Below, one piece after another: positions 1-49,232 of a stretch of 49,232 nucleotides of DNA. The notes beneath the pieces are model-generated. The model was not told the origin of the DNA, ran no database searches, and saw only the letters and a list, made by a program, of their open reading frames with translations. The position numbers and the translations under genes were made by a program. This DNA comes from Candidatus Flemingiibacterium sp. (GTDB lineage: Bacteria > Bacillota > Clostridia > Oscillospirales > CAG-272). The stretch is taken from positions 1-49,232 of the forward strand of contig JAZQXA010000061.1 of NCBI GenBank assembly GCA_045632605.1. Direction: 5' to 3'. Each line of letters opens with the position of its first letter. Position 1 is the stretch's first letter.

Positions 1-93
1 TCGGGAACCACAGAGATTCCGGTGCCCAAGTATCTTGAATATGAGATTTCCGGAAATAATGTAGACGGTTTTATTGTCACCTGCCAGAAATAA
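1..93 (+). CDS. 3' end of a gene entering from the left, possibly an M15/VanY-type D,D-carboxypeptidase (partial)
   Basis: Frame 1 reads SGTTEIPVPKYLEYEISGNNVDGFIVTCQK-stop and is followed by a terminator; the ISGNNVDGFIVT tail is recalled from clostridial M15 peptidases. Confidence 0.45.
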   Translation, partial: SGTTEIPVPKYLEYEISGNNVDGFIVTCQK

Positions 94-96
94 CAT

Positions 97-122
97 AAAA
101 AGCTGCCGAAAACGGCAGCTTT
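97..122. terminator. Bidirectional intrinsic terminator
   Basis: AAAGCTGCCG-AAAA-CGGCAGCTTT between convergent genes. Confidence 0.8.
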
Positions 123-136
123 AATTTTATGCAAGT

Positions 137-1402
137 TTATGCAAGCAACTGTTCAACTGCGGCGAGCTTTACGCAGAGGCAAAGTACATCGCAGGCTTTC
201 TGCAAATCAGCGTTCGACGGGAATGTCGGAGCGATACGCAGGTTGCGGTCGCGGGGGTCAATTCCGTAAGGGAATGTCGCACCGACGTTTGTCAGAACAA
301 GACCGGCTTCTTTGCAGAGTGAGAATACACGCTTTGCAGTTCCGTCAGGAACATCAAGGCTGATGAAGTAACCGCCTCTCGGCTTGGTCCACTCTGCAAT
401 TCCTGAAAGCTCACGCTCAAATGAGTTGAGAACGATTTCGAACTTCGGACGGATTATATCAGCGTGCTTCTTCATATGTGCAAGGACGCCGTTTGCATCC
501 TTGAAATACTTGACATGACGGAGCATATTAACCTTGTCGTGACCGATTGTCTGAATTGTCATCACCGACTTTATCTGTGCTATGTTTGCATCGCTTGCGG
601 CGATAAGCGCAACGCCTGCACCGGGGAAGCTTACCTTCGATGTGGATGCGAAGTAGTAGACCATATCCTCGTTACCGTTCTTTTTGGCTTCTTCGAAGAT
701 ATCGAGCAGCTTGTCGCTCTCGTCGTAGAGGTCGTGAATAACATACGCATTATCCCACATAATGCGGAAATCCTTTGCGGCAGGCTTTAATGCGGCAAGA
801 CGGCGTACTGTGTCGTCGCTGTATGAGGTTCCTTCGGGATTGGAATATTTCGGAACGCACCAAATGCCTTTAACTGCCGGGTCCGCACAAAGACGTTCAA
901 CCTCGTCCATATCCGGACCGAATTTTGTCATGGGTACGGGAATAAGCTCAAAGTCGAGCGATTCGGTTACTGCGAAATGACGGTCATATCCGGGAACGGG
1001 GCAGAGGAATTTCAGCTTTCCTTCACGGCACCAAGGACCGTTTCCGCCGACAACTCCGTAGATGAGCGCGCGCGCGAGGGCATCGTACATTAAATTAAGG
1101 CTGGAGTTTCCGGCAACGATGATATTCTTTGCAGGAATGCCAAGCAGATCTGAGAAAAGCTTTTTCGCTTCTGGAATACCGTCAAGTCCGCCGTAGTTGC
1201 AGGTGTCAACACCGGCTTCGGTAAAGGCATCTGCACGGGTGCTGACACAGCTCAGGATGCCTTCTGACATATCAATCTGCTCACGGCAAGGCTTTCCGCG
1301 TGACATATCGAGCGACAGACCGCTCGCTTTTATATTTTCATATTCGGCTGTGAGGGCTGCTTTGAGTGCCTCAAGCTCGGATTTTGACATCGAAGTTAAC
1401 AT
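137..1402 (-). CDS. PLP-dependent class I/II aminotransferase (aspartate aminotransferase-like)
   Basis: 421 aa; [37 protein letters not shown] (PLP lysine), GGYF, LRIAP. Confidence 0.88.
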
Positions 1403-1800
1403 AATGCTCTCCTTTTAAAAAATGCAGTTTCAAAAAAAACAAATTGCAAAAATGTTTATTCATTACCCAATATTATACTATATATTGCAAAAAAATGCAA
1501 GAGGTTTATCTGAAAAATTCTTGATTTTTCATTAAATCGGCAATTTGCCGACTAAATATCTGACAAATACATCTTCTATTGTAATATATTGCATATCTGA
1601 CGGATTTGATATGCAGGATGAGCTGCAGAAAATTGCAAAAGCGAGCTTCATATGACATTTTGCCGTCACCGAGTGTGAAAAAATATCTAAAAATTTTGCT
1701 AATGCTCCAGTACGATTTTTTTCATTTTGCGAATTGTGATTTGTGCGAAAATATGCTACAATAATATTACAGATGATTTTCTGAATAACGAGGTTTTCTT

Positions 1801-2820
1801 ATGCCGTATAAACATGAGTTTTTGTTTCCGGAATACTATAAGGATTTTTCCTGCAAGTGCGGTGACTGCCGTTCAACCTGCTGTCACGGTTGGGGAATAA
1901 CGCTGACTCAGGATGACTACTTCAGAGTTATCAGCACAGACTGTACGCCCGACCTTCGCCGCAGGCTTGATGTCGCCTTTCGCCCGGCGACAAATCCTGC
2001 GCCGACCCCCGAAAGGTATGCGATGATTTCATACAACTGGCTTGGACGTTGCCCGATACAGACCGACGATGGATTCTGTGCGCTTCACCGTGAATGCGGC
2101 GAGGGCTCAATTCCTGAAATTTGCCGCAGATATCCGAGATGCATACGCACTATGCCTATTCATGAAGCTTGTACATCAACAAGCTGTGAATACACGCTCG
2201 AACTTCTTTACCGCGATGATGAACCCGTTCATTTTATAAAGGAAGTAATTGAAGTTTTCGACGAGGAATACGACATTCCTGCGGCGGCAAGGCTGGATGC
2301 GAGTGAATACACCGCAATTCGCGGTAAGGCGTTTTCAATACTTTCGGATCGAAGCTATGATATTGACAGCCGAATTTTATTGCTTGCGGATGAATTTAAC
2401 GCTGAACTGCCTTATAATTCAATGTCACACGAAGATGCAACAAAGCTGTTCGCACGTCTTTTGCCGTCAAGCAATGCGCTTTCCGAAATTTCGGACGAGA
2501 TTGACGAATATTATAATGATGAATCAAGCATAAAGCGTTTTAACCTTGACAGCGTTGAAAAAATGGATATATACCTCGAAAAGATCTTTGTAAATCATGT
2601 GTTTTACAAGGCATTTCCTCGCTCGTTTGAAGGCTCAACGATTAGCGAGGAGATATGCTCGCTTTTGGCAGTGCGTGCGCTTCACAGATATGTCACCGAG
2701 GCATATATTGGCGTACACGGCTGGAGTATTGATAATTTCGTTGACGTTACAGCCAAACTTTTTCGTATGATAGAGCACTCTCGCTTCGACGAAGTTTGTG
2801 CGAGATTTATGGGCGTATAA
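1801..2820 (+). CDS. fliB: Flagellin lysine-N-methylase (FliB) family Cys-rich protein
   Basis: PEYYKDFSCKCGDCRSTCCHGWGI and RCPIQTDDGFCALH...ICRRYPR match the FliB cysteine pattern; RBS GAGG. Confidence 0.75.
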   Translation: MPYKHEFLFPEYYKDFSCKCGDCRSTCCHGWGITLTQDDYFRVISTDCTPDLRRRLDVAFRPATNPAPTPERYAMISYNWLGRCPIQTDDGFCALHRECGEGSIPEICRRYPRCIRTMPIHEACTSTSCEYTLELLYRDDEPVHFIKEVIEVFDEEYDIPAAARLDASEYTAIRGKAFSILSDRSYDIDSRILLLADEFNAELPYNSMSHEDATKLFARLLPSSNALSEISDEIDEYYNDESSIKRFNLDSVEKMDIYLEKIFVNHVFYKAFPRSFEGSTISEEICSLLAVRALHRYVTEAYIGVHGWSIDNFVDVTAKLFRMIEHSRFDEVCARFMGV

Positions 2821-2822
2821 CC

Positions 2823-2863
2823 GAATATATTTCACCTCTGCCGCATATATTTTGGCAGAGGTG
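2823..2863 (+). promoter_or_regulatory. Putative sigma-E promoter embedded in an RBS-occluding hairpin
   Basis: ATA(2825)-16 nt-CATATATT(2844); CACCTCTGCC 2833-2842 pairs with GGCAGAGGTG 2854-2863, which contains the SD. Confidence 0.5.
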
Positions 2864-2872
2864 GTTTTACTT

Positions 2873-3151
2873 ATGAGAATCTGCAGCTTTTGTGAACTCA
2901 AAAACAAAGAAGTTATAAACATCTGCGACGGCAGACGGCTCGGGTTTGTTTCCGACATCGAAATTGATATTGAAAACTGCCGTGTAATTTCGTTAATTAT
3001 GCCGTCAGAGGGAAAGCTTTTTTCGCTCTCAAAATGTGATCCGGTACGCGTTCTTTGGTGCGATATTGAAAAAATCGGTGACGATGTTATTCTCGTGCGC
3101 CGTATAGAGCGCATACCGTCGAAGTGTAATGACAAAAAGTGTGACTGCTGA
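2873..3151 (+). CDS. ylmC: YlmC/YmxH family sporulation protein (PRC barrel)
   Basis: ELKNKEVINICDGRRLGFVSDIEID...WCDIEKIGDDVILV; start moved to ATG 2873 after SD GAGGTG. Confidence 0.88.
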   Translation: MRICSFCELKNKEVINICDGRRLGFVSDIEIDIENCRVISLIMPSEGKLFSLSKCDPVRVLWCDIEKIGDDVILVRRIERIPSKCNDKKCDC

Positions 3152-3152
3152 T

Positions 3153-3194
3153 AAAAATCGGATGCCGCAAAATTTCGGCATCCGATTTGATTTT
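3153..3194. terminator. Bidirectional intrinsic terminator
   Basis: 13-bp stem AAATCGGATGCCG/CGGCATCCGATTT between convergent genes. Confidence 0.8.
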
Positions 3195-3213
3195 ATTCGT
3201 TTTCAGATATTTT

Positions 3214-3972
3214 TCAAGATTCGGCAGCTTCCGTTGTTTCTTCAGGCTCTACCGTTTCTTCAGGTTCTACCGTTTCTTCAGGTTCTACTGTTTCCTCAGA
3301 CTCTACCGTTTCTTCGACGGCGGGAGTCTCAATCCACTTTGCATATAGCTTTCTGCCGGATTTGATCGGCTGCGAGAAATCGAACTTTTCAGTAAGCGCT
3401 TTATCAGTATACCAACCTTCAAGTGTCATACCGTCTTTGTCCTCCAGGTTAAGCGGTTCGAGAATTTCGCCACCATTAACACATACGGACATTACAAGTT
3501 CGTCACCGTCAAAATATCTCATCTTTCTCATGAGGAGAAGAAGGGGGAGAAAATAAGCATTTGAATCTTCAACCGTCTGTCTGGTTTCAAAAATAGGCTC
3601 CGCAATGAGCTGGCCAACTGCTGTGGGATCTGTCTGAATCATTCCATCCGAAGCGATTGTTTCAAGAAGCTGCAATGATTCAAAACCACCGCTGATTTGG
3701 TATGCGCCCCAAATGTTCCAGCCTGTAATATCAGATGAAACGGCGAGATTTGCTTTTTCGTCAAGTTTATATGAAGAATCGCTGATCGAAATAATTTTGT
3801 AATTCTCATCTAAAATAAGATCGCTGTCATACATAACGGTCATATCTTTAATATGTTCGGTTCCGTAGTAAACAATAAGGTCGAAGTCTGCTGCAACAGC
3901 GGGAAGTATAGCGGTCATGCAAATAACAAGTGCAAAAAGAATGGAAATTAGCCCTTTGAGTCGTTTTTTCAT
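3214..3972 (-). CDS. Secreted protein with an InlB B-repeat (Flg_new) domain and acidic repeat tail
   Basis: Signal peptide MKKRLKG...AVAA; KDGMTLEGWYTDKALTEKFDFSQPIKSGRKLYAKW is a B-repeat signature. Confidence 0.7.
   Translation of the reverse strand: MKKRLKGLISILFALVICMTAILPAVAADFDLIVYYGTEHIKDMTVMYDSDLILDENYKIISISDSSYKLDEKANLAVSSDITGWNIWGAYQISGGFESLQLLETIASDGMIQTDPTAVGQLIAEPIFETRQTVEDSNAYFLPLLLLMRKMRYFDGDELVMSVCVNGGEILEPLNLEDKDGMTLEGWYTDKALTEKFDFSQPIKSGRKLYAKWIETPAVEETVESEETVEPEETVEPEETVEPEETTEAAES
3226..3315 (-). repeat. 18-bp coding tandem repeat x5
   Basis: Encodes EETVES-EETVEP-EETVEP-EETVEP-EETTEA. Confidence 0.9.
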
Positions 3973-4151
3973 TAAGTGTTCTCCTTGAGATTGGATTTAG
4001 AAAATATAATTCATATATTTCTTGAAAATATGATACCATATTTTCCACAAATTGTCAATGGCTTTGCAAATAAAAACACACATGTGAAGGCGCTTTTGAG
4101 CAGTACGGAATGAATAATGCATAAATAAATGTAAAAAAAATGTAAACACTA

Positions 4152-4180
4152 TTGCAATAAATGAAATTCTATGATATAAT
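4152..4180 (+). promoter_or_regulatory. sigma-A promoter of rpsB-tsf
   Basis: TTGCAA-17 nt-TATAAT with extended TG. Confidence 0.75.
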
Positions 4181-4186
4181 ATATCG

Positions 4187-4322
4187 GTCAATGACCTGCG
4201 GCGGCATTGATACAAAAAATACAGCCGCGATAACACACACCGCGTGAGGTCGGAAGTTCTCTCCGCAGGGGAGTTTCCCGAATATGCGACGGTGGTGGAA
4301 AAAACTAAAGGAGGACATAAAA
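4187..4322 (+). promoter_or_regulatory. Structured rpsB 5' leader (probable S2 autoregulatory element)
   Basis: About 135-nt GC-rich leader with ACACAC and complementary segments before SD AAAGGAGG; rpsB leaders are known S2 autoregulation sites. Confidence 0.5.
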
Positions 4323-5066
4323 ATGTCTGTTATCACAATTAAGCAGCTTCTTGAGGCTGGTGTACATTTCGGTCACCACACAAGAAGATGGAACCCGAAG
4401 ATGGCTGAATACATCTTCACCGAAAGAAACGGTATCTACATCATCGACCTTCAGAAGACCGTTAAGAAGTTTGACGAAGCTTATAACTTCGTTCGTGACC
4501 TTTCCGCTGAAAAGGGTACTGTCCTTTTCGTTGGTACAAAGAAGCAGGCTGCTGACGCTATCAAGGAAGAAGCAGATCGCTCCGGTATGTACTATGTAAA
4601 CGAGAGATGGCCCGGCGGTATGCTCACCAACTTCAAGACCATCAAGAAGTCCATCAACCGTCTTATCGCTCTCGAAAAGATGCAGGAAGACGGCACCTTC
4701 GATCTCCTTCCCAAGAAGGAAGTCGCTGGTCTTATCAAGGAAATGAACGACCTCGAGCGTAACTACGGCGGTATCAAGACCATGGACCGTCTGCCTGATG
4801 CTGTATTCATCGTTGACCCCAGAAAGGAACACATCGCTGTTCTCGAAGCAAAGAAGCTTGGCATTCCGGTCGTTGCAATCGTTGACACCAACTGCGATCC
4901 TGACGATGCTGACTACATCATCCCTGGTAACGATGATGCTATCCGCGCTATCAAGCTCATCTCTTCTGTTCTTGCTGACGCTATCCTTGAGGGTAAGCAG
5001 GGCGAACAGCTCACAGATGCAGCAGCTGAGGCAGAGGTTGCTGAAGAAGCAGCTGACGCTGAATAA
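4323..5066 (+). CDS. rpsB: 30S ribosomal protein S2
   Basis: [27 protein letters not shown]...GNDDAIRAI; ATG 4323 after AAAGGAGG. Confidence 0.99.
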
Positions 5067-5093
5067 TTCTTACAAATCAAAGGAGAATAAAAA

Positions 5094-6005
5094 ATGGCTA
5101 ACATTTCCGCAAAAGACGTTGCTGCTCTCCGCGCAAAGACCGGATGCGGCATGATGGAGTGCAAGAAGGCGCTCGTTGAAGCAGAAGGCAACATTGATGA
5201 GGCTATAAAGGTTCTTCGTGAACGCGGTCTTGCAGTTGCTCAGAAGAAGGCTGACAGAATTGCAGCTGAAGGTGTTGTTAAGATCATGCACAAGGGCGAC
5301 CTCGCAGCTATGATCGAGGTTAACTCCGAGTCTGACTTCGTTGCTAAGAACGAAAAGTTCCAGGCATTCGTTGACCTGCTTCTCGAAACCATCATCGCAA
5401 ACAAGCCTGCTGATGTTGACGCTCTCATGAACTGCGATCTTAACGGCCAGACCGTTGATGCAGCTCTCAAGGAGCAGATCTTCATTATCGGCGAAAAGCT
5501 CACCATTCGCCGTTTCGTAATCGTTGAAGGCGCTGTTTCCACCTATGTTCACGGCGGCGGCACCACCGGCGTTATCGTTAAGTTTGACCTTGACGGTGTT
5601 GCATCTGACGATGCTGCATTCGTTGAGTGCGCACACAACGTAGCTCTTCAGGCAGCGGCTATGAACGCTACCTATGCTAACAAGTCTGATGTTCCTCAGT
5701 CTGCTCTTGACGAGGAAAAGGAAGTTCTTCTCAACCAGATGGCTAACGACCCCAACATGGCTGCTAAGCCTGACAAGGTTAAGGAAAGCATCGTTATGGG
5801 TAAGCTTGGCAAGTTCTATGAGAACAACTGCCTTGCAGAACAGGCATATGTTAAGGACGATTCCATGTCCGTTGCAAAGTATATCGCTTCTGTAAATAAG
5901 GGCATCAAGATCGTAAGCTTCGTTAAGTATGAAAAGGGCGAAGGCCTCCAGAAGAGAGAAGACAACCTTGCTGAAGAGGTTGCAAAGCTCACTTCCGGTC
6001 AGTAA
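5094..6005 (+). CDS. tsf: Elongation factor Ts
   Basis: LRAKTGCGMMECKKAL, EVNSESDFVAKN, IGEKLTIRRF. Confidence 0.99.
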   Translation: MANISAKDVAALRAKTGCGMMECKKALVEAEGNIDEAIKVLRERGLAVAQKKADRIAAEGVVKIMHKGDLAAMIEVNSESDFVAKNEKFQAFVDLLLETIIANKPADVDALMNCDLNGQTVDAALKEQIFIIGEKLTIRRFVIVEGAVSTYVHGGGTTGVIVKFDLDGVASDDAAFVECAHNVALQAAAMNATYANKSDVPQSALDEEKEVLLNQMANDPNMAAKPDKVKESIVMGKLGKFYENNCLAEQAYVKDDSMSVAKYIASVNKGIKIVSFVKYEKGEGLQKREDNLAEEVAKLTSGQ

Positions 6006-6022
6006 TTAACCGAATTTGAAAG

Positions 6023-6064
6023 ATCCTGTCATAGACCGTAATCGATTTATGACAGGATTTTTTT
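6023..6064 (+). terminator. Terminator of rpsB-tsf
   Basis: ATCCTGTCATA/TATGACAGGAT stem followed by a T run. Confidence 0.8.
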
Positions 6065-6236
6065 GTGAATTTTGAGTTATTTTGTGACGGGCGTGTAAAT
6101 AACACGAAAAAACCTCGAAAAATATTAGAACACAAGTAAAATTTTTGCGATAACCCTTTACAAATCGGGCAAAATCGGTTACAATATATATAAGGGTGTT
6201 TATGACTCTATTTAATAATAAGGACGGTACTGTATT

Positions 6237-6992
6237 ATGAGCGAAAATGCCACACCTAAATTTAAACGTGTATTACTTAAGCTTTCCGGCGAAGCTCTTG
6301 CTCCATCCGAGGAAAAGCGCCGTGAGCTTGCCGCAAAGGGCGAATATCCGATACTCGACTATGATATGCTCGACAGAGTTGCAAAGGTGGTAAAAAAGTG
6401 TACCGAAATCGGAACACAGATTTGCATTATTGTTGGCGCAGGCAATATCTGGCGCGGACGTCAGGGAACTAACATGGACAGAACCCGTGCTGACCATATG
6501 GGGATGCTTGCAACCACTATCAATGCGCTCGGTTTGCAGGATTTCTTCGAGCAAAACGGAATTGACACACGTGTTTTGACCGCTGTTGAAATGAAGCAGT
6601 ATGCAGAGCCTTATATCCGTAACCGTGCCGTTTCTCATCTTGAAAAAGGACGAGTTGTCATCCTCGGCGGCGGACTTGGCATTCCGTTTATTTCAACCGA
6701 TACAGCAGCCGCAGTAAGAGCTGCCGAAATCGGTGCGGATGTTATACTTATGGGTAAGAATATCGACGGTATTTACACCGCTGACCCGAAAAAGGATCCC
6801 GAAGCAACACGCTACAAGGAGGTTTCCTATAAGGAAATTCTCGCAAAGGATCTTAAGGCTATGGACTCGACTGCCGCATCTTTCGGCAATGAAAACCATA
6901 TCAAGACATTTGTCTTTGAACTCAAAGAACCCGAAAACATCTATAAGGCTATAATCGGCGATGTTGAGGGTACTATTGTAATAGATGAATAA
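6237..6992 (+). CDS. pyrH: UMP kinase
   Basis: RVLLKLSGEAL, GAGNIWRG, DHMGMLAT, STDTAA; conserved synteny. Confidence 0.97.
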   Translation: MSENATPKFKRVLLKLSGEALAPSEEKRRELAAKGEYPILDYDMLDRVAKVVKKCTEIGTQICIIVGAGNIWRGRQGTNMDRTRADHMGMLATTINALGLQDFFEQNGIDTRVLTAVEMKQYAEPYIRNRAVSHLEKGRVVILGGGLGIPFISTDTAAAVRAAEIGADVILMGKNIDGIYTADPKKDPEATRYKEVSYKEILAKDLKAMDSTAASFGNENHIKTFVFELKEPENIYKAIIGDVEGTIVIDE

Positions 6993-7026
6993 TTGTAAAA
7001 ATTAACTTACAGAAAGGATTAATACT

Positions 7027-7581
7027 ATGAAACTTGATTGCAAAGCTTTTGAAGAAAAAATGAAAAAATCCATCGCATCCTACGAAGGTCAGCTCGCTGA
7101 TATAAGAGCAGGCAGAGCAAATCCTTCGCTTCTCGATAAGATTGATGTTGATTACTACGGTGCGCCTACAAAGCTTAACCAGATGGCTGAAGTTAAGGTT
7201 ACCGATGCAAGAACTATTGTAATCACTCCCTGGGATGCAACAACGCTCAAGAATATGGAAAAGGCAATTCTTGCTTCCGACCTCGGAATTACACCTGCTA
7301 ATGACGGTAAGGTGCTTAGAATCACATTCCCGCAGCTCACCGAGGAGCGCCGTAAGGAGCTCACCAAAAAGGTTGCAAAGATGGGCGACGATGCAAAGGT
7401 TGCAGTCAGAAATATCCGCCGTGAGGCTAACGATGCTGCAAAGAAAATGAAGAAAGACGGAGAGATGACCGAAGACGAGCTTAAAGCTTCAGACAAGTCT
7501 GTTCAGGACCTCACCGACAAGTATATCGCAAGCATTGACGAGATCACTGCACGCAAAAATAAGGAGCTTATGGAAATATAA
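7027..7581 (+). CDS. frr: Ribosome recycling factor
   Basis: IRAGRANP, LTEERRKEL, VAVRNIRR. Confidence 0.98.
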   Translation: MKLDCKAFEEKMKKSIASYEGQLADIRAGRANPSLLDKIDVDYYGAPTKLNQMAEVKVTDARTIVITPWDATTLKNMEKAILASDLGITPANDGKVLRITFPQLTEERRKELTKKVAKMGDDAKVAVRNIRREANDAAKKMKKDGEMTEDELKASDKSVQDLTDKYIASIDEITARKNKELMEI

Positions 7582-7591
7582 GTCCTATGCT

Positions 7592-7622
7592 GGGGATGCC
7601 GTGCAAACGCGGCATCTCTTTT
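7592..7622 (+). terminator. Terminator after frr
   Basis: GATGCCGTG/CGCGGCATC stem then T-rich run. Confidence 0.65.
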
Positions 7623-7647
7623 AATTTTTTATTGATCGGAGATATAA

Positions 7648-8355
7648 ATGTTTACTCACGACCTTGAAAGCGGCAAAAAGAAACTATCGCACATTGCATT
7701 CATAATGGACGGAAACGGCAGATGGGCAAAAAAACGAAATCTTCCGCGTGAAATGGGACATACAGAGGGTGCAAAAACCTTCCGCAAAATTACAGAATAC
7801 TGTTTTCGCGGAGGAATTGACGCGGTTACGATATATGCGTTTTCAACCGAGAACTGGAGCCGCCCGAAGCACGAGGTTAACGCCATAATGACGCTTTTTG
7901 CTTCATATCTGAAGCAGGGCATAAAGGAAATGACAGAGAAAGACACCCGTGTTACTTTCCTCGGAGATAAATCTCCGTTCCCGGAGGATACGCGCAAATT
8001 GATGGAACGTCTTGAGAGCGAATCGGCTGGGAATAAATATCAGCTTAATGTAGCAGTCAATTACGGCGGCAGGGCTGAAATTGTTAACTCTGTAAACAGA
8101 CTTGCGGCATCGGGGGTTACTGAATTTACTGAAGAATTGATCGAATCCGAATTATATACAAAAGGACAGAATGATCCGGATTTGATTGTTCGTTCCGCAG
8201 GCGAAATGCGTCTTTCAAATTTCCTTACGTGGCAGTCGGTATATTCTGAATTTTATTTTTCGGACACTTTATGGCCGGACTTTTCCGGAGATGATGTTGA
8301 TGCCGCGGTTGATGCATATTACCACCGTGTACGCCGGTTCGGCGGAGTTGTATAA
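7648..8355 (+). CDS. uppS: Undecaprenyl diphosphate synthase (cis-prenyltransferase)
   Basis: HIAFIMDGNGRWA, YAFSTENWSRP, NYGGR, RLSNFL, RRFGG. Confidence 0.97.
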   Translation: MFTHDLESGKKKLSHIAFIMDGNGRWAKKRNLPREMGHTEGAKTFRKITEYCFRGGIDAVTIYAFSTENWSRPKHEVNAIMTLFASYLKQGIKEMTEKDTRVTFLGDKSPFPEDTRKLMERLESESAGNKYQLNVAVNYGGRAEIVNSVNRLAASGVTEFTEELIESELYTKGQNDPDLIVRSAGEMRLSNFLTWQSVYSEFYFSDTLWPDFSGDDVDAAVDAYYHRVRRFGGVV

Positions 8356-8376
8356 TCTTTTTTGAGGTGACTTTTT

Positions 8377-9237
8377 ATGAAACTTCGTATAATCACTGCT
8401 ATTATTGGAATACCGCTTGTTGTGCTTGTGTTGCTGTATTCCCACACAATTGTGATGCCGATTACGCTGGCTCTTTTTTCGGCAGTCGGTGTTTTTGAAA
8501 TGCTTGGCTGTATCGGTCAGAGAAAAAAGCTTGAAATAACAATACCGTCATTGATTTTTGCGGCTATCGTTCCTTTTTCTGCACGATATGTTGTTACTTT
8601 TTCTGCAAGAAATTCGTATTTTCTTGCGGTGTTCGGCGTTGCCGCATTTATTTATATGTTTTATCTTATGTCACTTGCTGTTGTTTCAAAGGGGACAAAA
8701 TTGATTGGCGATATGGCACTAGCAGCGGCGACATCAATGTATATAACTGTTGGATTTTCGAGCATGGTTATGCTTCGTGATATGAGCTATAACGAGAATT
8801 ATTTCGGTTTCTATCTGTTCATGCTTATTTTTATTGGTGCTTGGATACCGGACTGTGCAGGATATTTTTGCGGAAGAGCCTTTGGAAAGCACAAGCTTAT
8901 TCCGGACGTCAGTCCCAAAAAGACAGTTGAAGGCGCAATAGGCGGCGTGATTTTCGGCGGTCTTTCATTTGTGGGTTTTGGCGCAATTATAAATGCTGTC
9001 AATCTTGGTGAACCGAGATATTTGTCGCTTGCAATTACCGGCTGTGTTGTAGCGGTTGTTTCAATTTTCGGTGACCTTATCGCTTCGCTTATCAAACGTC
9101 AGTACGGTATTAAAGACTATGGAAAGCTTTTTCCCGGGCATGGCGGAGTAATGGACAGATTCGACTCGATTATCGCGATATCACCGTTTTTACTCATGAT
9201 ATGCTCGCATCCGGATATTTTCAGACTGTTTGCATAA
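8377..9237 (+). CDS. cdsA: Phosphatidate cytidylyltransferase
   Basis: SPKKTVEG, KRQYGIKDYGKLFPGHGGVMDRFDS. Confidence 0.97.
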   Translation: MKLRIITAIIGIPLVVLVLLYSHTIVMPITLALFSAVGVFEMLGCIGQRKKLEITIPSLIFAAIVPFSARYVVTFSARNSYFLAVFGVAAFIYMFYLMSLAVVSKGTKLIGDMALAAATSMYITVGFSSMVMLRDMSYNENYFGFYLFMLIFIGAWIPDCAGYFCGRAFGKHKLIPDVSPKKTVEGAIGGVIFGGLSFVGFGAIINAVNLGEPRYLSLAITGCVVAVVSIFGDLIASLIKRQYGIKDYGKLFPGHGGVMDRFDSIIAISPFLLMICSHPDIFRLFA

Positions 9238-9240
9238 TCG

Positions 9241-10395
9241 GTGAATATGATGTTTAATAAAAATATTGTGATTCTCGGTTCAACCGGTTCTGTGGGACAG
9301 CAGACGGTTGATGTTGCACTTGACCTTGGTGTGAGTGTTTCGGTGCTTGGTGCATCCCGGGACTATAAAAAAATGGAGGAGCAGGCAAGACAGTTGAAGC
9401 CGAAGCTCTGTGTTATGGAGGACGAATCGGCGGCGAATGAGCTCAAAAACCGTCTTGCTGATACGGATATCCGTGTTGAGGGTGGACATGCGGCAATGCT
9501 TTCGGCTGCGGCGTATGATGATGCCGACGTTATATTTAATTCCGTTGGCGGAAGTGCCGGACTTGAACCCACAATGGCGGCTTTGAATGCCGGAAAAACT
9601 CTCGCTCTCGCCAACAAGGAAAGCATCGTTATGGCAGGCGATATTGTAATGAATAAAGCTCGCTGCTCAAACTCAAAAATAATTCCCGTGGACAGCGAGC
9701 ATTCTGCTATATTCCAGTGCCTTGAGGGACGTTCGGGAAACGATATCGGCAGGATACTGTTAACTGCTTCAGGCGGTCCGTTTTTTGGTATGACAAAAAC
9801 AGAAATGTCCGAAATTACGCCGGAACGTGCGCTTGCACACCCGACATGGAAGATGGGGCCAAAAATCACTATCGACTCGGCAACGCTTATGAATAAAGGC
9901 TTTGAAGTTATTGAGGCGGTTCATCTTTTTGGTGTAAAGCCCGAACAGGTTGAAGTTGTAATCCACCGCGAAAGTATAATACATTCAATGGTGGAATATA
10001 ATGATAATGCTGTTTTGGCGCAGTTATCACTTCCGGATATGCGCCTTTGCGCACAGTATGCTATGACATACCCGGAGCGTGTTCCCGGCATTATGGGACG
10101 TCTTGATTTAACTAAACTCGGACAGCTTACTTTTTATAAACCTGATTTTGAAAATTTCCCATTGCTTCGACTTGCATACGATTCAATTGCAGAGGGCGGC
10201 GTGATACCTTCAGCACTTGTTGCAGCGGATGAGGTTGCTGTGGAAGCGTTCATGAATAAAAAAATCGGATTTAATTCCATATACGACGTTGTAAGCGAAA
10301 CATTGACACGAATTAAAAATATCGCATCTCCTTCGCTTGAGGATATTTTAAATGCCGCAGATGAAGCAAAAATTATTGCGGCAGAGCTTATTTAA
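9241..10395 (+). CDS. dxr: 1-deoxy-D-xylulose-5-phosphate reductoisomerase
   Basis: LGSTGSVG, LANKES, PVDSEHSAIFQ, HPTWKMGPKITIDSATLMNKG; start could be 9247 or 9250. Confidence 0.98.
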   Translation: MNMMFNKNIVILGSTGSVGQQTVDVALDLGVSVSVLGASRDYKKMEEQARQLKPKLCVMEDESAANELKNRLADTDIRVEGGHAAMLSAAAYDDADVIFNSVGGSAGLEPTMAALNAGKTLALANKESIVMAGDIVMNKARCSNSKIIPVDSEHSAIFQCLEGRSGNDIGRILLTASGGPFFGMTKTEMSEITPERALAHPTWKMGPKITIDSATLMNKGFEVIEAVHLFGVKPEQVEVVIHRESIIHSMVEYNDNAVLAQLSLPDMRLCAQYAMTYPERVPGIMGRLDLTKLGQLTFYKPDFENFPLLRLAYDSIAEGGVIPSALVAADEVAVEAFMNKKIGFNSIYDVVSETLTRIKNIASPSLEDILNAADEAKIIAAELI

Positions 10396-10441
10396 GTTAA
10401 CTGACCTTTCTTAAATATAAATTAATTTTGTGAGGTTATAA

Positions 10442-11473
10442 ATGAACATCTGGCATATTATTCTGACTGTTCTCATGATATCGGTGCTTGCACTTCTTCA
10501 TGAGCTTGGACATTTTATCGCCGCACGCAAATTCGGGGTTACTGTTAACGAATTTGCAATTGGAATGGGGCCGAAAATTTTGTCCAAAAAATCGAAGAAG
10601 ACGGATATCGTATATTCGCTTCGCCTTTTTCCGATTGGCGGCTTTGTTTCGATGGCAGGCGAGGACGGCTACAGTCAGGATGAAAATGCTTTTCACCGTA
10701 AACCCGTTTGGCAGAGGATGATAATTACCGTTGCCGGCTCGTTTATGAATATTCTTACCGGTTTCATTGTTATGGCGATTGTTGTAACCTGTGAGCCGGG
10801 ATTTGGGGGAACAACTGTCAGCGGTTTTGCCGCCGATGCAGTAAGCCGTGAGTACGGACTTATGATTGGTGACGAGATTGTCCGGGTTGACGGTACACGC
10901 GTTCATGTTGCCGACGAACTGTCGTATGAAATTTTGCACAGTGCGATAAAACCGATTGACCTCGTTGTCAGACGCAACGGTGAGCTTATTACACTTAAGG
11001 AAGTGGCTTTTTCCAACATCGAATTTGAGGGGACGACTTTCGGACGCCCCGATTTTACGGTTGAGCCGGAGGCTAAAAACTTTGCAAACGTCGTAAAACA
11101 GACATTTTTTCGTTCAATCTCAACGGTAAAAATGATTTGGGAATCGCTCATTGACCTGATTACCGGACGGTATGGACTTGGTGCGGTTTCCGGTCCCGTT
11201 GGTGTTGCCGAGGTTGTAAGTGATGCTGCCAAGCAGGGAGTTTCAAGCTTCCTTAATATCGCAGTTATGCTTGCGATGAATCTGGGAGTATTCAATCTTC
11301 TTCCGCTTCCGGCACTCGACGGCGGACGTTTCCTTTTCCAAATTGTTGAGTTTATCAGACGCAAACCTCTTAATCCCGATATTGAGGGATATGTCCACTT
11401 TGCCGGTATTGTGCTCCTTATGCTCCTTATGGTGGCTGTTACGTTTAAGGATATTTTCAAGCTGTTCGGATAA
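10442..11473 (+). CDS. rseP: RIP metalloprotease RseP/RasP (M50, PDZ)
   Basis: HELGH, GGFVSMAGE, NLLPLPALDGG. Confidence 0.95.
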   Translation: MNIWHIILTVLMISVLALLHELGHFIAARKFGVTVNEFAIGMGPKILSKKSKKTDIVYSLRLFPIGGFVSMAGEDGYSQDENAFHRKPVWQRMIITVAGSFMNILTGFIVMAIVVTCEPGFGGTTVSGFAADAVSREYGLMIGDEIVRVDGTRVHVADELSYEILHSAIKPIDLVVRRNGELITLKEVAFSNIEFEGTTFGRPDFTVEPEAKNFANVVKQTFFRSISTVKMIWESLIDLITGRYGLGAVSGPVGVAEVVSDAAKQGVSSFLNIAVMLAMNLGVFNLLPLPALDGGRFLFQIVEFIRRKPLNPDIEGYVHFAGIVLLMLLMVAVTFKDIFKLFG

Positions 11474-11491
11474 AAAATTGTGAGGAAAGCT

Positions 11492-12562
11492 ATGGCTATA
11501 AATAATAAGACAACAAAAGCGGTGTCTGTTGGGAATCTTAAAATCGGAGGCGGTGCGCCGATCAGCGTACAGTCGATGCTCTCTGTTGATTCACACGACT
11601 ATGATGCAGTTTATAAACAGACAAAGGCACTATCCGAGGCCGGATGTGATATTGTACGTCTTGCTGTGCCTGATATTGATGCTGTCGAAAGTATTCGCAA
11701 GCTGAAAAAATCGGATATCACTCTGCCAATAGTCGCCGATATTCATTTCGACTATAAAATTGCGCTTGCTTCTTGCGATGCCGGTGTTGATAAGATACGC
11801 ATAAACCCCGGAAACATCGGCTCACGTGAGCGTGTCAAAGAGGTGGTTGCGGCTTGCCGTGACGGTGGAATTCCGATTCGAATCGGTGTTAACGGCGGCT
11901 CACTCAAAAAAGAAATTCTCGAAAAATACGGTGCTCCCACCGCAGAGGCGTTAGCCGAAAGCGCAATGGAGCACGTTCATATACTCGAAGACTTAAACTT
12001 TGACGATATAGTAATATCAATAAAATCGTCCGATGTCAGAACCATGATTGCTGCTAACAGACTGCTTCATGAAATGCGTGATTATCCGCTTCACATCGGT
12101 GTCACCGAGGCAGGTTCGGCGCATATTGGAACGATAAAATCCGCCGTCGGAATCGGTTCGCTCCTCTGCGACGGGATTGGTGATACTATCAGGGTTTCGC
12201 TTACGGCTGATCCCTTGCTCGAAGTTAAAGAGGGAAAAGCGCTTCTCGGTGCTCTTGGACTTGGCGGGGGAAGTCTTATTGATCTTGTTTCATGCCCGAC
12301 CTGCGGACGCACCAAAATTGCGCTTATTGACCTTGTTACACGTTTTGAAGAAGAATATTTACCTCAGCTTCATCCGTCGCGCCGCATTAAAGTTGCAATA
12401 ATGGGGTGCGCAGTAAACGGTCCCGGAGAGGCTCGTGAGGCAGACATCGGCTGTGCCGGCGGAATTGGTGAGGCGCTTCTTTTTAAAAAAGGCGAAATAG
12501 TCGGAAAATATCCCGAGGACGAGATTCTCGATGTCCTCCGCGATGAAATAAATATGATGTGA
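11492..12562 (+). CDS. ispG: HMBPP synthase (flavodoxin-dependent)
   Basis: PISVQSM, ADIHF, RINPGN, CPTCGR, MGCAVNGPGE; ATG 11492 after GAGG. Confidence 0.98.
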   Translation: MAINNKTTKAVSVGNLKIGGGAPISVQSMLSVDSHDYDAVYKQTKALSEAGCDIVRLAVPDIDAVESIRKLKKSDITLPIVADIHFDYKIALASCDAGVDKIRINPGNIGSRERVKEVVAACRDGGIPIRIGVNGGSLKKEILEKYGAPTAEALAESAMEHVHILEDLNFDDIVISIKSSDVRTMIAANRLLHEMRDYPLHIGVTEAGSAHIGTIKSAVGIGSLLCDGIGDTIRVSLTADPLLEVKEGKALLGALGLGGGSLIDLVSCPTCGRTKIALIDLVTRFEEEYLPQLHPSRRIKVAIMGCAVNGPGEAREADIGCAGGIGEALLFKKGEIVGKYPEDEILDVLRDEINMM

Positions 12563-12590
12563 TATTAACCATATATAACGGTGATACTTT

Positions 12591-15500
12591 ATGAATAAAT
12601 TCGACAAAATATTTTCTAAATATACACAAACCGCCGCAGAACGGGAATTTCTCGACCTTGTGGGGGAGGTTTCGTCGCGCTTTGACAGAGAACTGCGTGT
12701 TGTCGAAGTTACCGCCGAATTTCCGAAGATAATCGAAAAGGACAAGCTTTATTCGCTGGAAGAAAATATCCGTGAGGCGTATGAGCTGTCTGTTGTTCGT
12801 ATTTTGCCGAAATATTCCAAAGAGCTTTGGACGCCGTCATATCTGCCTGAGGTTATGCTTGAGCTTAACCGAATCGGTGCAGTTTCGCGCGGATTTTTTA
12901 ATGAATACGATTTTTCTGTCAGCGAAAACAAAATTACAATAAAAGTTTCGTTCAACAACGGAGGAATTGAGCTTCTTTACTGTGCGAAAACCAATGAAAT
13001 AATATCAGGAATAATTTTCGGTGAGTTTGGAATTCGTTTCGAGGTTGAACTCTCGCAGGAGAATGGATATGTCGATTCGATGCCGATGATAAGCGAGCAG
13101 ATTTCTGAAATGGAGAAAATTGCCCGTGCACAGTATCAGGCGGCGGAGAGTGAAGCGTCACGAAATGTTAATGATGCACCACCGCCCGAAGATGATAAAT
13201 TTAAGGATTTTGAGCATATTTCAACTCTGCACACAGGAGATGTCTCATATAAAACAGACGGCGATATATTCCATGTCGGCGGAAAGATTTTCGATGCTTC
13301 CTCGCCGGAATACATAATCGGTGAACCGTTTGATATAACCGATCCGGTGCCGATACGAAATATTACCGGCCCAATGAAAAATATTGTCGTTCTCGGTGAA
13401 ACATTCGGCTTTGAAACGAAGGAAACTCGCAAGGGTGACAGACTTATTCTCAATTTCGCTATAACAGATAAGGATTCTTCAATCTACATTAAAATGGCAC
13501 AGCCCAAAGAGGCACTTGAGCCGTACCTGACTAATATTAAGGACGGCATGACAATTGCGATAAAGGGATATGCGAAGATTGATACCTTCGACAACGAAGC
13601 TATAATTGTGCCTACAGCTGTTGCTAAAATTTCACAGCAGTATCGTATGGATAATGCCGAGGAAAAGCGTGTTGAGCTCCACTGTCACACACAGATGTCG
13701 TCGATGGACGCGATAATCGCGCCGGGCGACCTCGTTAAGCTTGCTCACAAATGGGGACACAAGGCTGTTGCGATAACCGACCACGGCAATGTACAGGCAT
13801 ATCCTCTTGCAATGCTTGCAGCGGAAAAGCTCGGCATGAAGGTCATTTACGGAATAGAAAACTATTTTGTTGATGACACTGCGCGTGTGCTTTTCGGTGA
13901 TTCACTTGATGAATATATGCAGACCGATTTTGATGGGGAATACTGCGTATTCGATATTGAAACGACTGGACTTTCGGCACAGAGCTGTCATATCACAGAA
14001 ATCGGTGCTGTTCTCGTAAAGGGCGGAGAGGTTATCGACCGCTTTAACACATTTTCAAATCCCGGGGAGCATATCCCCGAAAATATAACCGAGCTTACCG
14101 GAATAACTGATGAAATGGTCGCCGATGCGCCTGATAATGAAGCAGCTGTACGTGCATTTCTTGAATTCGCAGGAACACGCATACTTGTTGCTCACAATGC
14201 TTCGTTTGACGTTTCGTTTATACGAAAGGTTGCGGAGGACTACAAGATTGAATTTCCTAATCCATATATGGATACGGTTGCGATGTCTCGTTATGTTAAT
14301 CCTGACCTCAACAAGCATAAGCTCGATATACTCGCAAAGTATTTTAATCTTGGCGAATTCAATCATCACCGTGCCTGCGACGATGCCGAGGTGTTGGCGA
14401 AAATTTTAGCTTGTCTGTTCAAAAAACTACGTGATGAGGGTGCATCAAATCTCCGTGAAATGCAGCAGCTTATGAGTGAGCGTTCCGATCCGCTGAAGCT
14501 TCGCCCATATCACCAGATTCTTCTCGTCAAAAATAAGGTCGGACTCAAGAATCTTTACCGAATTATTTCGGAGAGCTATTTAAATTATTACAGACGTAAT
14601 CCCCGTACGCCCAAAACGCTTATCGAATCGCACAGAGAGGGACTAATAATCGGTTCTGCCTGCGAAGCCGGAGAGCTTTATCAGGCGATTCTGATGAATA
14701 AATCAGAGAGAGAAATCGAGGATATTGCGAGCTTTTACGATTATCTTGAAATACAGCCGCTTTGCAATAACCGATTCATGATAGAAAAGGGCGATGTTAA
14801 AAGCGAGGATGACCTCAAAAACATAAACAGACGAATTTACGAGCTTGGCAAAAAGCTCGGCAAGCCGGTCTGCGCGACCTGTGATGCACATTTTGCCGAA
14901 AAGGACGACGAGATAACCAGAAAGATTCTTCTTGCCGGACAGAAATTTTCTGATGCTGACCGCGATACGGGAATTTATTTCCGTACCACAGAAGAAATGC
15001 TTGCCGAATTTGATTATCTTGGAGAAGAAGCGGCGCGTGAGGTGGTTATAACCAATACCAATCTTATTGCTGATATGATTGAAAATGTCCGTCCGATCCC
15101 AGAGGGAACTTTTACACCAAATCTTGAGGGCGCAGAAGAAGAGCTTCAGCAACGCTGCTGGGACAGAGCAAAACAGCTTTACGGTGACCCCGTTCCCGAA
15201 ATTGTTTCCGCGCGACTTGAAAAAGAGCTTACCTCGATTATAAAACACGGTTTTGCGGTGCTTTATATGATTGCCCAGAAGCTCGTTGCATACAGTGAGG
15301 AGCAGGGGTATCTTGTCGGTTCGCGAGGCTCGGTCGGTTCATCGTTTGTTGCATCAATGTCGGGTATATCGGAGGTTAATCCGCTTCCGCCGCATTATTA
15401 CTGCACAAACTGTAAATATTCAGAGTTCATCACAGACGGTTCTGTCGGCTCGGGATTTGACTTACCCGATAAGGTGTGCCCGAACTGCGGAACAAAGCTT

Positions 15501-16985
15501 ACCGGTGACGGTCATGACATTCCTTTTGAAACCTTCCTCGGCTTCTACGGCGACAAATCTCCTGATATTGACCTCAACTTTTCGGGAGAAGTTCAAGGAC
15601 GAGTACATAAATATACCGAGCAACTTTTCGGCTCGGAAAACGTGTTCCGTGCTGGTACGCTCGGCACTCTTGCCGCAAAGACTGCTTATGGCTATGTCGT
15701 AAAATATCTCGAAGAACACAAGAAAAAGCTCAATAAGGCGGAAATCGACCGACTTGTTAATACAGCGGTTGGCATTAAGCGTACTACCGGTCAGCATCCG
15801 GGCGGAATCATAGTTGTGCCCCGTGAATATGATGTTTATGACTTTACACCTGTTCAACATCCGGCGGATGACCCTAATTCCGATATCGTAACTACACACT
15901 TTGCGTTTGCGTATCTCCACGATACGATACTCAAGCTCGATGAGCTTGGACACGATATGCCGACGAAGTATAAGTGGCTCGAAAAGTACACTAATACTTC
16001 GGTAATGGACGTTAAAATGAATGACAAGGCGGTATACCGTCTTTTCGAGGGAACAGAGCCTCTTGGAATTACACCGGATGATATCGGCTGTCCGCTCGGC
16101 ACGCTGGGACTTCCTGAAATGGGTACACGCTTTATTCAGTCGGTTCTAGTCGATGCGAAGCCTAAAAATTTTGCCGACCTCTTGCAGATTTCGGGTCTTA
16201 CCCACGGTACAGACGTGTGGCTCGGAAATGCACAAGACCTTATCAAGGACGGAATCTGCGATATTTCGCAGGTTATAGGAACACGTGACGGTATTATGCT
16301 TGTTCTGATTCAGCAGTATAATATCGAAAATGCGACTGCGTTCAAGATAATGGAGGATGTTCGAAAGGGTAAGGGACTTAAGCCCGAATACGAGGCGACA
16401 ATGCGAGAGCACGGAGTTCCCGATTGGTATATCGCGTCCTGCAAAAAAATAAAGTATATGTTCCCGAAAGCGCACGCGGCGGCATATGTTATGTCGGCGA
16501 TACGACTCGGCTGGTATAAGATATACTATCCGCTTGAATTTTATGCGGCGTTTCTCACTGTTGCTCCAAAAGGCTTCGATGCGGAGATTGCCATGAGCGG
16601 ACGAGCCGGAATTAAGGCGGTCATGGAGGAAATCCGTAAAAAGGGAACTGAAGCGACACAGAAGGAAAAAGAAATCGTCGATACGTTCCAGATGGTAACC
16701 GAAATGTATGCCAGAGGTTTTAAATTTCTTCCTGTTGACCTTTTCAAATCGGAAGCGTTTGCATTCAAGCCGGAGGACGGAAAAATCCGTATGCCTTTTA
16801 CAGCCCTCGGCGGTCTCGGCGAAAGTGCGGCACTCAAGATTGTTGAAGTGAGGGATGGGGAAAATCTTCTTTCAATCGAGGAGCTTCAGATGAAAGCCGG
16901 ACTCTCGAAAGCGGTCATTGACCTGCTTCGTAAAAACGGCGCTTTTGGCTCGCTTACCGAAACCAATCAGCTCTCATTCTTCTAA
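12591..16985 (+). CDS. polC: DNA polymerase III alpha subunit, PolC type
   Basis: 1464 aa; PHP ELHCHT, exonuclease FDIETTG, SRGSVGSS, PDIDLNF, RTTGQHPGG, YMFPKAHA. Confidence 0.99.
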   Translation: MNKFDKIFSKYTQTAAEREFLDLVGEVSSRFDRELRVVEVTAEFPKIIEKDKLYSLEENIREAYELSVVRILPKYSKELWTPSYLPEVMLELNRIGAVSRGFFNEYDFSVSENKITIKVSFNNGGIELLYCAKTNEIISGIIFGEFGIRFEVELSQENGYVDSMPMISEQISEMEKIARAQYQAAESEASRNVNDAPPPEDDKFKDFEHISTLHTGDVSYKTDGDIFHVGGKIFDASSPEYIIGEPFDITDPVPIRNITGPMKNIVVLGETFGFETKETRKGDRLILNFAITDKDSSIYIKMAQPKEALEPYLTNIKDGMTIAIKGYAKIDTFDNEAIIVPTAVAKISQQYRMDNAEEKRVELHCHTQMSSMDAIIAPGDLVKLAHKWGHKAVAITDHGNVQAYPLAMLAAEKLGMKVIYGIENYFVDDTARVLFGDSLDEYMQTDFDGEYCVFDIETTGLSAQSCHITEIGAVLVKGGEVIDRFNTFSNPGEHIPENITELTGITDEMVADAPDNEAAVRAFLEFAGTRILVAHNASFDVSFIRKVAEDYKIEFPNPYMDTVAMSRYVNPDLNKHKLDILAKYFNLGEFNHHRACDDAEVLAKILACLFKKLRDEGASNLREMQQLMSERSDPLKLRPYHQILLVKNKVGLKNLYRIISESYLNYYRRNPRTPKTLIESHREGLIIGSACEAGELYQAILMNKSEREIEDIASFYDYLEIQPLCNNRFMIEKGDVKSEDDLKNINRRIYELGKKLGKPVCATCDAHFAEKDDEITRKILLAGQKFSDADRDTGIYFRTTEEMLAEFDYLGEEAAREVVITNTNLIADMIENVRPIPEGTFTPNLEGAEEELQQRCWDRAKQLYGDPVPEIVSARLEKELTSIIKHGFAVLYMIAQKLVAYSEEQGYLVGSRGSVGSSFVASMSGISEVNPLPPHYYCTNCKYSEFITDGSVGSGFDLPDKVCPNCGTKLTGDGHDIPFETFLGFYGDKSPDIDLNFSGEVQGRVHKYTEQLFGSENVFRAGTLGTLAAKTAYGYVVKYLEEHKKKLNKAEIDRLVNTAVGIKRTTGQHPGGIIVVPREYDVYDFTPVQHPADDPNSDIVTTHFAFAYLHDTILKLDELGHDMPTKYKWLEKYTNTSVMDVKMNDKAVYRLFEGTEPLGITPDDIGCPLGTLGLPEMGTRFIQSVLVDAKPKNFADLLQISGLTHGTDVWLGNAQDLIKDGICDISQVIGTRDGIMLVLIQQYNIENATAFKIMEDVRKGKGLKPEYEATMREHGVPDWYIASCKKIKYMFPKAHAAAYVMSAIRLGWYKIYYPLEFYAAFLTVAPKGFDAEIAMSGRAGIKAVMEEIRKKGTEATQKEKEIVDTFQMVTEMYARGFKFLPVDLFKSEAFAFKPEDGKIRMPFTALGGLGESAALKIVEVRDGENLLSIEELQMKAGLSKAVIDLLRKNGAFGSLTETNQLSFF

Positions 16986-17034
16986 TCAACTAAAATCTTT
17001 CAGGCGGTGACAGTTTAATCGTAAATTTTGACGA

Positions 17035-17063
17035 TTGACAATTCGCCTTTAGTATGATATCAT
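17035..17063 (+). promoter_or_regulatory. sigma-A promoter of the his operon
   Basis: TTGACA-17 nt-TATCAT with extended TG. Confidence 0.75.
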
Positions 17064-17080
17064 ATTACTATGCTAAAGTA
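17045..17080. promoter_or_regulatory. Putative HisR (TrpR/YerC family) operators
   Basis: CATATTA-CTATGC-TAAAGTA (17061-17080) and GCCTTTA-GTATGA-TATCATA (17045-17064) resemble YACTTTA-N6-TAAAGTR and overlap -10/+1. Confidence 0.55.
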
Positions 17081-17121
17081 AATGGCAATTATAAGTAATA
17101 ATTAACGAAGGAAAAATAACC

Positions 17122-18303
17122 ATGCAGAAGCAAAATATGACTGTTCCGGAAGGAACACGCGACTTACTATACAGAGAAGCAGAGCTTTATGATTCTATTT
17201 CGATGAATTTTGAGAGCGTTTATGCAAAGATGGGCTTTTCTCGAATATGCACTCCTGCTGTCGAGAACTATGACCTTTTTACAGCTGTAAACCGCTCACT
17301 TAATCAGGAGAATATTTACAAGCTGACCGACAATACCGGCAGACTTCTCGCAATTCGCCCTGATAATACGACACCGATTGCACGTGTTGTTGCGACAAAG
17401 CTCAAAAATGCACCGCTTCCGCAGAAGCTCTGCTATAATCAGCACATTTACCGTGTCAATAGTGAAAACTCCGGTATGCGTAATGAGATTCTTCAGAGCG
17501 GAATTGAACTTGTCGGTGCCTCTGGAATCAAGAGCGATATCCTTTGCATAACTACAGCACTTGATGCGCTTAAAACTATCGGGCTCAACTTTAAGCTTGA
17601 AATCGGTCACGTCGGATATTTCAATGCACTCATTTCCGAAATGTCACTTTCCGAGGACGAGGTTATGGATGTCCGTACCTTTGTTGAGGCGAAGAATTTC
17701 GTTTCGCTCAATATGTTCGACAAGAACCTTAATAATGATGTTATCCGCAAGCTGCCGCTCCTTTACGGTAACGAAGAAGTTTTTGCCGAAGCAGAAGCTC
17801 TTGCAGGCAGCAACAAAGAGGCGATAGCCGCGCTCAATTATGTTAAAGAGCTTTATTCGGCTCTTTGCGGCGCAGGATACGGCGATTATATCATGGTTGA
17901 TATGAGCATGGTGCATAAATTTGATTACTACACCGGAGCCGTTATCCGCGGTTACATTGACCACGCAGGTGAGCCGGTTCTTAAAGGCGGCCGCTACGAC
18001 AAGCTGCTCGAAAAGTTTGATTATGATGTTCCGGCGACCGGCTTTGCGATTAACGTATGCGCCGTTGCCGATGCGCTTATCAAATCGGGCAAGCTCCCCG
18101 AAGAAAAACGCTCCGATGCGGTGGTTTTCTACACAGTTGATTCACTTTGCGAAGCGATAAAGCTGATAAACAGCTATTCGGAACGCGGACTTGTTTGCGA
18201 GCTTTCATCCTTTGAAACCATTGATGAAACAAAGGCGTATGCAAATGCTATGAACATCGCTGAGGTTATTGACCTCACCGCAGGAAAGGTCGGTGACAAA
18301 TAA
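17122..18303 (+). CDS. hisZ: ATP phosphoribosyltransferase regulatory subunit
   Basis: HisRS-like PEGTRD, RPDNTTPIAR, QSGIELVG, YYTG, GGRYD; precedes short hisG. Confidence 0.95.
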   Translation: MQKQNMTVPEGTRDLLYREAELYDSISMNFESVYAKMGFSRICTPAVENYDLFTAVNRSLNQENIYKLTDNTGRLLAIRPDNTTPIARVVATKLKNAPLPQKLCYNQHIYRVNSENSGMRNEILQSGIELVGASGIKSDILCITTALDALKTIGLNFKLEIGHVGYFNALISEMSLSEDEVMDVRTFVEAKNFVSLNMFDKNLNNDVIRKLPLLYGNEEVFAEAEALAGSNKEAIAALNYVKELYSALCGAGYGDYIMVDMSMVHKFDYYTGAVIRGYIDHAGEPVLKGGRYDKLLEKFDYDVPATGFAINVCAVADALIKSGKLPEEKRSDAVVFYTVDSLCEAIKLINSYSERGLVCELSSFETIDETKAYANAMNIAEVIDLTAGKVGDK

Positions 18304-18929
18304 TGATTCGCATCGCACTCACAAAGGGCCGCATTGAAAAAAAGGCGGTTGAAATTTTAAAGCGTGCCGGATATGACTGCTCCGAGCTTGAAGAAAAGGG
18401 AAGAAAGCTTGTTTTTAAGCTTGGAAACGATGATATCGAAGTCGTTCTCGCAAAGGCGGCGGACGTTATAACCTATATCGAACATGGCGTTTGCGATGTG
18501 GGAATCGTTGGCGAGGATACTATTATGGAACACGGAAAATGGTTTCATGAGCTGCTCGACCTCAATTTCGGTAAATGCAAATTCGCACTTGCCGGAATCA
18601 GGGGCAAGGATTTTTATGAGGGATATACACACAAGGTTATCGCTTCGAAATATCCGAATGTGACGAAGAATTATTTTAATTCCAAGGGCATTGACGTTGA
18701 AATAGTAAAGATTGAAGGCTCGGTTGAGCTTGCACCGATACTTAATCTTGCGGATGCTATAGTTGATATCGTTGAAACCGGCTCGACCCTCAGAGAAAAC
18801 GGACTTGAAGTTTACGAAGATGTGGCGTACATTTCGACGCGACTCATTGTAAACACAGCGGCGATAAAGCTAAAGAAGCGTGAAATTGACGAATTTACAA
18901 GCCGAATTGCTGCTCAAATCGAAGAATAA
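18303..18929 (+). CDS. hisG: ATP phosphoribosyltransferase (short form)
   Basis: IALTKGR, ASKYP, GSVELAP, IVDIVETGSTL; 208 aa. Confidence 0.97.
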   Translation: MIRIALTKGRIEKKAVEILKRAGYDCSELEEKGRKLVFKLGNDDIEVVLAKAADVITYIEHGVCDVGIVGEDTIMEHGKWFHELLDLNFGKCKFALAGIRGKDFYEGYTHKVIASKYPNVTKNYFNSKGIDVEIVKIEGSVELAPILNLADAIVDIVETGSTLRENGLEVYEDVAYISTRLIVNTAAIKLKKREIDEFTSRIAAQIEE

Positions 18930-18942
18930 AGGATATAAACTA

Positions 18943-20214
18943 ATGAAAATATATGAAAAGGCTCAAACTTATGAGCTCTTAAAAGCACTCGCAGACCGTG
19001 CCGAGAATATTTCACCCGAAATAATGAATACGGTGTCCGAGGTTATCTCGAACGTAAGAAAAAACGGGGATGCGGCTCTTCGTGAATATACTGAAAAATT
19101 CGACAAGGTAAGTCTTGATTCGTTCTATCTTTCCGAAGCGGAAAAGGAAGCGCTTATCGCAAAAGTGCCGGACGAATTAAAGTCTGCAATTGACGAGGCT
19201 GCCGAAAATATTTATGCTTTTCATGAAAAACAGAAGCAGAACTCATGGATGACCAACAGCGACGGCAAAATAATGGGACAGCTTGTTCGACCTCTCGAAA
19301 AGGTTGGACTTTATGTTCCGGGCGGTACTGCGGCTTATCCGTCGAGCGTACTGATGAATGCTATTCCGGCAAAGGTTGCAGGTGTTGAAAAAATCGTAAT
19401 CGTTACACCGCCTAAAAAAGAGGGAATCAATCCGGCTGTCGTCTATGCGGCAAAGGTTGCAGGAATCACTGATATTATTCAGGTTGGCGGTGCACAGGCA
19501 GTTGCCGCACTAGCTTACGGCACAGAATCTGTGCCGAGAGTTGACAAAATTGTCGGTCCAGGTAATATCTTTGTTGCAATGGCAAAGAAGCTCGTTTTCG
19601 GTGCGGTTGACATCGACATGATTGCCGGCCCGAGTGAAGTTCTTGTTATCGCGGATGAGCGCGCAAATCCTGCTTATGTTGCGGCTGACCTCATGAGTCA
19701 GGCAGAGCATGACCCGATGGCGGCGGCTATACTTATAACGACCTCAAAGAAGCTTGCTGACGAGGTTGTAAATCAAATTGAGCTTCAGAAAAAGGAGCTT
19801 TCACGTTCTGATATAATCGACCGTTCACTTTCGGCTTACGGTTCGATTATCATAGTAGATACATTAAAGGAAGCAGTTGAGCTTTCAAATACGATTGCGC
19901 CGGAGCATCTTGAGCTTTCGGTTGAGAATCCGTTTGAGCTGCTGTCACTTGTCAAAAATGCAGGTTCGATTTTCCTCGGTGACAACGCACCCGAACCTCT
20001 CGGTGACTATTTTGCAGGCCCGAATCACGTTCTTCCGACAAACGGTACCGCGAGATTTTCCTCGGCGCTCGGCGTTGACAGCTTTATCAAAAAATCGAGC
20101 TACCTCTACTATAACGAGGATGCGCTTAAAGCTATTGGCGAGAAGGTTGTTACCTTTGCAAATGCCGAGGGACTTTCCGCTCATGCAAATTCTATTATTC
20201 AGAGATTAAAGTGA
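18943..20214 (+). CDS. hisD: Histidinol dehydrogenase
   Basis: [41 protein letters not shown]; start ATG 18943. Confidence 0.98.
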
Positions 20215-20221
20215 GGTATTT

Positions 20222-21289
20222 ATGATAGACAACCTCATTCCAAAAAAGGTTAAAGACCTCGAAGAATATCGCCCGAACATGACTCCGTGCAGTGTCAGAC
20301 TCGACGCAAATGAAAGCCCGTTTCTGCCGTCAAAAACGGTACTTGACGAGCTTGCGAGTGCGGTATATACGCTTGATTTTATCCGTTATCCCGACCCATA
20401 TGCCACAAAGCTTGTTGAGGCATTTTCAAAAATCTACGGCGTTTGCCCCGATAATGTGGTTGCCGGAAACGGCTCGGACGAGCTTATCAGCCTTATTTGC
20501 AGCGGACTTACAGAGCCTGATGACACTGTTGCGGTTGCACTGCCCGACTTTTCGATGTATGAGTTTTACAGCACTCTGTCGGGAGCGTGTGCAATGCATT
20601 ACATTAAGAGCGAAAACTTTGAAATTGACTTTAATGAGCTTTTCGCAAAGACGAATGAAGTCAATGCTAAAATTGTTATTTTTTCAAACCCCTGTAATCC
20701 CACCGGATGGATATGTCCTCGAAACGAGCTTGAAGCTTTCATAAAAAAATCCGGTGCGATTGTCGTTGTTGACGAAGCATATATGGAGTTTTCCGCGACT
20801 GACGAGAGCGTTATTGATCTTATTCAAAAATATGACAATCTTATCGTTCTCAAAACCATGTCAAAGGCATACGGAGCGGCGGCTCTGCGACTCGGCTTTG
20901 CGATAACAAATCCGACTCTTGCAAGTGCGATAAAGAAGATTAAAAGTCCTTATAATGTAAACACAGTTTCGCAGGTTTTCGGTGAAATAATTCTTTCTCA
21001 TTACGATGAAATTAAGGGGAAAATCAAAGAAATAAACGAAAATCTCGCATATCTGCGTGCTGAACTCGAAGCAATAAAATCCGATAAAATCGTGAAAATT
21101 TGTCCGAGTGCGGCAAATTTCGTATATATGCAGATGTGCTGTGCCGACACTGCGAGAGGAGTATATCAGAAACTTCTTTCACAAGGCGTTGCAATACGCT
21201 GTATGTCAAACGGATACCTGCGTATCTGCGGCGGTACTCGCGAGGAAATTAACACATTCATTAAAAATTTCAAGGAGGCGATTTCGTGA
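20222..21289 (+). CDS. hisC: Histidinol-phosphate aminotransferase
   Basis: LDANESP, GNGSDE, NPCNPTG, DEAY, KTMSKAYG..ALRLG. Confidence 0.96.
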   Translation: MIDNLIPKKVKDLEEYRPNMTPCSVRLDANESPFLPSKTVLDELASAVYTLDFIRYPDPYATKLVEAFSKIYGVCPDNVVAGNGSDELISLICSGLTEPDDTVAVALPDFSMYEFYSTLSGACAMHYIKSENFEIDFNELFAKTNEVNAKIVIFSNPCNPTGWICPRNELEAFIKKSGAIVVVDEAYMEFSATDESVIDLIQKYDNLIVLKTMSKAYGAAALRLGFAITNPTLASAIKKIKSPYNVNTVSQVFGEIILSHYDEIKGKIKEINENLAYLRAELEAIKSDKIVKICPSAANFVYMQMCCADTARGVYQKLLSQGVAIRCMSNGYLRICGGTREEINTFIKNFKEAIS

Positions 21290-21876
21290 ACAGCGCAAAG
21301 GCATCTCTTGTAAGAAATACTCTCGAAACACAGATTTCAATGTCGGTTGACCTCGGTGCCGCTGACGGTTACGGACTCAAAGGTACAAGCGGTATCGGAT
21401 TTTTTGACCATATGCTCAACTCCCTTGCAATTCACAGCCGGGCTGTAATTGAGCTTAATATGAAGGGCGACCTGCATGTTGACTGCCACCACACAATTGA
21501 GGATGTCGGAATCGTTCTCGGAAAACTTCTCGGTGAAATTGCAAAGGAACGCGGTAAAATTATGCGTTACGGCACTTCATTCATTCCTATGGATGAAGCT
21601 CTTGCAAGATGCGTTATTGATATTTCCGGGCGTCCTTATCTTGTATGTGACTATCTGCCGACTGCCCCTATGATTGGCGATTACGACACACAAATGACTA
21701 CCGAATTTTTCCGTGCTGTTGCGTTTAACATGGGAGCAACTCTGCATATCGCACTTCTTTACGGCGATAACGACCACCACTGCGTTGAAGCGATGTTCAA
21801 GGCGTTTGCTCATGCACTTGCCGATGCAATTGCACCTCGTGACGGTGAACTTCTTTCGGCGAAAGGTACTCTTTAA
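21286..21876 (+). CDS. hisB: Imidazoleglycerol-phosphate dehydratase (monofunctional)
   Basis: FFDHML, DCHHTIED, PMDEAL, NDHHCVEA. Confidence 0.97.
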   Translation: MNSAKASLVRNTLETQISMSVDLGAADGYGLKGTSGIGFFDHMLNSLAIHSRAVIELNMKGDLHVDCHHTIEDVGIVLGKLLGEIAKERGKIMRYGTSFIPMDEALARCVIDISGRPYLVCDYLPTAPMIGDYDTQMTTEFFRAVAFNMGATLHIALLYGDNDHHCVEAMFKAFAHALADAIAPRDGELLSAKGTL

Positions 21877-21890
21877 AAACGGGGAAACAG

Positions 21891-22502
21891 ATGAAAAAAA
21901 TAGGAATTATTGATTACGGAATGGGCAATCTCCATTCCGTCAAAAATGCGCTCGATTTTATCGGCGCAGATTCGTTTGTATCGGATAATATTGAAGAGCT
22001 GTCAATGGCGGACGGACTGATTCTTCCCGGTGTCGGAGCATTTCCGGATGCTATGGATAGACTGATCGAAACCGGGCTTGACAGCTTCATCAAGGAATAT
22101 GTAAAGACAAAGCCGCTTATCGGAATTTGTCTTGGAATGCAGCTGCTTTTCGATAAGAGCTTCGAGTTTCGCGAATGCGAGGGTCTTGGACTTATCGGCG
22201 GTGAGGTCGTTAAGATTACCGATGAGGGATTAAAGGTTCCGCATATGGGTTGGAACGAGCTTGCCATTGTTAATTCTTCACCGATTACAGCTTCGCTGTC
22301 GGATGGCGACCATGTTTATTTTGTTCACTCGTATAAGGCACTTGTAAAGGACAGAGCCGACCTTGTTGCCGTCACTGATTACGGAAGCGAGGTTACTGCA
22401 ATAGTGGCTCGCGGTAATGTTTTTGGATGTCAGTTCCATCCAGAAAAGAGTGAGACAGTGGGACTTGGCATATTAAGAAACTTCTGGGGTATGATAAAAT
22501 GA
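21891..22502 (+). CDS. hisH: IGP synthase glutamine amidotransferase subunit
   Basis: IDYGMGNL, PGVGAF, GICLGMQ, PHMGWN, QFHPEKS. Confidence 0.97.
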   Translation: MKKIGIIDYGMGNLHSVKNALDFIGADSFVSDNIEELSMADGLILPGVGAFPDAMDRLIETGLDSFIKEYVKTKPLIGICLGMQLLFDKSFEFRECEGLGLIGGEVVKITDEGLKVPHMGWNELAIVNSSPITASLSDGDHVYFVHSYKALVKDRADLVAVTDYGSEVTAIVARGNVFGCQFHPEKSETVGLGILRNFWGMIK

Positions 22503-23215
22503 TAATTTTACCTGCAATAGATATACTCGGCGGCAAGTGTGTCCGTCTGACAAAGGGAGAATACGGAACAGCTGAACAGGTTTCCGCTGACCCTATCGAA
22601 ACAGTGCTTTCATTTGAGCGTGACGGTGCAGAGTTTATCCACATGGTTGACCTCGACGGAGCGAAAGAGGGAAGCCGTATCAATTCCGAAATCTACACCA
22701 AAGCGGCAAAGGCTGTTTCTGTTCCGATTGAAGTCGGCGGCGGTATCCGCGATATAGATACAGTAGACTACTACATGGAAAAGGGTATTGAGCGAGTAAT
22801 AATCGGCTCGGCGGCTCTCAAAAATCCCGGACTCGTAAAGGATGCCGTTAAAAAATACGGCGAGCATATTGCGGTCGGGATTGATGCGCTTGACGGAATG
22901 GTTAAGACCGCAGGCTGGCTCGAAGAATCTAACGTCAATTACATCGACCTTGCACTCGAAATGCAGAAAATCGGTGTGAAGTACATTATTTTCACCGACA
23001 TAAGCAAGGACGGCACTCTGACCGGTCCTAATCTCGAACAGCTTGCCGCACTTTCCGAGGCTGTTGACATCAATATTATTGCAAGCGGCGGCATTCGCGA
23101 TATTGGAAACATTCGTGACCTTACTGCAATGAATCTGTACGGTGCTATCTGCGGAAAGTCGATATATTCCGGCTCGCTTTCGCTTAAGGAAGCGATTGAA
23201 GTTTCAAAAGGTTGA
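22499..23215 (+). CDS. hisA: ProFAR isomerase
   Basis: PAIDI..GKCVRL, HMVDLDGA, GGGIR, TDISKDGTL. Confidence 0.97.
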   Translation: MIILPAIDILGGKCVRLTKGEYGTAEQVSADPIETVLSFERDGAEFIHMVDLDGAKEGSRINSEIYTKAAKAVSVPIEVGGGIRDIDTVDYYMEKGIERVIIGSAALKNPGLVKDAVKKYGEHIAVGIDALDGMVKTAGWLEESNVNYIDLALEMQKIGVKYIIFTDISKDGTLTGPNLEQLAALSEAVDINIIASGGIRDIGNIRDLTAMNLYGAICGKSIYSGSLSLKEAIEVSKG

Positions 23216-23223
23216 GGTAAAAT

Positions 23224-23985
23224 ATGATTTCAAAAAGAATTATTCCGTGCCTTGATGTAAAGGACGGACGTGTTGTAAAGGGCGTTAACTTTGTCGGACT
23301 GCGCGATGCAGGTGACCCTGTTGAGAGCGCGAAATTTTATAATTCACAAGGCGCAGATGAGCTTGTTTTTCTCGATATTACTGCGTCAAGCGATAAGCGT
23401 AAAACTATTGTTGATGTCGTTGAGCGTACGGCGAGAGAGGTATTTATGCCGTTCACTGTCGGCGGCGGTATTCGTACTGTTGAGGACTTCCGTGAGATGC
23501 TTCTTGCCGGTGCTGACAAGGTTGCTGTAAACTCTTCGGCGGTGCTTAACAAGCGGATTATTGCCGATGCCGCAGACAAATTCGGAAGCCAGTGTGTTGT
23601 ACTTGCGATTGACGCAAAGCGCTGCGAGGACGGTCATTTTACCGTATACATAAACGGCGGACGCAAGGACATGGGGATAGATGCAATTGAATGGGCAGTC
23701 GAAGCCGAAAAACTCGGTGCAGGCGAGATTCTTCTCACATCGATGGACACCGATGGCACGAAAAACGGATTCGATATCGAACTTACAAAGGCTGTTACAG
23801 AACGCGTAAATATACCGGTCATCGCATCCGGCGGCGGCGGAAAGGTCGAGCATTTTTCTGATATATTTGAAAAATCAGGTGCTGATGCGGCACTTGCGGC
23901 AAGTCTGTTCCACTTCCGTGAGCTTTCTGTGCGAGAGGTTAAGGAACACCTTAAATCGAGAAATATTCCTGTGAGGTTAGCATGA
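23224..23985 (+). CDS. hisF: IGP synthase cyclase subunit
   Basis: [38 protein letters not shown]. Confidence 0.98.
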
Positions 23986-24326
23986 TAGATAAAAATGTTG
24001 ATTTGGAAGTGTTTTTTAAAAAGTCCGAGCTTATTCCGGCTATTGTTCAAGACTATGAAAATGGCGACGTGCTTATGCTCGCCTACATGAATCGAGAATC
24101 ACTCGAGCTTACGCTAAAAACCGGACTGACTTGGTTCTGGAGCCGTTCGCGAAACGAGCTTTGGAATAAAGGCGCAACATCGGGACACGTTCAGCGTGTG
24201 ATGTCGCTTTCGTATGACTGCGACGAGGATACACTGCTTTGCAAAGTAATACAGACCGGTGCGGCTTGTCACACGGGAAACAGAACTTGTTTTTACAGAG
24301 AATTAATGAATTCGGAGGAAAAATAA
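23982..24326 (+). CDS. hisI: Phosphoribosyl-AMP cyclohydrolase
   Basis: [36 protein letters not shown]. Confidence 0.96.
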
Positions 24327-24327
24327 A

Positions 24328-24657
24328 ATGAACGACAATGTACTTAACGAATTATATGCGGTTGTTGCTGACCGCAAGGTAAATCCCGAGGAAGGTTCTT
24401 ACACCTGCTATCTGTTTGAAAAGGGACTTGACAAAATTTTAAAGAAAGTCGGCGAAGAATGTGCCGAAACGATTATTGCTGCTAAAAACGGTGATAATGA
24501 AGAACTCAAAAATGAGATAAGCGATCTTCTTTACCATCTCGTTGTTATGATGAACGAGCGTGGACTGGAGCTTTCCGACGTACTCGGTGAGCTCGATGCA
24601 AGATCGAAGAAGATAGGCAACCTCAAAACCATGAAGGTTGTAGACAGAAACACCTGA
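24328..24657 (+). CDS. hisE: Phosphoribosyl-ATP diphosphatase
   Basis: SYT.YLF.KG, KKVGEE, E.SDLLYHL. Confidence 0.96.
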   Translation: MNDNVLNELYAVVADRKVNPEEGSYTCYLFEKGLDKILKKVGEECAETIIAAKNGDNEELKNEISDLLYHLVVMMNERGLELSDVLGELDARSKKIGNLKTMKVVDRNT

Positions 24658-24686
24658 GTTAAACGGAAAAGAAAAGAGCTTATATT

Positions 24687-25565
24687 ATGAAAAAGCAATA
24701 CATACTTGCCGGAACCTGTATTTTTCTGTGGTCAACGCTTTCAACTATTTCAAAAATACTGCTTGGCTCATATTCAAGTTTTCAGGTTCTTTCGGCAACG
24801 ATGTTTTTCGCCTTTATCGCATTACTCGCGGTAAATATATTCACCGGAAACATAAAAAATCTCAAAAGCTATAAGCCTAAGGATTATCTTATTTTAGCAC
24901 TTATCGGACTTCCCGGAATGTTCCTTTATTATGTTTTCTTTTATAGTGGAACTTCAATGATGCATGCTTCGCAGGCGTTTATCGTCAACTATCTTTGGCC
25001 GATTATGAGTGTGGTTTTTGCTTGCATACTGCTTGGAGAGAAAATGACCGCGCGCAAAATTATAGCTGTTTTTGTTTCGTTTATCGGTGTCATAATCTCG
25101 CTTGCCGGAGAGCTTCTGCATTTTGAAAAAACAACGCTTATCGGCGCGGTTTTCTGTGCGCTCGGAGCTGTTTCGTACGGTGCGTTTACCGCACTCAATC
25201 AGAAATTTAAATATGATAAACGACTTTCGATGATGATATTCTGCTTTGTTTCATTTGTCCTGACTGTTTTTATCAATATAGCCATGGATGAGTTGTCTGT
25301 TCCGACTCCACTCGAAACGCTTGGATTTGCCTGGGCCGGTATATTTGTTACCGGTGCTGCGAGCACGCTTTGGCAGATTGCTCTCGAAGGAGGAAATACT
25401 GCAAAAGTTTCAAATCTCGCATATATAACTCCGTTTTTGTCGACTCTTTTGAGCGCGATATTTCTTCCCGACGAAAAGATTACGCTTTATTCGATTGTCG
25501 GACTTATTATCATGATACTTGGAATTTTCATTCAGCTAAATGACAAAAGGAAAGAACTCAAATAA
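24687..25565 (+). CDS. DMT/EamA family transporter
   Basis: About 10 TM in two repeats; NYLWP, ILLGEK, AYITP; 29 bp after hisE. Confidence 0.88.
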   Translation: MKKQYILAGTCIFLWSTLSTISKILLGSYSSFQVLSATMFFAFIALLAVNIFTGNIKNLKSYKPKDYLILALIGLPGMFLYYVFFYSGTSMMHASQAFIVNYLWPIMSVVFACILLGEKMTARKIIAVFVSFIGVIISLAGELLHFEKTTLIGAVFCALGAVSYGAFTALNQKFKYDKRLSMMIFCFVSFVLTVFINIAMDELSVPTPLETLGFAWAGIFVTGAASTLWQIALEGGNTAKVSNLAYITPFLSTLLSAIFLPDEKITLYSIVGLIIMILGIFIQLNDKRKELK

Positions 25566-25569
25566 AACT

Positions 25570-25600
25570 AAAGTGCAGTCCAAACGGACCGCACTTTTTT
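25570..25600. terminator. Terminator between his-EamA and the convergent GH3 gene
   Basis: AAAGTGCAGTCC/GGACCGCACTTT plus T run. Confidence 0.75.
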
Positions 25601-25605
25601 GTGTA

Positions 25606-27222
25606 TTATTTGAGTTTAATATCGTATGTAAGCACTCCATTTGCTTCATTTAGTCCGGCGAGTACATCTATTCCGGCACTAACGCTGTCTGTGGAAACGC
25701 CTCCGATTATGACTCTCGGAATATGGGGGAGCTCCTCAAGGGGATAGGGATTTCCAAAGTGAACAAGAGTTTTAAGTCTGCCCGGAATTTGAAGTGCTGT
25801 CATCAAAGCTACAACACGGTGTGTAAGATGGTCACTTCCGGCGTACGCAGGAGCCTCGGCAAACGTGATGAATACCACATCATCATAGTCCACTGAATCC
25901 TGAAGCACGTCCATATTATTGTTCGGAGTCGGGAATTGGCGAAGAGCACGTACAGTAGAATTGGGGAAGAGCTTGAGTATTCGCTCCTGTATAAGCTCGG
26001 GCTTATACCAGCTGACCGTGAAGGTGTCAACGGAAACTTTACCGTTGTCGGCAATATCGGTTTCGTTTTGAACTAGCATTACAAAGAAGTGTCTGCCGTC
26101 ACGCGAAAGCGCTTGTTCAAGTCCGTCGTCAGTACGGGCAAATATGGCTTCGCGGTTGATGCGCTCGAAGTTTTTGAGATCTTCTTCAGTGATTTCGGTG
26201 AACTTGGGTTCAATGCTATTGACCTTATGCTGAGCTGCAAGAACTCTCCTTACAGCTTCATCAAGGCGTGCATCGGATATTATGCCGTTATTATAGCAGT
26301 CCTGAAGATCGTTATATGCCTTTCTCGCAGAGAACCACGGAAGAATAAATTCGTTGCCCGCTTCAACGCACATACCTTTTACCTTAGTATCTCCAAACTG
26401 AGCCTTTAGTCCCATCATATCGAGAGCGTCGGTGATGAAAAATCCGTCGAAGCCTTGCTCACGGATAATGTCATGAACCTTTTTAGAAACAGTTGTCGGC
26501 ATACCGGGATCGATGTTTGCCATAGTCGTATGACCTGCCATAATACCGTCCATCAGGCCTTCCTTCATAAGAGCCAGGTACGGAACAAGGCTGTAGTTTA
26601 ACAGCTCCTCTTTTGTATCCATATAATTGGACGGAGCCATGTGATTGTCAATATGTATATCCGGATTCTGTGCGCTCGGATAGTGTTTTGCAACGGTGAG
26701 TACGCCGCCGTCCTTAAGACCGCGTGCTATTGCAATCGCAAGCTTTGAAACCTTTTCCTTGTCGTTTCCAAGTGAGCGTATATTTGCACCACAAGTACCC
26801 CAGCCGTTGCACATATCAACAACAGGGTCGCAGACTACATTGTAACCAGCATTTCTTGCTCCGATTGCGGTTACTTTACCAAAGATATATGCAAGCTCCT
26901 CGCTTCCGGTCATACCGATAGCGTTATGGTCACCAACACGGTTAGGAGCAAATCCACCCTCCGCATCGGTGAAGATGAGTATCGGATAATCAGCTGCTTC
27001 TTTAACTTTTTTGATTGCCTCTGCTGAGCGTTCACACTGCGGTGGAACCCAAACAGCGCCGAGAGAACGCTTGCGGATAAGGTCAAGTACAAATTCGAGA
27101 TTCTGGTCAAATGTTTCGTATTTATCTTCGCATCTTATCGGACGGATGATACCTGCCATTACCATGCCGAGCTTTTGCGATAATGACAATTCCTCAAATT
27201 TTAGTTCTTTTAACTCTTTCAT
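25606..27222 (-). CDS. GH3 glycoside hydrolase, NagZ/beta-N-acetylhexosaminidase-like
   Basis: DAEGG, PVVD, RSLG, KHYP...DNH, IMAGH, ITDALDM; no signal peptide. Confidence 0.85.
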   Translation of the reverse strand: MKELKELKFEELSLSQKLGMVMAGIIRPIRCEDKYETFDQNLEFVLDLIRKRSLGAVWVPPQCERSAEAIKKVKEAADYPILIFTDAEGGFAPNRVGDHNAIGMTGSEELAYIFGKVTAIGARNAGYNVVCDPVVDMCNGWGTCGANIRSLGNDKEKVSKLAIAIARGLKDGGVLTVAKHYPSAQNPDIHIDNHMAPSNYMDTKEELLNYSLVPYLALMKEGLMDGIMAGHTTMANIDPGMPTTVSKKVHDIIREQGFDGFFITDALDMMGLKAQFGDTKVKGMCVEAGNEFILPWFSARKAYNDLQDCYNNGIISDARLDEAVRRVLAAQHKVNSIEPKFTEITEEDLKNFERINREAIFARTDDGLEQALSRDGRHFFVMLVQNETDIADNGKVSVDTFTVSWYKPELIQERILKLFPNSTVRALRQFPTPNNNMDVLQDSVDYDDVVFITFAEAPAYAGSDHLTHRVVALMTALQIPGRLKTLVHFGNPYPLEELPHIPRVIIGGVSTDSVSAGIDVLAGLNEANGVLTYDIKLK

Positions 27223-27350
27223 TACTTATGCCTCCGAAATTGCAAAATTTAGTGCAAAGTTGAATATTTTGACAACTCAATTGTAACATAATAAAATATA
27301 AAAGTCAATATAAAAAAGCAACCACATTAATGAAAAAATACCAAAATATA

Positions 27351-27752
27351 TCACTCATAAGCGTGCGGCGGAAAATCTTCAAAATGTCTTGCGGCACGGT
27401 CGCGTATACGCCTTAAAGTTGACAAGCTGACATTCATTTTTTCTGCTGTGTCGGTCATTGACATACCGAGAACGAAATACAGCCGCATGAATAATTTACA
27501 AGGTAATAGATTAGGTGTTTCAGGGATGGATTCGATAGTTGATTCAATATCGTGCAGACGTTTTTTCAGTTCGACGATTTCCCCTTCAAGTGCTTTTTGC
27601 CAGTCAGATTCGAGTGTATCGCGGCTGATAAGACCGGAATTTATATCAGCGAGAATTTTTCTTCGTTCCGCCTTTTTGGTATTCAGCGCACGAAGATACC
27701 AGTTATAACGGGAAAAGTACAGCAGTGAATTTGGGATGTTATAAAGACGCAT
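27351..27752 (-). CDS. Small regulator with C-terminal sigma-4-like HTH (RinA/ArpU/DUF1492-like)
   Basis: Coiled coil then MRLYFVLGMSMTDTAEKMNVSLSTLRRIRDRA; SD GGAGG and own TTGACC-17-TATAAT promoter. Confidence 0.6.
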   Translation of the reverse strand: MRLYNIPNSLLYFSRYNWYLRALNTKKAERRKILADINSGLISRDTLESDWQKALEGEIVELKKRLHDIESTIESIPETPNLLPCKLFMRLYFVLGMSMTDTAEKMNVSLSTLRRIRDRAARHFEDFPPHAYE

Positions 27753-27907
27753 GATTTTACCTCCAAAAATTTATTTTACGTGGCTATTATATCACCCGTA
27801 AAACTGCAGGTCAATATGCAAACGGATTTTAATTGTACACATTTTCTGAAATCTTTACAGAAAATGCTATACACTAAATTTTATATGTAATATAATGTAA
27901 ATACAGC

Positions 27908-27936
27908 AAAAAACCGCACGCGAACGTACGGTTTTT
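27908..27936 (-). terminator. Terminator after sigF
   Basis: AAAAACCG...CGGTTTTT hairpin with flanking A/T runs. Confidence 0.65.
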
Positions 27937-27942
27937 GTAATT

Positions 27943-28677
27943 TTAAAGAACGCTTCTAAGCTTAGCAAAAATCTTTTTTTCTTCACGTGAAACTTTTACC
28001 TGAGTGAGTCCGAGAACTTCCGCTGTTTGCTGCTGTGACATATCGCGAAAATAACGCAGTACCACAATTTCTCTCTGCGGTGGCGGAAGTGAGCGTATCG
28101 CTTCGCGCAGTGCCAGCTTGTCACATAGTCCGTCGAGCTCATCTGTGTCGGACGACAAAAGCTCTCCGAGCTGTGTTCCGTCGTCTGTAACTGTGTCGGA
28201 AAATGAATGAGGCGGTTTCATGCAGAGAAGCGCCTGACATAGTTCTTCGCGTGAAATTTTGCATATTTCTGACAGCTCATCAACTGACGGCTCACGTCCC
28301 TCTTTTCGAATGAATTCTTCTCTGGCATACATCAGCTCCGCGCCAAGTCGTTTGGTTGTACGGCTGACTTTAACCGGACCGTCATCACGCAGAAAACGCT
28401 TGATTTCTCCGATTATCAGGGGTACGGCATATGTCGAAAAAACTGTACCGAATGAGGGGTCATAGCTTTTCATAGCCTTTATCATTCCGATTGAACCGAG
28501 CTGAATTAAGTCCTCAAAGTCACATCCGTGATTTTCGCTTGCCCGGTCACGGAATCTCATTGCAATACTGCGAATAAGCCCCATATTTGCTTCAATAAGC
28601 TCGGCTTCGGCATCACTGTCACCATTACGTACCCGAAGCAGTAATTCAGTATTTTTTGTATAGTCGGCGTTTGCCAT
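27943..28677 (-). CDS. sigF: Forespore sigma factor F
   Basis: EDLIQLGSIG, FSTYAVPLIIGEIKRFLRDDGPVKVSR, TQVKVSR; third gene after spoIIAA/AB. Confidence 0.92.
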   Translation of the reverse strand: MANADYTKNTELLLRVRNGDSDAEAELIEANMGLIRSIAMRFRDRASENHGCDFEDLIQLGSIGMIKAMKSYDPSFGTVFSTYAVPLIIGEIKRFLRDDGPVKVSRTTKRLGAELMYAREEFIRKEGREPSVDELSEICKISREELCQALLCMKPPHSFSDTVTDDGTQLGELLSSDTDELDGLCDKLALREAIRSLPPPQREIVVLRYFRDMSQQQTAEVLGLTQVKVSREEKKIFAKLRSVL

Positions 28678-28701
28678 TTTTCGGCTTCCTTTCAGGGGAT
28701 T

Positions 28702-29148
28702 TTATGTATCTGTTTTATCTGTGCCGACTTTGATCTTCATTAAAACCGTTGTACCTTTTCCAGGTACGGATTTTATTTTCAGTGAGTCCATCATGTTTTC
28801 CATAATCGAAAAGCCCATGCCGCTTCGCTCACCGGTTGTATCAGTGGTAAAAAGCGGTTCGCGTGCTGCCGCAATGTCGGGAATACCGATGCCTTTATCC
28901 TTTATAATTATGCTGATTTCGCTGTTATCGTATCTGCGAAGAATCATTTCAATTGTGCCACCGGCTTCACGGTAAGCGTGTACGATACAGTTTGTAACCG
29001 CTTCGCTGACGGCGCATTTTATGTCAGCAAGCTGTGTTATCGTTGGGGATGACTGCGAGGCGAATGTTACGGCAAGACTGCGCGCAAAGCTTTCGTTTTC
29101 GCTTATGGCAGAGAATTTGCATTTGACTTCATTCAATGTCTTTTTCAT
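28702..29148 (-). CDS. spoIIAB: Anti-sigma F factor / Ser kinase
   Basis: ENESFAR, AVSEAVTN.IVHAY, DKGIGI, EPLFTT, ERSGMGF. Confidence 0.96.
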   Translation of the reverse strand: MKKTLNEVKCKFSAISENESFARSLAVTFASQSSPTITQLADIKCAVSEAVTNCIVHAYREAGGTIEMILRRYDNSEISIIIKDKGIGIPDIAAAREPLFTTDTTGERSGMGFSIMENMMDSLKIKSVPGKGTTVLMKIKVGTDKTDT

Positions 29149-29483
29149 TTTGAATTTCCTTTCACCGGTGTTTTTTCGATTTTTATAAGACGTGATGTTC
29201 CGGCAAGCTCAAGTACCTTTGATACGCTTTCATTCGGATCGGTCAGAATGAGCTCGCCGCCGAGTTCACGTGCAAGAGTGAAGCGTCCTAAAATAAGTCC
29301 AAGTCCTGAGGAATCCATAAACGAAACCGCCGAAAGATCAAGCGCCGCTTTCTTCGGACGGTAATAATATAAAAGCTCATCAATCTTTTTTCGTAAATCT
29401 CTTGCGCTGTGGTGGTCGATTTCGCCTTCAAGCGTTATTGTTAATTTTGAGCCGCTAAGCTCACCTTTTACACTGCATTCCAT
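29145..29483 (-). CDS. spoIIAA: Anti-sigma F antagonist (STAS)
   Basis: GEIDHHSA, FMDSSGLGLILGR. Confidence 0.96.
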   Translation of the reverse strand: MECSVKGELSGSKLTITLEGEIDHHSARDLRKKIDELLYYYRPKKAALDLSAVSFMDSSGLGLILGRFTLARELGGELILTDPNESVSKVLELAGTSRLIKIEKTPVKGNSK

Positions 29484-29568
29484 GCTGTAATCTCCTTCTC
29501 AGAATTAATTTACAATACCATTTTACACCATAGCATATGATAAAAATGTCGCTTTTTGTTTGAAGAAT

Positions 29569-29643
29569 AAAAAAATACCGCCGTTTTTCGGCGGTAACGA
29601 GAATAGAAAAAAATAAGACTCCGTATGCTTTGATACGGAGTCT
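29569..29643 (-). terminator. Tandem double terminator between the SpoIID/LytB gene and spoIIA
   Basis: Minus strand: AGACTCCGTAT/ATACGGAGTCT+T run, then TACCGCCG/CGGCGGTA+T7. Confidence 0.75.
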
Positions 29644-29650
29644 ACGGTTC

Positions 29651-31654
29651 TTACTTAAGTTCATCAAGTGATTTGATTTCGATACCGGTAAAGTATTTCG
29701 GAAGAATTTCCTCGGCGGAATATCCCAGGTCAGCGAGGTCACGAACTCCGATTTGCGAGAGTCCGACACCGTGTCCCCAACCTTTTCCGACGAAGATAAA
29801 GTTACCGGAGTTGCTTGCTTTAACGGTAACTGTTTCGGTTGTCGATGATGTACCGACAAGCTTTGATTTACCGTTTGAAGAGATATAATATGCATCTTCG
29901 AGCGCAACTTCTGAATTTCCCGAAGCGGTAAGCACAGTTGCTGTTGTAAGCTCACCGGCAGGGTATGATACGGAAGCTGTGTTTATATTCAAATTGTCAA
30001 GCGAATGATTAAAGAATGTCGTCTGATCAGCTTCAACCTCCCCCTTGCCAACGACAAAGTTTGCACTGTTTACATATTTTGAAAGTGCCAGACGAACCTT
30101 TTCGCAGGTTTTTACCGTTACGTTTGTACCGTATGAATCGGTGAATGTAATTTCGCGTACATAGGTGGAATTTTCTGCAAGCTTATTTATGGTTATTGCT
30201 TTTATCTCACCGCGAAGGGAAGTGTAGCCTTTTGAGTTAAGATATGAGCAAAGCGCTGATGGCGATACTTCTGATGACCAGGCGCCCTCCGAATGGTTGG
30301 TATATATTTCCCACGGTGTCTGCACTGCAACAAGATAAGGTATATGCTGGAATCCCCATTCGTCATAGCTGCTGACCGTTACGCCGCCGGTGACTGCGCT
30401 GTAGTAGCCCTCAACGATTTTATCATCATATGTCATAACAAGTCCGGCTGTTTCTTCAACAGCCTGGTTTACTCGGTCATTTACTCTTGTCATTCCTCCG
30501 TAAACCTGACAGTGCTGTGAATTGCAGACATCAACCTGATATGCGGTTTCGTGTCTTACCTTTGCGAGAACAAAAGAGCGGACACATATGGAAAATGCCT
30601 TTTGTGCCTCGAGCGGCCATGACGGTGAAATTTCATATGAAATAACGCCCTTAACATAATCACCGAGTCTTATTACGTCGGTCAGTGAAACGCCGTCAAC
30701 TCCGTCTGAAATATACCGACGGAACATGAATGTGCCGGCATAAAGCTTCTTTGCAGGTGTAACAAGATATGCGATTTCGCCATCGGGAGAAGGTTTTGCG
30801 GTAAGTCCGAATGCGGTGATATCTTTATCGTCATATTCAAATAGAATTTTGTTGGTAAGCGGGTCAACAAGCGAAACAGCAGTTTTTGTGGGGGCGGCGA
30901 CGGAAATCGGAAAATCCGGCATAAGCTCAAGAAATTCTGCGACACATTCAGCAGCCGCGTCTTCGGTTGCAAACTGTCCTGCACGTACTCGGTAAGCTCC
31001 GTTTATGTAAGAGGGAATCGCGTATATTCCAAGCTGCTCAAAATATGTTGAGAGTCCGTTTATATACAGCTCGGTTTCCGAAAGTGTAAGATCGGTTTCG
31101 ATTTCGATATGCCAGCCGCCGACCACAGTCTTGGATGCATCCGCAGTTTTTAAAAATGTCATGCCGGTTTTTGAAAGATTTGAGTCGACTGTGCATGAAA
31201 CCTTTGTAAGTTCAATTTCCCAAAGCGGTTCGGATGAAAGATCGCCGGTGCGGTTTACTTTGTTTATAACAAATCCGTAAGGTGCGGTTGTTTCAAATCC
31301 GACGGTTACATTTGAGCCGTACATGAGTCCGACACGTACAAGTCTGTCATCGGGGAGGATTTCTTCCTGGATATCGTCATCGGGTAATTCGTCTGCAATA
31401 TCGTCAGACGGCGGTGTTACATCCGGAAAAAAGTCGGTTTTATCAGTGGTATCGGCGGGAGATTCTTTATCAAGGTAATCCTCATCAAGGTAATCATCAT
31501 CAAAGTAATCCTTGTCAAACTCATCGAGTGCAAATGCTGGCTGGGCCAGATAATAAATAACTGTACTGAAGACTGAAATCAGCAGAAATATCACCATTGC
31601 CAGCGCCACAATACGGCGAAGCCTTTCCTGTTTGTTTTTCTTTTTATTCGACAA
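29651..31654 (-). CDS. Membrane-anchored SpoIID/LytB-domain lytic transglycosylase-like protein with SPOR-like segment
   Basis: N-terminal TM; YRVRAGQF; YVKGVISYEISPSWPLEAQKA; CNSQHCQVY; GKGWGHGVGLSQ; TTG start. Confidence 0.85.
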   Translation of the reverse strand: MSNKKKNKQERLRRIVALAMVIFLLISVFSTVIYYLAQPAFALDEFDKDYFDDDYLDEDYLDKESPADTTDKTDFFPDVTPPSDDIADELPDDDIQEEILPDDRLVRVGLMYGSNVTVGFETTAPYGFVINKVNRTGDLSSEPLWEIELTKVSCTVDSNLSKTGMTFLKTADASKTVVGGWHIEIETDLTLSETELYINGLSTYFEQLGIYAIPSYINGAYRVRAGQFATEDAAAECVAEFLELMPDFPISVAAPTKTAVSLVDPLTNKILFEYDDKDITAFGLTAKPSPDGEIAYLVTPAKKLYAGTFMFRRYISDGVDGVSLTDVIRLGDYVKGVISYEISPSWPLEAQKAFSICVRSFVLAKVRHETAYQVDVCNSQHCQVYGGMTRVNDRVNQAVEETAGLVMTYDDKIVEGYYSAVTGGVTVSSYDEWGFQHIPYLVAVQTPWEIYTNHSEGAWSSEVSPSALCSYLNSKGYTSLRGEIKAITINKLAENSTYVREITFTDSYGTNVTVKTCEKVRLALSKYVNSANFVVGKGEVEADQTTFFNHSLDNLNINTASVSYPAGELTTATVLTASGNSEVALEDAYYISSNGKSKLVGTSSTTETVTVKASNSGNFIFVGKGWGHGVGLSQIGVRDLADLGYSAEEILPKYFTGIEIKSLDELK
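31469..31513 (-). repeat. 15-bp coding tandem repeat x3 (acidic DYLD linker)
   Basis: ATCAAGGTAATCCTC / ATCAAGGTAATCATC / ATCAAAGTAATCCTT. Confidence 0.8.
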
Positions 31655-32216
31655 TCTTATAATCTCCTCTCACCATGACATAAGCATCACCGGAGGTAAT
31701 CTGTATTCCGCGTCCGTCATCGCCTCTGGGAACAAGCAAGCAGTGATAAAGCGGAACATTTACAGCATTAAGAAGCTCATCGCCGGTGGTAATGTCGTTA
31801 AGTCCGTTTGCTGTAATTGAAACGACAATTGCCGAACCGGTTCTGAGAATAATTTCGCAGGGTGACATGGCAAGGAGCTTCGAATTCTGAGTCAGATGAA
31901 CGACCTCGTACTGACCGAGTGCGCCTCCTTGGGGAGCTTCGGCAGAGTTGTTTTTTAACGATTCAATTTCTTCGTTTGCCGCAGTAAGGCTTTCCTGCAT
32001 TTTTGCTATTATATCAGTGGCTCCTGCGAGCTTTATTTCCAGTTCCTCAATTTTTTTGTCGTATTCGGCAATAACGACCTCGTTTATGTAAGAGAGCGAA
32101 ACCAGCGGATCCTCCTCCGGGTTATATGTAGCTTCGTCACCGTTCGCAAGAAGGGGAAGTGCTGAAAGAGTAAAAGAAAATGCCGCAGCAAGGGCAATTA
32201 TTTTTGTTTTGTTCAT
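31644..32216 (-). CDS. Secreted hypothetical protein with coiled coil, coupled to the SpoIID/LytB gene
   Basis: Signal peptide MNKTKIIALAAAF (ATG 32216 after AGGAG); DPLVSLSY, EIILRTG, LLVPRGDDGRGI; overlaps the downstream start. Confidence 0.75.
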   Translation of the reverse strand: MNKTKIIALAAAFSFTLSALPLLANGDEATYNPEEDPLVSLSYINEVVIAEYDKKIEELEIKLAGATDIIAKMQESLTAANEEIESLKNNSAEAPQGGALGQYEVVHLTQNSKLLAMSPCEIILRTGSAIVVSITANGLNDITTGDELLNAVNVPLYHCLLVPRGDDGRGIQITSGDAYVMVRGDYKIVE

Positions 32217-32402
32217 TGGCTTTATGCTCCTAAATATAAAAAATATAGTATACATATTATTTTACAATATTTTGACGAAAAATGCAATAGCGAACCGGGA
32301 AATAAAATGTGAATTTTATTACTTCAATGTTCTATTTACGAGTATAAGGAAAAATGCGGTAAATATTTTTAATATTATACTGTATATTTGTCAGTTTCAC
32401 TC

Positions 32403-32431
32403 TTGACCTGCCGGGTAAAATCTGATATAAT
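32403..32431 (+). promoter_or_regulatory. sigma-A promoter of purH
   Basis: TTGACC-17 nt-TATAAT with extended TG. Confidence 0.7.
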
Positions 32432-32465
32432 AATATATAAATAAATACATACGAGGTACAATACT

Positions 32466-34034
32466 ATGAAAAAACGCGCAATAATCAGTCTTACTGACAA
32501 AACCGGCGTTGTTGAGTTCGCACGTGAGCTTGATGCACTCGGTTATGAAATCCTTTCAACCGGAGGAACTTGGAAAGTAATCAACGAAGCCGGAGTTCCC
32601 GTAACTCAGGTTTCCGATGTTACCGGTTTCCCGGAATGTCTTGACGGACGTGTTAAGACTCTTCATCCCCTTATCCACGCCGGTATTCTCGCAATGAGAA
32701 GCAACCCCGAGCATATGGCTCAGATCGAAAAGCTCGGCGTTACTCCTATCGACATCGTTGCAATCAATCTTTATGCGTTCAAGGATACCATTCTTAAGCC
32801 CGGAGTAACCCGTGAGGATGCTATTGAAAATATCGATATCGGCGGTCCGACAATGCTTCGTGCAGCTGCAAAGAATTATCAGGATGTTTCTGTTATCGTT
32901 GACCCGGCTGACTATGCAACCGTTATCGACGAGCTGAAGGCTAACGGAAAGGTTTCGGTTGACACAAATCTCAAGCTCGCATACAAGGTATTCAACCACA
33001 CTGCGGCTTACGATACACTTATTCAGACATATCTCCGTAAGGAAACCGGTATGCCGATATTCCCCGAAAAGCTCTCCCTTACCTACGAAAAGGTTCAGGA
33101 TATGCGTTACGGCGAGAACCCCGGTCAGACTGCCGCATTCTACAAGGAAATCGGAAACGAGTTCGGCGGTACTCTTGCAGCTGCTGAACAGCTCCACGGC
33201 AAGGAACTCTCCTATAACAACATTAACGACACAAACGGTGCACTCGAGTGCCTCAAGGAATTTGACGAGCCCTGCGTTGTTGCAGTAAAGCACGCAAATC
33301 CCTGCGGTGTTGGTATCGGCGAGGATATTTACAAGGCATACATGAATGCTTACAATGCTGACCCGGTATCCATTTTTGGCGGCATCATCGCTTGCAACCG
33401 CAAGGTTGATGCGGAAACCGCAACTGAAATCAACAAGATTTTCGTTGAAATCGTTATCGCTCCCGACTTCGATGCCGATGCACTCGAAATTCTTGAAAAG
33501 AAAGCTAACATCCGTATTCTCCGTCTGACCGAGATTACCAAGCCCAACACAAAGGATATGCTCGACATGAAGCGTGTTGCCGGCGGTCTTCTCGTTCAGG
33601 AACGCGATATCGGTATTTACGATGATGCAGAACTTAAGGTTGTTACCGAAAAGGCTCCCACAGCAGAACAGCTTGTTGACCTCAAGTTCGCTATGAAGGT
33701 TGTTAAGCACACAAAGAGCAACGCTATCGTTCTTGCAAAGAACGGTATCACAACCGGTATCGGCCCTGGTCAGACCAACCGTATTACCGCTCTCGATCTT
33801 GCTATTCGCTATGCGAACACTCTTGAGGGTGCAGAGCCTAACCGTGCGGCAGGTTCGGTAATGGCTTCCGATGCATTCTTCCCGTTCTCTGACTGTGTTG
33901 AAGCGGCTCACAAGGCAGGAATCACTGCTATCATTCAGCCCGGCGGATCTATCCGTGACCAGGAATCCATCGACGCCTGCAACAAGTACGGTATCGCAAT
34001 GGTGTTCACCGGTCAGCGTCATTTCAAGCACTAA
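32466..34034 (+). CDS. purH: Bifunctional AICAR transformylase / IMP cyclohydrolase
   Basis: [50 protein letters not shown]. Confidence 0.99.
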
Positions 34035-34099
34035 TATAGTATTTATGCAGGAAATCCCATATATTTTTATGGGGTTTCCGCTTTTATTGAGGGGTAAAA

Positions 34100-35761
34100 A
34101 TGAGTGTAAAGAAAATGCGGTCATTTATCTCGCGTTTTGGCAGATATGAAGATAAGCGCGGATTCTTTCTGATATCGCTGCTTTTTGCGGCGGCAGTTAT
34201 AATACGTGCTGTTTCTGCAGGATTTGAGTATCTTCCGATTCTTGATGATTCCATACAGTATATAAACTATCAGAGTGCCGGGAATCTTTTCGGTATAATA
34301 AAAGAGCAGGGGCTCTTTGCCTCACGTCCGCTTGCGGCGGTGATTGACCTTTTCTTTGTCGGAAAGATGAACGGATGCCTGATTTTGCCGGTTATTGTTT
34401 TTTCCGCAATGCACGGTGTAGCAGGTGTGCTGTTTATGCGTCTATTCAAAAAAATATGGGGTACGGGAATTGGGTTTGCAGTTGTTTACGCTTTGCTGCC
34501 TCTTGGCGTTGAGGGAACATATTGGCTTTCTGCTTCCTCACGTATTGTTGTCGGTTTGTTTTTTTTCGCTGTGGCGGCGAATCTCCTCGAAGATTTTATC
34601 GAATACGGAGACTGGCGACGATTGGGTGGCTTCTGCGTTTCTGCTCTGATTTCGTACGGATTCTATGAGCAGATTCTTGTTGTTTCTTTTACATTCAGTA
34701 TACTTCAGTTCTTGCGTTGTATACTGAAAAATCGCCGTGCTGCTGCCGGACTTATCTCAATTCCTCTTGTGGTGATATACTTTATATTTACTAATCTTAA
34801 CTCAAGTGACAGTGCGCTCGGCTCGCGAATGACAATTGCACTTCCGAACTCTCCTTGGTATTTTGACACTTTTTTACCTGATGTGCTGGGGCAGATTAAA
34901 ACTGCATTTTTAGGCGGCGGATTTTATACGCTCGTTAGGGGATTCTTGCGTGGAATTTCCATGTGTCTTTCAGATTTCGGCGGAATAATATATATTATTG
35001 CCGCTCTCGGCATCGGTGCAGCTGTTTACTTTATCACTCCAAATTCAATTAAAGAGAAGCTGAAAAGACAACGCAGAGGTGCGCTTATATGGGGTATTCT
35101 ATTGCTTCTTGCTCCTATAACACCGTTTCTTGTTATCGGAAATCCGTGGGTTTCTATGCGAGCAACTGTGCCGTCGTTTATCGGCATTGCTCTTATTGCA
35201 GATTTTTTTATGCATCTTTTATTCTGCCGTGAACGCATATATGCGTCTGTATGCGGCGTAATAGCGGCAATTTTCATGATTGCAGGTGCATCCGAGATTC
35301 GCGACTATCACGCTGTCGGTGAATATGACAATATTCTTGCAGAAAAACTGCTTGAAGTCTCGGACGAAATGTCAGGCAGAGTTGGATTACTTTGTCTTGA
35401 GGAACATCCAATTGACGGGCAGAATTTTTCATATCACGAGCATATCGGAAGCATTGGCGGCTCTGATTGGGCACTCCGCGGAAAGCTGACCGCAACAAAT
35501 CCCGATTGGGGGGGATTTTCACCCGTACCGCTTGCTGTAAATGAGGATTTTTTCTATAAGGCGTGGAATCAGAACACAAAGCGAATCAGCGGTTTTGATG
35601 AGATATGGCTATGGGACGACGAAGCGTTTACATTTACAAAAATGACAGCCGAAAAGCTTGACTCAGGTGAGCACGACTTTGAAATTTTCTTCCCCGACGG
35701 CACACCGTGGGGGCGTGTTACCGAAGAGGGGACATACGGCTATATTGAAATTTATAAATAA
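34100..35761 (+). CDS. Polytopic membrane protein, probable GT-C fold glycosyltransferase (GtrII-like)
   Basis: About 11 TM; ILDD after TM1, SRPL, YEQ, C-terminal soluble domain. Confidence 0.55.
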   Translation: MSVKKMRSFISRFGRYEDKRGFFLISLLFAAAVIIRAVSAGFEYLPILDDSIQYINYQSAGNLFGIIKEQGLFASRPLAAVIDLFFVGKMNGCLILPVIVFSAMHGVAGVLFMRLFKKIWGTGIGFAVVYALLPLGVEGTYWLSASSRIVVGLFFFAVAANLLEDFIEYGDWRRLGGFCVSALISYGFYEQILVVSFTFSILQFLRCILKNRRAAAGLISIPLVVIYFIFTNLNSSDSALGSRMTIALPNSPWYFDTFLPDVLGQIKTAFLGGGFYTLVRGFLRGISMCLSDFGGIIYIIAALGIGAAVYFITPNSIKEKLKRQRRGALIWGILLLLAPITPFLVIGNPWVSMRATVPSFIGIALIADFFMHLLFCRERIYASVCGVIAAIFMIAGASEIRDYHAVGEYDNILAEKLLEVSDEMSGRVGLLCLEEHPIDGQNFSYHEHIGSIGGSDWALRGKLTATNPDWGGFSPVPLAVNEDFFYKAWNQNTKRISGFDEIWLWDDEAFTFTKMTAEKLDSGEHDFEIFFPDGTPWGRVTEEGTYGYIEIYK

Positions 35762-35763
35762 AC

Positions 35764-35810
35764 AAATCCCGACAGGATAGGGGAATTTTCCTATCTGTCG
35801 GGATATTTTT
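35764..35810. terminator. Terminator between convergent genes
   Basis: Long ATCCCGACAGGATAGG/CCTATCTGTCGGGAT hairpin. Confidence 0.75.
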
Positions 35811-36717
35811 ATGCTTTCTTTACTGTTTTTTGCGTTGCGGCGGATATAACTGAAATCCACTTTTCAACTGTTTCATCCTCGGGAGCGGTTACAGAATCAA
35901 GCTCATATGTATAGCCAAGTTCGGTACATTTGTGGCTTCCGAGCGAGTGGTACGGCTCAACCTCAACGTGGTCAACTCCGGCAAGCTCATCTGCCAATTT
36001 TCCTATAGCGGTCAAGTGCTCCTCACGGTCATTATAGCCGGGAATTATCGGACAGCGCAGGACAATGCTTGCACCTGCTTCACTTGCACGGCGGAGATTT
36101 GCGAGTATGCGCTCGTTTGTAACGCCTGTGTATTTTTTATGTAGGTCTGAATCGGTTTCTTTTACGTCCCAGAGAAAGATGTCAACATGTGGAAGTATAG
36201 CCTCAATTTCCGCCCATTTTACATGACCGCAGGTTTCGATGCAGGTGTGAAGTCCTGCTTCTTTGGCGGCTTTGAGAAGCTCGTATGTAAAGTGCGGATG
36301 TGCAAGCGGTTCACCGCCGGAAACGGTCATTCCACCGCCGGAATTTTTGTAAAAGCTTTCGTCCTTTTTGACCTCCGCAAGAATTTCTTCAATAGTCATT
36401 TCCTTGCCGCACATTTCAAGTGCGCCGACGCACATTTCAGTGCATTTGCCGCACGCTATGCAGCGATTTCGGTCAATTATATGCTTGCCGTCGGAAATTC
36501 CGTGAAGCCCTAGCGGACAGCGTTTTATGCATTCGCCACAGCCGATACAGCGACTTTCATCGAGCATAAGCTGCTTTTTTGGTGACTTGGATTCAGGATT
36601 GTGACACCAAAGGCAGTTGAGCATACAGCCTTTGAGAAAAACGGTGGTACGGATGCCCGGACCGTCGTTTACGCAGAATTTTTGTATATTAAAAACACAG
36701 CACTTTTCGTTGTTCAT
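35809..36717 (-). CDS. Glycyl-radical enzyme activating protein (radical SAM with 2x[4Fe-4S] insert)
   Basis: DGPGIRTTVFLKGCMLNCLWCHNPES; CIGCGEC...CP and CIACGKC; GGGMTVSGGEP. Confidence 0.93.
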   Translation of the reverse strand: MNNEKCCVFNIQKFCVNDGPGIRTTVFLKGCMLNCLWCHNPESKSPKKQLMLDESRCIGCGECIKRCPLGLHGISDGKHIIDRNRCIACGKCTEMCVGALEMCGKEMTIEEILAEVKKDESFYKNSGGGMTVSGGEPLAHPHFTYELLKAAKEAGLHTCIETCGHVKWAEIEAILPHVDIFLWDVKETDSDLHKKYTGVTNERILANLRRASEAGASIVLRCPIIPGYNDREEHLTAIGKLADELAGVDHVEVEPYHSLGSHKCTELGYTYELDSVTAPEDETVEKWISVISAATQKTVKKA

Positions 36718-36753
36718 TTCTTTTCCTCGTTTGGATGTTTAGGTTTTCACTCA

Positions 36754-36782
36754 ATTATACCAAACATATCCGAAATTGTCAA
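36754..36782 (-). promoter_or_regulatory. Consensus sigma-A promoter of the activating-enzyme gene
   Basis: Minus strand TTGACA-17 nt-TATAAT with extended TG. Confidence 0.8.
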
Positions 36783-36926
36783 GAGCTATTGATACTGCAC
36801 ATGAAAGATAAAGAATTCTCGACATCGAAGACGAGCTTATATGTGTCGCGCTGAGTGCCTGGTTTTGGGAACGTTTGTTTCTTCTATTCTCGAAACAAAG
36901 GCGTGCCTTTGGGCACGCCATATCCT

Positions 36927-37712
36927 TTACATATCCTTTTTTATCCGCTCGAGCGCAGCTTTTTCGATGCGTGAAACCTGCGCTTGAGATATGCCGATTT
37001 CACTTGCAATTTCCATCTGCGTGCGTCCCTTGAAGTAACGAAGCTCGATGATGTTTTTTTCGCGTTCAGAAAGCCGCTTCATCGCCTCACGCAGAGCGAT
37101 ATCTTCAAGCCATGATTCATCTGTATTATTATTGTCACTTATCTGGTCCATAATATAAATCGAATCTCCTCCGTCCGTGAATACCGGCTCATATAGACTA
37201 ACCGGCTCGACGATTGCTTCAAGTGCCGCTCCAACTTCCTCCTTACTAACCTCGAGCAATTTTGCTATGTCTTCAAGCGATGGTTCACGGTCGAGAGTAC
37301 TCGTTAGCTGCTCGCGTGCCTGAAGTGCGCGGTATGCAAGGTCACGCACAGACCTGCTGACTCTAACCATGTTGTTATCGCGAAGATACCGCCGTATTTC
37401 TCCGATTATCATCGGAACGGCATAAGTCGAAAATTTAACGTCAAGCGTGAGGTCAAAATTATCCACTGCTTTTATCAGTCCAATGCATCCGACCTGAAAT
37501 AAATCGTCAAGATTCTCACCGCGTCCCGTAAAACGCTGTATAATCGACAAAACCAAACGCAGATTGCCATTTATCAGTTCTTCTCTGGCGAAGGTGTCAC
37601 CACTTCTTGCCTTAACAAGAAGCTCATGCTTTTCCTCTGAAGAAAGTGTCTTTAAATTTGAGGTATTAACGCCGCAGATTTCAACCTTGCGGCTGTAGGT
37701 TGATGACTTCAT
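36927..37712 (-). CDS. sigG: Late forespore sigma factor G
   Basis: KVEICGVNTS.L, GNLRLVLS, DDLFQVGCIGL, RRYLRDNN, QAQVSR. Confidence 0.97.
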   Translation of the reverse strand: MKSSTYSRKVEICGVNTSNLKTLSSEEKHELLVKARSGDTFAREELINGNLRLVLSIIQRFTGRGENLDDLFQVGCIGLIKAVDNFDLTLDVKFSTYAVPMIIGEIRRYLRDNNMVRVSRSVRDLAYRALQAREQLTSTLDREPSLEDIAKLLEVSKEEVGAALEAIVEPVSLYEPVFTDGGDSIYIMDQISDNNNTDESWLEDIALREAMKRLSEREKNIIELRYFKGRTQMEIASEIGISQAQVSRIEKAALERIKKDM

Positions 37713-37748
37713 AACATACGTTGCCTTTCGTACCTAAGTTTCCATAGG

Positions 37749-37779
37749 TAGTATTGCCATTTGCCGTTAGGCGTTATGC
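37749..37779 (-). promoter_or_regulatory. sigma-F/sigma-G-type promoter of sigG
   Basis: Minus strand GCATA-16 nt-GGCAATACTA. Confidence 0.7.
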
Positions 37780-37812
37780 AGTCACAAATTTGTATTCTTT
37801 TGGCAGTTTATG

Positions 37813-37850
37813 AAAAAAGAATCGCTCTCCGTTTTTGGAAAGCGATTCTT
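37813..37850 (-). terminator. Terminator separating the DUF4317 gene from sigG
   Basis: AAGAATCGCT/AGCGATTCTT stem plus T run on the minus strand. Confidence 0.8.
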
Positions 37851-37853
37851 GAT

Positions 37854-38987
37854 TTATTCGTCTTTTATATCGACATATACGCCGTTAACCGTTACATCAG
37901 CATCAGCGCGTATCAGAACATATTTTACGCCGTCAATGATGCGTGTTTCAACGAGGTCGCCTCGTTCGGGATTGACCTTTATCATAACATCCGGAGTTTT
38001 AATCTCAAGCTTTTTGGGTTCAATAATATTTCTCGGATGAATCGGAGCACACGAACCGTATTCCTCGTCACAACGGGTTTTAAACTCGTCAATTTTCTGT
38101 TCGGAAACACCGCAGCTCTCGAGTACAGAAGCAATTTCAGTTCGTGTTATTGTAAGCGGTTCTTGCTCTTTTAAAAGTTTGTGTTCTTCGATACGCTGTG
38201 CAATATCGTCATGCACTGCCTGAACAACTTCATATGTGCATTCTTTGCCGAGGGTGTTTCCAAGCATTGCCTCGAAAATAACCTTTTGTTCTCCGGCAGG
38301 CAAGGGAAGCGAGGTTTTAAAAAGATTATTGGCAAAGCTCTCGCTGTTGTCGTCTGCATTTTTTACGTAATAGAGTGCGTTGTAGATGTTGGTTTGACGT
38401 CCGTCGAATGCAGGAAAGATAAATCCAAGCTCGGGGGCTGATACATTCCATTCGCAGGAGCGCGTGTGGAAGGACTTGTTAGTTGCATCGTAGGCGAGAG
38501 TGGATTTCGCTTCCTTAACGGGGCAGACTGCGCACATTATGTATGTGAACATCGAGGTTGATTCCTCGGATTCGCCGTCATCGCGGTGCTTCTTGGGGAC
38601 ATCATATGTATCTGTCATAAGAAGTATAAGGTTATTACCTTCAAGTGTCAAGCCTTCGGTTGCTTTATCGAAAAACTCTTTCGCCGCTTCGTCATCCTTG
38701 ATTCTGGTATTGCGGAGCTTTGAGAGGAGTGCGTGTTCTTCGCCGGATTCAACCTGCGGTATGGAAAAGGCGATATCGATGAGATTTTTTCCGTTTATGC
38801 CGGAGAGGGCACGCTTGAATATCGCGAGATACTTTTCACTTTCCTCCTGCGGCAGCATAAAGAACGGCGTGGAAAATTCATGAATTGTTTCACGCTTAGC
38901 ATTGATATAGCGTCCGCGAAGTGTGGTGATGTTATTTTTGTCGGTGACGAGTCTGCGGCGCAGCTCGGCAATTTCTCTGTCTGTCAT
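37854..38987 (-). CDS. DUF4317 family protein
   Basis: MTDREIAELRRR, ILLMTDTYDVP, CAVCPV, GFIFPAFDGRQTNIY, IDGVKYVLI..V.VNG; an in-frame upstream ATG exists at 39026. Confidence 0.8.
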   Translation of the reverse strand: MTDREIAELRRRLVTDKNNITTLRGRYINAKRETIHEFSTPFFMLPQEESEKYLAIFKRALSGINGKNLIDIAFSIPQVESGEEHALLSKLRNTRIKDDEAAKEFFDKATEGLTLEGNNLILLMTDTYDVPKKHRDDGESEESTSMFTYIMCAVCPVKEAKSTLAYDATNKSFHTRSCEWNVSAPELGFIFPAFDGRQTNIYNALYYVKNADDNSESFANNLFKTSLPLPAGEQKVIFEAMLGNTLGKECTYEVVQAVHDDIAQRIEEHKLLKEQEPLTITRTEIASVLESCGVSEQKIDEFKTRCDEEYGSCAPIHPRNIIEPKKLEIKTPDVMIKVNPERGDLVETRIIDGVKYVLIRADADVTVNGVYVDIKDE

Positions 38988-39017
38988 TTCTATAAAAACG
39001 GGGAAGCCCCCGACTCC

Positions 39018-39068
39018 TTTCGACATTTTGTGCCTAACTATTATACATCATCCAAATGTCGAAATCAA
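39018..39068 (-). promoter_or_regulatory. sigma-A promoter flanked by two Spo0A-box-like sites
   Basis: TTGATT-17-TATAAT on minus; perfect 11-bp inverted repeat TTTCGACATTT (39018-39028) / AAATGTCGAAA (39054-39064), each containing TGTCGAA. Confidence 0.55.
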
Positions 39069-39092
39069 GAAATAATTTGTAAATAGCGAAAT

Positions 39093-39707
39093 TTAATTTC
39101 TCGGCTTACTGTATGCTGCGAGTTTTTCATTAACAAGTGCTATTGCAGTTTCGTTATCCTTTTTAAAAACGTCGCTGACTTTATTACCGCTTGGCGATTC
39201 ATCACCTGCGTATATTTCAAATCCGTATTTTTTGTAAATGCTTACCGCAGGATAATACCATGTAGCTGTGACAAGATAAATGAATCCCTCAAATCCAAGC
39301 TCGTTGTAAAGCTCGAGAATGCGGCTCATGAGTGCTTTGGCAATGCCTTTTCCGGTACACTTATCGCTGACGGCAACCCAGTGAACTCTCTGACATTTTT
39401 CACCCAAATACATACCATACCAAAGAGATGCAGTTGCAACATATTCGCCCTCACCATCAATCACGAAAATCATACGCTCCTCCGGTGAGAGGTCATGTCC
39501 GATTATAAATTCTTTTTGAAAGCTTTCGAGCCCCTTTTCGATGCAGTCGAACTGTCCGAGCGAGCATTCAAGCTCTGCCCAATGCTTTTCGTCACCTTTT
39601 TTGTAAAAAGCGAAACGGTAACCGTCCGGCAGGTCATATTTCGGAAATTGCTTTGTATCGGTTTTAAATAAATACAACGGATGGTATGGCAGTGATTTAT
39701 CTATCAT
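39093..39707 (-). CDS. GNAT family N-acetyltransferase
   Basis: HWVAVSDKCTGKGIAKAL, AVSIYKKYGF; ATG 39707 after GGAGG. Confidence 0.85.
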   Translation of the reverse strand: MIDKSLPYHPLYLFKTDTKQFPKYDLPDGYRFAFYKKGDEKHWAELECSLGQFDCIEKGLESFQKEFIIGHDLSPEERMIFVIDGEGEYVATASLWYGMYLGEKCQRVHWVAVSDKCTGKGIAKALMSRILELYNELGFEGFIYLVTATWYYPAVSIYKKYGFEIYAGDESPSGNKVSDVFKKDNETAIALVNEKLAAYSKPRN

Positions 39708-39846
39708 TATTTTGAATCCTCCATTATTTGCGGTAGGAATATTATAACATTTATTTCGGCTGTTGTACATGGAATAATTCTATTATTATATGTGAGTTGG
39801 TTCGATTTGCGCGTTTGACCGCTATCTTCCGAGGCCAGCACCATGT

Positions 39847-39959
39847 TTACAAACGAAATCTGAAAGTATTCTCTATCTCTTTAATTTCTGCATCAAAAAG
39901 ACCTATATCAAAGCGAAGCCCCGGTTTTTTAACCGCTCAATCATCAAATAGTTATCCAT
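39847..39959 (-). pseudogene. Frameshifted, truncated SMI1/KNR4-like gene remnant
   Basis: MDNYLMIERLKNRG then, after a frame change, LRFDIGLFDAEIKEIENTFRFRL-stop; own TGTGGTATAAT and GGAG upstream. Confidence 0.55.
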
Positions 39960-39993
39960 TTTGCTCCGGTTCCTCGCTACATTATACCACAAT

Positions 39994-40076
39994 AATGATT
40001 TTGCGTGCAAGCACGCAAATGAAGTTGTGCCTTGCGGCACAACTGAAAAATCCGAAAGCCATGGCTTTCGGGTTTT
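39994..40076 (-). repeat. Three tandem hairpins (REP-like units plus terminator) directly 3' of tRNA-Gln
   Basis: CCGAAAGCCATGGCTTTCGG palindrome; AGTTGTGCC-GCAA-GGCACAACT; TTTGCGTG-CTTG-CACGCAAA with TCATT linkers. Confidence 0.7.
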
Positions 40077-40153
40077 TGGCAGGGATAGTTGGACTCGAAC
40101 CAACGCGTGCAGGAGTCAAAGTCCTGTGCCTTTACCGACTTGGCTATATCCCT
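40077..40153 (-). tRNA. tRNA-Gln (anticodon UUG)
   Basis: AGGGATA/TATCCCT acceptor, CAGGA-CTTTGAC-TCCTG anticodon arm, GTTGG-TTCGAGT-CCAAC T arm, encoded CCA; upstream TTGACA-17-TATACT. Confidence 0.97.
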
Positions 40154-40292
40154 TGATACCATAATAGTATATCATATCCGATATCGTTTGTCAAGCATTT
40201 ATATGGAAATTATTTGACATTTGCGGTTGACTTTTCATTTGGCATCTGCTATAATGGGTTTAGATTATATTTTATTCTGAAGAGGTGCAATT

Positions 40293-41018
40293 ATGAACAG
40301 AGATATAACAAAAATCATGAGTAAGGTCGTTCTTTCAGATAAAACTGTTAAAATAAAGCTTCTCGGCGATTCAATTACTCACGGAGTCGGCGGAACGGGA
40401 TTTGAACAGAACGGCGAGCCAATTGCCGCAGGATTCTCACGCAATAAGGACGGCTATTGTTGGGCGAAGCTTTTTAAAGAACATATGGAGTCGCAGTTTG
40501 ACTGTACTGTAATCAACAATGCTTGTACGGGAACCAACATCGGATTTATAATCGATCACTTTGATGAGCTTGTTGACAAAGACGATGATATTATCATCTG
40601 TACCATCGGAACAAATAACCGTCATCAGTATTTTGCCGATGCTCCGAAGCGTACAAAGCGTGAGCATATGACCCTTATTTACGGTGATATAATCAAGCTT
40701 TATGAAAAATTCAAAAAGGCAGGCAAGGATGTAATTTTCATGGCTAATATTCCTGCATCGGCAGAAAACGAAAAGGACAAAGACGATTTCTGGCGTTTGA
40801 TTCATATGAACGATATTAACGACCTTTATCTCAAGGCATCAGATGAATGCGGATTTCCGCTCATCAGTATGTATTCGCTCTTTCTCGAATACTGCGGCTT
40901 AAAGGATATAAGTGTCGATTCGCTTCTTGTTGACGGCTTGCATCCGAGCGATAAGGGATACGATGTTATGTATGCCCTTATAATGAAAGCGCTTGGCATT
41001 GGCAGAAAAGTCTATTGA
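40293..41018 (+). CDS. SGNH/GDSL hydrolase
   Basis: LGDSIT, GTNN, DGLHP. Confidence 0.88.
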   Translation: MNRDITKIMSKVVLSDKTVKIKLLGDSITHGVGGTGFEQNGEPIAAGFSRNKDGYCWAKLFKEHMESQFDCTVINNACTGTNIGFIIDHFDELVDKDDDIIICTIGTNNRHQYFADAPKRTKREHMTLIYGDIIKLYEKFKKAGKDVIFMANIPASAENEKDKDDFWRLIHMNDINDLYLKASDECGFPLISMYSLFLEYCGLKDISVDSLLVDGLHPSDKGYDVMYALIMKALGIGRKVY

Positions 41019-41184
41019 TTCAGCAAATAAAGCAAAAAACTCGACAGAGCTGGTCGAAAGCATATATTTGAGCTTTAATTTATGTTGAAAAATGATATTG
41101 AAATTTTATAAAAATAAGTGTATAATATAATTAGTGCAATATGCATTATCACGGGTGAACCGTGAATGAAAGGAGTTTTAAATT

Positions 41185-42360
41185 ATGGATAAAGTCAGAT
41201 TTGGTATTATCGGTTTCGGTAACATGGGTTCGAGCCATGCAAGATACCTCACAGCAGGCGAGGTTAAGGGCGCAGAACTCACCGCAGTTTGCGACATTAA
41301 GCCCTCAAAGCTTGAGTTTGCAAAAGAAAAGTATCCGGATGTAGCACGCTTCGACAATCACATGGACCTTCTCAAGTCGGGGCTTGTTGATGCGGTTATT
41401 ATTTCCACACCTCATTATTTCCATCCTGAAATCGGTATTGATGCATTTAATGCCGGTATTCATGTTCTCTCTGAAAAGCCTGCGGGCGTTTACACAAAGA
41501 GAGTTTATGACCTTATCGAGGTTGCAAAGAAGAGCGGACTCACATACGGTCTTATGTTCAACCAGCGTACCAATCCTATGTACATAAAGATGCGCGAGAT
41601 CGTTCAGAACGGCGAGCTCGGCGAGCTTACTCGCAGCAACTGGATTATCACTGACTGGTATAGAACCCAGTATTATTACGATTCCGGCGACTGGAGAGCA
41701 ACATGGGCAGGCGAAGGCGGCGGCGTTCTTGCTAACCAGTGTCCTCATCAGCTCGACCTCTGGCAGTGGATCTTCGGTATGCCCAAGCGTATCCATGCAT
41801 TCTGCCACGAGGGACGTCATCACGATATCGAGGTTGAAGACGATGTTACCGCATATGCAGAGTATGAAAACGGCGCAACAGGCGTGTTCATTACCTCTAC
41901 CGGCGACACTCCCGGTACAAACCGTTTCGAAGTAAGCGGTACAAAGGGTAAGATGATTGCAGAGGGCAAGACACTCACTCTTTACAAGAACTCCAAGGAT
42001 TCCGCAGAGCTTATCCGCGAGGATACAGAAAGCGGATTTGAAAAGCCCGAGGTTGAAACCATCGTTTACAACTTCGAAGACGAGGGACCCAAGCACAAGG
42101 GCATTACACAGAATTTTACCGACCACATTCTTACCGGTGCTCCTATGATTGCGTCCGGTTATGAGGGAATCAACGGTCTTTCCATTGCTAACGCAATGAT
42201 GCTTTCCTCTTGGAAGAACGATTATGTTGAATGCATCAACGACGGCGAAGAATTCTGGGCAGAGCTTCAGAAGAAGATCGCTAACGCAAAGCCCCGTGTA
42301 AAGAAGGCTGTTGAGGAAAAGATCGCTGACCTTTCCAACACCTACGGCTCAAAAAAATAA
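41185..42360 (+). CDS. Gfo/Idh/MocA family NAD(P)-dependent oxidoreductase
   Basis: GIIGFGNMG, TPHYFH, SEKP, WRATWAGEGGGVLANQCPHQLD. Confidence 0.93.
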   Translation: MDKVRFGIIGFGNMGSSHARYLTAGEVKGAELTAVCDIKPSKLEFAKEKYPDVARFDNHMDLLKSGLVDAVIISTPHYFHPEIGIDAFNAGIHVLSEKPAGVYTKRVYDLIEVAKKSGLTYGLMFNQRTNPMYIKMREIVQNGELGELTRSNWIITDWYRTQYYYDSGDWRATWAGEGGGVLANQCPHQLDLWQWIFGMPKRIHAFCHEGRHHDIEVEDDVTAYAEYENGATGVFITSTGDTPGTNRFEVSGTKGKMIAEGKTLTLYKNSKDSAELIREDTESGFEKPEVETIVYNFEDEGPKHKGITQNFTDHILTGAPMIASGYEGINGLSIANAMMLSSWKNDYVECINDGEEFWAELQKKIANAKPRVKKAVEEKIADLSNTYGSKK

Positions 42361-42370
42361 TCGCTGAATT

Positions 42371-42790
42371 ATGAATACAAAAATTCCAGGAATGGCAATT
42401 GCTCATATCGCGCTTAAAGCGTCTGATTTTGAGCGTTCTGTCAAATTCTACACTGATCTCGGTATGGAGCCCTATCTCTCGTGGGGAGAAGGCGACAAGC
42501 GTGTGCAAATGCTGAAATTCGGCGGCGGTGCAGGTATTCTTGAGCTTTTTGCAGGTGGAATCAAGACTGATTCCGTTTCAGATGCTGATGCCGGAAAATA
42601 CATCCACTTTGCTTATGCGGTCGAAGATGTTGAGGCAGCTTACAATACCGCACTTGCGGCAGGTGCGCTTCCGAAAGTTGCGCCCAAGATTGCGACACCG
42701 GGTACATATCCCGAAGCGATTTCGCTTAATGTTGCATTTGTTTACGGTCCCGACGGTGAAGAACTCGAATTTTTCAAGGAGATTCGCTGA
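42371..42790 (+). CDS. VOC/glyoxalase family protein
   Basis: HIAL, ILELF, HFAY, GPDGEELEF (H/E/H/E metal ligands). Confidence 0.88.
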   Translation: MNTKIPGMAIAHIALKASDFERSVKFYTDLGMEPYLSWGEGDKRVQMLKFGGGAGILELFAGGIKTDSVSDADAGKYIHFAYAVEDVEAAYNTALAAGALPKVAPKIATPGTYPEAISLNVAFVYGPDGEELEFFKEIR

Positions 42791-42791
42791 T

Positions 42792-43085
42792 ATGATAGCT
42801 ACTACTGTTATTGTTCATGTTAAACCCGAATTTGTAGAGGATTTCAAGAAAATCACTCTCTACAATCATGAAAATTCTCGCAAGGAACCGGGGAACGTAA
42901 GATTCGACGTTCTTCAGTCGAACGATGATCCGACATATTTCACACTGTATGAGGTTTTCAAAACGCCCGAGGATGCAAAGGCGCATAAGGAAACTGAACA
43001 CTACAAAAAGTGGCGTGAAACCTGCGAAGAATATATGGCGTGCCCGAGAAAGGGAATTGCCCATACTCCGCTTGCATTTGACTAA
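42792..43085 (+). CDS. ABM-family protein, LsrG-like isomerase
   Basis: NHENSRKEPGNVRFDVLQ...FTLYEVF...HKETEHY closely resembles LsrG; ATG 42792. Confidence 0.82.
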   Translation: MIATTVIVHVKPEFVEDFKKITLYNHENSRKEPGNVRFDVLQSNDDPTYFTLYEVFKTPEDAKAHKETEHYKKWRETCEEYMACPRKGIAHTPLAFD

Positions 43086-43093
43086 AAATCACA

Positions 43094-43130
43094 AAACGGT
43101 ACATCCGATGAAGATGTACCGTTTTTCTTT
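43094..43130 (+). terminator. Terminator of the oxidoreductase-VOC-LsrG-like operon
   Basis: AAAACGGTACATC/GATGTACCGTTTT plus T run. Confidence 0.8.
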
Positions 43131-43226
43131 ATGTAAAATGTAAATATTTATCACAGCGGTTGACTTTCAGAGGTGATTTATAGTATAATATATATGTTAA
43201 AATAAAACTACCGGGAGGTGCATGAT

Positions 43227-44171
43227 ATGATTAACTATTATATCGAACAAAACCATAATATCGAACAGTGTACAGCGCCTCAACCGGGAGGGTGGATTTC
43301 ACTGATTGACCCATCTTATGAGGAAATTCGTGATACTGCGGCTGATTTTGATATTCCGGTTGATGCAGTTAAAGCTGCACTCGACCTTGATGAGCGTTCC
43401 CGTGTCGAATACGATGAAAATTACCGTATGATACTTGTTAATATTCCCACACGCGAAACCGACAGTACGCATGAGCTTTATACTACTATACCGCTTGGCA
43501 TAATTCTGACTGGAGAATATGTTATAACAGTTTGCTCGAAAGATACACATATTCTTCGTGGATTTACAAATGGCACTGAACGCGATTTTCATCCGGGGAA
43601 GCAGTCACGCTTTGTATTTCAGATACTTTACGCGACGGCAAGGCGATTTCTGCTTTATCTGCGACTTATCGAGAAGAAATCGGACAGTACAGAGCTTGAG
43701 TTTGGACGTATGCAAAAAAACAAGGAGCTTCTCGAAATAATGAAGCTTGAAAAATCTCTGGTTTATTTCTCTGTTGGACTCCGCTCAAACGAGGCTGTTC
43801 TTGAAAAGCTTGTCCGCTCTGATTTTATCAAGAAATATGAAGAAGATGCTGAGCTTCTCGAGGATGTAATAGTCGAAAATAAACAGGCAATTGAGATGGC
43901 GAAAATTAATACGGATATTCTTGAAAGTATGTCGAACACATTCTCGTCGGTCATTTCAAACAACCTCAATGTGGCGATGAAGGTTCTTGCAATAATCACG
44001 CTTGTTATGGCGATACCTACGATGATTTTCTCCGCATACGGAATGAATCTTGCAGGGGAATTTATGCCCTTTGCAAACAGTCCGCTCGGTTTCCCGATAA
44101 TCATCGGAATTTCCGCTTTGGCAAGTATTATCACGATGATAATTATTCTGCGAATCAAGCTGTTTAAATAA
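43227..44171 (+). CDS. corA: CorA family Mg2+ transporter
   Basis: LDLDERSR, TIPLGI, SNNLN..MK, YGMN and two C-terminal TM; ATG 43227 after GGAGGTG. Confidence 0.9.
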   Translation: MINYYIEQNHNIEQCTAPQPGGWISLIDPSYEEIRDTAADFDIPVDAVKAALDLDERSRVEYDENYRMILVNIPTRETDSTHELYTTIPLGIILTGEYVITVCSKDTHILRGFTNGTERDFHPGKQSRFVFQILYATARRFLLYLRLIEKKSDSTELEFGRMQKNKELLEIMKLEKSLVYFSVGLRSNEAVLEKLVRSDFIKKYEEDAELLEDVIVENKQAIEMAKINTDILESMSNTFSSVISNNLNVAMKVLAIITLVMAIPTMIFSAYGMNLAGEFMPFANSPLGFPIIIGISALASIITMIIILRIKLFK

Positions 44172-44201
44172 AGAAAAGGGAGTCGATGACTCCCCTGCTT
44201 T

Positions 44202-45203
44202 TTATATTCCGAGCTTTAAAAATTCCTCGGTGAGCTTTTCGGCAATAATTTTATGCCCGTCACGAAGCGGATGAAGCGGTTCAAACGGTACCCAGCCATG
44301 CGAGGAAATATAGTATATGCTATCGCTGTTTTCGCTATTTAACTTCTTAACAAAATCAGGGAGAATGTCATCCATCGCACCACAGAAGGGAGAGAGGACG
44401 ACAATTTTCGATTCGGGATTACGCGAGCGGACTAATTTGAGAAGTCCCTCATATTCCGAGAGATATTCCGGCTTTGGTGTATTTGTACCGGGAATTCGGT
44501 CGTTTGCACCGTGATTGATGAAAATGTAGTCGCACGACGGATATGTTACCGGAGAGTTTTCGAAGTTATACAGATATGCTTCTGCCGCTTTTGGAACATT
44601 GCCGTTTCCGCCGCGTGTAACGCCGACTGAGCCGTAACCCATCGGATAGGGACGTAATCCCATCTTTTCTGCGAAAAGCCATGCATATGTTGATGTAGAA
44701 TCGTCATCCCACGGGCGGTTAAACCGATTATCCTCATATACAATTTCCTCTGCCACGAGAATGCCCTCAGTTATGGAATCGCCGATAAATTCAACGGTTT
44801 TACGGTTATCCGGGGTAAGATTTCCGATTCCTTCTGCTTCAAATCCGACAAATGCCACCTTGCTGTTAAGCGGTAAAGACCAGCGGTTGAGATATTCAAC
44901 GCCGGACTTGAAGATGAGCTTCAGGTTGTGTTCGCCGGCATTTTTCGCGGTAATACGTATATATTTTTCGACAGGTGCTTCTATTCTTGCTCCGCCGTCA
45001 ACCTCGATATAAAGGTGTGCACGCGGAACATCGGAGTGTGAAACATCAAATTCGAGCTGTACAAAGTCGCCGATAAAAGTAAATTCAATCTGCGCACCGG
45101 CGGCAGCGGCAGTCATGGAGGAGGGAAGTCCCTCTTGTTTTATTATACCGAATCTTCCGGTATAGCGGATATTTTCATTATTGTATAAAAAGAACATTTT
45201 CAC
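44202..45203 (-). CDS. SGNH/GDSL esterase, CE2-like with N-terminal beta domain
   Basis: IRYTGR, FIGDSITEG, NHGAND, LHP...GH; start may be ATG 45197. Confidence 0.78.
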   Translation of the reverse strand: MKMFFLYNNENIRYTGRFGIIKQEGLPSSMTAAAAGAQIEFTFIGDFVQLEFDVSHSDVPRAHLYIEVDGGARIEAPVEKYIRITAKNAGEHNLKLIFKSGVEYLNRWSLPLNSKVAFVGFEAEGIGNLTPDNRKTVEFIGDSITEGILVAEEIVYEDNRFNRPWDDDSTSTYAWLFAEKMGLRPYPMGYGSVGVTRGGNGNVPKAAEAYLYNFENSPVTYPSCDYIFINHGANDRIPGTNTPKPEYLSEYEGLLKLVRSRNPESKIVVLSPFCGAMDDILPDFVKKLNSENSDSIYYISSHGWVPFEPLHPLRDGHKIIAEKLTEEFLKLGI

Positions 45204-45208
45204 CTACC

Positions 45209-45499
45209 TCAAAATTCAAAATCAACAGATACGCTTGAAGCTGTAACTGCGTGCATATGCTTTTTAACAACACTGCAATGATATTCGTCATTAGCATATT
45301 CTGTGAGTGCATCACGGTTATCGACGGTTACAGCGAGATAAACGTCATATGAACGATTGGAGTGCAGTACGTCGATTCCGACCTCGATATCGCGTATAGT
45401 CGGGACTTTTCCGACCATCGACAAGAGCACTTCCTTACAGCGAAGGCAAGCTTCCTCAGACGGTTCGGCAAGCTTGAAGCAGACAATATGTTTTATCAT
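45209..45499 (-). CDS. Dabb family (stress-responsive A/B barrel) protein
   Basis: MIKHIVCFKL, EVGID, RSYD, Y...H, VDF. Confidence 0.88.
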   Translation of the reverse strand: MIKHIVCFKLAEPSEEACLRCKEVLLSMVGKVPTIRDIEVGIDVLHSNRSYDVYLAVTVDNRDALTEYANDEYHCSVVKKHMHAVTASSVSVDFEF

Positions 45500-45654
45500 A
45501 ATAAATTCCTCTCTAAATATAAAATTTATACTGTAATTATATCATCAATAGGTTAAAAAATCAAGTATTTACTCAAAAAATCCGTTTAGTCTATTGACAA
45601 AAATGCAAAAAGATGGTATCATATATTCATAATAATTTTGGAAAGGATATTATC

Positions 45655-45957
45655 ATGGCAGACGATATTTTTGAAACAGAAGATATATATACACTTACTG
45701 ATGAGGATGGCGTTGAAATGCAGTTTAAGCTGCTTGCAAGTGCGGAAATCGAGGGTGTTGAATATCTTGCGCTTATCCCCGAAGCCGAAAACGAGGCTGA
45801 AGAATATGTAATCCTCAAGCGTGAGCAGGACGAAAACGGCGAAGATATTCTTGTTACCATTGACGACGATGACGAGTTCGACCGTATTGCTGACCTTTTT
45901 GAGGACGAGCTTTTCGGCGAAATTGATTACGACGCTGAACCCGGTTCTGACAAATAA
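45655..45957 (+). CDS. DUF1292 domain acidic protein
   Basis: YTLTDEDG.E..F, EYLAL.P, LVTIDDDDEFDRIA; ATG 45655 after GAAAGGA. Confidence 0.85.
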   Translation: MADDIFETEDIYTLTDEDGVEMQFKLLASAEIEGVEYLALIPEAENEAEEYVILKREQDENGEDILVTIDDDDEFDRIADLFEDELFGEIDYDAEPGSDK

Positions 45958-46021
45958 TATTTTGGAATTCCATCTTACGGTGGGATTCCTATTTTTATAT
46001 AAGATTTTTTTATAAAAACTC

Positions 46022-46050
46022 TTGTATTTTGTCAGGATGTGTGATATACT
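46022..46050 (+). promoter_or_regulatory. sigma-A promoter of the 6S-like RNA (and probably rlmD)
   Basis: TTGTAT-17 nt-TATACT with extended TG. Confidence 0.7.
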
Positions 46051-46056
46051 ATATAC

Positions 46057-46318
46057 AGAAACAAAGCATTACTGCACGGCAAAACTTCCTGCTTGGTGCG
46101 TGATGATACGAGTATATAAACCCACAAAGAAATAAATGGAGTCCGGGCTTCACCTGATGGGAATGCAGACCTCCCGACCGTTCCTGATCTGTGAGATGTT
46201 TACATCTCTGCACGAACGACTCGGATGTTGGGAGCACAAAACAGGTGAGAGGACACCAGCCTTGCATGAGCAGGGTTTTCTTATCTCGTATCCACACGGC
46301 TCGGCGGGTTTTTGTTTA
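46057..46318 (+). ncRNA. ssrS: 6S RNA (extended rod)
   Basis: Nested pairings GATACGAG/CTCGTATC, AAACCC/GGGTTT, A-rich central bubble, GGAGTCC/GGACACC, TCACCTG/CAGGTGA, CTCCCGAC/GTTGGGAG, CGTTC/GAACG, GAGATG/CATCTC; ends approximate. Confidence 0.75.
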
Positions 46319-46343
46319 TATAAAACTCTGTTTTGGAGGCACT

Positions 46344-47765
46344 ATGAAGCTCAAAAATACTGCAAAAAAGAATGATATAACAGAGATTACAATTACTGAT
46401 ATAAACAACCTCGGATGCGGAGTTGGCAGAGTAAACGGCGTTGTCACCTTTGTTTCCGGTGCTTGCACGGGTGATGAGCTTGTCATTCGTCTTATCAAGG
46501 TGACATCCGATTACAATGTCGGTAAAATTGAGAAGATAATAAAGTCCTCGCCATATCGTGTTGATCCGGGATGCACGGCGGCAAAACGCTGCGGCGGATG
46601 TGTTTACCGCTATATTACATACGATCATGAGCTTGAATTAAAGCGAAACCGAGTGATTACCGCAATGAAAAAAGCAGGATTATCGCTTGATGTTGGTGAC
46701 GTGCTTCACACGGGTATACTCGACGGCTACCGCAACAAGGCACAGTATCCGATTGGTACGGTTAAGCTTGGAAAAGTGAAGAACACTACAGCACGCACGG
46801 CTATTGGTTTTTACGCTGAAAAGTCGCATGAAATAATCCCCTGTGTTTCGGAGGACGGTTCGTGCAGATTACAACCTGAAATATTCGGCGAGATTGCAGA
46901 TTTTGTCCGTGTTTGGATGGATGAAAATAAACTATCAGCATACGATGAGCTGAACGGACACGGCATTATGCGGCATCTCTATCTTCGCCGTTCTGAATCG
47001 ACGGGCGAGGTTATGATTTGCTTTGTGGCTACAAAAAATGATTCGAAAATTTCCGCGCTTGCAAGGGCCGTTTTCGATAAATTCCAAAATGCGGCAAGCG
47101 TTTGGATAAATATAAATTCGAGAAACACGAATGTTGTGCTCGGTAACGAATGGCATCTTGTTTACGGCAAGGAAAGGCTCACTGACAAACTTTGCGGACG
47201 TACTTTTGAAATATCACCGCAGTCATTCTGGCAGGTCAACCGAAAAGCGGCAGAAATGCTTTATAATAAGGCGGCAGAGCTTGCAGAGATAAAATGCGGT
47301 GATCGAGTGCTTGACTTGTTCTGCGGAATAGGTTCGGTCGGTATGTCGGTGACGTCGCCTGATGCAAAGCTTTACGGAATCGAAATTGTTCCCGAGGCGG
47401 TTGAAAACGCAAAGAGAAATGCCGAAATAAACGGTTTTACAAAAGCGGAATTTGTTTGTGCTGATGCGGCTGACCCGAATGATTTCAACAAGCACCTTGA
47501 AAGAATTGCTGCGGACGGGCTTGATGTGGTGATACTAGACCCACCGCGAAAAGGTTGCTCGCCGGAGCTGCTTGCGAAATTGTCCGAGCTTGCGCCGAAG
47601 AGGATTGTTTACATCTCATGCAATCCCGACACGCTTGCGAGAGATATTGCGCTTCTCGGCGGAAGTTACCAATGTGATGAGGTTACGCCCGTTGATATGT
47701 TCCCACGCACAGGGCATGTGGAGTGCTGTGTGCTACTATGTCGCACAAGCGCTCCATCGATATAA
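46344..47765 (+). CDS. rlmD: 23S rRNA (uracil-5)-methyltransferase RlmD/RumA
   Basis: TRAM domain, C...RCGGC, YRNKA, SFWQVN, DLFCGIG, LDPPRKG, YISCNP, VDMFPRTGHVE; ATG 46344 after GGAGG. Confidence 0.96.
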   Translation: MKLKNTAKKNDITEITITDINNLGCGVGRVNGVVTFVSGACTGDELVIRLIKVTSDYNVGKIEKIIKSSPYRVDPGCTAAKRCGGCVYRYITYDHELELKRNRVITAMKKAGLSLDVGDVLHTGILDGYRNKAQYPIGTVKLGKVKNTTARTAIGFYAEKSHEIIPCVSEDGSCRLQPEIFGEIADFVRVWMDENKLSAYDELNGHGIMRHLYLRRSESTGEVMICFVATKNDSKISALARAVFDKFQNAASVWININSRNTNVVLGNEWHLVYGKERLTDKLCGRTFEISPQSFWQVNRKAAEMLYNKAAELAEIKCGDRVLDLFCGIGSVGMSVTSPDAKLYGIEIVPEAVENAKRNAEINGFTKAEFVCADAADPNDFNKHLERIAADGLDVVILDPPRKGCSPELLAKLSELAPKRIVYISCNPDTLARDIALLGGSYQCDEVTPVDMFPRTGHVECCVLLCRTSAPSI

Positions 47766-47952
47766 ATCTCTCGCGATATTTTTCGATATATTCCGTCGGA
47801 ACTCGATATACCTGGCGACTCGATATGTTGCCTTATGGCAACGAGATTTACCGTGTCCACAGCCGGGGTATATCATATCGAAACAGAGCATAGCGAGGTT
47901 ATATCGAATTATGCGAAGCAGAATATATCGAACACGCAAAGCATTGTATCGC
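47757..47952. repeat. CGATAT / ATATCG convergent short-repeat array with hairpin spacers
   Basis: CGATAT at 47758, 47774, 47784, 47804, 47821; ATATCG at 47875, 47901, 47925 and GTATCG at 47946. Confidence 0.85.
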
Positions 47953-47960
47953 AAGAATAG

Positions 47961-48066
47961 AATAAAATTGATGAAGTTACATATAAAAGTTCGATTAACA
48001 AATGCGGAACAATTAAGAAGAAAACTTATTGCATTGGTAACTGCCGCCAAAAGCAGAAAGGAATAA
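47961..48066 (+). pseudogene. 3' remnant of a four-helix-bundle (23S rRNA IVP-like) protein gene
   Basis: NKIDEVTYKSSINKCGTI, one extra base near 48015, then RRKLIALVTAAKSRKE-stop; resembles the CGxIRRMLIxSxxTAK tail of this family; no 5' part. Confidence 0.6.
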
Positions 48067-48070
48067 TGTT

Positions 48071-48643
48071 ATGAAAAGAGATAAAAGCGACATTATTTCA
48101 AATATTATTGAAATGCTTATAGATAATAACAAAAGTTCGGCGAAATCAATGATTATTAACGAATATCCTCATAAAGTTTGTAGTGTTGAAAAACGTACAT
48201 ATACTGTATCTGAAAAAATGGAACAATTTATAAAAGATGGCTTTATCGATAGATATACAGGTGAAAAACTTCTGAATCCAGGAATACTCAAAGTGTTATC
48301 AACATATTTTCCTGATGATTTTCCCTTTCACCCCCATTGGAAAATGACGGAAACGCATATAGCATATTGGGAACTAATCCCAACACTTGACCATGTATAT
48401 CCTATCGCCAAAGGTGGACAAGATGATAAAGATAATTGGGTCACAACTTCTATGAAAAATAACTCAATTAAAAGCAATTATACAATGGATGAAATTCGTT
48501 GGAATTTATATCCTCAAGGAGATATAAAAGACTGGGACGGTTTATCAAAATCTTTTATAAATTTGATTGATGCTAATCAGGAACTATTAAAAGATAATTA
48601 CATAAAGACCTGGTACACCGTTACAAAAAAGTTGCTACATTGA
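48071..48643 (+). CDS. HNH endonuclease family protein
   Basis: FIKDGFIDRYTG...TLDHVYPIAKGGQDDKDNWVTTSMKNNSIKSN; visibly AT-richer than flanking genes. Confidence 0.85.
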   Translation: MKRDKSDIISNIIEMLIDNNKSSAKSMIINEYPHKVCSVEKRTYTVSEKMEQFIKDGFIDRYTGEKLLNPGILKVLSTYFPDDFPFHPHWKMTETHIAYWELIPTLDHVYPIAKGGQDDKDNWVTTSMKNNSIKSNYTMDEIRWNLYPQGDIKDWDGLSKSFINLIDANQELLKDNYIKTWYTVTKKLLH

Positions 48644-48658
48644 TACTGTCACAGACAC

Positions 48659-48706
48659 CGCACAACCCATTGCGAATGCGTGACAAGTCTTACTAAAAAT
48701 AACTAA
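48659..48706 (+). pseudogene. Displaced ancestral 3' end of rlmD (attR-like)
   Basis: CGC ACA ACC CAT TGC GAA TGC GTG ACA AGT CTT ACT AAA AAT AAC TAA = RTTHCECVTSLTKNN-stop, aligning with RTGHVECCVLLCR. Confidence 0.7.
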
Positions 48707-48726
48707 CTATAGCGAGGTAAACAAAA

Positions 48727-49232
48727 ATGATAACACTTCTCACACCCAAAAACGGTGCGGTACTCGACACATTTACAGATTTTCAGAATCGCTACTGCGA
48801 GATCGTCAAGTCAGAGGGAACCGAGGCTGCAAATGAGTGGCTTGCAGGTATTAAGCTTGATATTGAACGCTCGCATCCGAATGTATTTTCATTTGAATGG
48901 GATGCTGATACCGATGAACCGTACACTTTTGAACTGGCGGAAAATGAGAATTTTTCGGATTCCCAAAAAATTCTTACGAACGAGCCAAAATGTGAAGTAA
49001 CTAATCTCAAAAACGGTGTTATATATTATTGGCGTGTTAACGGTTGTGAGCCATTTACTTTTGAAACTATACCGCATTTTACACGTTTTATACATATTGA
49101 TGATGTTAAAAATGTCCGCGATATCGGCGGTGTCAACATCAAGCAGGGACTTGTTTTTCGCGGAAGCGAGATGAATTGCCGATATACTATCACGGATGAG
49201 GGCAAAAGAACTTTTCACGATCAGCTTAAAAT
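48727..49232 (+). CDS. Tyrosine-protein phosphatase family protein with N-terminal FN3-like domain (partial, runs off window)
   Basis: Open frame from ATG 48727 after GAGGT: ...VTNLKNGVIYYWRV...RFIHIDDVKNVRDIGG...KQGLVFRGSEMN. Confidence 0.8.
   Translation, partial: MITLLTPKNGAVLDTFTDFQNRYCEIVKSEGTEAANEWLAGIKLDIERSHPNVFSFEWDADTDEPYTFELAENENFSDSQKILTNEPKCEVTNLKNGVIYYWRVNGCEPFTFETIPHFTRFIHIDDVKNVRDIGGVNIKQGLVFRGSEMNCRYTITDEGKRTFHDQLK

What the first reader, a model, noticed from the sequence alone, without database searches (positions are those of the whole stretch)
47700..48726. rlmD C-terminus swapped by a 950-bp integrase-less insert; old tail stranded downstream
Seen: rlmD ends FP-RT-GHVECCVLLCRTSAPSI. 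953 bp later the same CGCACA (Arg-Thr) is followed in frame by THCECVTSLTKNN-stop, 20 bp before the next gene's ATG, as expected for the original operon junction. Known: the rlmD/rumA 3' end is a target of integrative elements in Bacillota. Inference: site-specific insertion at a core of 6 bp or less restored a functional but different tail, leaving a minimal element with defence-like cargo and no recombinase. Caveat: another CGCACA occurs at 47742.
Basis: partly seen in the sequence, partly recalled or inferred. Interest (0 to 1): 0.8.

Follow-up and report, generated by a model that had tools for sequence, protein, structure and literature searches.

The report
Recombinase-less gene cassette in rlmD tail
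A 953-base piece of foreign DNA without its own recombinase sits inside the last codons of a ribosomal RNA methyltransferase gene and brings a replacement gene end; it belongs to a family of small cassettes that use this same spot in gut Clostridia.

Summary
rlmD (46344-47765) ends ...FPRTGH|VECCVLLCRTSAPSI*. 953 bp downstream, a second CGCACA-NNN-CAT is followed in frame by CECVTSLTKNN*, 20 nt before a tyrosine-phosphatase-family gene. The closest relative searched (G003, RlmD 82% identical) has the predicted empty site: ...FPRTGHCECVTCLTKK*, 17 nt, then the phosphatase orthologue.

The insert (47718-48670) carries:
- a substitute tail that supplies the catalytic Glu;
- a ~200-nt array of (T/G)CGATAT heptamers and mini-hairpins, related to the orphan Gut-1 RNA motif;
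- a frameshifted remnant of a four-helix-bundle (23S-IVS protein) gene;
- an intact HNH nuclease gene;
- a 27-nt right arm.

It has no recombinase. Related right arms (CAGAC core, ending in the His codon) and the same crossover point bound six other small recombinase-less inserts with unrelated cargo: type II R-M, acyltransferase, glycine-transporter family and unknown. Two of them are in the same genus.

This is one member of a family of att-flanked mini-cassettes at the rlmD tail. They are most likely moved in trans by a large serine recombinase; that is inferred, although rumA is a published serine-integrase target. The crossover lies at the His codon, not in CGCACA. The kind is known (CIME/pseudo-SCC-like). 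The cassette family and the Gut-1 link appear new.

The parts
46344..47717 (+). Host part of rlmD (RlmD/RlmCD-type 23S rRNA m5U methyltransferase), up to and including the His codon of FPRTGH.
   Evidence: Pfam tRNA_U5-meth_tr and TRAM. The best solved relative is S. pneumoniae RlmCD, E 5e-86. Collinear with G003 up to 47717.
47706..47717 (+). Target-side core CGCACA GGG CAT. The exchange point is at or just after CAT (47715-47717).
   Evidence: GGG matches the relatives: 19 of 27 tails read TGH.
47718..47765 (+). Element left arm (P'), which is the substitute RlmD tail VECCVLLCRTSAPSI*. It supplies the Glu that corresponds to the RumA general base E424.
   Evidence: Not collinear with G003. 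Its first 30 nt are identical in the G006 cassette. 25/26 identical to tails in G550 and G744. For E424.
47755..47955 (+). Bipartite hairpin array. The left half (47755-47850) is TCGATAT heptamers separated by mini-hairpins. The right half (47869-47955) is ATATCGA heptamers separated by mini-hairpins. It is a relative of the Gut-1 RNA motif.
47961..48066 (+). Frameshifted C-terminal remnant (about 34 codons) of a four-helix-bundle / 23S rRNA IVS-protein gene.
   Evidence: tblastn with the intact G701 protein matches in two frames. The intact homologue hits TIGR02436 and PF05635.
48071..48643 (+). Intact 190-aa HNH-family nuclease gene (cargo).
   Evidence: Pfam HNH_4 and HNH below cut-off. The DH...N...N motif is invariant in 13 homologues at 51-82% identity. 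ESM Atlas assigns it to 'HNH endonuclease' clusters. G+C about 0.30.
48644..48670 (+). Element right arm (P): TACTGTCACAGACACCGCACAACCCAT.
   Evidence: The same kind of arm sits directly before the stranded tail in six other cassettes. P joined to P' is dyad-symmetric in 11 of 18 positions; 10 of 500 shuffles reach this.
48668..48706 (+). Stranded original rlmD tail, H CECVTSLTKNN*.
   Evidence: Collinear with the G003 tail HCECVTCLTKK* and its downstream spacer.
48727..49230 (+). Flanking host gene of the tyrosine-phosphatase family (runs off the window).
   Evidence: 70% identical to the G003 orthologue. The full-length G003 protein hits Y_phosphatase3 at 2.8e-21.

Best explanation
Window 47718-48670 is a 953-bp recombinase-less gene cassette. 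It was inserted by site-specific recombination into the last codons of rlmD, between the His and Glu codons of the catalytic FPxTxH|xE motif.

The cassette's left arm encodes a replacement tail (VECCVLLC...), so RlmD keeps its general-base Glu and last strand. The original tail is left unread behind the cassette's right arm.

The cassette is one member of a family of small inserts with one or a few genes. They share the crossover point and a conserved right arm of about 27 nt, and they carry unrelated cargo. Here the cargo is a Gut-1-like structured array, a decayed four-helix-bundle gene and an intact HNH nuclease gene.

Shown:
- the insertion, its limits and the empty site;
- the lack of a recombinase;
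- the horizontal spread of the same module;
- the shared arms.

Inferred:
- the enzyme is a large serine recombinase of an rlmD-targeting element acting in trans, with tandem accretion, as for CIMEs and pseudo-SCC elements;
- the chimeric RlmD is active.
For: **Empty site.** G003 has rlmD ending FPRTGHCECVTCLTKK*, 17 nt, then the phosphatase orthologue.

**Foreign origin.**
- Insert G+C is 0.28-0.36 against 0.44-0.53 in rlmD.
- The module tail+array+4HB+HNH lies at the rlmD tail in G701. There RlmD is 46% and HNH 77% identical to the window's.
- The same module is in a MAG titled Lachnospiraceae (L085), where RlmD is 41% and HNH 82% identical. There it is followed by the arm ACTGTCGCAGACACCACACCCCAT and a stranded tail HIETVVLMSSK*.

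**Cassette family.** Seven inserts have a CAGAC-type right arm directly before a His-led stranded tail:
- the window;
- G006, acyltransferase-3, 1.13 kb, G+C 0.32;
- G012, glycine-transporter family, 0.75 kb, G+C 0.35;
- G550, adenine methyltransferase plus type II restriction enzyme, 2.05 kb;
- L085;
- L086;
- metagenome contig L110, cargo unknown.

Within the genus, 3 of 18 rlmD loci with a readable tail show such a cassette within the 0.3-1.5 kb of downstream sequence held.

**Arms behave as half-sites.** P joined to P' is more dyad-symmetric than shuffles in 4 of 5 cassettes tested (10, 4, 3 and 18 of 500 shuffles reach the observed value). attL is not.

**Serine recombinase link.**
- Published serine integrases target rumA and exchange its 3' end (passages of PMC4701971).
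- In L089 a large serine recombinase ORF (Recombinase and Zn_ribbon_recom domains) runs in frame into ...MT|VECAVLLSRTKK, directly followed by the HNH gene.
- G007 (same genus) and G756 (another genus) have a closely similar left arm, GTGGAGTGTTGCCTGCTACTCTGTCG. It is followed by a large serine recombinase gene in G007 or its 98%-identical remnant in G756.
- L086 has three tails in tandem.

**Need for a replacement tail.** Glu460 falls on RumA residue 424. This follows from the ungapped end of the alignment range. E424 is the general base according to passages of PMC1904294.
Against: - No recombinase has been tied to the CAGACACC arm.
- G000 (88% complete) has two large serine recombinase genes, on a 2-kb contig and at a contig end. 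Neither resembles the L089 or G007 enzymes (23-24% identity).
- The right ends of the recombinase-bearing elements in G007, G756 and G013 lie beyond contig ends.
- No excised circle or empty-site read was seen.
- The strict arm pattern is rare. There were 2 true hits in 401 family genomes, with 10 hits in all against 7 for the reversed control pattern. IMG/VR gave 0 true hits of 4. The metagenome scan gave 1 true hit of 4.
- One of the five cassettes tested (G012) shows no dyad symmetry.
- 5 of 13 HNH homologues are not near rlmD in the flanks seen, and 3 rlmD-adjacent ones (L087, L091, L092) show no recognisable arm or stranded tail.
- The direction of events rests on composition and identity contrasts, not on a rooted tree.
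Confidence: 0.7

Rival explanations
1. Decayed stump. The 953 bp are what is left of a large serine-recombinase element (ICE or prophage) after internal deletion. This would be a CIME in the strict sense, now immobile, and its conserved ends would be a leftover rather than a working cassette design.
For: Decay at this site does occur.
- G756 keeps only the last ~97 codons of the G007-type recombinase behind the same left arm.
- G024 has an in-frame scar of about 30 codons from another element inside the rlmD tail.
- The window's four-helix-bundle gene is itself a frameshifted remnant.
- CIMEs are defined as deletion derivatives (passages of PMC7563491).
Against: In the six cassettes whose sequence just upstream of the arm I read, the right arm begins within about 0-35 nt of the cargo stop codon. 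No recombinase remnant is seen there. Independent deletions would not all stop there unless the arm is kept by selection. The cargo is mostly single intact genes of low G+C and unrelated function.
Confidence: 0.17
2. Homing. The HNH gene is a free-standing homing endonuclease. It cuts the conserved rlmD FPxTxHxE-coding site and is copied in by repair, carrying a substitute tail that makes its own allele uncuttable.
For: - The HNH gene is intact and conserved in 13 of 13 homologues.
- It sits at the extreme right of the insert next to the junction in the window, G701, L085, L086 and L087.
- 7 of 13 homologues lie just downstream of rlmD or a paralogue, and one more lies behind an rlmD-type tail.
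- The target is a highly conserved catalytic motif, as is usual for homing sites (general knowledge).
Against: - Right arms of the same type and the same crossover point bound cassettes with no HNH gene: G550 (R-M), G006, G012 and L110.
- Homing needs homology on both flanks, yet the downstream flanks differ between hosts.
- 5 of 13 homologues are elsewhere.
Confidence: 0.08
3. No insertion. The arrangement is ancestral, a local duplication of the tail, or a misassembly of a metagenome bin, and G003 is the derived state.
For: - G000 is a draft of 159 contigs, 88% complete.
- Only one relative with the same downstream gene was available for the empty site: 1 of 29 other loci.
Against: - Composition break.
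- HNH is 77-82% identical where RlmD is 41-46%.
- The two tails differ (VECCVLLC against CECVTSLT), so this is not a simple duplication.
- Precise loss in G003 would itself need site-specific excision.
- A 206-nt contig from another public run spans the right junction, 48603-48808, with 4 differences (table 8). This is weak support because the contig has low depth.
Confidence: 0.05

Closest known systems
Serine-integrase ICEs and prophages that integrate in rumA/rlmD (streptococcal Tn1549/Tn5252-type ICEs, C. difficile CTn5, Erysipelothrix phiEr670)
   Same: The target gene and region are the same, and integration replaces the 3' end and C-terminus of the methyltransferase (PMC4701971 passages; PMC12785378 passage). 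In L089 a large serine recombinase ORF runs into an rlmD-type tail, as described for attR in those ICEs.
   Different: Those elements are tens of kb long and encode their own integrase and transfer or phage genes. This one is 953 bp with none. In the streptococcal cases the exchange changes the reading frame. Here the frame and the H-x-E motif are kept.
CIMEs (cis-mobilizable elements) and microCIMEs of streptococci
   Same: They are flanked by att sites and have no recombination or transfer genes. [quoted passage not shown]
   Different: The CIMEs described sit at tyrosine-integrase sites (tRNA-Lys, rpsI, rpmG, fda, rplL) and are viewed as deletion products of 1.2-13 kb. Here the site is the rlmD tail, the units mostly carry one gene, and a short conserved right arm recurs with unrelated cargo.
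Pseudo-SCC elements and SCC composite islands at rlmH (orfX) of staphylococci
   Same: These are cassettes lacking ccr recombinase genes. They are bounded by integration-site repeats at the 3' end of an rRNA methyltransferase gene and stacked in tandem, with R-M and other cargo (abstract and passages of PMC3900703; abstract of PMC13739063).
   Different: The gene (rlmH), the recombinases (Ccr), the hosts and the size (tens of kb) all differ. No homology was tested, so this is an analogy only.
Integron gene cassettes
   Same: They are small units, mostly of one gene and promoter-poor, with a conserved recombination site at the 3' end. They are inserted at one fixed site and stackable. These features are recalled, not taken from a call.
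   Different: There is no attC-like imperfect palindrome at the right arm and no intI next to the site. G000 has a single Phage_integrase hit, on another contig. The insertion lies inside a coding sequence, and the cassette supplies the tail.
Gut-1 RNA motif (Rfam RF01706; Weinberg et al. 2010)
   Same: The build is the same: a purine-rich heptamer followed by a small variable hairpin, repeated 3-4 times. Good copies of the array score 32-36 bits on both halves. A true Gut-1 (55.6 bits) in L056 is likewise the left half of a bipartite array.
   Different: The heptamer is (T/G)CGATAT instead of GUGAAAU. The window copy gives no Rfam hit. The second half is in inverted orientation, and the link to a four-helix-bundle gene and to rlmD is not in the passages of the 2010 paper that I read. 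That paper's supplements, which were closed, may say more.

Membership tests
CIME-type element (att-flanked, recombinase-less integrated element) | Bounded by attL and attR of a site-specific recombination system. | tested here: met
   Imperfect repeat CGCACA-NNN-CAT at both ends. An empty site exists in G003. The right arm is shared by 7 cassettes. P joined to P' is dyad-symmetric.
CIME-type element (att-flanked, recombinase-less integrated element) | No integrase, relaxase, coupling-protein or VirB4 genes. | tested here: met
   The only ORF of 100 codons or more that lies wholly within 47718-48670 is the HNH gene. The overlapping longer frames are rlmD and antisense or out-of-frame reads. 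Pfam gives only HNH.
CIME-type element (att-flanked, recombinase-less integrated element) | Derived from an ICE or IME by deletion. | tested here: inconclusive
   A decayed recombinase-bearing relative exists in G756. No recombinase remnant is present in the cassettes read.
CIME-type element (att-flanked, recombinase-less integrated element) | Mobilised by accretion with an element that encodes the recombinase. | not testable with these tools
   Tandem structures in L086 and L089 fit this. No excision product was seen.
Large-serine-recombinase att site in rumA/rlmD | The crossover lies in the rlmD 3' end, and the C-terminus is exchanged. | tested here: met
   literature.
Large-serine-recombinase att site in rumA/rlmD | A cognate serine recombinase recognises these arms. 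| tested here: inconclusive
   Serine recombinases lie next to related left arms in G007, G756 and L089. None is linked to the CAGACACC right arm. The G000 enzymes are unrelated.
Integron gene cassette | An attC imperfect palindrome at the cassette's 3' end, and an IntI tyrosine recombinase next to attI. | tested here: not met
   The right arm is 27 nt with no conserved hairpin (arms listed). There is no integrase near rlmD, and G000 has one Phage_integrase hit, on contig C159.
Free-standing HNH homing endonuclease | HNH (His-Me finger) catalytic motif. | tested here: met
   D107-H108, N122 and N131 are invariant in 13 sequences. Pfam HNH_4 at 20.2 bits and HNH at 19.2 bits, both just under cut-off. 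ESM Atlas HNH clusters.
Free-standing HNH homing endonuclease | The endonuclease is what defines and moves the insert. | tested here: not met
   The same kind of ends bound cassettes without any HNH gene.
Gut-1 RNA (RF01706) | Score at or above Rfam's gathering threshold (50 bits). | tested here: not met
   Window copy: no hit at E<=10. Best related copies score 32.4-35.7 bits.
Four-helix-bundle / 23S rRNA IVS protein (TIGR02436, PF05635) | Full-length match to the family model. | tested here: not met
   The window keeps only about 34 C-terminal codons, in two frames. The intact G701 homologue meets it, with 84 and 73.8 bits.

The most novel reading that the evidence does not exclude
Gut Clostridia have an integron-like gene-cassette system whose docking site is the catalytic-tail coding sequence of rlmD. 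Small units are captured and stacked there, bounded by a self-supplied RlmD tail on the left and a conserved arm of about 27 nt on the right. A serine recombinase encoded elsewhere does the work.

The cargo includes restriction-modification, an HNH nuclease, membrane proteins, and the orphan Gut-1-type RNA array together with its four-helix-bundle (Avd-like) partner. This would give Gut-1 its first genomic and possibly functional context: a ribonucleoprotein carried by mobile cassettes.
Probability: 0.35. Interest if true: 0.75.

Novelty: new variant of a known kind. Interest (0 to 1): 0.55.

Why it matters
The work shows that the well-known rumA/rlmD integration site also collects very small recombinase-less cassettes. 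These cassettes must bring a working enzyme tail, including the general-base Glu. That is a clean natural example of an element that repairs the gene it interrupts.

It defines sequence arms that can be used to find more cassettes and their recombinase, and these could serve as a compact docking system for gut Firmicutes.

It also shows that the Gut-1 motif, unexplained since 2010, is half of a larger bipartite array. The array often precedes a four-helix-bundle gene and travels on such cassettes.

My literature searches found no description of such cassettes at rlmD. Subscription journals and supplements were not searchable.

Tried and rejected
**Rfam on the insert.** Only chance-level microRNA and snoRNA hits; rejected.

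**Other copies of the array in G000.** None by DNA search. None by the pattern TCGATAT-N8-16-TCGATAT beyond the insert itself and three unrelated pairs.

**HNH structure.** The AlphaFold model from 13 sequences was poor: mean pLDDT 59.5, with the core (residues 93-150) under 50. I therefore ran no fold search and make no structural claim.

**PADLOC.** No hit for the HNH or the four-helix-bundle protein.

**A functional in-frame mini-ORF from the four-helix-bundle remnant.** Rejected: the remnant matches the intact protein in two different frames.

**Search for the recombinase.**
- The two G000 large serine recombinases carry no arm-like sequence.
- They are 23-24% identical to those of L089 and G007.
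- The contigs of G013, G007 and G756 end before the right ends of their elements.
- A family-wide search with the G007 recombinase found one close relative (the G756 remnant) and 19 distant ones, none of these next to rlmD.

**Arm pattern scans.**
- IMG/VR: 4 hits, all chance.
- Family genomes: 10 hits against 7 for the control pattern, 2 true.
- Metagenome contigs: 4 hits, 1 true.

**Public runs.**
- Four gut or bovine metagenome runs hold only small shares of the stretch (0.05-0.19 of sampled words).
- Laid as contigs, they gave no joints, so there is no sign of excision or of an empty site.
- Parts without cover mean nothing.
- Many loose ends at 47716-47723 and 47799-47910 come from other organisms' rlmD tails and arrays.

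**Other tools and sources.** Supplements of papers were closed; Additional files of PMC2864571 may describe Gut-1 further.

**Promoter and terminator scan of 47500-48900.** 3 promoter-like sites against 5.1 expected, and no terminator. Uninformative.


Full report
**What is in the window**

rlmD runs from 46344 to 47765 on the + strand. It encodes a TRAM plus U5-methyltransferase protein. Its best solved relative is S. pneumoniae RlmCD (E 5e-86). The protein ends ...DMFPRTGHVECCVLLCRTSAPSI*.

A 190-codon ORF with an HNH motif follows at 48071-48643. At 48659 the hexamer CGCACA recurs, 953 bp after its copy at 47706. It is followed in frame by ACC CAT and then by codons for CECVTSLTKNN and a stop (48704-48706). 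The next gene starts 20 nt later, at 48727.

**The empty site**

I searched 41 genomes, including G000, with the RlmD protein. I read the C-terminus and downstream flank in 27 loci with a readable tail.

Only one relative, G003, has the same downstream gene. It is also the closest relative searched, with RlmD 82% identical. In G003 rlmD ends FPRTGHCECVTCLTKK*, and the orthologue of the window's downstream gene starts 17 nt later. That orthologue is 70% identical over 168 aa and carries Pfam Y_phosphatase3.

At the nucleotide level, the window is collinear with G003 up to ...CGCACAGGGCAT (47717). It is collinear again from CATTGCGAATGCGTGAC (48668) through the spacer and into the phosphatase gene.

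The triplet before CAT is GGG on the left. Gly at this position is the commonest residue among the relatives (19 of 27 tails). On the right the triplet is ACC, which has no counterpart in the relatives. The exchange point therefore lies at or just after the His codon, not in CGCACA. The insert is 47718-48670, or equivalently 47715-48667.

**Why the tail has to be replaced**

The end of the alignment to E. coli RumA pairs query residue 467 with chain residue 431. Assuming this end is ungapped, the Glu of H-V-E (residue 460) falls on RumA E424. Passages of PMC1904294 describe E424 as the general base, shown by an E424Q mutant.

The crossover thus separates His from the catalytic Glu. An insert without its own x-E-x-x-V-L-L tail would inactivate the enzyme. 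That the chimeric enzyme works is inferred from the kept motif and from the good alignment of the new tail to RlmCD. It was not tested.

**Anatomy of the insert**

1. 47718-47765 is the substitute tail.
2. 47755-47955 is a structured array. It has four TCGATAT heptamers, each followed by a small hairpin, then a central GAGATTTA...TATATCATATCG, then ATATCGA heptamers, each again followed by a hairpin.
3. 47961-48066 is the last ~34 codons of a four-helix-bundle gene, split over two frames. The intact homologue in G701 hits TIGR02436 (84 bits) and PF05635, the 23S rRNA IVS protein family (73.8 bits).
4. 48071-48643 is the HNH gene. It is intact, and so are all 13 homologues aligned, at 51-82% identity with D-H, N and N invariant. 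ESM Atlas places it in small 'HNH endonuclease' clusters. PADLOC gives no hit.
5. 48644-48670 is the right arm TACTGTCACAGACACCGCACAACCCAT.

G+C is 0.28-0.36 over the cargo, against 0.44-0.53 in rlmD. There is no recombinase gene.

**The array is a relative of the Gut-1 RNA motif**

A DNA search with 47718-48070 in 401 genomes of the family (400 plus G000) found matches in 58 of them, G000 included. In the 19 best loci the array has the same build.

- Spacers between successive heptamers form a stem of 4 bp or more in 32 of 52 cases in the left half, against 17% of shuffles.
- In the right half the figure is 42 of 52, against 31% of shuffles.
- 47 of 52 spacers are distinct in each half.
- The base before the left heptamers (mostly T or G, with a few exceptions) goes with A or C after the right ones in all 18 of these loci where both halves were detected.

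RNAalifold on 14 copies predicts three long-range 8-bp helices between left and right heptamers, plus the hairpins. It gives 41 pairs, 13 of them with compensatory changes. The T/A against G/C switch has only two states, so shared descent could produce it.

Good copies hit Rfam Gut-1 (RF01706) below threshold on both halves, on opposite strands (32-36 bits, gathering score 50). A true Gut-1 (55.6 bits) in L056 proved to be the left half of another bipartite array with GTGATAT / ATATCAC heptamers. The window copy itself gives no Rfam hit.

In the passages I read, the 2010 paper lists Gut-1 as a likely non-coding RNA found only in human gut sequences, with no function given. Supplements were closed.

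Of the 19 family loci, 5 lie directly after an rlmD tail: 4 by tblastn and 1 by a visible tail at a contig start. The other 14 lie elsewhere. About a quarter of them are followed by a four-helix-bundle gene.

Whether the array acts as RNA or as single-stranded DNA, and on which strand, is open.

**The same module elsewhere**

G701, in another genus of the family, has rlmD (46% identical), tail, array, an intact four-helix-bundle gene and HNH (77%) in the same order.

A MAG titled Lachnospiraceae (L085) has the same order. There RlmD is 41% and HNH 82% identical. The arm GATACTGTCGCAGACACCACACCCCAT follows, and then a stranded tail HIETVVLMSSK*.

Cargo is far more similar than the host gene, and the host flanks differ. 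This argues for horizontal spread to the same site.

**A family of cassettes**

Seven inserts share the crossover point and a right arm of the form ACTGYNRCAGACNYY-N7-10-CAY, placed directly before a His-led copy of an rlmD tail:

| Locus | Cargo | Size, G+C |
|---|---|---|
| the window | Gut-1-like array, 4HB remnant, HNH | 953 bp |
| G006 (same genus) | acyltransferase-3, read as two ORFs | 1.13 kb, 0.32 |
| G012 (same genus) | glycine-transporter family | 0.75 kb, 0.35 |
| G550 | adenine methyltransferase plus type II restriction enzyme | 2.05 kb |
| L085 | array, 4HB, HNH | not measured |
| L086 | HNH in a tandem structure | not measured |
| L110 (metagenome contig) | unknown 335-aa protein | not measured |

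In G550 the two tail copies form a 31-34-bp repeat with one mismatch.

The left arm of G006 is identical to the window's for 30 nt. In 4 of 5 cassettes tested, the right arm joined to the left arm is more dyad-symmetric than shuffled arms: 10-12 of 18 positions, reached by 3-18 of 500 shuffles. The G012 cassette is not, and attL is not. This is the pattern expected if the two arms are halves of one recombination site.

L086 holds three tails in series and a second, shortened copy of array plus four-helix-bundle remnant. It is a stacked structure.

In the genus, 3 of 18 loci with a readable tail show such a cassette within the 0.3-1.5 kb of downstream sequence held. One more has an in-frame scar, and three or four have long tail extensions typical of larger elements.

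**Which enzyme**

Nothing in the cassettes can recombine DNA. Published work places single serine integrases at rumA, with reciprocal exchange of the 3' ends of rumA and the integrase gene. Prophages have also been described next to rlmD.

Three loci tie a large serine recombinase to these arms.

- In L089, a recombinase ORF (Recombinase and Zn_ribbon_recom domains) reads in frame into ...MT|VECAVLLSRTKK. The HNH gene follows directly.
- In G007 (same genus), rlmD ends in a left arm like the window's. It is followed by a 135-codon ORF and a convergent large serine recombinase gene.
- In G756 (another genus), the same left arm and ORF are followed by only the last ~97 codons of that recombinase, 98% identical.

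I could not link any recombinase to the CAGACACC right arm, because the contigs end too early. G000 has two large serine recombinase genes, one small resolvase-like gene and a single tyrosine recombinase hit. Neither of the two large recombinases is related to the L089 or G007 enzymes. Action of a serine recombinase in trans is therefore the best-supported inference, not a result.

**Rivals**

- Homing by the HNH nuclease is unlikely to define the insert, because the same kind of ends bound cassettes without HNH. It could still add to the insert's persistence.
- A stump of a large element is possible for the origin, since decay is seen at this site in G756 and G024. However, in the six cassettes whose sequence just upstream of the arm I read, the right arm abuts the cargo with no recombinase remnant.
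- An assembly artefact or an ancestral state is unlikely, given the composition break, the identity contrasts and a low-depth contig from another run that spans the right junction.

**Comparison and novelty**

In kind, this is an att-flanked, recombinase-less integrated element. That is how CIMEs are described and how pseudo-SCC units at rlmH are described.

It is not an integron cassette: there is no attC and no intI. The array is not a member of Gut-1 by score.

The following appear new:
- the target-specific family of cassettes of one or a few genes, with a conserved short arm and a self-supplied catalytic tail;
- the finding that Gut-1-type arrays are bipartite, often precede a four-helix-bundle gene, and ride on these cassettes.

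My searches found no description of either. They cover only open-access text.

**Verdict**

The insert is a new variant of a known kind. Interest 0.55.

Noticed in passing
window 46083-46314 (+): A 6S (SsrS) RNA gene lies directly upstream of rlmD. Rfam RF00013 scores 45.0 bits, just under the gathering score of 46.4, with E 4.6e-8. The stretch is 74-89% identical in DNA in 17 other loci.
   Followed up: partly
L056 2493-2760 (G772:C15): A tRNA gene and its terminator are followed by a true Gut-1 hit (55.6 bits). That hit is the left half of a bipartite array with GTGATAT / ATATCAC heptamers. The Rfam model therefore seems to cover only half of the natural unit.
   Followed up: partly
L086 2860-5000 (MAG record titled Clostridia bacterium): This is a stacked structure. 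After rlmD come a tail, a Gut-1-type array, a four-helix-bundle gene and a classic HNH gene. Next come a short copy of the rlmD 3' end with a second tail, then the window-type HNH and the right arm. Last come a third tail, a shortened array and a 25-codon remnant of the four-helix-bundle gene.
   Followed up: partly
L004 (G024:C131), rlmD tail: An in-frame scar of about 30 codons sits inside the rlmD tail: GHCEAVCLLSKLNTERYIENDMTSSLDNDTQ|VEAVGLLKKVTI*. Its start resembles the long tail extension seen in G013, G015 and G019, so it looks like the residue of a larger element that was almost wholly deleted.
   Followed up: partly
L007/L108 (G013:C47), L014, L015: rlmD is extended by about 90 codons (…KATYQEIKDYVLEHSGLKVSSLYIAQVKQKCG…HFGMI*) at the same crossover point. 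The extension has no Pfam hit. It presumably comes from the left end of a large element whose other end lies beyond the contig.
   Followed up: partly
L039 200-1275 (G026:C54): In another family of the order, the rlmD tail (AHVESVVCLTRRLDVDMRR*) runs into three CTCGATAT-plus-hairpin units. There is no right half. A 319-aa ORF with no Pfam hit follows.
   Followed up: no
L003 736-1416 and neighbouring frame (G006:C74): The acyltransferase-3 cargo of the G006 cassette reads as two overlapping ORFs of 227 and 119 aa. It is either frameshifted or contains an assembly error.
   Followed up: no
right-half hairpins of the array, e.g. window 47883-47899 and L056-L072: The first hairpin of the right half keeps a symmetric GA/GA internal loop (AACC-GA-GC-AAA-GC-GA-GGTT), while its stems vary. 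Many loops are of the UUCG, UACG or GNRA type. This was read by eye. It hints at an RNA rather than a DNA role on the rlmD-sense strand.
   Followed up: no
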